This document shows positions 1 to 32,000 of a stretch of DNA of 32,000 nucleotides, piece by piece. The notes below the pieces were generated by a model. That model was not told the DNA's origin, did no database searches, and saw nothing but the letters and a program-made list of their open reading frames with translations. Source of the DNA: Candidatus Helarchaeota ASGARD archaeon Hel_GB_B (GTDB lineage: Archaea > Asgardarchaeota > Lokiarchaeia > Helarchaeales > HEL-GB-B); the NCBI GenBank assembly GCA_005191425.1, contig SUPR01000022.1, positions 7,494 through 39,493 on the forward strand. The letters run 5' to 3'. The stretch's first letter is position 1, and the number at the start of each line of letters is the position of its first letter. The translations under genes were made by a program, and so were the position numbers.

Positions 1-315
1 AGCGATAGTGCCTGCTCTATCAATAAACGTCTTCATTCTTGAAGAAACATTTGCAAAATAAGTTGGAGAGCCGAGGATTAGTCCATCAGCCGCTACGACT
101 TTTTCTAGAATCTCATTTAAATCATCATCTTGAGCCATACACATACTATTTCCTTTGCATTGGAAACAAGCTTTACAGGGAAGTATATTTTTGTCTGCTA
201 ATTGGATTAATTCAGTTTCAATTCCAGCATTTTGCAGTTCTTCAAAAACTACTTCAATTGCTCGTTTGGTATTTCCATTTTTTCTGGAACTTCCATTAAT
301 CCCAATAACTTTCAT
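1..315 (-). CDS. isf: Iron-sulfur flavoprotein / NADPH-dependent FMN reductase (flavodoxin fold), 3' end cut off by the window edge
   Basis: Not in the ORF track; translated by hand from ATG at 315: MKVIGINGSSRKNGNT...PCKACFQCKGNSMC...ADGLILGSPTYFANVSSRMKTFIDR. Has the GSxRxxGNT FMN loop, the Cx2Cx2Cx5C cluster motif and GSPTY. Confidence 0.92.
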   Translation of the reverse strand, partial: MKVIGINGSSRKNGNTKRAIEVVFEELQNAGIETELIQLADKNILPCKACFQCKGNSMCMAQDDDLNEILEKVVAADGLILGSPTYFANVSSRMKTFIDRAGTIA

Positions 316-885
316 TTTTCACAACCACATTATTCTGTTTAATTATTTAAAAATCCGGATAGTTTAAATTTATTTATTAGACATCCTAAAATCGATCTAA
401 TTCTAATTTGAGAAAAATTGTCCAATTAATAAATTTAGTAAGATAAAATTTTAAGACAAGTTTAAAAAAATATGGTCAAAAAATGACATTTTTATTTTAT
501 TATTTATATATAATTTATAAATTTATTAAAAAGCGCAAATAGAGAGAGAATTTTGGTAGATGTTTAAAGTAGCCATACAAAAAGTGTAATATATTCAAAT
601 TATTTAGTTAATCAATATTAATCGCTGTATTTTTAAGATCATTATTGATTTCTTAGAGATAGATTATTTTATCTGTGCCTCTTAAATATTTCAAGGAGTC
701 CATCTTACAAAATATTTTGAAAAATATCAAATTCAAAAAAAAGTTTAAAAACTAAATTTAGAATTCTATTTTGAAAATGAGTTAAAATTTATTTGAAAGT
801 TAAAAAACTAAGTTTATTAGGTTACAGAAAATAGGTATAGCAATGAGAATTTTAGTCATTTTAAGTAAAAAATATAGGAGCGTGC

Positions 886-1344
886 TTGAAAATAGGTACC
901 ATTTTTAGCAAATTGCTAGCTGGATTTTCGATTTTCTCTATAATTGTGAATATTGGGATTATTCCAATAAATATGATAGGGATTTTTGGTTTAGGGGCAT
1001 TTTATTGGTTATTAAACAATTATTATATAATTTGGGGGGTCTGTATTATATTGAATATTAGCCTAAATTTTTTATTATGTGATATTACTAACTCTACTGG
1101 TAAAAAAATTGTGTATTGGTGTATCAGTTTATGTACATATATTGAAATAATCGTTTGGTTAGACATAGGTTATTTTATCTTGTACAATGTTGCGATTACG
1201 CAGATAATATCTTTAATTTTCATGAAGTTCTTATTGCTTATAAGTAATTTTGGGTTGGTCGCATTTAATGTAATTATAAGTCTAATGGACATTATTAATA
1301 GCAATAAATCAATATGGAGAAACAGGGGAGGTGTATTAAAATAA
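886..1344 (+). CDS. Hypothetical multi-pass membrane protein (about 4 TM)
   Basis: 152-aa ORF with TTG start and AGGAG at 876-880; almost wholly hydrophobic; abuts the esterase gene. Confidence 0.65.
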   Translation: MKIGTIFSKLLAGFSIFSIIVNIGIIPINMIGIFGLGAFYWLLNNYYIIWGVCIILNISLNFLLCDITNSTGKKIVYWCISLCTYIEIIVWLDIGYFILYNVAITQIISLIFMKFLLLISNFGLVAFNVIISLMDIINSNKSIWRNRGGVLK

Positions 1345-1346
1345 AA

Positions 1347-2594
1347 TTGAAGAATTTTTTACAAATTGTTGCTCAGGTAATTATAATAGGTGGCTTAATA
1401 TTTTGGATTTTTCCGACAATTTTGATTTTAACGGGTGGAATTTTTGGAGGCCAGTCATTTGAAACGACATTAGATATGTTTCTGCCACAGTTTACTGGAT
1501 TTTCCGTAATAGTCCTAATTGTTTCTACAGTTTTGAAGTTATTTTTGGTTAAGAAGCGAAAATGGCTTTTATATTTTACATTGGTCATAGGATTAGTTCT
1601 AATATTTACAAATCTATTACCACTAACTTCACCATACATTGCGACTAGCGATTTCGATACAAAGTTTAAATCGGCACTTGGAAATGATTATATATCAAAA
1701 ATCCCACCTGAATTGCGTTCCCAATTTAGGACATATAAATTTTCATTATGGAATTATTATTATTATGGATTTCACGATTTTCAATGCAATTTGACGCTGG
1801 ACATACCTTATCTAAAAATAGGAAATGACACCTTCAAATTTGACCTGTATAGGCCAATTAATCAAGCAAAGAAATCCCCTGTTGTAATAGCGATACATGG
1901 TGGTGGTTGGAGAACGGGCGATAAAGGAATTGAAAATATGTTTCCTTTAAATAAGTACCTTGCGAGTCAAGGATATGTGGTTTGTGATATTCAATATGGA
2001 CTGGCACCCAATGGATATAACATGTCAGATATAGTCAGTAATATAGGTTTTTTTACAAAATTTTTAGAGAACAAATCTTCTGCATATAAAATAGACCTAA
2101 ATAAGACCTTTTTCTTAGGGAGGTCTGCAGGGGCGCACTTAGCACTTTTATCTGGGTTGGGTATTAAGAGCCCGCAATTTTCCGGAATTTTTGGGAAATC
2201 GATTAATGTTTCAGGGATTATTGACTTTTATGGGCCGACTAATTTATCAATTACATATGATTTGTTTGTTAGATATGGAGAACCATCAATATTTACCTTT
2301 TTAATGAATGGGACGCCAAGTTCAAATCCCCAATCATATCATAAATATTCCCCAATAAATATAATAAACACATCGGCACCACCAATATTAATTCTTCATG
2401 GTAAAAATGATAAAATCGTATCAATTTCAGAGTCGGAGGTTTTTAAGAATAAATGTGATTTACTGTCAGATACCTGTATATTGCTTGAATTTCCATTTGG
2501 TGGACATGGGTTCGATTATTTTTTTCAATCGCAATATAGTCAAATAATTACTTATTATATAGAGAGGTTTATTGGATATTTCAGTAATGTATAA
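1347..2594 (+). CDS. Membrane-anchored alpha/beta hydrolase (HSL-like carboxylesterase)
   Basis: HGGGW oxyanion motif, GRSAG nucleophile elbow, HGKND (Asp), GGHGF (His); about 3 N-terminal TM helices. The ORF track starts at 1314; TTG at 1347 after GGAGGTG (1327-1333) avoids the overlap and is the likelier start. Confidence 0.88.
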   Translation: MKNFLQIVAQVIIIGGLIFWIFPTILILTGGIFGGQSFETTLDMFLPQFTGFSVIVLIVSTVLKLFLVKKRKWLLYFTLVIGLVLIFTNLLPLTSPYIATSDFDTKFKSALGNDYISKIPPELRSQFRTYKFSLWNYYYYGFHDFQCNLTLDIPYLKIGNDTFKFDLYRPINQAKKSPVVIAIHGGGWRTGDKGIENMFPLNKYLASQGYVVCDIQYGLAPNGYNMSDIVSNIGFFTKFLENKSSAYKIDLNKTFFLGRSAGAHLALLSGLGIKSPQFSGIFGKSINVSGIIDFYGPTNLSITYDLFVRYGEPSIFTFLMNGTPSSNPQSYHKYSPINIINTSAPPILILHGKNDKIVSISESEVFKNKCDLLSDTCILLEFPFGGHGFDYFFQSQYSQIITYYIERFIGYFSNV

Positions 2595-2780
2595 TTATGT
2601 TCTATTAATTATAACAATTCTTTATTTTTAACCAAGTTGGAATTAATGTAAGTAAATAAATTATAGGTTGAAATAGTAATTACGAATTAATATAATAAAA
2701 AGAATTTGGATAGAAATGATTATATGGAAAAAAATAAAGAATTTATTTTATGATATTTTAGAATTTATTTAAAAATAGTT

Positions 2781-3959
2781 TTATTTCATTATTTTAGTAT
2801 CTCTACCCATCCCTATGGAGACAATATTATCGGATGTAACTTCATAGTCGCTAGGTGTTTCATGAGTAATATCTAAATTGACACCTTTTATTGCCTCAGA
2901 ACGTTCTATTCCTAATTTTTCAGGGGTAATACGATTGGTACCAGGATATTTCCATTCAAAAACTCCAGATTTGAAGACAGACTTAGGGATTTTTTTAGGT
3001 TCCTTCGACCCAAGAATTTCCACGTTTAAGCTATCGATAGGCATTGGGATACCATCGTCCCATTGTCGTTCAATTGATGCATGCCATATTTCAGGATGTT
3101 CGTCTTGCATCCATTTTACTCCAATATCTTCGATCCCTTTAATTGAAAAACAATGTGACTGAAAAAGACCCATTATTCGCAATTGATAATCACGACGTTT
3201 CATCATACTCATCATCTGTAAAGTACTGGACCAAGGGATCATTGCTGCATAAAAATCAGGTAATTTGTAAATGCGTTCCGTATTTACCATATCATACATA
3301 AGTCCCATAGCATCATAATTACTTAATTCACATATGATATTTATGGCACAAGAAAGCCAAACTATTGTAGAATGATAGGGAGACGACGACCATTGAGGAG
3401 TCCGCTCATTCCTAACATCTTTTAAGATATCCATGCAAGCATACGCACATTTTGTAAGATTTTTAGTCCGTTTAGGAATCTCGCGTAGTTTATAACCCAG
3501 TTTCATATGTCGCCTGTCTAGAAGTTCATCGTCCTCTTTAACACCAGCAAACCAAAAATCAGCAGGTAATCCGTTCTCCATATGACAATTAATAATGGTG
3601 AAAATTTTTTGAGACATGTCATCTACCAAAATAAATGAACTGTCAATACTTTCGCCATGTAATAACTTCATTGCACCTTGTTGAAGGTCGGATCTTGTAA
3701 GAATAGCAGGGGGAAATATAGTATAAGTTATAACTTTTTCTGGTTCCTTTATTTTACCATCAATTAATTCTTTTGAAGTCATTATGCTTTCAGTCATCCT
3801 AACCCGCATAATCTCTTCAATTATCTCCCTTAAGCTTCTAGTCGCTTTATTCCAAGTTTCCCAGCCAATTTCTTGGTGCATTCTCCAAACATGTCTTGCA
3901 ATTGGTAAATATTTTTTTGTTCTTAAAGAATCATCAATCTCGCCATAAGTATGAAGCAT
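2781..3959 (-). CDS. Hypothetical soluble protein, 392 aa
   Basis: Long ORF, richer in GC than its flanks, GAGGT upstream of the ATG, globular composition; no motif recognised. Confidence 0.85.
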   Translation of the reverse strand: MLHTYGEIDDSLRTKKYLPIARHVWRMHQEIGWETWNKATRSLREIIEEIMRVRMTESIMTSKELIDGKIKEPEKVITYTIFPPAILTRSDLQQGAMKLLHGESIDSSFILVDDMSQKIFTIINCHMENGLPADFWFAGVKEDDELLDRRHMKLGYKLREIPKRTKNLTKCAYACMDILKDVRNERTPQWSSSPYHSTIVWLSCAINIICELSNYDAMGLMYDMVNTERIYKLPDFYAAMIPWSSTLQMMSMMKRRDYQLRIMGLFQSHCFSIKGIEDIGVKWMQDEHPEIWHASIERQWDDGIPMPIDSLNVEILGSKEPKKIPKSVFKSGVFEWKYPGTNRITPEKLGIERSEAIKGVNLDITHETPSDYEVTSDNIVSIGMGRDTKIMK

Positions 3960-4351
3960 AAAATTTACCTCGATTAGTCATTATACTTTCTTTCAATAAT
4001 TTACAACTTATATTATTTTTAAAATCTATGTTTAAATATAAATAATTAAGCAATTCTTGATAATTAAATTATATTAAACCATTAATTAATGAAATATAAA
4101 TTTAATCATGATAAATAACTGAAACTAAGTTAACAAATCTCAAAAATTTTATTTTTTTAATTTTATAAAAATGAACTTTAAATATCTCAGTTTAAAAAAT
4201 TGAAAAGGACGATTCTATATAAAAATTCGGTGGTTGAATATAGGATATAAAAAACAATAAAAGAAAAAGGAATTAAATTAAAGTTTTTTAAAAAGTGGTC
4301 GGTCCATTGATTATTTTTTAGTTTTATATAGAAGTTAGGAATGATTTATGA

Positions 4352-4885
4352 CTAAATTATTTTGTGGATACCGGCTCTTTCCAGTCCAATGAATAATAAA
4401 TAACCAAGTAAGTTCATAGAGATTAGAGACCCAGTAAAAATCCCGAGATATGTCAACCAGAACGGCATGTTAAGCAGAAACGGCAAATAAGTCCCGACAA
4501 TAAAAGTATTAATGAGGTTCATTAATAGAATAATTAATTGGATATAGATATGCCTTTTTTTGCCGGTCAAATTTTTAATTTTATTAAAGAGATAATAGCC
4601 CAATGAACCTGCAAGTAAATTAGCTAGAGAACCAAAAATAATATCAATCAGTCCGAGACCACCAATTATATTAGCCAAGATACACCCTATTGTTATTCCA
4701 ATAGTGCCAGGATAACCGAAGAAGAAAACAGTGGTAAATAGTGCATCAGCGACCCTAACTTGAGGAATATCCCAAGCGATAGGGATTAAAATTACTAGAA
4801 CAACATAAAGAGCACTAATTATAGCAATTAATGATATATAAATAGATGTATTTTTATTATTTTTTGACAATTTTTTTTCATTCAT
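4352..4885 (-). CDS. queT: QueT-family transporter (predicted queuosine/7-deazaguanine precursor ECF S-component, COG4708-like)
   Basis: QVRVADAL, GITIGCILAN and GLGLIDIIFGSLANL motifs; 5-6 TM; GAGGTG SD at 4899-4894. Confidence 0.85.
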   Translation of the reverse strand: MNEKKLSKNNKNTSIYISLIAIISALYVVLVILIPIAWDIPQVRVADALFTTVFFFGYPGTIGITIGCILANIIGGLGLIDIIFGSLANLLAGSLGYYLFNKIKNLTGKKRHIYIQLIILLMNLINTFIVGTYLPFLLNMPFWLTYLGIFTGSLISMNLLGYLLFIGLERAGIHKII

Positions 4886-4893
4886 TAATATTA

Positions 4894-4971
4894 CACCTCG
4901 AAACCCGGGGTTTATTGATTAATGTGGCGGAACGCGGTTTGAGGCGTACCCACCCGCCACGAAGTCAATAA
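4894..4971 (-). ncRNA. Candidate cis-regulatory structured 5' leader (riboswitch-like) of queT
   Basis: Nested inverted repeats TTATTGA(4912-18)/TCAATAA(4965-71), GTGGCGG(4924-30)/CCGCCAC(4954-60) and ACGC(4932-35)/GCGT(4944-47). The RNA segment CCUCAAACC is complementary to GGUUU(C)GAGG, which overlaps the SD. Confidence 0.55.
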
Positions 4972-4990
4972 TTTCTACCTTAAGAATTCT

Positions 4991-5006
4991 TATATAAATT
5001 TTTTCA
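4991..5006 (-). promoter_or_regulatory. Archaeal BRE + TATA box for the queT leader
   Basis: Minus strand reads ATGAAAAAA-TTTATATA (TATA at 4998-4991). The expected start site, about 25 nt downstream (near 4968), coincides with the first stem. Confidence 0.5.
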
Positions 5007-5126
5007 TTAATATTTTATTAATGAAATAAAGATTGGAAAAAGTTCAATAATTATTTAGTAAAGACAGTAAAGACGGAATTTGGTACCAGAAAAATAGAGA
5101 ACTATTATCTTCAATCAGTATAATAA

Positions 5127-6686
5127 GTGGTGAAAATAAAATATATAAATAATAAAAAGTTAAAAAGAAATATAATTGAATATAGAGAATACCAGGATTC
5201 GATTAGCGATATCTGCTTAGAGAAAAATACATTGGTCATATTACCGACTGCATTAGGAAAAACAATTATAGCGATTTTAACTGCAGTTAAATTATTGGAC
5301 AAAGATGAGAAAATAAAAATTTTAATGCTTGCACCAACAAGACCTTTAGTTGTCCAGCATTTTAATACATTTAAAAATTTATTAAATTATAATAACAAGG
5401 ATTTTACCATATTGACGGGAAAAATTTTGCCCAAAAAAAGGCTTATGGCATGGAATTCTGCTAAATTTATATTTGCTACACCACAAGTAATAAGAAACGA
5501 CTTACAGAACAAAAGATATAATTTAAAAGATATTGGACTTATTATTTTCGATGAGGCGCATCACGCAAGAAAAAACTATGCATATAATTATATTGCTTCG
5601 GAATATATTAAAGGATATGAGAAAACGCGAATCTTAGGTTTAACGGCATCTCCAGGAAAAGATGAAGAAAGTATCAATGAAATCTGTGAAAATTTATTTA
5701 TTGAAGCAATCCAATTTCGCTCGGAATACGATGACGATGTCAAAGATTATATTACGCCAATAACACTTTTTTGGCACAGATTAGAACTACCTGAAGAATA
5801 TAATTTGATTTTAAAAATACTAAGAGATATGGTAGAAGAGAATATACTTAAATTAAAAAGACAGGGTCTATTGATAATTAAATCTACAAAAATAATAACT
5901 AAAAAAGATATATTAGAACTGGGTAAAAAATTAAGAGTAGAATTAAATAGGGCAACAAGGAGAAAAAAGGGATATCTTTATAATGCAATCGTTATTCAAT
6001 CTGCTTTATTGTCGTTAATGCACGGAATTGAATTAATAGAGACGCAAGGACTATTACCATTTTGTAATTTTCTTAGAAAGATTGAGAAAGATGCATTACA
6101 AGGCAAATCAAAATATTCTAAATTAATAGTAGACCATTTAAAATTTGAAAAATTAACCTATTATTGTGAGTTTTATAGGCACATACCAAATCCTAAACTT
6201 GAGAAATTAGCGGTACTTATAAAACAAGAATTGCAAAAAAATGCAAATTCAAAAATAATTGTCTTTAGCCAATATAGAGATACAGTAATACGAATCCAAG
6301 AATATTTAAAGACAATAGATAATGTCAAGGCAATTAAATTTGTCGGACAAACTTCTAAAGAAAATGACCCAGGACTTAAACAAGATGAACAAGCCAGAAT
6401 AATTGAGGATTTTAAAGGAGATAAATATAATGTATTAATAGCGACATGTGTAGCGGAAGAGGGACTAGATATTCCAGCAGTAGATAGAGTAATTTTTTTT
6501 GAGCCAATTCCAAGTGAAATAAGATATATTCAACGAAAAGGTAGGACAAGTCGACACCATATTGGTCGAGTGGACATACTTCTAAATAAAAATACTATAG
6601 ATGAAGCATATTTTGGGGCAGCACTCTCTCGCGAGAAAAAGATGAAAAAAATTATTAAAAAATTAAACAAGAAACTAGAAAAATAA
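5127..6686 (+). CDS. hef: Hef/FANCM/Mph1-family SF2 DEAH helicase, helicase module only (no ERCC4 nuclease)
   Basis: LPTALGKT (motif I), DEAHHA (II), LTASP (III), EEGLDIP (V), QRKGRTSR (VI); ends at 519 aa. Confidence 0.92.
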   Translation: MVKIKYINNKKLKRNIIEYREYQDSISDICLEKNTLVILPTALGKTIIAILTAVKLLDKDEKIKILMLAPTRPLVVQHFNTFKNLLNYNNKDFTILTGKILPKKRLMAWNSAKFIFATPQVIRNDLQNKRYNLKDIGLIIFDEAHHARKNYAYNYIASEYIKGYEKTRILGLTASPGKDEESINEICENLFIEAIQFRSEYDDDVKDYITPITLFWHRLELPEEYNLILKILRDMVEENILKLKRQGLLIIKSTKIITKKDILELGKKLRVELNRATRRKKGYLYNAIVIQSALLSLMHGIELIETQGLLPFCNFLRKIEKDALQGKSKYSKLIVDHLKFEKLTYYCEFYRHIPNPKLEKLAVLIKQELQKNANSKIIVFSQYRDTVIRIQEYLKTIDNVKAIKFVGQTSKENDPGLKQDEQARIIEDFKGDKYNVLIATCVAEEGLDIPAVDRVIFFEPIPSEIRYIQRKGRTSRHHIGRVDILLNKNTIDEAYFGAALSREKKMKKIIKKLNKKLEK

Positions 6687-6852
6687 TAAATATTTATCCA
6701 ATTTTCAGAGTATTTAAATTAATAAATAAATTAAATTTACAATTTGCAGATATTTCAAAACAATGATTATCAATACAAATAATTAAATTAGATAAATATT
6801 AATAGAATTATAATTGTTTAGATTAAAATACCATTTATTTCAATTTTTTAAT

Positions 6853-7191
6853 TTATAATAAAGAATTATTAAAGCTGTTTCTATTTATTATACCATAGTT
6901 AATCATTGCAATTGCAATTTTACCACAGCTTTCCATATCGATGTGTGGAATTATATCTTTCACTTTTTGAGGACTTATATTAGTCCCGCATGATTCTAAT
7001 TTTTTAAATTGGTCTAATGTTATATGGCAAATTAATTTATTGATACCCAATTCTCTAATCATTAGGGATAATTTATCATTTTCACTTTGTACAAATATCC
7101 CTTGAACCCCATCTCTTTTTGGAAGTATTATATTCCTTTTTTTTTCTGATTTCTTGAAAAAGTCAGTAATTATAGTTTGCTTTGAGACCAT
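6853..7191 (-). CDS. Small hypothetical protein with N-terminal PIP box (putative PCNA interactor)
   Basis: 112 aa; residues 5-12 QTIITDFF match Qxx(I/L/M)xxFF and are followed by a basic KKSEKKR stretch. Confidence 0.7.
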   Translation of the reverse strand: MVSKQTIITDFFKKSEKKRNIILPKRDGVQGIFVQSENDKLSLMIRELGINKLICHITLDQFKKLESCGTNISPQKVKDIIPHIDMESCGKIAIAMINYGIINRNSFNNSLL

Positions 7192-7464
7192 TTTTTATTC
7201 ATTGAAAATTTAAGTTGACAGATTTTTAAAATTTTGGTTTTTAATCCATTTAAATGGTATTATCAACTAAAATAAAAAATATAAACGAACAACGAATTTT
7301 TAACAAAATTCATATCCAATCAAAATCTTTTATTTACATAGTAAAAAAGAATATAAATAATAATAGATTGTTCAAGTTCTAAAATATGAGTTAGATTTTA
7401 ATAATATTGTCTTTTATTAATTTTATTGAAGATGATTGGAAAAAGATAAAAGTACCATCGAAAA

Positions 7465-8457
7465 TTAATGCTTTTTAAATGTCTTTGAAATAATATTTTT
7501 GTTTACAATAAATGCATGATCGAATTTTTTTTCTAAGACATTAATAATATTTTCAAATGCGAGTTTAGCCATTTTAGTGCGTGTTTCAATAGTAGAAGAG
7601 CCGATATGGGGAGTAAGGACGACATTATCAAGTTTTAAAAGTGGATTATCATTACTGATAGGTTCAATAGTGTAGACATCAAGACCAGCTCCTGCAATAA
7701 TTTTGTTTTCGAGTGCCCAGATCAAGAATTTTTCATCGATAACTTTACCTCTGGAAATATTTATTATAAATGCTGTTTTCTTCATTAATTTTAATTCATT
7801 TTCGCCGATCATATTTTTAGTCTGGGGGTTTAATGGTACAGCTAAAATAATAAAATCAGATAATTTTAAAAGTTCAGATAATTCTTTAAATTCCATTGAA
7901 TAAAGTTTTTCTAATTCAAATTTTCTAGTACGACTGTAATAAATAATTTTCATATTAAATCCAACAGACCTTCTTGCAATAGCAGACCCAATACGTCCCA
8001 TTCCAATGATCCCAAGAGTTTTACTATGGACATCTCTACCTGCAAAAAAAAGTGGATGCCAATCCTTCCATTTATTGTCTAAAATAAAGTTATGGGCTTC
8101 GATAATTCTGCGGCTAATTGCCATAAGTAATGCCCAAGCAAGATCAGCCGTGGTCTCTGTTAATACTTCCGGGGTATTAGTAACGATAATATTTCGGTCT
8201 GTAGCTGCATCTATATCTATATTATCATATCCGACCGCGAAATTACTGATAACCTTAAGGTTTGGCCCAGCAGAGTCCATTATTTCGGCATCTATCTTAT
8301 TTCTTAAAGTACATATAATGCCATCAATACCCGGCACTAATTTAAGTAATTCTTTTTTAGATAATTTTCCTCCGGTATTAATATTAAACTTAAAATTAGT
8401 TCCAAACTTTTCCAAATTTTCAAATGGAAGTTTTCTAGTGATCAATATTTTATACAT
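7465..8457 (-). CDS. gyaR: D-2-hydroxyacid dehydrogenase, glyoxylate reductase type
   Basis: AVGYDNID, NTPEVLTETTADL, GMGRIG, INISRG, GLDV, LTPHIGS. Likely start is the ATG at 8457 (MYKILITRK) after GGTG; the ORF track start is 8505. Confidence 0.92.
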   Translation of the reverse strand: MYKILITRKLPFENLEKFGTNFKFNINTGGKLSKKELLKLVPGIDGIICTLRNKIDAEIMDSAGPNLKVISNFAVGYDNIDIDAATDRNIIVTNTPEVLTETTADLAWALLMAISRRIIEAHNFILDNKWKDWHPLFFAGRDVHSKTLGIIGMGRIGSAIARRSVGFNMKIIYYSRTRKFELEKLYSMEFKELSELLKLSDFIILAVPLNPQTKNMIGENELKLMKKTAFIINISRGKVIDEKFLIWALENKIIAGAGLDVYTIEPISNDNPLLKLDNVVLTPHIGSSTIETRTKMAKLAFENIINVLEKKFDHAFIVNKNIISKTFKKH

Positions 8458-8501
8458 AAGGTACACCAATTGGAATAAAAAATAAAATGTAAATACAATT
8501 T

Positions 8502-9203
8502 TCATTTAGTTGAGAAATAATTTAAGAGTCCGTAATATATCCCAAGAACCGCTTTGATCATAGAATCTATAAAATTTCGTATAACAAACATTTGTACAAT
8601 TAAAACAAAGATTATGGTAAAAACAATAGTCATTGTTGCAGCTAGTACCTCATGAGCAATATAAAAAGAAAAACCATTCATAAGTAATACCACAGTGATT
8701 ACGATCCTTAATACATTTGCACTATAGATACCCAATATCATAATAGAGCCACCAAGTAATTTTTTCCACCATTTTGTTGGAGTTGCAATCACAAGAGCTG
8801 TTAAAAGAGCTATAGCTTCAATACCAGTACAAAGTTTGATTACTTCTAAAGAAAAGGGATAGTCCAAGGGAGGGACATTTGGATAAATAATAACATGCCC
8901 AGCGTTTATAATAGTAAATGCAGGGGCTATATTGAAAATTGAAAGAAATTGCGATGCGCCTTCACTTGTTGCATATCGAAGCCATAAGTCAAATGTCCAG
9001 ATCTGTCCAGGTCCCCAACCATAAGGTATATTGAATAAAATATAGAAAAATTCAATAATTTCAGAGAGATACAAAATAAATAAAGTTAATAATATAACAG
9101 TACCAAAATAAATAATCGATTGGGTAAGAGTCCAACGTTCTGATTTGGAATCTTTTGGTGTTACATCAATAATTTTATCTTTATCAATATTATTTGACAT
9201 CAT
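8502..9203 (-). CDS. Exosortase/archaeosortase-family membrane transpeptidase
   Basis: Multi-TM protein with EVIKLCTGIE (Cys), NVLRI (Arg) and IAHE (His) catalytic triad pattern. Confidence 0.85.
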   Translation of the reverse strand: MMSNNIDKDKIIDVTPKDSKSERWTLTQSIIYFGTVILLTLFILYLSEIIEFFYILFNIPYGWGPGQIWTFDLWLRYATSEGASQFLSIFNIAPAFTIINAGHVIIYPNVPPLDYPFSLEVIKLCTGIEAIALLTALVIATPTKWWKKLLGGSIMILGIYSANVLRIVITVVLLMNGFSFYIAHEVLAATMTIVFTIIFVLIVQMFVIRNFIDSMIKAVLGIYYGLLNYFSTK

Positions 9204-9229
9204 TTTTAATTCATTTTGAAATATTTGAT

Positions 9230-10729
9230 TTAAGTCATTAATTTTATTAATAATTTGAAGACTGAGGCTGCGATTATACCAAATAAACCAATAATACTAA
9301 TGAAACTAAAAAAGCCAGGGTCAAAAACAAAAGCCCCAGAGATATCTACAAAATATAGTTGATGCATAGGTGATAAGAAAATTAAATAGAACGAATTTAA
9401 TGCAATACAATAAGAAAAAGTGCCAACAATTATAAGATAGGTAGGGTCTGGTAAGTTTTTCATAATTTTAGCACGCCAAATTTTGTTTTCATTTAACCAA
9501 GAGTTAAACAATTCAAATAATACAAAAATAATCACAATTAGAGTAATAATAAAAACATAGATATTAAAATAGGAAATTAATATGATTTTTGATATTATAG
9601 GAAATAGTAAATACAAAATTAATACAGATATTACTGCTAAACTTGAAAAAACAACTTTTAAATTCACCTTTTTTTCATTCTGCTTTATTCGTTTAATGAT
9701 ACTGAATATACTAAGCCCAAATAAAAAATTGAAAATGAAATTAGAAATAGACCAGCTTATTAAATTCTCCCATAGACTATAAAAATATGGATAAAAAATG
9801 CCCCATATAATTAATGGAATTGTTATGATAAAGAATCCAACGACCAATTTTAACCAATTACTGCTTTTATGATTCATTAAGTATTTCTTGGTATAATAAT
9901 AAAGAAATGCACTCATTAAGAATGCTGGAACAAACCAGAATAATTTTGGTATTCCTGCAAAAGTCATCGTGAAAATAATATTGAATATATTAGTTATTTC
10001 TATATTTAAAAAGCCAAAACTCAATAATATATAATTAAGTTCAATACAAAATAAACTGAAATATAAACTTATAGTATAAATTATAATAATTATGACCCAA
10101 ATTCGATAGCTTGTTTGAAAACTAGACAAAATGTATCGATACAACCGGAGAGATAAAACGATGGAACCCAATAAAATGATAATTAAAAAAATAATCCACA
10201 ATATAACACCAACACTGCTCATAAATATTACTTCGGGTACCATTTTATCATAAAAATTATATAATTTAAAGAAAAATTCAAATAAAAATACTAAAATATT
10301 AAAAGCGTAAATAGTAAATAACCAGCTATTAAGAATTGAATCATGGTAAAGTGTATGAAGGGGAGCCGAACAATGGAGACATTTTTTTAAAACTTTGTTT
10401 TCTTTAAATGTATTTTTTTCATGATATTTTAAAAGTAGCATCTGAGCTCCTACCGGTAGTAAAGTCATTAAAACACCCCAAATTGTAGCTGTTGTGAGAG
10501 GAACTCTTAAATCCTCAAGAATAAAGACACCAATATACAAGAATAAAATAACAATAATAGCCATTAACAATTTTTCAATAGATATCCGTTGTATAGAAGT
10601 ATGAGCACAATCAACACAATATAATCGCCCACATTTTTTACATTGTAGCCATGTGGGGAGAAGATCTATATTCTTTTTTTCATGTACTTTTCCACAATTA
10701 TTACAAGCATTTTCAAGATTATTATCCAT
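9230..10729 (-). CDS. Polytopic membrane protein with an N-terminal Cys-rich zinc finger
   Basis: C9x2C12, C30x2C33x4C38x2C41 and C117x2C120; more than 10 hydrophobic segments. Confidence 0.8.
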   Translation of the reverse strand: MDNNLENACNNCGKVHEKKNIDLLPTWLQCKKCGRLYCVDCAHTSIQRISIEKLLMAIIVILFLYIGVFILEDLRVPLTTATIWGVLMTLLPVGAQMLLLKYHEKNTFKENKVLKKCLHCSAPLHTLYHDSILNSWLFTIYAFNILVFLFEFFFKLYNFYDKMVPEVIFMSSVGVILWIIFLIIILLGSIVLSLRLYRYILSSFQTSYRIWVIIIIIYTISLYFSLFCIELNYILLSFGFLNIEITNIFNIIFTMTFAGIPKLFWFVPAFLMSAFLYYYTKKYLMNHKSSNWLKLVVGFFIITIPLIIWGIFYPYFYSLWENLISWSISNFIFNFLFGLSIFSIIKRIKQNEKKVNLKVVFSSLAVISVLILYLLFPIISKIILISYFNIYVFIITLIVIIFVLFELFNSWLNENKIWRAKIMKNLPDPTYLIIVGTFSYCIALNSFYLIFLSPMHQLYFVDISGAFVFDPGFFSFISIIGLFGIIAASVFKLLIKLMT

Positions 10730-10972
10730 TGTATTTTTATGGTAGAATTTTGAAATAATAAAATTTATGGTTTATAAAATTATGAGAATTATTCTTGAAA
10801 TAAAAAACGATTAAATTGCCAGTTTTTTAAGTTCCATTAAAAATAAAGTATTAGTATAAAATCAAAATGAGAATCCGAGTAGAATTAGAGTAATTAACTT
10901 GAAATAATAAGAGATATTAAAATTATAATTAAAAAATTATTTTAAAAATAAAAAAGTTGGAATTATATTAAA

Positions 10973-12814
10973 TTAAGACCAAAATTCTTTTGCTATTTCG
11001 TTAAGGCCCAATGATTGTAATTTTTCTTTAGAAGGTTTTCCTGTATTTAAGTCCCAATCTCGTAATTGATAATATTCTTTGAGCATAAAATCGATGTCAA
11101 CAGTATTTCCTTTAGCCCCACCTTCAGAAAGCGGCTCAGAGGTAATTCGTTTAGGTAATATATCATCTTGGGGTGTAGCACCAAATTTAATGTTAAATGC
11201 ACGCCGTAAATTAGTGATCCGTTCACCAATTTTCATAAAGTCGTCCATTTTTAATGATTTATTTAAGACTATGTTGTAGAATTCCAATTGATTTTTGATC
11301 ATTTTTCCTGTTGATGGAAAACTGCAAGTAATAAGGGAGCCCATTATAGCATTATAATCTTGAATTTTAATTACAGCATCGGCTTGACCCTCAGGTTTTG
11401 TTCTATTTGGAGCTTTTTTTACACCGATTGTAGGTAGTGGTAGGTTTACAAGGCTCATGGAGATTAGCTGATTGGCAGTAGAATGCCGGGCGCCGACTAA
11501 TTCGGTAGCATATTGCAGTCCCATTCCATTGATAGCCCGGGGGTCATGCATAGGCATTTCTAAGCCTTTAACATGAATTGCGAAGTCTTCAGAGCCTTTA
11601 CCAATCTTTTTAGAAGCTCTCATTACTCCGTCAGCAAGAATGCTCCCAAACCCTTCTTTCTTAGAGATTTGGTCTATTAATTTTAGAACACTCTCCATAT
11701 TTCCCCAACTTAAGTCCATTCCGACCTCTTCTTCTGTAATAAGCCCTTTTTCAAATGCTTCCATTGCCCATGAAATAACGGACCCACAAGATATAGTATC
11801 AAGTCCCAAATCGTTACATTTAACATTAGCATCTAGAATTGGTTGTAATTCTCCGTTTAAAAGCATGGTACCGAATGCAGCAATAGTTTCATATTCAGGT
11901 CCTTTACCTTCATATTTGTCATATTTGATCCACCTATGACAATGGACATTACACCCAAAGCAAGTAGGAGTTTTAGTAGTAATTTTTGAAAAAGCAGATG
12001 CGTCAATTTTTTTTACGTCAAATTTACCTTTAGCCCAGTTTTTAATAGGGGTATCACCAATTACTATTCCCATACTCATACCACTAACAGTCCCCATTTG
12101 TGAGAAAGCGCTAACTACCATATCTTTGTTAATATTTTTTAGATATTTAGGTAATAGTTCTTTAAACTTATCTGGATTAGCAATGCTAATGCTATTTTTA
12201 ACTGAAGCTTTTACTGCGACACCTTTCAAATTTTTAGAACCCATCACAGCACCCATGCCAGTCCTGCCAGCTGCTCGTTTGTCGTTCATTATACTTGCAA
12301 AAAGTACTTGGTTCTCACCAGCTGGTCCAATGCAAGATACCCGAATTTTTGGGTCATGATAATAATCTCTAATTACCTTTTCAGTTTTTGTAGTAGTTTT
12401 TTTCCAGATTTTAAGTTTCTTAGCATCTACTAAGTTTACTTCTTCATTTATAATAGTCAATAATACTGGTTTCTCACTTTTACCCTCAAAAATTATCCCA
12501 TCAAATCCGGAGAACTTTAATTCCGGGCCGAAAAAGCCACCAGCATTAGAATCACCAATTCCTATACAAAGTGGACTTTTAGCAGCAATCTCAAATTTAC
12601 TGGATATTAGTCCGGTTAATGGCCCAGTCATATAAATTAATTTATTTTCTGGTTCCAGTCCTTTAACTGATGGGTCTAGTTCATCATATAATATCCGAGT
12701 AGCGAGCCCCAGTCCACCAATATAATCATTTAATAAGTCTTTGTTTAAATTTTCACTTTTAATTGACTGATCGGTCAGATTTACTCTCAATATTTTACCC
12801 ATATAACCATCCAT
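10973..12814 (-). CDS. aor: Tungsten-dependent aldehyde:ferredoxin oxidoreductase family protein
   Basis: YMGKILRVNLT, KSPL, GRTGMGAVMGSKNLK, CFGCNVHC, GPEYET, GLDTISCG, MHDPR, YYQLRDWD. Likely start is the ATG at 12814 (track start 12829). Confidence 0.95.
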   Translation of the reverse strand: MDGYMGKILRVNLTDQSIKSENLNKDLLNDYIGGLGLATRILYDELDPSVKGLEPENKLIYMTGPLTGLISSKFEIAAKSPLCIGIGDSNAGGFFGPELKFSGFDGIIFEGKSEKPVLLTIINEEVNLVDAKKLKIWKKTTTKTEKVIRDYYHDPKIRVSCIGPAGENQVLFASIMNDKRAAGRTGMGAVMGSKNLKGVAVKASVKNSISIANPDKFKELLPKYLKNINKDMVVSAFSQMGTVSGMSMGIVIGDTPIKNWAKGKFDVKKIDASAFSKITTKTPTCFGCNVHCHRWIKYDKYEGKGPEYETIAAFGTMLLNGELQPILDANVKCNDLGLDTISCGSVISWAMEAFEKGLITEEEVGMDLSWGNMESVLKLIDQISKKEGFGSILADGVMRASKKIGKGSEDFAIHVKGLEMPMHDPRAINGMGLQYATELVGARHSTANQLISMSLVNLPLPTIGVKKAPNRTKPEGQADAVIKIQDYNAIMGSLITCSFPSTGKMIKNQLEFYNIVLNKSLKMDDFMKIGERITNLRRAFNIKFGATPQDDILPKRITSEPLSEGGAKGNTVDIDFMLKEYYQLRDWDLNTGKPSKEKLQSLGLNEIAKEFWS

Positions 12815-12834
12815 ATAATCACATCCCAATTATT

Positions 12835-13395
12835 TTAATCAATCAAATTGGAAACTTTTGCGAGGATTTCAGCTTGACTCTTCTTATTTTCAAGATTTGT
12901 TTTCAAGATGTTTACTAATTTAATTGCACCAGTAGGACAGACTTTAGCGCACTGGGGATCTCCGTCACATAGGTCGCATTTTAATGGGACTGTAAACATT
13001 GCACCTTCTGATTTAATGTTGACCAAGAATAATTCGTTAGTAGGACATGCATCTATGCACATTTTTGCACAATCATGACAAATTTTCAGTTTATTAATAC
13101 CCTTCTCAGATTTTTCATTAGAATAAATATCTAAATCGATATATACAAGTCCAGTTTCGTCCTTTTTTAAAATATTCTTATCGCAAGCTTTAACACAAGG
13201 CGCATCAGTACAATTAAAACAAATTGAACTTCTATTAATGACACCATTTTCTACTTTAAACCTTGTTTTGTTTAATTTTTTCCCGTATTTAATTAAATCA
13301 TCTATTCTATCATTTAAATGACAGACCATTATACAATTTCCGCAACCAATACATTCACCAATGTCAACAACAATCAAATCCTCTCTAGCTTCCAT
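12835..13395 (-). CDS. 4Fe-4S dicluster (HydN/DmsB-like) electron-transfer subunit
   Basis: CIGCGNCIMVC, CFNCTDAPCVKAC, CHDCAKMCIDACP and CDLCDGDPQCAKVCP motifs. Confidence 0.9.
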   Translation of the reverse strand: MEAREDLIVVDIGECIGCGNCIMVCHLNDRIDDLIKYGKKLNKTRFKVENGVINRSSICFNCTDAPCVKACDKNILKKDETGLVYIDLDIYSNEKSEKGINKLKICHDCAKMCIDACPTNELFLVNIKSEGAMFTVPLKCDLCDGDPQCAKVCPTGAIKLVNILKTNLENKKSQAEILAKVSNLID

Positions 13396-13416
13396 TTTTT
13401 TTCACCAAGAATTACA

Positions 13417-13866
13417 TTATAACAATAATTTTTCTGCAATTTGCATTTTCTTTTTATAAGTCAATTTATCTGGTTCCTCAAATGATAATGCATGGGTCGG
13501 ACATATCTCTACACATTGAGGCTGTAAGGGCTCGCATAAATCACATTTAAAGACCCTACCAGTTGCGTCCAGACCAATAGCACCAAAAGGACATGCAATA
13601 GCACATGCTTTACAATTTATGCATTTATTTTTATCAATTATTACTCGACCAGTTTCATCTCGGCTGATGGCCCCAACGGTACAAACTTGCATACATACTG
13701 CATCGTCACACTGAAAACAATATATAGGCACATTTACAGCTTCCTTTACTTCAATTACTTCAATCCCCGATTTCATTGGATTCACTTCATCACCATGGTA
13801 TAAACTGCAAACTACTTCACATAATTTACACCCTATACACTTTTCAATATCAACGGTTAATATCAT
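13417..13866 (-). CDS. 4Fe-4S dicluster (HydN/DmsB-like) electron-transfer subunit
   Basis: CIGCKLCEVVC, CFQCDDAVCMQVC, CINCKACAIACP and CDLCEPLQPQCVEICP motifs; GGAG upstream. Confidence 0.92.
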   Translation of the reverse strand: MILTVDIEKCIGCKLCEVVCSLYHGDEVNPMKSGIEVIEVKEAVNVPIYCFQCDDAVCMQVCTVGAISRDETGRVIIDKNKCINCKACAIACPFGAIGLDATGRVFKCDLCEPLQPQCVEICPTHALSFEEPDKLTYKKKMQIAEKLLL

Positions 13867-14485
13867 CCTAATCTTGTCTCCTTTTTCAACTCACTTTATT
13901 AATATTTGGTTAATTTATTAATTCTATTTTGAAATCTTGTTATAACGAATTAATTTCTTAAATTCAATTCTAATTTAATTTTTTTAATTAACTAATTTCT
14001 TACTTTATCAGAATATTAAATTTTTTCAATTTTAGAATTTACATGATTGATTTATAAAGAACCCGATCCATTTGATATTTTTCTGAAAATTGAAATAGAA
14101 CAAATTTGAGTCAAATTAATTGCATTAATTTAAATATAAATTTAACTTAACATTTTAACATTAGAATAAAGAATTGAAGTAATTGATCATTTTCAAATAT
14201 AAAATTTCGGTTTAGAGAATAATAATTTTGTAAAATAAGGTAAAAATCAATTTTGCTAATTGGGATAAAGCAATTTTTTAAATTTCTTCCCTGAAGGTAA
14301 ACATCATACAAAATATAGACCCGAACAATTTTAGAAAAAACATGAATTTACTTTAGACTTTATTAATTTGGTTTTTTTCCGTTAATTTTTATCAATAATG
14401 ATTAGAAAATATCTTAAATTCGTTTAAAAAACGCAATATAAATTAATAATTAAAAAGAGCAAAAAATTTAATTGATTATTAAAAA

Positions 14486-15379
14486 TTAAACTCTTTTTAT
14501 GTCCATTCGAATCATTTTGTTTTTTTCCATTTTGTCGATCAATTCGCTAAGTTTATCGCCATCTATTTCTAATTTTTCTTCGATTTCTTCAATAGTCCTT
14601 GTACCATCGCATAGTTTTGCAATTTGATATTCTAAATTAGACATTAACCTCAATTGAACAGCCATTGGGGGGATTTTTTTCGTTAATATTGGGACAAAAT
14701 CGGGGTTACCAGAATAATTTATCTTAATATATTTTTTCTTTTTATATTCATCTAATATATTCCAAACAGTCAAAACATCCACGTTTGCTTTATCTGCTAT
14801 TTGTTTTACAGTATTTTCACCATCACATAAGTTCAATACTACAATATCTTTAAGAGGGAATTTGTCTTTTTTTCGGATCTTTTTAATTAGTTGAGGTATT
14901 ACTTTTACTTCTTCTTCCTCTTCCGCTTTTTTTATCTCTTCTTTAGGTGGTGGTGCGACTTCTTCAATAACTTCAGCTTCCTCAGGTTGTTCTTGACCTT
15001 CAAGTGGTTCCAAAACAATGAGTGGGTCTATTTCACTGGCATATTTAGCCATACGCTTTTTGAATGCTAATAATTGCCCTACAAGTCCCTGTTTCATAAA
15101 CATAACTAAAACTATCTTGGGACTGATCTTAAAAAAAACCATATTTAAGCCGCTAATCGGAATACTGTGATCTCCAACTCTTAGAAAATTGAAATTTTTA
15201 TTGACAAAACTTGAAATAAAATCGCTATATTTATCAATTGCCTCATCTTTATATTTAATTTTGCCATATTTATCTATTATTCCAATATATGGGCGACTTG
15301 TAAGCATAGGTCCAATTTCTGATGCAATACGTTTTGTAATCTGATAAAGTGCTTCTTCTACCATCTCAAACGCGACCAA
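14486..15379 (-). CDS. Hypothetical protein: longin/roadblock-like N-terminal domain, acidic linker, two tandem winged-helix domains
   Basis: Repeats VLNLCDGENTVKQIA..V..IL..Y..K.YI and IAKLCDGTRTIEEIE..L..LI..M....MI; E/P-rich linker. Alternative start is the ATG at 15364. Confidence 0.75.
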   Translation of the reverse strand: MVAFEMVEEALYQITKRIASEIGPMLTSRPYIGIIDKYGKIKYKDEAIDKYSDFISSFVNKNFNFLRVGDHSIPISGLNMVFFKISPKIVLVMFMKQGLVGQLLAFKKRMAKYASEIDPLIVLEPLEGQEQPEEAEVIEEVAPPPKEEIKKAEEEEEVKVIPQLIKKIRKKDKFPLKDIVVLNLCDGENTVKQIADKANVDVLTVWNILDEYKKKKYIKINYSGNPDFVPILTKKIPPMAVQLRLMSNLEYQIAKLCDGTRTIEEIEEKLEIDGDKLSELIDKMEKNKMIRMDIKRV

Positions 15380-15605
15380 ATTTTATCAATTCTATTTTAT
15401 AATCTGTTTAAATATCTAATTCCTTTTGTTTATATTTAATTAAAATTACAATTAATACTTTAACTCTTTTTTTAATTTAAAATTATTCAATTTTTTTTAC
15501 TCCATATCCCCATTCTTAATAAGAGGATAAAAAGAAAATCTTTTAAAAAACCTAAACGAATATTCTTTGATACTTAATTATTTTCATTTAAAAATAGTGA
15601 ATAAA

Positions 15606-16379
15606 ATGGTAAATACAAATCATCAATTACCAATTCTCCATATTGAAGCCAAAACATTAGGAGAAGCTTGGATAAAAACATTACATGCAGTCTGGAAATA
15701 TGGGAAATTCATGCCAAACCATTATGAGGAAGCGCCAAGTAAAGAAGCAAGTGTTATCGTCAATGTGACAGACCCCTTAAGTGAACCTAAGATACATCAA
15801 GCTGATGCCATTGCTTTGAAATGCTGCAAACTTGATGGTGGGTCATACATTAAGGAAATCATTGAAGGAACTCTTGATTCAAAGGTCGATGAAGGACATC
15901 TTTCATATACTTATCACCGCAGGTTGCAAAGTTGGGGAAAATCAGTCCCAAAACATAGTGAAATTCTTAAAAAACTTGGTATCCCATTTTGTGAGTTTGA
16001 AGATGGAATTGATCAAATTCAATTCTTAATTGAAAAAGCTAAAGAGGAATCAATTTCAAGAAAATTACAAATTACTACGTGGATACCCTGGAAGGACTTA
16101 AAAATTTCGGGAGCTCCATGTCTACAACGCTTATGGTTTAGAATTGTAAATGATGAATCTCTTATACTCGAGACTGCTTGGAGATCTCGTGACCTTTTTA
16201 AAGCATGGGGCAGTAACGTTAATGGGATGGTAGCTTTAGGTAAATTAATTGCAGATAAATTGGGACTTGAGCTCATTCAATATGTAGATTTTAGTAATTC
16301 ATTGCATATTTATGGCTCAGATTTTGAAGAAGTAACTAAAATATTCCAAATTATGGAGAAAAGAGGAATAAAAATTTGA
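15606..16379 (+). CDS. thyA: Thymidylate synthase, archaeal ThyA type
   Basis: YTYHRRL, SISRK, APCLQ (catalytic Cys), WRSRD, AWGSN (Asn at the dUMP-specificity position), SLHIY. Likely start is the ATG at 15606 after GTGA (track start 15567). Confidence 0.88.
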   Translation: MVNTNHQLPILHIEAKTLGEAWIKTLHAVWKYGKFMPNHYEEAPSKEASVIVNVTDPLSEPKIHQADAIALKCCKLDGGSYIKEIIEGTLDSKVDEGHLSYTYHRRLQSWGKSVPKHSEILKKLGIPFCEFEDGIDQIQFLIEKAKEESISRKLQITTWIPWKDLKISGAPCLQRLWFRIVNDESLILETAWRSRDLFKAWGSNVNGMVALGKLIADKLGLELIQYVDFSNSLHIYGSDFEEVTKIFQIMEKRGIKI

Positions 16380-17061
16380 TATAAATCAAAATTAGGTTCA
16401 AATACAATATTAAAATGAAAAATATTTGAAATAACCATTAAAATACTATAATTTTTATTTAAAATAAAATTTGCATTGAATTTAATAATCCTAAATGCTT
16501 GGAAAATTAATAATTGATGGTTATAATCTTGTTAAATAATTTAATACTACAAAAACAACTTTTTCTTACCACCTTTTTTATTAAATAACATTATCTTGAA
16601 AAACAATTTTTTCCACTTTTGTATATTCCTATATGAAAGAAAATATTGATATGAAATAAATAATCAAAAAGTTTTCAACTATTTAGTTAATTATTTAAAA
16701 TATCTTATTTTTTATCACTAAATTTAATAGATACTAAGACCTCAAATCTGTTCAAACGAACTGAATTTCGATAAAAAACAATAAAATTTAAATTAATTTA
16801 ATTGAACATAAATAAAATATTATGTATACAAACTCCAGATGAGATGTGAGAAAGAATTAAGACATGTATTGAAGTGTAAAATAAAAAAGGTAAAAGATAT
16901 TTCACTTACTCTACATAATTCATTTTAAATGCTATAATTTTTTTTATGAGCTCATTAGAAGAAGAAAATAATTATAAAATTAATTCTTTAAGAGAGATTG
17001 CAAAGGTTTTCATATTAAATTGAAAAATACAAAATCTATGAAACGAAAAAAGTTAAAACAA

Positions 17062-17277
17062 TCAAGAAGTTGTTAAAGGAACAATATAATTATTTTCATA
17101 ATTATTATTAGTTTCAATTTGTTCTATACTTGTAATTGAAGGTTCAATATAATTTGTTTTTACTTGATTTTTTTCGCTTGATGGAAATTTAATGTCTATA
17201 AACTGGATTCTACCAGAACCAAATGGTAGAAAATTTATTGTAACTTTAATTTTTATTTCTGGTTTATCTTTCTTCAA
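17062..17277 (-). CDS. Small hypothetical protein coupled to the SDH protease gene
   Basis: TTG at 17277 lies 7 nt after GGAGGT (17290-17285) and overlaps the protease stop; 71 aa. Confidence 0.4.
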   Translation of the reverse strand: MKKDKPEIKIKVTINFLPFGSGRIQFIDIKFPSSEKNQVKTNYIEPSITSIEQIETNNNYENNYIVPLTTS

Positions 17278-18418
17278 TCCATTTACCTCCAAAACTTCTT
17301 CCTTCATAACCAATAATGGGAGATTGTCTTTGTAATTCTTGTAGAACCAATTGTTGTAATTGTTCCTGAACTTGTTTTATTAGATTTTGCAATATTATTT
17401 GGGATTGTTGAGGAATCTGATCTGGTTTTATTGTTGGTGGAAGGGATAAGTTTAGGTTAATATTTAATTGAATATTTGCGGGTATTTTTCGTTTTAAATT
17501 TAGATGATAACTAGTCCTAAACACATGAAGCTTCTTAACACTTTCTATTAAAGCTACTGGTTCATTTGTTATCAATTTTTCATCATTGTTTTCTAATTCA
17601 ATCTCAATAAATAATGGATCATTTAACTTTAAATAATTCTCGTATTTTAAATATAAATCCCAAATAAGTGTTTCTATTTCTGGGTCGGGAAACATAATTG
17701 GGAGTCCAATATCAAGTGCTTCTTTTCTCCCAATGGTATGACCATGGGAATATATCTTTTCGGTGAGAATCTCAATGATCGTGTTAATTTTTTCTTCATC
17801 CAATCGCATGTTGCGGGATGATAAGAGCTTTCTAGCAACAAGTCTTATGTGTGAGTGTTGTCTATTCACCCGCCCCAATGTCAAGGGGCTAATTTGTTTG
17901 ACCAAGTTTTCAACAACTTGTGCTAATGGCTCTTGATCATTTATGTTAGCTCGTTCCTTCAGAAATGAAATGAAAGAATTGACATCTTCAACTGAAATTT
18001 CTTGTGCAGGTAAGGAACCTTCACTAACAGTTGCTTTTACTAATGTTGGATCAATCGGACCTAATTCCGCTTTTTTTCCCATAATAATATTATCTGCACC
18101 CAAAGAAAGCAATGTAGCTGCGCTTTGAGCTTTATAGGGAATTAAAACGTTAAATTCATCACAAAACTCCCTAATCATTGTAGTTATTCGCCAAGGAACG
18201 CTAATATCTCCGCCTCTACTATATATGAATATGTCAATTTTTTTATTCTTTTCTGGTAGTTCTAAATTGATCAAGTGGTCATACAATGATCTTACCACGT
18301 CTTCAGCTATTCTAGAACCAAATGGCTTGCGATCTCTAGTGAAATATACGATCACTTTACTATTTCTTTTATTTTCTAATTGTTTTATTAATTGAACTCC
18401 AATTTTATTTTCGCTTAT
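17264..18418 (-). CDS. SDH-family (ClpP/SppA-like) serine protease
   Basis: IYSRGGD, KAQSAAT (catalytic Ser), LGPIDP, SHGHTI. The frame stays open upstream of the track GTG (18355) to an ATA at 18418, giving a family-like N-terminus (x-SENKIGVQLIKQLENKRNSKVIVY). Confidence 0.85.
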   Translation of the reverse strand: MSENKIGVQLIKQLENKRNSKVIVYFTRDRKPFGSRIAEDVVRSLYDHLINLELPEKNKKIDIFIYSRGGDISVPWRITTMIREFCDEFNVLIPYKAQSAATLLSLGADNIIMGKKAELGPIDPTLVKATVSEGSLPAQEISVEDVNSFISFLKERANINDQEPLAQVVENLVKQISPLTLGRVNRQHSHIRLVARKLLSSRNMRLDEEKINTIIEILTEKIYSHGHTIGRKEALDIGLPIMFPDPEIETLIWDLYLKYENYLKLNDPLFIEIELENNDEKLITNEPVALIESVKKLHVFRTSYHLNLKRKIPANIQLNINLNLSLPPTIKPDQIPQQSQIILQNLIKQVQEQLQQLVLQELQRQSPIIGYEGRSFGGKWIEER

Positions 18419-18629
18419 GGATCGTATCCCGTATATATTATTTATTTATTATAATTTTTTGGTATATTAATCAAATAGGAATTAAATATTATATATTCGA
18501 CAAAATTATTTTAAGTTTTTATTATTTAAATAACACCTTCTTTCCTTAAGATTATAAAAAAATACAAGAAGAGAATTTATAGATTTTCTTAATAATTGTC
18601 TTTTAAGATTTGATATAATACGCCATCAA

Positions 18630-19058
18630 TTAACATGCAAACAGACCAATTATTTCGATATATCCGCCGAGATTTTTAATATATAAAAAAGGATTTACAC
18701 CGATTAAGACAATAATGATCCCAATTATTCCAATAATTAAGGAAGTAATTTCTCCTTTTTCATTTTCTTTCAGTACTAAGATTCCATCAAGTAATGCAAA
18801 AACATTGAAAATGAAAGAAATAACAGATTCAGATATAAATATTGTCGGAAATACTCTAGATATCCAAGTAACGGGGGGAGTATAGGTTAAATTCAAAGTA
18901 AAACTAGTTATAATTGATTAAATATTACCAATTAATAATAGAATTCTTTTTATTATACTAAAGACGTTTTCGCTCTTTTGCTTTTCTACTAAATCTTTAC
19001 ATCTCTCATATTAATTAAACTTTTTCAATTTATTTATATATCCTTGTTCTATCGTTTT
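18630..19058 (-). pseudogene. Decayed membrane-protein gene
   Basis: One frame of 143 codons with only two internal TAA stops (19013-19011 and 18920-18918) in very AT-rich DNA; hydrophobic helices run across the stop at 18920. The track's 88-aa ORF is its 3' part. Confidence 0.5.
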
Positions 19059-19385
19059 CTAACATCATTAATATTCGTTCCTCATTCTGATTAATTGTAC
19101 CAAGAGAATTACAGATATCCAAATATGAATTTTAAATTGTAGTAAAAAAAATTGTTTTAATTATTCTGTAAAAAAAGTTACATATCTTAAAATAAAATAC
19201 TGCTCCTTAGATATGGTCTTATATAAGAATATTGACATGGTTTGATAGGATTTTAGAGAAGTTTTAAGTTTATAAAAAAGAGAAATGATGTTTTTTAACT
19301 TAAAATCACTTTCTTTTTATAAATTTTTGAAAAAAAATTATGAAAGATTTTATATTTGTTAAATTTATAAAAATATTTGATAACG

Positions 19386-20036
19386 ATGAAATTTTCAGAA
19401 TCGGATATACAAAAAATATATGATAATGCTTCAAAATATTTGGCTTTTATGGAATTAGATGCTCTATTTGGGAGGTCTACTGAAAATTCGGTTTATAGGA
19501 AGAGAGCTATTTCGTTATTAAACTTGACATCAAATTCTTCAGTATTAGAAATAGCATGTGGTATTGGATATAATTTTAAAATAGTACAAAGTTATTTAAA
19601 AGGAAAAGGACATTATGTGGCGATTGATATTTCATCAAATTCATTGGCTATAGCTAATGGGAAGGTTAAATACAATAACTGGACAAATATGGAGCTTATT
19701 AATACGAGTATTACGAGATATAATCCCAGAATTAAATTTGATGCCATATTATGTACTTATGCATTAACGATCGTGCCGGACTATAAAAAGACTATTGATA
19801 AAATGCATGACCTTTTAGCACCAAATGGTAGAATTGCAATTATCGGAATGAAGTTAAGTAAAAGATATCCGTATAAAATATTTAATTTTTTATTGGAAAA
19901 AATTAGTATATCTGCTCGAATAGACTACAGGCGGGAGGTCATACCATATATTGCTTCTAAATTTAAGATAGACCATTATGAGAGCATTTTTATGGACTTT
20001 TACTATATATTAAGTGGCACACATAAAAATCAATAA
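19386..20036 (+). CDS. Class I SAM-dependent methyltransferase (UbiE/PmtA-like)
   Basis: VLEIACGIG (motif I), VAIDIS, FDAILC, LAPNGRI; likely start is the ATG at 19386. Confidence 0.88.
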   Translation: MKFSESDIQKIYDNASKYLAFMELDALFGRSTENSVYRKRAISLLNLTSNSSVLEIACGIGYNFKIVQSYLKGKGHYVAIDISSNSLAIANGKVKYNNWTNMELINTSITRYNPRIKFDAILCTYALTIVPDYKKTIDKMHDLLAPNGRIAIIGMKLSKRYPYKIFNFLLEKISISARIDYRREVIPYIASKFKIDHYESIFMDFYYILSGTHKNQ

Positions 20037-20120
20037 TAATTTGGGGTATTTGATTATTTTATGTATGAGGTTTAAGTTTGTATATAATCTTGCTTCTAAA
20101 TAGATCTGATTTCGAATAAA

Positions 20121-22076
20121 TTAGATCACTTCATCAAATCGTTTCTTAACAAATGAAATTCTGAATGTATTGATTATAACTAATAAAGTAATTCCAAGGT
20201 CTCCTATCCCAACAGCCATCCATAGAGTCATCAGTCCTAGAAATGTTAGAATTATAAATAGAAATTTTAAAACAATTGTGGAATAGATATTTTCTTTCAT
20301 AATCTTATTTGTCTTTTTGCTTATGTCAAGTAAAGTTATAATTTTTCCGATGTTGTCATTCATTAAAATAACATCAGCAGTTTCTAGCGAAATATCACTT
20401 CCAATTCCACCCATTGCGATCCCAATATCTGCAGAGGCTAGAGCAGGGGCATCATTGATACCATCACCGACCATTGCAACTGTTTTATTTTTATTAATAA
20501 GGTTTTTAATAGTCTCTTGTTTTTCATCAGGTTTTAGCTCATAAAAAACTTGGTCTATTCCAAGTTCTTTTTGCAATGCTCTGACAGTATTTTTATTATC
20601 TCCTGAAATCATGATTGTTTTAATATTTCTAGCTTTTAGTTCATGGATTACTTGCTGGGAATAATCACGTATTGTATCCCGGAGTGAAATTAAACCAATG
20701 ATTTGACGACTATTTCCAAACAAGACTACAGTTTTTCCCTCATTTTGATATCGATTTAATAATTTTTCTGGAACGGATATTTTTAGTTCATCAAAGAGAG
20801 ATTTATTTCCAACATAAAATCTATTTCCATTAACTGAACCTGAAATACCTTTTCCGATAATAGATTTAAAAGATTCGATGGGTATTTCAGGTGATATCCC
20901 TCTTTTTTCTGCACCAGATACAATTGCTCTTGAAATAGGGTGTTCAGAGAGGTTTTCTAAAGAGGCAGCAATTTTAAACCATTGATCAAAGTCATTATTG
21001 AGTGAAATAATATCTTTAACTTCAAGAGAACCTTTAGTCAGAGTGCCAGTTTTATCAAATGCTATTATCTGTAATTTATTGAGGTCTTCGATAAATTTCC
21101 CACCTTTAATAAGTATTCCGTTTTTTGCGCCACTAGTCAAAGCAGAAATCATTGAAATTGGCATAGATAATGCAAGTGCACATGGACATGAGATCACTAA
21201 AATGATAAGTCCTTTATAAACCCATTCATTAATTGGTAATTGAAAAATTAAAGGTGGAATTAGCATCATAAAAATTGCAAGAAAAATCATTATAGGTGTA
21301 TAATATTTAGAGAATTTATCTATAAACCGCTGAGTTTTACTCTGCTTATTTCGAGCATTATCAATTATCTCTTTTATTTTGGCAAGGAGTGTTTGGTCTG
21401 AACTTTTAGTAACTTGGACTTCTAAATATCCCTCAAAATTAATAGTACCTGCAAATACAGTGTCCCCAATTTGCTTAAAAACAGGAATTGATTCACCGGT
21501 AAGAGAAGATTCATTAATTGTAGAAGCCCCTTTTATAATTATTCCGTCCAGAGGGATGCTGTTTCCAGGTTTTATTTGGATAATATCGCCTACTTTAACG
21601 CTGTGAGTATGCATCTCTTTAAATGACCCACTAATTTTTACCACAGCAATATCAGGCGCAATTTTCATCAATGAAGTAATTGAATTTTTTGACCGGTCTG
21701 TAGCATAATTTTCAAGGAATTCTGCAATAAAAAATAGGAACATTACACTCGCACCTTCGCCTCCATGACCAATTAAAAAAGACCCAATTGCAGCAATTGT
21801 CATTAAGATGTTAATAGTGATTTTGTGGTCAATTAAATTTGAAATACCTTCTTTTACTATATTATAACCACTTACTATAACTGCAACAGCAGCAAAAATC
21901 TGGCTAAATATGAATAAATTTAAAAAATTACCAAAAAGAATTGATAAAAATAAGAAAATGCTCGAAATTATTATAATAAATATGCTTTTTTTTCTAGTAT
22001 AATGCTCGATTTTTTTATCCAGAGCAATATTTTTTTCGCAGATTTCACAATATTTAATTTCCAATATTTGCACCAA
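20121..22076 (-). CDS. zntA: P1B-type heavy-metal ATPase, Zn/Cd/Pb (P1B-2) type
   Basis: TGES, CPC, DKTGTLT, SEHP, GDGINDAP; Lys in the penultimate TM (IVLKF) and Asp in the last TM (GDLG); short N-terminal CEIC. Confidence 0.9.
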   Translation of the reverse strand: MVQILEIKYCEICEKNIALDKKIEHYTRKKSIFIIIISSIFLFLSILFGNFLNLFIFSQIFAAVAVIVSGYNIVKEGISNLIDHKITINILMTIAAIGSFLIGHGGEGASVMFLFFIAEFLENYATDRSKNSITSLMKIAPDIAVVKISGSFKEMHTHSVKVGDIIQIKPGNSIPLDGIIIKGASTINESSLTGESIPVFKQIGDTVFAGTINFEGYLEVQVTKSSDQTLLAKIKEIIDNARNKQSKTQRFIDKFSKYYTPIMIFLAIFMMLIPPLIFQLPINEWVYKGLIILVISCPCALALSMPISMISALTSGAKNGILIKGGKFIEDLNKLQIIAFDKTGTLTKGSLEVKDIISLNNDFDQWFKIAASLENLSEHPISRAIVSGAEKRGISPEIPIESFKSIIGKGISGSVNGNRFYVGNKSLFDELKISVPEKLLNRYQNEGKTVVLFGNSRQIIGLISLRDTIRDYSQQVIHELKARNIKTIMISGDNKNTVRALQKELGIDQVFYELKPDEKQETIKNLINKNKTVAMVGDGINDAPALASADIGIAMGGIGSDISLETADVILMNDNIGKIITLLDISKKTNKIMKENIYSTIVLKFLFIILTFLGLMTLWMAVGIGDLGITLLVIINTFRISFVKKRFDEVI

Positions 22077-22215
22077 TTTAATAAAAAAATCAATTGTTTA
22101 TTAAATTAATGCTAAGAAAATAACAAATATTAATATTATATTATTAAGAATATATTATTTAATTAATAATAAAAATTTGTAAAATTAATTTTAAACCATA
22201 ATTAGAGGAACAAAA

Positions 22216-22620
22216 ATGCCAATTGTAAGTGTATCGCTCACTAGTACGATATTAAATGATTTAGAAAAGTTAATTAAAAAAAGAGGTTATTATAGCAGGT
22301 CTGAAGCTATAAGAGATGCCATTAGAGCTATGCTACTCGACTATGACTTGTCTTTAAAAAATGAGGATATGGTCTTTGCTATGATCATTGTAGTAAATGA
22401 TTTTGTCCGAGAGGATGTCGAAATTAGGTTGTCCAAATTAAGACACGAATTTAACAATTTAATTATTGAAGATATTCATCGACATATAAAAGAGCAGTAT
22501 TGCATCGAAATTTTTCTAGCCGAAGGAAGAAATTCAGAAGTCAGTGATCTGATAGGTAGGATTAGAGGAATAAAAGGAGTGAACCAAGTAAAATATTTAG
22601 TTTTACCATTTTTCTTATAA
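22216..22620 (+). CDS. nikR: NikR-family ribbon-helix-helix/ACT metalloregulator
   Basis: MPIVSVSL...SRSEAIRDAIR RHH domain; LRHEF, IHRH and YCIE provide the His/His/His/Cys ligand set. Confidence 0.88.
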   Translation: MPIVSVSLTSTILNDLEKLIKKRGYYSRSEAIRDAIRAMLLDYDLSLKNEDMVFAMIIVVNDFVREDVEIRLSKLRHEFNNLIIEDIHRHIKEQYCIEIFLAEGRNSEVSDLIGRIRGIKGVNQVKYLVLPFFL

Positions 22621-22709
22621 AATAAAGTATTATTTTTGAGAAAAGTTAAATTTAAAATAAAAATATTATCCAAAAAAATATTTTAAAAAAAAAGATAAGT
22701 TGTGATTAA

Positions 22710-24269
22710 TTAAATATCTTCATGAGTATATTCCATTGGTATATTTAATTTGGGTAATTGACTTGATATCATTTGATAATGTTTGTGAAATAGCAAAATT
22801 CTCCGAATATTTTCAACATTCATTAGTACTGCAATTATAATTAATACTATAAAGGGAACATACAATAGAGCACCTATCAGGATTATAATCATCCGGACAT
22901 CCCTGCCTAACCTGAAATAAGAGGAATTAGGAGTGGTCAGTTTTTTCATTAAGCCATCATATTTATCAGCGGTATAGCTGTTCATAAAAGACCCAATAAT
23001 AGCAAGAAACCCAATTAATAACATAACAAAATTCGGGGATAAATTGAACACAAAGATTGTTAGTCCAAAAAGTAATAGAGCATCAGCGTACCGGTCGAGA
23101 ACAGCATCAAACCAACCGCCAAATTCAGAGGTCTGCATTTTTAATCGGGCTATTTCGCCATCACAACCATCAATTATAGAAGCAAATTGAGCAAATACTG
23201 CGCCAATGATTAAGTTGGGATAACCACCTAAAAAGAAGAAAATGGAACCAATAGCAGCTAAGAGAAATGTAAACAAAGAAATTATATTGGGAGTTATATT
23301 TGTTTTTAAAAGTAATTTTGTAATTTTTGTAGAGATTGGTCTATTAATATAACGAGATACCGGTCCATCGGATTTCTTTTTAAGATTTGAGATTAATAGT
23401 CTTTTTGCCTTTTTGTAAGAGAGTTTGTCGTCGATGTCAATCCAATATTTATCCTTAATATCAAAAACTTTGGCATTACCTCTTTCAGCGAGAATTTTAA
23501 TTCCGCCGGATAATGAGTCATCACCATTTTCTATAGATTCTTCAAGAGCATCAAAGATGATTGGAGAACAAAGAAAGATCCCAGTATCAAAAGCATTAAA
23601 ATTGTCAATATTTTTGCCAATATCCAGAATTAAATCATCATATACTAATACTTTAGTAACATCATCAATGTCTATGTTTCTATTGGAATCGATATTATAG
23701 TCAACAACGAGTTTAATTTCTTCGTCTTCAATATCTTCCTTCAATAAATCTACCAAGATAGATGGGTCGAAAATGTGGTCAGACATTAATAATACAAAAT
23801 TTTCGTTGAGGTATTTTTTTGATTTAAGCACAGATATGCCGTTTCCTTTTTTCCATTCAAAATTATACAAGTAATTTATTTTAATATCCTTTTTTATGCT
23901 CAATTTGTCCAGAAATTCGCGTACTTTATGGTCGTTATAGCCAATAACAATATAAAAGTCAGTTAGGCCTGCTTCTTTAGCGCTCAATATGACCCGTTCA
24001 ATCAATTTTAGTCCTAAGATAGACAATAAAGGTTTTGACTCGCAGACATCAGATAGTCTACTTCCCCTGCCAGCAGCAATTATTAAGCATTTGGTTATCG
24101 GGAATTTTTCTTTATAGAGAATAAGTTTTTGTGTACTTTCACTAATACTATAAGTATTGTCTTTTGTATAAACATCTCTTATAGTAAATAAATTGTCGGA
24201 CTCGAATTCATTTGGTTCATCTTTAAATTGTGGAGTATTTTGAAAATCTGACGGAATAATCGAAATCAC
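22710..24269 (-). CDS. Bifunctional CTP:inositol-1-phosphate cytidylyltransferase / di-myo-inositol-phosphate-phosphate synthase (IPCT/DIPPS-like)
   Basis: LIIAAGRGSRL and MSDHIF NTP-transferase motifs; DGPVSRYINRPIS; DGCDGEIAR..G..FD...D CDP-alcohol phosphotransferase signature. Confidence 0.9.
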   Translation of the reverse strand: MISIIPSDFQNTPQFKDEPNEFESDNLFTIRDVYTKDNTYSISESTQKLILYKEKFPITKCLIIAAGRGSRLSDVCESKPLLSILGLKLIERVILSAKEAGLTDFYIVIGYNDHKVREFLDKLSIKKDIKINYLYNFEWKKGNGISVLKSKKYLNENFVLLMSDHIFDPSILVDLLKEDIEDEEIKLVVDYNIDSNRNIDIDDVTKVLVYDDLILDIGKNIDNFNAFDTGIFLCSPIIFDALEESIENGDDSLSGGIKILAERGNAKVFDIKDKYWIDIDDKLSYKKAKRLLISNLKKKSDGPVSRYINRPISTKITKLLLKTNITPNIISLFTFLLAAIGSIFFFLGGYPNLIIGAVFAQFASIIDGCDGEIARLKMQTSEFGGWFDAVLDRYADALLLFGLTIFVFNLSPNFVMLLIGFLAIIGSFMNSYTADKYDGLMKKLTTPNSSYFRLGRDVRMIIILIGALLYVPFIVLIIIAVLMNVENIRRILLFHKHYQMISSQLPKLNIPMEYTHEDI

Positions 24270-24864
24270 CTACTGTAATTTTATAATAATAGAGAGTCAA
24301 TTGACGTAAATGTATATCAAAACTGTGGAAAGATCCCAATCTAAAGTTAATTTATGTAAAAAGAGTGGAACTGATTGATAGTCAGTTTATTTCTTTAAAA
24401 TATAGTAAGGTTGGGTTCATTTCAAACAGCTTTAAATTGAAATTTAATCAATCAATTTTTCCACTCATAGACGCACATTAATAGTTTATATGAATTAATC
24501 AAATTTACAAGTTTAATATATAGAAATTAATATAAAAATTTTACTATAATGAAGACAAATTTGCCCTTTAAATTATATATAAAAAATATCAAAACCAAAT
24601 TACAAATTTTCAGAAAAAAGATTTTGGTAAAGAATTAATTTTAAGAAATTATTAATTACAGCAACAAATGATAATAAATGAAATATTTCATTTTTAATTT
24701 TGAAATATCAATTGTTATTAATAGATTATAGACGTTTTCAATTATTTTAAAATGTAAATATCGAGGAACAACTATAAAAACGAAATAGTTATTTCATTTT
24801 AATCTAAATTATAGATTTTAACTTGATCATGGAAAAATAAAAATTAAAAATTTGAGGCTCAATT

Positions 24865-26466
24865 TTAAAGGTGTAATTTGAATAGTGGATCACCATATAG
24901 CATATAACTAGCCCAGAGAATTTCGTTTAGCCCATATTTATTTACAATCATTTTTCTAGCATATCTTAGGGCGCTTCCGACAGAGTGCTCCCTTGAAACT
25001 AAGTTTTTATAGAATTCTATAGCGAAATCAATACTGATATCGTCATTAACATATGTAAATGTCCCAATATAATTTTTAATTCCACCCATTAAAAAGCCGG
25101 ATGCAATTCCAAAGATTTCACTCTGAAATTTTTTAGTATCACCAATTGATTCTGCACCGGATTCGCAGGCATTTGCAAATACAATCGGGGGTGCATTTAT
25201 TAATGCCATATCAGAAGCCTTCAAAATTTCATTTGTTTTTATATCAATTACCCACCCACTTTCACTGGGATTATTTTTATTGAAATAGGAATGCCCAGCA
25301 TAATGGACTAAATCATAGGTAGTCAAATCAGAAAATAATAATTGAGTGTTCACTTCTTTACCTTTTCTATATGTAATATTTATCCCATCTATTTTTGATA
25401 ATGCTTTATATATTGCATCACATTCCTTAATAGCTCCTTCTAAGGTTTCAGTTGGGTCTGCAATTAATAGGACATTTAATGGATATGATAAACTCCGCGT
25501 GGTAGAACTTTGGATATAAAATTTTGGAGAAACTACGACTTGCCGTCCAATGTTATATTTTAGACCAAAAAAATCACTACCATCATAACATAACTCCCAA
25601 GGTATATTTAAGAGATTATCGTCCAATTTTAAGAAAATATTCTCCGATGAAAACTTTTTTAAGCGATCCGAAACTTTGTCCAGCAAAATATTATAAATCG
25701 AAGCACCTAAATCCTTGATTCCTGAGAAATTTTCAGATTTACCAAATAATACGAAGTCTTTTAATGCATTTGAGAAAATTTTAAGTTGTTTATTTGAAAT
25801 ATTTTTTTCTTGAATTACAGAAATTGTTTCATTAGTTGTAAGATCAATATAATTAATATTACCTTTTCTTAAAACGCTTAATCTTATTGGAAATGATTTT
25901 TCAATTTTTAATTTTGCAGCTTGAAAAACGAAATTCTCAAAAAATTTGTTCCAATCACCATAGTTATAGAGAGAAAATATAATTTCAGTTAAATTAGTGG
26001 AAGAATTTAAATAATCAAATACTTTTTGGATCATTGATTGACTAACAGCCTCACTATTATTCTGACCTTTGCCGGTACCCATAGCTGGGAAAGCAATGCT
26101 ATGAAATCCTAATTCATCAGCTTTTTTCAAACAATAATAAGTAGCTAGCGAAACACCAAACGGTGTGACTACATCTCCTTTTTCTTCATCGAATGTAATA
26201 GCATGAAAAACCTTTTTAACAGGCTTTAAATTATAAGCATCGGTAATAATAATAGACCCAAGTCTAACCTTTTGATTTTTCAATTTTTCTAAAGCTTCTT
26301 TTTTGATTTTTTCTCCTGCCTTATCTAAAATAGCCCTAGCGACCCCATCATTCATAGTAAGTTTTATATCATCTGAATTTACAACCACATCAGTTTTTAA
26401 AGTAGTAATATCGCAATAACAAATAGAAACAGTAGTATTACCCACTTTAATAGATTTTTTTTCCAT
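24865..26466 (-). CDS. Macrodomain-CHAT (caspase-like protease) fusion protein
   Basis: N-terminal CDIT..VVN..GVARAI..VFHA..FPAMGTG (macro); C-terminal IPWEL, VHYAGH, FANACES, GFL.GG...IGT, WASYMLYGDP (CHAT). Confidence 0.9.
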   Translation of the reverse strand: MEKKSIKVGNTTVSICYCDITTLKTDVVVNSDDIKLTMNDGVARAILDKAGEKIKKEALEKLKNQKVRLGSIIITDAYNLKPVKKVFHAITFDEEKGDVVTPFGVSLATYYCLKKADELGFHSIAFPAMGTGKGQNNSEAVSQSMIQKVFDYLNSSTNLTEIIFSLYNYGDWNKFFENFVFQAAKLKIEKSFPIRLSVLRKGNINYIDLTTNETISVIQEKNISNKQLKIFSNALKDFVLFGKSENFSGIKDLGASIYNILLDKVSDRLKKFSSENIFLKLDDNLLNIPWELCYDGSDFFGLKYNIGRQVVVSPKFYIQSSTTRSLSYPLNVLLIADPTETLEGAIKECDAIYKALSKIDGINITYRKGKEVNTQLLFSDLTTYDLVHYAGHSYFNKNNPSESGWVIDIKTNEILKASDMALINAPPIVFANACESGAESIGDTKKFQSEIFGIASGFLMGGIKNYIGTFTYVNDDISIDFAIEFYKNLVSREHSVGSALRYARKMIVNKYGLNEILWASYMLYGDPLFKLHL

Positions 26467-26987
26467 AATATCATCTGTTTTTTTTATTAAAAATTATTTA
26501 GAATCTAGATTTATTAATTTTTTATCACATTTTTAATTAATATTTTTTTTCAAATAATAATTATTGTGATTTTTTCTCCATTTAAAATTTAAATAAAGAT
26601 AAGAATTAATTTGTTTTTAATTTTAATCAATTGGTTAGTCAAATTTTTTTTCATATTTCGTTATTTTAAAAGAATAATTAAGGTTTTCAAGAAAAAAGGG
26701 AAAAAAAGAAATAAGATCAGTGAAAAAATTTGGGTTATATGATATAAAATTTAAAAAATGAATTAATCTAAGTTTGTCTGTATTAGAAAAATGAGTTTAG
26801 ATGATATTATGAAATTAAAATTATATTCTAGATATGTATCATTATTAATAAAAAGGATTGATAATTAAAAGTCTAAAATATAGAATTTTTAATTAATTAA
26901 AAATCAGTATAAAAAGTTTAACTAAAATTAATAAAATAATATAATATATTGAGAGAAAAAATGGCTTGAATTAGTGAAATAAATTAT

Positions 26988-27860
26988 TTATAATAGCGCA
27001 GTTTTTAATAAATCTTTACATGGACATGTACGTTCTGTTGGAATTTTGGGTATAACTCGTTCTAGCAATTTTTTTAGATTTTCGGCATTTTTTTCCATGA
27101 CAGCCAAAATTTCTTCAATAGAGACGCTATAACGTTTGACATCTCCGCCACAATTTGGACATTTATCGGCATATTCAACAACGCCACATTTTTCACAAAT
27201 TCCTGCCCAGACATCATAATCAGTGATTGTTGCAATAGAGACATAACATAATTCCAATTCTCGAGCTAATGCAACTTCTGGATATACCGTCATACCAATA
27301 ATATCGCCACCCCATTGTCTAAACATCTTGGACTCAGCCCTGGTCGAAAATCTTGGCCCTTCAATACAGACATAAGTCCCACTATTATGGACTTTAATTC
27401 CTAAAGCTTTCGCTTCATTATAACATATTTCTCGTAATTCAGGACAGAATGGAGCAGCAACATCTATATGACAAACCTGTCCGCCTTCGTAAAATGTGTC
27501 TAATCTTTTTTTTGTCCTGTCAATAAATTGGTCTGTAATAACAAAATCACCCGTATCAAATCCTAACCTTAAACTCCCTACAGCCCCGGGACCTATAACC
27601 CTTGTAACTCCCAATTCCTTTAAAGCCCATAAATTCGCCCTATTAGGGACTTTATGTGGAGGAATTTTATGCCCCCTACCATGCCTTGGAATAAAGGCAA
27701 CTTTTTTACCCTTAAAAATTCCAACAGTTATTAAATCAGAAGTTCTTCCATATGGTGTATAAACTTTTAGGTCTATCGCATCCTCAAGTAATTCTGGGTC
27801 ATATACGCCAGTCCCACCAATTATACCAATTTCAGCAGTTTCATCTTTCCTTAAACTCAT
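26988..27860 (-). CDS. mtnP: S-methyl-5'-thioadenosine phosphorylase with a zinc-ribbon insertion
   Basis: IGIIGGTG, TPYG, RHG, EGPRFST.AES, GMT..PE..LA.E, TDYD, C-terminal CPC. Likely start is the ATG at 27860 (track start 27866). Confidence 0.95.
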   Translation of the reverse strand: MSLRKDETAEIGIIGGTGVYDPELLEDAIDLKVYTPYGRTSDLITVGIFKGKKVAFIPRHGRGHKIPPHKVPNRANLWALKELGVTRVIGPGAVGSLRLGFDTGDFVITDQFIDRTKKRLDTFYEGGQVCHIDVAAPFCPELREICYNEAKALGIKVHNSGTYVCIEGPRFSTRAESKMFRQWGGDIIGMTVYPEVALARELELCYVSIATITDYDVWAGICEKCGVVEYADKCPNCGGDVKRYSVSIEEILAVMEKNAENLKKLLERVIPKIPTERTCPCKDLLKTALL

Positions 27861-28049
27861 CACCAATCACTTCTAAATACTATGGATAATAAAATTTTGA
27901 GATATTTGATAGAAAAGATTTAATTCTAAAAGAACTGATCCAAATTATTATATATAATTTTTTCAAGTCCAAAAAATCAATTTTGAAAAAATTGAATAGT
28001 ATTTGATTTATTAAGTGAAGTTTCAAGATTTTTAATATTTTGAAAGTAA

Positions 28050-32000: not shown

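Follow-up and report, generated by a model that had tools for sequence, protein, structure and literature searches.

The queT gene of the Asgard archaeon Hel_GB_B is preceded by a member of an RNA family that has two covarying helices, is linked exclusively to queT and occurs in genomes that depend on salvage. Our comparison of sequences makes it probable that this leader, a predicted H-type pseudoknot, is an OFF riboswitch that acts on translation and senses a 7-deazaguanine, most likely preQ0. An earlier note on this DNA had proposed a structured queT leader that can mask the Shine-Dalgarno (SD) sequence; comparison of copies upholds this core observation, which is here confirmed and greatly extended.

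Within the window (the whole 32,000-nt stretch of DNA that was analysed), the leader lies on the - strand, its letters match those quoted earlier, and the element is present as a single copy in the 3.5-Mb genome. The window's DNA occurs in hydrothermal sediment, and no RNA run was found to contain this sequence. The isolated GC island pointed out before is evident (57% G+C at 4900-4959 vs 12-28% in the flanks), and the gene behind it, already taken for queT, indeed encodes a QueT protein (PF06177). A helicase gene, divergent from queT, begins at 5127, and a 392-aa ORF without Pfam match lies 3' of queT (2781-3959, - strand). The parts of the leader and of the gene, in the order of the mRNA, are as follows.

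4991-4998, - strand: TATA-like box TTTATATA, found by reading the sequence
4954-4960, - strand: P1 5' strand GUGGCGG, whose core GCGG (4957-4954) is invariant in 64 copies
4949-4953, - strand: loop start GUGGG, with little or no variation of GUG (4953-4951) in either phylum
4936-4948, - strand: 5' strand of the loop-to-tail helix, UACGCCUC (anti-SD) then AAACC
4931-4935, - strand: loop end GCGUU, with G4933 and U4931 invariant in 64 copies
4924-4930, - strand: P1 3' strand CCGCCAC, which pairs with 4960-4954 and covaries
4907-4923, - strand: A-rich linker AUUAAUCAAUAAA then CCCC, from the alignment of both phyla
4892-4906, - strand: 3' strand of the loop-to-tail helix, GGGUUU, bulged C4900, SD GAGGUG (4899-4894), UA
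4885-4883, - strand: queT AUG, 8 nt downstream of the SD
4352-4885, - strand: queT ORF of 177 aa, QueT, PF06177, E 3.4e-29

The stretch 4960-4892 (- strand) thus holds a hairpin of 6-7 bp (GUGGCGG/CCGCCAC, P1) whose loop pairs with the GAGGUG SD of queT. The anti-SD UACGCCUC, which mimics the 3' end of 16S rRNA, pairs with GAGGUGUA, and AAACC pairs with GGUUU, around the bulged C4900, giving in this copy a loop-tail duplex of 15 bp and -19.5 kcal/mol (RNAduplex), longer than first described. If the TATA-like box, which stands at the place given in the earlier note, is used, transcription would start at about 4965-4970, a few bases 5' of the hairpin; since such words are frequent in AT-rich DNA, we infer this start with caution, and TATA-like words stand 19-36 nt 5' of the hairpin in the other Helarchaeales copies. 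Note that gene callers begin QueT at the GUG of P1 in L165:2501-3145, in P0015, P0021 and P0031 (which starts VAGGISLARSATT) and in several 209-aa JGI proteins, the leader being translated as a false N-terminal extension; recognition of the leader can help to correct such extensions in annotation.

Folded alone, the mRNA strand of this copy reaches -26.1 kcal/mol, no better than shuffles (nested fold; z -1.1), whereas the + strand folds better than its shuffles (z -3.5). Since a single-sequence fold decides nothing here, we turned to the comparison of copies, and it is this comparison, not folding energy, that supports the leader structure.

The same leader was found before the QueT orthologues of three further genomes from this order, with differences in the flanks and in parts of the loop, and protein look-ups together with a metagenome pattern scan led to a Helarchaeales set of 11 full leaders and one truncated copy. 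These leaders keep GUGGCGG, GUGGG, CCUC, ACC, G-N-G-N-U and CCGCCAC in their 5' part, followed in the 3' part by an A-rich linker ending in AAAY, by CCCGGG and by GAGGU a few bases before the start codon, next to QueT proteins whose mutual identity is only 42-70%. The metagenome scan gave six matches, four of them true and one of these new (L156), and the pattern scan of genome contigs returned mostly GC-rich chance matches, with at least three true copies among the matches listed. Inside the window's own class, the motif is restricted to its own order, and the QueT-like genes (~30% identical) of a sister family of this class have plain AT-rich leaders. As side observations, the entry L030 (DATKTP010000091.1), which holds a Helarchaeales-type leader and QueT of G002, appears mislabelled by its title ‘Candidatus Deferrimicrobium sp.’, and the L166 leader looks degenerate (GUGAG, CCCGGAG, SD GAGA).

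R2, a covariance model for which the Helarchaeales copies were used, returned one strong match per genome in four other Asgard families of a 151-genome Asgard sample, for which the broader model R3 gave counts of 4/4 (f8), 17/19 (f17), 3/3 (f18) and 3/3 (f26). R3, built from Asgard sequences only, also yielded 27 strong matches (E 1e-8 to 1e-17) in 151 Thermoproteota genomes, and all ten that were tested lie upstream of QueT and have a common core with the Asgard copies. The full set comprises 64 distinct leader copies, with one strong match per genome, drawn from Helarchaeales, from four further Asgard families and, in the second phylum, from 27 genomes; models R1-R3 give the window copy 74-90 bits, and it contains the core of this archaeal queT leader family (GCGGGUG...anti-SD...G-N-U-CCGC...AAA-N-CCCG...SD). 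In the samples searched, the motif was found only upstream of queT, the gene behind it being QueT in 18/18 cases tested by Pfam (Asgard 8/8, Thermoproteota 10/10), while the genes around it differ from locus to locus and none is conserved beside queT. The Helarchaeales and f17 branch is marked by the absence of the GAG of GUGAGUGGG, by two additional letters 5' of the P1 3' strand (ACCGNGNU vs CCCGUU) and by a tail CGGG instead of CGG. Weak model matches (L025, L026, L195, L210, L211, L239, L240 and G000:C6:6405-6453) lack the GCGGGUG core by eye and were discarded as spurious.

QueT is encoded in 56 genomes of the Asgard sample, with the motif in 28/56 and absent from 28/56. Among the queT genes without RNA motif, those of the Asgard families f22 and f25 (L241-L246) have the palindromic word TACGTAT(A/T)AATACGTAT at ~20-60 nt 5' of queT. 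This palindrome (TACGTAT...ATACGTA) sits at the queT promoter, with a small divergent gene beside it, and looks like a protein operator that replaces the RNA switch.

Across orthologous leaders, both P1 and the loop-SD helix covary, as expected from the earlier proposal. In P1, which is 100% paired, the variable pairs show G-C, A-U, C-G and U.G (by alignment UA/GC with AU/GC/GU, GC/AU/CG, and GC 32/AU 23/CG 2/GU 1), next to a core of four invariant pairs, GCGG/CCGC, without covariation in 64 copies. Counted over 18 distinct P1s, one variable pair is G-C, A-U, C-G, U.G or G.U in 17 and the other U-A, G-C, A-U or G.U in 14, and the seventh pair is random. RNAalifold, run independently on the 64 sequences, recovered the P1 hairpin with an invariant G.U on top.

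The loop-tail helix consists of a short CC(G) paired with (C)GG, a bulge or small internal loop, and then the anti-SD paired with the SD. Such a duplex is predicted in 38/38 Asgard copies (-8.6 to -19.8 kcal/mol), and the loop-to-SD helix is 78-83% paired vs 39-58% when the partner columns are slid. Among 36 distinct loop/tail combinations, loops pair with their own tails at -14.8 kcal/mol vs -12.1 kcal/mol with swapped tails (mean, sd 0.4), a value reached by 0/200,000 permutations; the swap tests on the 8 Helarchaeales leaders alone are suggestive only (p about 0.08-0.10). Pairs of P1 and the loop-tail helix were also counted in two alignments fitted to P1 only. In A5, 88% of cells are paired vs 81% when shuffled (slid partners 39-58%) and the covariation score is 0.179 vs 0.108, and in A7 the values are 92% vs 88.5% (slid partners 49-58%) and 0.110 vs 0.063, with 0/500 shuffles reaching the observed score in either alignment. 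It should be noticed that these shuffle statistics overstate the significance, since the sequences are related; the direction of covariation is consistent in five Asgard lineages and the second phylum. Examples of compensatory change between the loop and the SD side are CCUCUCA/UGAGAGG, CCUCGCA/UGCGAGG and UUCGCA/UGCGAA, as well as CCACC/GGUGG, UUCCGAC/GUCGGAA and UCUCCCA/UGGGAGA.

Taken together, P1 and the loop-tail helix make up a predicted H-type pseudoknot of about 70 nt, in which the second helix spans 8-15 bp across copies. The smallest natural form (~44 nt, L209) has a 7-bp P1 and a second helix of 8 bp, with GUGG at the start of the loop, UU, and AUAAACCC as linker. From the three nested stems drawn in the earlier note, only the middle one (4960-4954 with 4930-4924) is conserved and covarying, as is the pairing of the loop with the SD; UUAUUGA/UCAAUAA (outer stem) and ACGC/GCGU (inner stem) are absent from the other ten Helarchaeales leaders, and the competing hairpin AAACC-ccg-GGUUU requires a UUU found in this copy alone. 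All three were consequently dropped as family features, being seen only in this copy. A further outer helix was considered for f17 (L169-L186), in which UGGCGAUG, 4-6 nt 5' of P1, is complementary to CAUCGCCA at queT codons ~11-13; it was not adopted, since some copies keep it, L171 by means of a G.U, but L184 disrupts it and L172 and L178-L180 lack it.

Could the element act instead as DNA, or on the other strand? P1 is an inverted repeat (GTGGCGG...CCGCCAC), as an operator would be, and the better folding of the + strand noted above would suit an independent small RNA. Yet in 64/64 copies the element has one orientation and a fixed distance to the start codon of queT, the loop covaries with the SD itself, and the arms of P1, variably spaced by 14-26 nt, change by compensatory pairs so that no single protein-binding word is kept. 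In addition, the wobble pairs of P1 (G.U or U.G in 8 distinct P1s vs C.A in 1) work only on the mRNA strand; the corresponding count in fixed columns of the loop-tail helix (34 G.U vs 40 A.C cells) is mostly register noise. We therefore regard an operator or a + strand small RNA as highly improbable, and the mRNA leader is retained.

Besides the pairs, the family is marked by its letters, as 23 alignment columns are at least 95% identical among 64 distinct sequences from two phyla. Outside the P1 core, these are in the 5' part GUG 4953-4951, the anti-SD C 4941, G4933 and U4931, and in the 3' part A4915, AAA 4913-4911 and CCC 4909-4907 of the linker (at least 95% identical in both phyla), G4906 and the first G of the SD (4899). 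Several have no demonstrable pairing partner; indeed, apart from G4953, which RNAalifold paired with U4931, GUG 4953-4951 stays without one. Unpaired invariant letters at a helix junction together with an A-rich strand resemble, by analogy, small-molecule aptamers of like size, of which preQ1-I is a compact example (PMC11625349), and the A-rich linker may make minor-groove contacts with P1 and form part of a ligand pocket. On paper, other pairings can be drawn, namely the loop GGG with the linker CCC, GCGGGUG with CACCCGU instead of P1, and, as another ‘ON’ pairing, the loop G-run with the anti-SD; since the letters of the pocket and of the alternative ‘ON’ fold never vary, they are without covariation support.

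High invariance, including the four P1 pairs that never covary in 64 copies, would also suit sequence-specific recognition by a conserved RNA-binding protein, for example one sensing a 7-deazaguanine or tRNA-modification status; such a protein would read the invariant letters and either lock the SD-masking helix or open it. In addition, f22 and f25, with a promoter palindrome and no RNA motif, appear to regulate queT differently. We consider such a protein-operated leader unlikely, since no conserved neighbour gene accompanies the motif, which occurs in two phyla with very different genomes, and since a compact pseudoknot with an A-rich linker is typical of small-molecule aptamers (PMC11625349). 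The structure might also work without any ligand, damping translation constitutively, acting on the stability of the mRNA or serving a membrane-protein gene as RNA thermometer. Indeed, SD-masking hairpins are common, the loop-SD helix is strong in several copies (to -19.8 kcal/mol), and the 15-bp helix of the window copy might form without ligand. However, a damper requires complementarity only and not 23 near-invariant positions, many of them unpaired, in two phyla; the motif is bound to one gene family, and the G+C of the carrier loci, from 29% to 62%, argues against a single temperature setting. A ligand-independent role accordingly appears quite improbable, somewhat more so than control by a protein.

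The features expected of riboswitches in general are found here, that is, a conserved and structured 5' leader whose helices covary and which goes with genes of a single pathway, and an expression platform in which the SD is the 3' strand of a covarying helix. In the proposed mechanism, the queT mRNA would start with an H-type pseudoknot of ~70 nt, in which P1 is a hairpin of 6-7 bp. On its 3' side the loop, with the anti-SD CGCCUC and ACC, pairs with the tail GG...GAGGUG behind the A-rich linker, and the second helix buries the ribosome-binding site. Where the two helices meet, the invariant unpaired GUG, G-N-U, AAA and CCC may build a pocket that would bind a 7-deazaguanine base, most likely preQ0. 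Binding of the ligand would stabilise the pseudoknot and turn translation of the importer off, while without ligand the tail would be free and QueT would be made.

The gene content of the carriers fits such a 7-deazaguanine signal, as proposed before. Five carrier genomes were searched (G000, G004, G252, G181 and G161, of which two are closed and 97-98% complete). An ArcTGT-sized transglycosylase is present in 5/5 and is the sole TGT common to all five; QueD was found in 1/5, missing from four, QueF in 0/5, and full-length QueC in 0/5, with only N-terminal PP-loop fragments of 20-36 bits. ArcTGT uses preQ0 as its substrate for archaeosine. Without QueC and QueF, and mostly without QueD, preQ0 is not made and not convertible to preQ1 in the carriers, which need preQ0 for archaeosine yet cannot make it and must therefore import it, QueT being the predicted importer. 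Bacterial queT genes are known preQ1 riboswitch targets (PMC11625349). As the substrate of ArcTGT, preQ0 is the most likely ligand of the archaeal leader, and an OFF switch answering to the imported base, for which preQ0 stands first among the candidates, would be the simplest logic.

A riboswitch built in the same way could nevertheless respond to preQ1 or queuine, to the base of archaeosine, to guanine or some other purine, or to a different QueT substrate. Such another ligand seems unlikely to us, about as unlikely as a regulatory protein. Helarchaeales encode a second TGT (G000:C150:43825-44883, - strand, also G004:C40; a 400-aa ORF, 460 bits on PF01702) that by its sequence looks like the bacterial/eukaryote queuine/preQ1 type and would use preQ1 or queuine. 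Against this, preQ1 cannot be made from preQ0 in carriers without QueF, and the preQ0 user ArcTGT is the one TGT they all have. A paired change also bears on the question: in L157 (a truncated contig) and L165:2495-2575, whose leaders belong to different QueT subgroups, a loop G->U goes together with a tail CCCGGG->CCCGAG. This double change looks like the specificity switches of purine riboswitches, but it also restores Watson-Crick pairs (CUCG with CGAG), so that it may be either a compensation or a specificity change, and the variant may represent a second specificity type. With preQ0 as the preferred ligand, these comparisons support, within the reach of sequence analysis, a new archaeal sensor of 7-deazaguanines that sequesters the SD.

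To our knowledge, few archaeal riboswitches are known. Asgard archaea are the closest prokaryotic relatives of eukaryotes. Our literature searches found no riboswitch class reported for Asgard archaea and no paper describing an archaeal queT leader pseudoknot, and a 2024 review of the preQ1 riboswitch family never mentions archaea. A validated class would show how preQ0-importing archaea regulate uptake of the archaeosine precursor, would supply a natural aptamer for a nitrile-bearing base and would give Asgard archaea an RNA-based regulator; the 44-nt minimal form (L209) is small enough for NMR or crystallography.

The earlier remark that the leader does not match preQ1-I, -II or -III agrees with Rfam 15, where a search of window 4700-5200 (E<=10) gave no preQ1 family and only three unrelated weak matches; six other copies gave no match to any family at E<=1, and seven further Helarchaeales loci none at gathering score. 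Like preQ1-III (RF02680), the archaeal leader stands before queT and has a hairpin-loop anti-SD that docks onto a downstream SD, but preQ1-III has five helices and a pocket far from the SD, whereas the archaeal anti-SD lies inside its only hairpin, and the model gives no match. With preQ1-II (the COG4708/queT motif, RF01054), it has in common the place before queT, an SD held entirely in a pseudoknot helix and purely translational control. However, preQ1-II folds as an HLout pseudoknot, has U-A-U triples and an additional hairpin, P4, and is found in Bacillota only, while the archaeal leader has an A-rich linker without inserted conserved hairpin and no match to this model.

The closest likeness in build is to preQ1-I (RF00522, types 1-3), also an H-type pseudoknot with a hairpin, an A-rich linker and a tail paired to the 3' side of the loop, with the SD in or beside the second helix, and which also governs 7-deazaguanine genes including queT. 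In vitro, preQ1-I binds both preQ1 and preQ0 (PMC11625349). The archaeal leader has the preQ1-I topology, and the topology alone, in that P1 and the loop-tail helix covary and the linker has an invariant AAA; the preQ1-I model (gathering cut-off 39 bits) gives no match. It is larger (~70 nt, 44 nt in L209, vs ~34 nt), its second helix is longer (8-15 bp vs 3-4 bp, with a 5-bp P1 in preQ1-I), and its loop of 14-26 nt has a G-run and an anti-SD that preQ1-I does not have. Its L2 is UU or GNGNU without a conserved C, whereas preQ1-I has its specificity cytidine in L2, its invariant letters (GCGGGUG, G-N-U-CCGC, AAA-N-CCCG) differ, and, unlike preQ1-I, it is so far found in archaea only. As a separate observation, the nearest bacterial QueT homologues (L158:150-252 and L160:378-425) have preQ1-I-like leaders; that of L160, whose other strand holds a T-box, scores 24.7 bits on RF00522, under the 39-bit cut-off, which shows that weak matches get reported.

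Altogether, the archaeal leader works like preQ1-I and preQ1-II but falls outside both classes when their own membership tests are applied. The known preQ1 classes bind preQ0 less tightly than preQ1, and we see an even chance that the archaeal leader represents a fourth structural class of 7-deazaguanine riboswitch, specific to archaea, adapted to preQ0 over preQ1 and common to Asgard archaea and Thermoproteota; if so, this class would date far back in the evolution of archaea and be among the very few riboswitch classes that are native to them.

Follow-up and report, generated by a model that had tools for sequence, protein, structure and literature searches.

A Macro-CHAT gene between AT-rich spacers

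The stretch of DNA analysed here (the window, 32,000 nucleotides) harbours a gene for a single-chain protein that joins a macrodomain (Macro, PF01661) to a CHAT protease module (PF12770), as read from the list of open reading frames (ORFs) and from Pfam (Table 1). No rival long ORF in that list lies over the gene, and the start of its product, MEKKSIKVG, is common to the full-length orthologues. The gene has a GC content of 0.305, compared to 0.20 and 0.15 for the 595-nt and 521-nt spacers that flank it; an earlier note, made from the sequence, had described AT-rich spacers of about 520-600 nt, and the measured values agree with this. The upstream spacer presumably holds the gene's own promoter, and an Rfam scan of positions 22000-29000 at E ≤0.1 returned zero matches. 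A look-up of public runs listed no RNA data.

Table 1. Features of the Macro-CHAT locus (positions in the window; residue numbers refer to the encoded protein)
Feature	Position	Strand	Remarks
Macro-CHAT gene	24865..26466	-	533 aa + stop, monocistronic; ORF list, Pfam, full-length orthologues
Upstream spacer	26467..26987	.	521 nt, GC 0.15; no Rfam match
Downstream spacer	24270..24864	.	595 nt, GC 0.20; no Rfam match; no ORF of at least 50 aa
Macrodomain module	25903..26466	-	residues 1-188; Pfam, AF2 model, Foldseek
D19-I20 (CDIT)	26407..26412	-	site of the adenine-contacting Asp; aligned to GDIT of TTHA0132
N30-S31-D32-D33	26368..26379	-	replaces the hydrolase motif NAAN
M38-N-D-G-V42, loop 1	26341..26355	-	replaces GGGV
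F126-P-A-M-G-T-G-K-G-Q135	26062..26091	-	phosphate-binding loop 2
Extended CHAT module	24868..25902	-	residues 189-533
Residues 192-220 (FPIRLSVLRKGNINYIDLTTNETISVIQE)	25807..25893	-	conserved beta strands, core of the predicted homodimer interface
G307-R-Q-V-V-V-S313	25528..25548	-	invariant strand; in the dimer model it pairs with residues 212-220 of the second subunit
V387-H-Y-A-G-H392	25291..25308	-	H388 and H392 invariant
A431-N-A-C-E-S436	25159..25176	-	C434, catalytic Cys

Genes for TIR, sirtuin or ADP-ribosyltransferase proteins, as possible generators of an ADP-ribose (ADPR) signal, are absent from the 20 larger window ORFs scanned, and to this extent the window holds no signal generator, as had been claimed. 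The scan left aside four ORFs of at least 90 amino acids (886-1344, 6853-7191, 8502-9203 and 13417-13866), the cut ORF 1-315 and small overlapping frames. The earlier note had also proposed a survey of gene neighbourhoods, and in the 12 distinct Macro-CHAT loci examined (the window and 11 others) an adjacent TIR gene or a linked ADP-ribosyltransferase gene was found in 0/12 cases each.

Four archaeal loci exhibit a common gene order, in which TauE, DsbD_2 and Fer4 genes lie on one side of Macro-CHAT and HAD, AFOR, UvrA, BFN and UvrB genes on the other, while the neighbours at the window locus and at one further locus (L001) differ from these. A conserved partner beside the archaeal gene was considered and rejected: Macro-CHAT diverges from or converges on the genes beside it, and the shared order is synteny by kinship rather than an operon. 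The gene is thus isolated, as described previously, but its setting is a syntenic chromosomal housekeeping neighbourhood and not a defence island. None of the PADLOC defence models matched the protein, the best being BovA and DarG (E ~0.02).

A reader-like macrodomain and an intact protease module

Both modules of the protein score above their Pfam cut-offs, and the scan found neither TPR nor NACHT domains, in agreement with the two-module architecture proposed earlier. The Macro profile covers residues 29-143 (E 4.7e-18, 65.7 bits versus a cut-off of 22), and a long C-terminal helix (171-191) of the macrodomain runs directly into the CHAT module. The AF2 model (pLDDT 87.8, pTM 0.73) was compared by Foldseek and is similar to macroH2A1.1, PARP15 macro2, PARP14 macro3, PARP9 macro2, Af1521 and TTHA0132 (TM 0.8-0.87, by target), that is, mostly to macrodomains of the macroH2A/PARP reader type, plus Af1521. 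The nearest solved relatives comprise the uncharacterised TTHA0132, PARP14 macro2/3, PARP9 macro2, PARP15 macro2, macroH2A1.1 and the hydrolase Af1521. Among these, the reader-type domains (PARP14 macro2/3, PARP9 macro2, macroH2A1.1 and TTHA0132; PDB 3Q71, 4ABK, 5AIL, 1ZR3/3IID and 2DX6) are the best matches of residues 1-188 in both sequence and fold; the module has in common with them a loop 2 of the FPAxGTG type and, with PARP14 macro2, a VNS- start at the NAAN position. In contrast to the module described here, they are found within PARPs or a histone or as separate proteins, never with a protease attached, and the identity in the Foldseek alignments is only 18-32%.

Conservation was followed across 39 Macro-CHAT proteins, which form three clades with only ~25-30% mutual identity. 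D19-I20 is invariant in 39/39 proteins, and the pattern P127-A128-x-G130-x-G132 is invariant or nearly so; within loop 2, all clades keep P127, A128 and G130 without exception, and the Asgard clade likewise keeps Q135. An acidic residue occupies position 32 in 38/39 proteins (Ala in P0005); position 33, the equivalent of the hydrolase Asn, varies (D/N/A/V/H), and Asn is still present there in 8/19 Asgard orthologues and in the bacterial group P0222-P0229. Loop 1 retains only M38, G41 and V42 and is longer by 4 inserted residues in the bacterial clades. In macrodomains an aromatic residue usually stacks on the adenine; here it would be Y167, a position that the bacterial clades do not conserve.

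Profile score, macro fold, adenine Asp and the Gly-rich phosphate loop 2 place the module in the Macro superfamily. The signatures of MacroD-type hydrolases (NAAN, GGGV and ISTG[IV][YF]G[FY]P) instead read NSDD, MNDGV and GTGKGQ, and thus all the motif changes listed in the earlier note, as well as CDIT and loop 2, were found in place. A standalone macro protein of the same genome (L017) carries all three signatures (VNAAN, GGGV, ISTGIFGYP), matches MacroD1, MacroD2 and YmdB at ~1e-35 to 1e-38 and reaches 142 bits with the Pfam Macro profile, versus 66 bits for Macro-CHAT. A complete MacroD-type enzyme encoded apart from Macro-CHAT supports a division of labour between the two proteins. A reader-like macrodomain, as advocated previously, is therefore supported at the level of sequence: the residues for ADP-ribose binding are kept as invariant positions in three clades, and the hydrolase Asn and the GGG are lost or variable.

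A domain without NAAN and GGG need not have lost catalysis, since position 33 is often Asn and the acidic position 32, which could serve another chemistry, is nearly invariant. A macrodomain acting as an unusual hydrolase through this acidic residue, which would take off ADP-ribose or convert an ADPR derivative, either beside the protease or controlling it by destruction of its signal, would be in keeping with the conservation of position 32 and of the M-D loop in all three clades, with the Asn at position 33 of many members, with the label “O-acetyl-ADP-ribose deacetylase” that automatic annotation in some sources attaches to homologues, and with NUDIX and NAPRT-like neighbours in bacteria, which hint at ADPR/NAD turnover. 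Yet, the domain lacks the MacroD signature, with the aromatic residue that follows loop 2, the lower Pfam score sets it apart from the MacroD enzyme of the genome, and the latter is complete; hence we regard a bifunctional enzyme as quite unlikely.

The CHAT profile is matched by residues 252-526 over positions 2-289 of 289 (E 4.7e-26, 92.3 bits versus a cut-off of 24), and Peptidase_C14 reaches only E 0.017, below its cut-off. The extended module consists of an N-terminal beta subdomain (192-222), helices and a caspase-like core (276-533); the alignments of homologues and AFDB models begin at residues 189-193, and Foldseek retrieves separase (9hn5) and Csx29 (7zoq/8d9f/8eey). H388, H392 and C434 are invariant in 39/39 Macro-CHAT proteins, and a set of 49 CHAT sequences keeps C434 throughout and H388 and H392 at 90% conservation or more. 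From general knowledge of the caspase/CHAT fold, we take H392, at the G-H position, to be the catalytic His. Profile, caspase-like fold and His-Cys dyad assign the module to the CHAT/clan CD peptidases, and judged by its sequence the module is catalytically intact, with His392/Cys434 as dyad; the His and Cys motifs reported earlier (VHYAGH and ANACES) are both borne out.

Oligomer modelling, which had also been proposed, was carried out with the CHAT module alone (residues 189-533), and a homodimer passed the controls: ipSAE was 0.60, and the best of 3 controls reached 0.00, where the mark applied is reached by 21/30 solved one-chain pairs and by 0/23 solved single chains. At least 95% of the contacts were common to the runs, and the pLDDT of the partner was at least 77. 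The model interface includes residues 192-195 and 210-220 and lies on invariant non-catalytic blocks (T210, T214-I215-S216, F278-L279-K280, G307-S313 and Y524-G525); invariant positions within 192-220 are P193, R195, L199, R200, N205, Y206, D208, T210, T214, I215, S216 and I218. Caspase-fold dimers are represented among solved structures, and the pass, which expresses the model's own confidence, may partly reflect memory of these. According to the model, the CHAT module probably works as a symmetric homodimer.

Distribution, domain swaps and bacterial operons

Orthologues of the archaeal protein fall into ~19 clusters (54-72% identity), all from a single Asgard order, which the sources name Helarchaeota. 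The mean column identity of these clusters (71%) and the invariance of D19, H388, H392 and C434 mark a real conserved protein, far beyond chance. The source names Helarchaeota, Lokiarchaeota and Promethearchaeota concur with the “probable Asgard” origin suggested before. Within the order, 4 intact genes and 1 pseudogene are spread across 7 genomes, and no Macro-CHAT gene was found in 299 other genomes of the phylum. A genome of the same genus (G001) possesses a decayed copy only, and therefore, the function is dispensable. Two further Macro-CHAT clades, 39% identical to each other, are bacterial. A query with the macro region matched 6 proteins in a word-index search, the limited sensitivity of which makes this no census of Macro-CHAT.

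In a free tree of CHAT sequences the Asgard and bacterial Macro-CHAT clades are not sisters, with 80-86% support for the separating branches; a tree constrained to one clade is better by 11.4 lnL (AU p 0.65), and no conclusion on separate origins is drawn. The confinement to one order and the bacterial relatives suggest that Macro-CHAT was probably acquired laterally and is not an ancestral Asgard trait. The protein is thus Asgard, as the earlier note had it, but one order and an apparent lateral sharing with bacteria lend it less weight for questions of eukaryote origins.

Relatives of both modules occur in other combinations. A Saprospiraceae bacterium has a macrodomain of this subtype (VSSDD...FPAxxTG) joined to a Peptidase_C14 caspase, with the two modules in reverse order, and in a relative CHAT is fused to a TIR domain that also matches ThsB_TIR. 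In proteins with the same CHAT module, the N-terminal slot is taken by a Ras GTPase (encoded by the genome under study), CheY (P0044, P0053), the macro-fold Peptidase_M17_N (P0177, P0232) or an FHA domain (P0228). The slot accommodates various other switch or reader domains. FHA domains are readers of phosphothreonine on proteins, and P0228 sits inside the bacterial Macro-CHAT clade of the tree.

The FHA domain in this position would fit a protease directed by its reader, where the macrodomain recruits CHAT to mono- or poly-ADP-ribosylated proteins for modification-directed proteolysis without gating catalysis. The nearest solved relatives that bind ADP-ribosylated proteins (PARP14 macro2/3, PARP9 macro2 and macroH2A1.1) likewise argue for such recruitment; the lack of a linked ADP-ribosyltransferase at all loci surveyed argues against it, as do Ras and CheY, which are switches and not readers. 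On balance, recruitment without gating is unlikely. The best reading comprises both options in general form, a protease that a ligand of the ADP-ribose type would either switch or direct to ADP-ribosylated proteins.

The best clue to a substrate comes from the operon of the bacterial relatives, where Macro-CHAT is followed by a gene for an ECF sigma factor (TIGR02937, above cut-off) and then by one for a soluble zf-HC2 protein. This order is found in both bacterial clades, and a NAPRT-like gene comes next at 2 bacterial loci and a NUDIX gene at 1. By analogy, the bacterial substrate is likely the soluble zf-HC2 anti-sigma factor, or its ECF sigma factor, encoded just downstream. The linkage of the protease to a sigma/anti-sigma pair thus holds for the bacterial clades but not for the archaeal gene. 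Archaea, to our knowledge, have no sigma factors; and since the archaeal gene is without a conserved partner, the sigma/anti-sigma model is not directly transferable to the archaeon.

Partners acting in trans, as anticipated in the earlier note, are compatible with the gene content: the archaeal loci have no adjacent partner, and the window's own genome (G000) encodes WD40-TIR and TIR-LRR proteins as well as two tandem sirtuins elsewhere. A search of this genome for PARP (PF00644) gave no match, nor did any control genome, so that this negative carries no weight. Relatives with Macro-CHAT have 5, 6 and 11 TIR genes and two without it have 1 (below cut-off) and 2; for TIR as for SIR2, these 5 relatives are too few to establish a co-variation with Macro-CHAT, and kinship confounds the comparison.

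Such TIR proteins could also feed a defence system split in the manner of Thoeris, where a virus-triggered TIR signal in trans would unleash indiscriminate proteolysis and lead to death or dormancy of the cell. The precedents (type II Thoeris with a macro sensor, type IV with a caspase-like effector), the two TIR proteins of the genome, the higher if few and kinship-confounded TIR counts of the carriers and the CHAT-TIR fusion with its ThsB_TIR match speak for abortive infection, and the patchy presence and the pseudogene fit an accessory gene. On the other side stand the lack of an adjacent TIR gene at every locus examined, the housekeeping neighbours in conserved synteny, the negative PADLOC search, which included Thoeris, and the bacterial sigma/anti-sigma pairing, which points to a transcriptional output rather than to killing. 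We consider a role as a defence effector improbable and return to a ligand-switched regulatory protease.

A proposed ADP-ribose-responsive protease and its precedents

Macro-CHAT may act as a cytoplasmic sensor and effector in a single protein, in which the macrodomain provides an ADP-ribose input that switches the dimeric CHAT protease, and we give this proposal about even chances. Beside the observed architecture, conservation pattern, fold, distribution and gene neighbourhoods, we infer ligand gating from the architecture and from analogy, and likewise the identity of the ligand, dimer-dependent activation and the substrates. Binding of an ADP-ribose-containing ligand to the macrodomain (candidates are free ADPR or O-acetyl-ADPR produced by sirtuins, or an ADPR derivative made by TIR proteins) would render the His392/Cys434 dyad active, and proteolysis would then be limited to one specific regulatory protein or a few. 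In bacteria, cleavage of the anti-sigma (or sigma) factor would convert a signal of NAD breakdown into a transcriptional response, comparable to the action of Csx29 via Csx30/CASP-sigma; in the archaeon, the substrate would be encoded elsewhere in the genome.

A more specific version, which we hold to be possible but doubtful, portrays Macro-CHAT as a non-immune, cell-autonomous sensor of NAD breakdown. NAD consumed by sirtuins, TIR proteins or stress would yield ADPR or O-acetyl-ADPR, which would trigger site-specific cleavage of a regulator by a pre-formed or ligand-induced dimer. The regulator would be the anti-sigma factor in bacteria, releasing an ECF regulon that includes NAPRT-like NAD salvage, and an archaeal regulator in the Asgard order. 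If true, archaea would have their first caspase-fold signalling protease that is gated by a metabolite, and prokaryotes a counterpart to the connection known from eukaryotes between ADP-ribose signalling and proteolysis of the caspase type.

By analogy, the proposed switch would extend several known precedents: type IV Thoeris, type II Thoeris, SAVED-CHAT and Craspase. In type IV Thoeris a caspase-like protease is activated by a TIR-made ADPR derivative (10.1101/2024.10.24.620036). The effector ThsE/PsCaspase (Rousset et al., Science 2025, same preprint) is similar in being a caspase-superfamily protease with a fused sensor for an NAD-derived ADPR-type ligand and a predicted dimer, but it belongs to a two-gene operon with TIR in defence islands and cleaves indiscriminately. 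In contrast to its short TIR and C14-type caspase with C-terminal sensor, Macro-CHAT is monocistronic with no adjacent TIR, lies in a housekeeping setting and has an N-terminal Macro sensor and a CHAT protease. If true, the proposed switch would carry the control of caspase-like proteases by NAD signals beyond defence islands and into archaea.

Type II Thoeris, according to the Discussion of the same preprint, senses His-ADPR by a Macro domain, and its ThsA (PMC11204291; Sabonis et al.) resembles Macro-CHAT in that a non-catalytic Macro receptor of an ADPR-derived signal activates a fused effector. This effector is a membrane-disrupting transmembrane module and not a protease, and Macro-CHAT has neither a PADLOC match to ThsA nor a ThsB neighbour.

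Csx29 of Craspase (PMC10028731; PDB 8EEX/8EEY, 7ZOQ, 8D9F) shares the CHAT fold, the His-Cys dyad and an allosteric activation, and it cleaves Csx30, thereby freeing an ECF sigma factor (PMC10028731); in the bacterial Macro-CHAT clades, too, the protease gene is linked to those of an ECF sigma factor and an inhibitor of it. Yet, Csx29 is activated by target RNA via Cas7-11, contains TPRs and is a monomer in its complex, whereas Macro-CHAT has a macrodomain input, no CRISPR link and a predicted homodimer. SAVED-CHAT of type III-B CRISPR (10.1101/2023.06.23.546230) also fuses a nucleotide sensor to CHAT and cleaves specifically upon ligand binding, but it employs a SAVED sensor, a cyclic oligoadenylate ligand and filaments and cleaves a PCaspase encoded nearby; none of these partners accompanies Macro-CHAT.

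In the library searched, we found no paper on the Macro-CHAT fusion, on CHAT, macrodomain and ADP-ribose jointly, or on CHAT, macrodomains and caspases of prokaryotes together, and a wider search on Asgard archaea gave nothing to the point. If the macrodomain gates or aims the protease, an ADP-ribose reader and a caspase-fold protease would be joined in a previously unstudied combination. The protein is small (~530 amino acids), soluble and a single chain, and it would be easy to express; the bacterial members supply a candidate substrate (the adjacent anti-sigma factor) and a read-out (the ECF sigma factor). The EACC2-caspase proteins of bacteria, noted in a computational study (Kaur, Iyer, Burroughs, Aravind 2021, PMC8195603), likewise combine a macro domain with a caspase-like peptidase and have ECF sigma neighbours. 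These have an N-terminal EACC2, a C14-type caspase and a C-terminal macro domain, whereas Macro-CHAT is characterized by its N-terminal macrodomain, CHAT protease and archaeal clade. P0208, which combines C14 and Macro and is encoded beside a sigma-70 gene, may belong to the EACC2-caspase/macro family.

Domain architecture and distribution of the Macro-CHAT family

The Macro-CHAT gene encodes 533 amino acids in an open reading frame with no competing long frame in the ORF listing. The two-module protein described in the earlier note is borne out: in Pfam, residues 29-143 match Macro (E 4.7e-18) and residues 252-526 match CHAT over the whole profile (E 4.7e-26), both far over the curated cut-offs, and the Pfam scan found neither TPR nor NACHT. 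Weaker clan-CD matches (Peptidase_C25, C14) overlap the CHAT region, and the NCBIfam macro families that match, of the ADP-ribose-binding and deacetylase types, all stay below threshold. Each motif quoted in that note is located exactly as given, and the flanking AT-rich spacers, put at ~520-600 nt, measure 595 nt (GC 0.20) and 521 nt (GC 0.15).

Public data hold approximately 19 clusters of full-length archaeal orthologues (531-542 aa, 54-72% identity), the sources of which carry the names Helarchaeota, Lokiarchaeota or Promethearchaeota. Their alignment has a mean column identity of 71%, and the CHAT part is somewhat better kept than the macro part (mean pairwise identity 70% vs 59%). In whole genomes, Macro-CHAT is restricted to the order of the window, with four intact genes and one pseudogene among seven species genomes; none was found in 299 other genomes sampled across at least 29 families of the Asgard phylum. 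The gene is losable, since in the same-genus genome G001 all that is left is a CHAT remnant interrupted by seven in-frame stops, with no detectable macro half. At 53% identity, the remnant is less similar to the Macro-CHAT protein of the window than orthologues of another family are, and so may be either a pseudogene of long standing or contamination introduced by binning.

Scanning 1.84 billion cluster representatives, together with a profile search, brought up bacterial Macro-CHAT proteins that match the archaeal one in size and layout, namely a clade in Fimbriimonadaceae/Armatimonadota (P0203, P0209-P0220) and a second, more divergent group (P0222-P0229). Both share 25-30% identity with the archaeal protein along its entire length. 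The CHAT-module tree supports an archaeal and a bacterial Macro-CHAT clade at 99% each, the latter with one FHA-CHAT nested inside. A free search leaves the two clades unjoined, and a constrained tree joining them has a likelihood higher by 11.4 lnL (AU p 0.65); hence, the simplest reading is that the fusion arose once and then moved between bacteria and the archaeal order. Bacteria to archaea is the favoured candidate direction, given how narrowly the gene is spread in archaea and that the CHAT module has its nearest relatives in bacteria.

A divergent macrodomain

The closest solved relatives of the macro module are, by sequence, TTHA0132, PARP14 macro2/3 and PARP9, and by fold (Foldseek, TM 0.8-0.87 by target), macroH2A1.1, PARP15 macro2, PARP14 macro3, PARP9 macro2, Af1521 and TTHA0132. 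The earlier reading that ADP-ribose-site motifs are kept and the hydrolase NAAN/GGG motifs lost holds across 39 Macro-CHAT proteins. In their alignment, D19-I20 (Asp-Ile at the adenine-contacting position) and the phosphate loop 2 core P127, A128 and G130 are invariant (39/39), and G132 is nearly so. The MacroD hydrolase signature is gone: the NAAN position reads [NS]-[SA]-[DE]-x, and the GGG loop consists of variable residues following a conserved Met. A separate, standalone macro of 175 aa in the window's own genome, G000, carries the signature in full (VNAAN, GGGV, ISTGIFGYP; 142 bits on Pfam Macro; matches to MacroD2, MacroD1 and YmdB at ~1e-35 to 1e-38). Eraser and reader-like macros thus reside on separate proteins.

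The motif pattern supports, but does not prove, a role of the Macro-CHAT macrodomain as a non-catalytic sensor. A reader-like macrodomain might instead direct the protease to ADP-ribosylated proteins, which we consider unlikely. Position 33, the equivalent of the catalytic Asn, varies (D/N/A/V/H), and position 32 is acidic in all but one of the 39 proteins (Ala in P0005). With this acidic residue conserved, some other chemistry is conceivable; a bifunctional hydrolase-protease is quite improbable, the MacroD signature being lost.

The CHAT module, its predicted dimer and its input domains

Homologues and predicted structures start aligning at residues 189-193, and the CHAT module is therefore delimited as residues 189-533; in the AF2 model it joins the last macro helix directly, without a linker. 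H388, H392 and C434 are invariant in the family alignments, and Foldseek matches the module to the folds of separase and Csx29. A homodimer model of residues 189-533 scores 0.60, vs 0.00 for the best of three controls, with at least 95% of contacts in common between runs and a partner pLDDT of at least 77; in calibration, 21 of 30 one-chain-pair structures and 0 of 23 single-chain structures reached the tool's mark. The model supports binding but does not show it, and part of the score may be likeness, since caspase-fold dimers have already been solved. The predicted interface (residues 192-195, 210-220, 278-280, 307-314, 459-466 and 524-528) overlaps the family's invariant non-catalytic blocks, which is independent support for the dimer.

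The closest CHAT paralogue in G000 is a 554-aa Ras-family GTPase-CHAT fusion of the same layout (37% identity to the Macro-CHAT protease module), directly followed by a small Arf/Ras-like GTPase gene; the fusion is a possible GTP-switched caspase-like protease of an Asgard archaeon. In bacterial CHAT relatives, the slot is taken by CheY receivers, by adenylate cyclase, SnoaL, kinase or TPR domains, by FHA in P0228 and by a Peptidase_M17_N macro-fold in P0177 and P0232, and the TIR of a 523-aa CHAT-TIR fusion in G002, a relative in the same order, also matches the Thoeris ThsB_TIR model. As its slot holds so many input domains, the CHAT module appears to provide the output, quite generally, for signalling devices made of a single protein. 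The Saprospiraceae protein P0208 has the reverse order, Peptidase_C14 (residues 13-222) preceding a Macro domain of the same divergent subtype (283-390), and the pairing of macro and caspase-fold protease thus arose at least twice. G000 also encodes a 710-aa protein with an N-terminal coiled coil fused to CHAT, the coiled-coil region of which weakly resembles Snf7/ESCRT-III (E 5e-4, below the cut-off).

Coordinates of Macro-CHAT, its relatives and candidate partners
Feature	Location	Strand	Source
Macro-CHAT	window 24865-26466	-	G000
Sugar-nucleotidyltransferase-like + CDP-alcohol phosphatidyltransferase fusion	window 22710-24269	-	G000
DUF3712 protein	window 29750-31882	-	G000
Ras-CHAT fusion	L012:694-2355	+	G000, C124
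Standalone Arf/Ras-like GTPase	L012:2460-2933	+	G000, C124
Coiled coil-CHAT	L011:199-2328	+	G000, C156
WD40 propeller + TIR_2	L021:17-1528	+	G000
TIR + leucine-rich repeats	L022 ~1480-3168	+	G000
Tandem sirtuins (L024/L025)	C61:3156-4502		G000
CHAT remnant	L026:2691-3629	-	G001
CHAT-TIR fusion	L035:2067-3635	+	G002, C119
C14-Macro (P0208), 120 bp downstream of sigma-70 family gene	L034:1322-2968	+	Saprospiraceae
Bacterial operon	L030:6001-10215; also L019, L031, L033		Armatimonadota + second clade

Gene context and proposed mechanism

Four bacterial loci, from two clades that share only 39% identity, have one gene order at close spacing, ranging from overlapping genes to a gap of 32 bp: Macro-CHAT, then an ECF sigma factor (TIGR02937 over cut-off; 43% identity between clades), then a zf-HC2 anti-sigma-like protein, which is soluble and lacks a transmembrane segment; upstream lie a gene for a protein of 289-319 aa and an Orn/DAP decarboxylase gene. 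In two loci a nicotinate-phosphoribosyltransferase-like gene comes next, and at a fifth locus NUDIX is encoded directly downstream, which adds an NAD-metabolism flavour. The layout mirrors Csx29-Csx30-CASP-sigma (PMC10028731) and likewise the TPR-CHAT anti-sigma DdvA (PMC11506125). The concept has clear precedents in type II and type IV Thoeris, SAVED-CHAT and Craspase: in type II Thoeris a Macro domain senses His-ADPR, and in type IV N7-cADPR activates a caspase-like protease (10.1101/2024.10.24.620036). Caspase proteins that carry a macro domain at the C-terminus and have ECF sigma genes nearby are mentioned by Kaur et al. 2021 (PMC8195603); our literature search found no description of the family of CHAT proteins with an N-terminal Macro, of the archaeal clade or of the sigma/anti-sigma operon.

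From the architecture, conservation, fold, distribution and gene context, which are observed, we infer all else. The macrodomain would bind an ADP-ribose-containing ligand and thereby switch on a dimeric cysteine protease, which would cleave a specific regulator, in bacteria the adjacent anti-sigma; this is the reading we hold most likely, at about an even chance. Sirtuins are a source of O-acetyl-ADPR, and the tandem sirtuins (SIR2, ~260 aa each), the sensor-type WD40-TIR and TIR-LRR proteins of G000 are possible ligand sources in trans. TIR proteins elsewhere in the genome would also suit a split Thoeris-like abortive-infection effector, which is hardly probable; a PADLOC scan of Macro-CHAT found no defence model.

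Four other archaeal loci share a conserved block unlike the neighbourhood in the window (TauE, DsbD_2, Fer4, Macro-CHAT, HAD, AFOR, UvrA, BFN, UvrB), in which Macro-CHAT stands divergent or convergent to the adjacent genes in every case, and the closest archaeal orthologue lies in yet another setting. In the window, the gene has an MTAP-type phosphorylase gene on one side and the bifunctional nucleotidyltransferase/CDP-alcohol phosphatidyltransferase gene on the other. The product of the latter presumably resembles IPCT/DIPPS, a bifunctional enzyme in di-myo-inositol-phosphate synthesis. Archaeal Macro-CHAT is thus monocistronic, without a conserved partner and outside defence islands. More distant genes in the window include B12-radical-SAM and others of housekeeping type, as well as one whose 710-aa product has DUF3712 in two stretches and weakly matches LEA_2, domains known mostly from eukaryotes.
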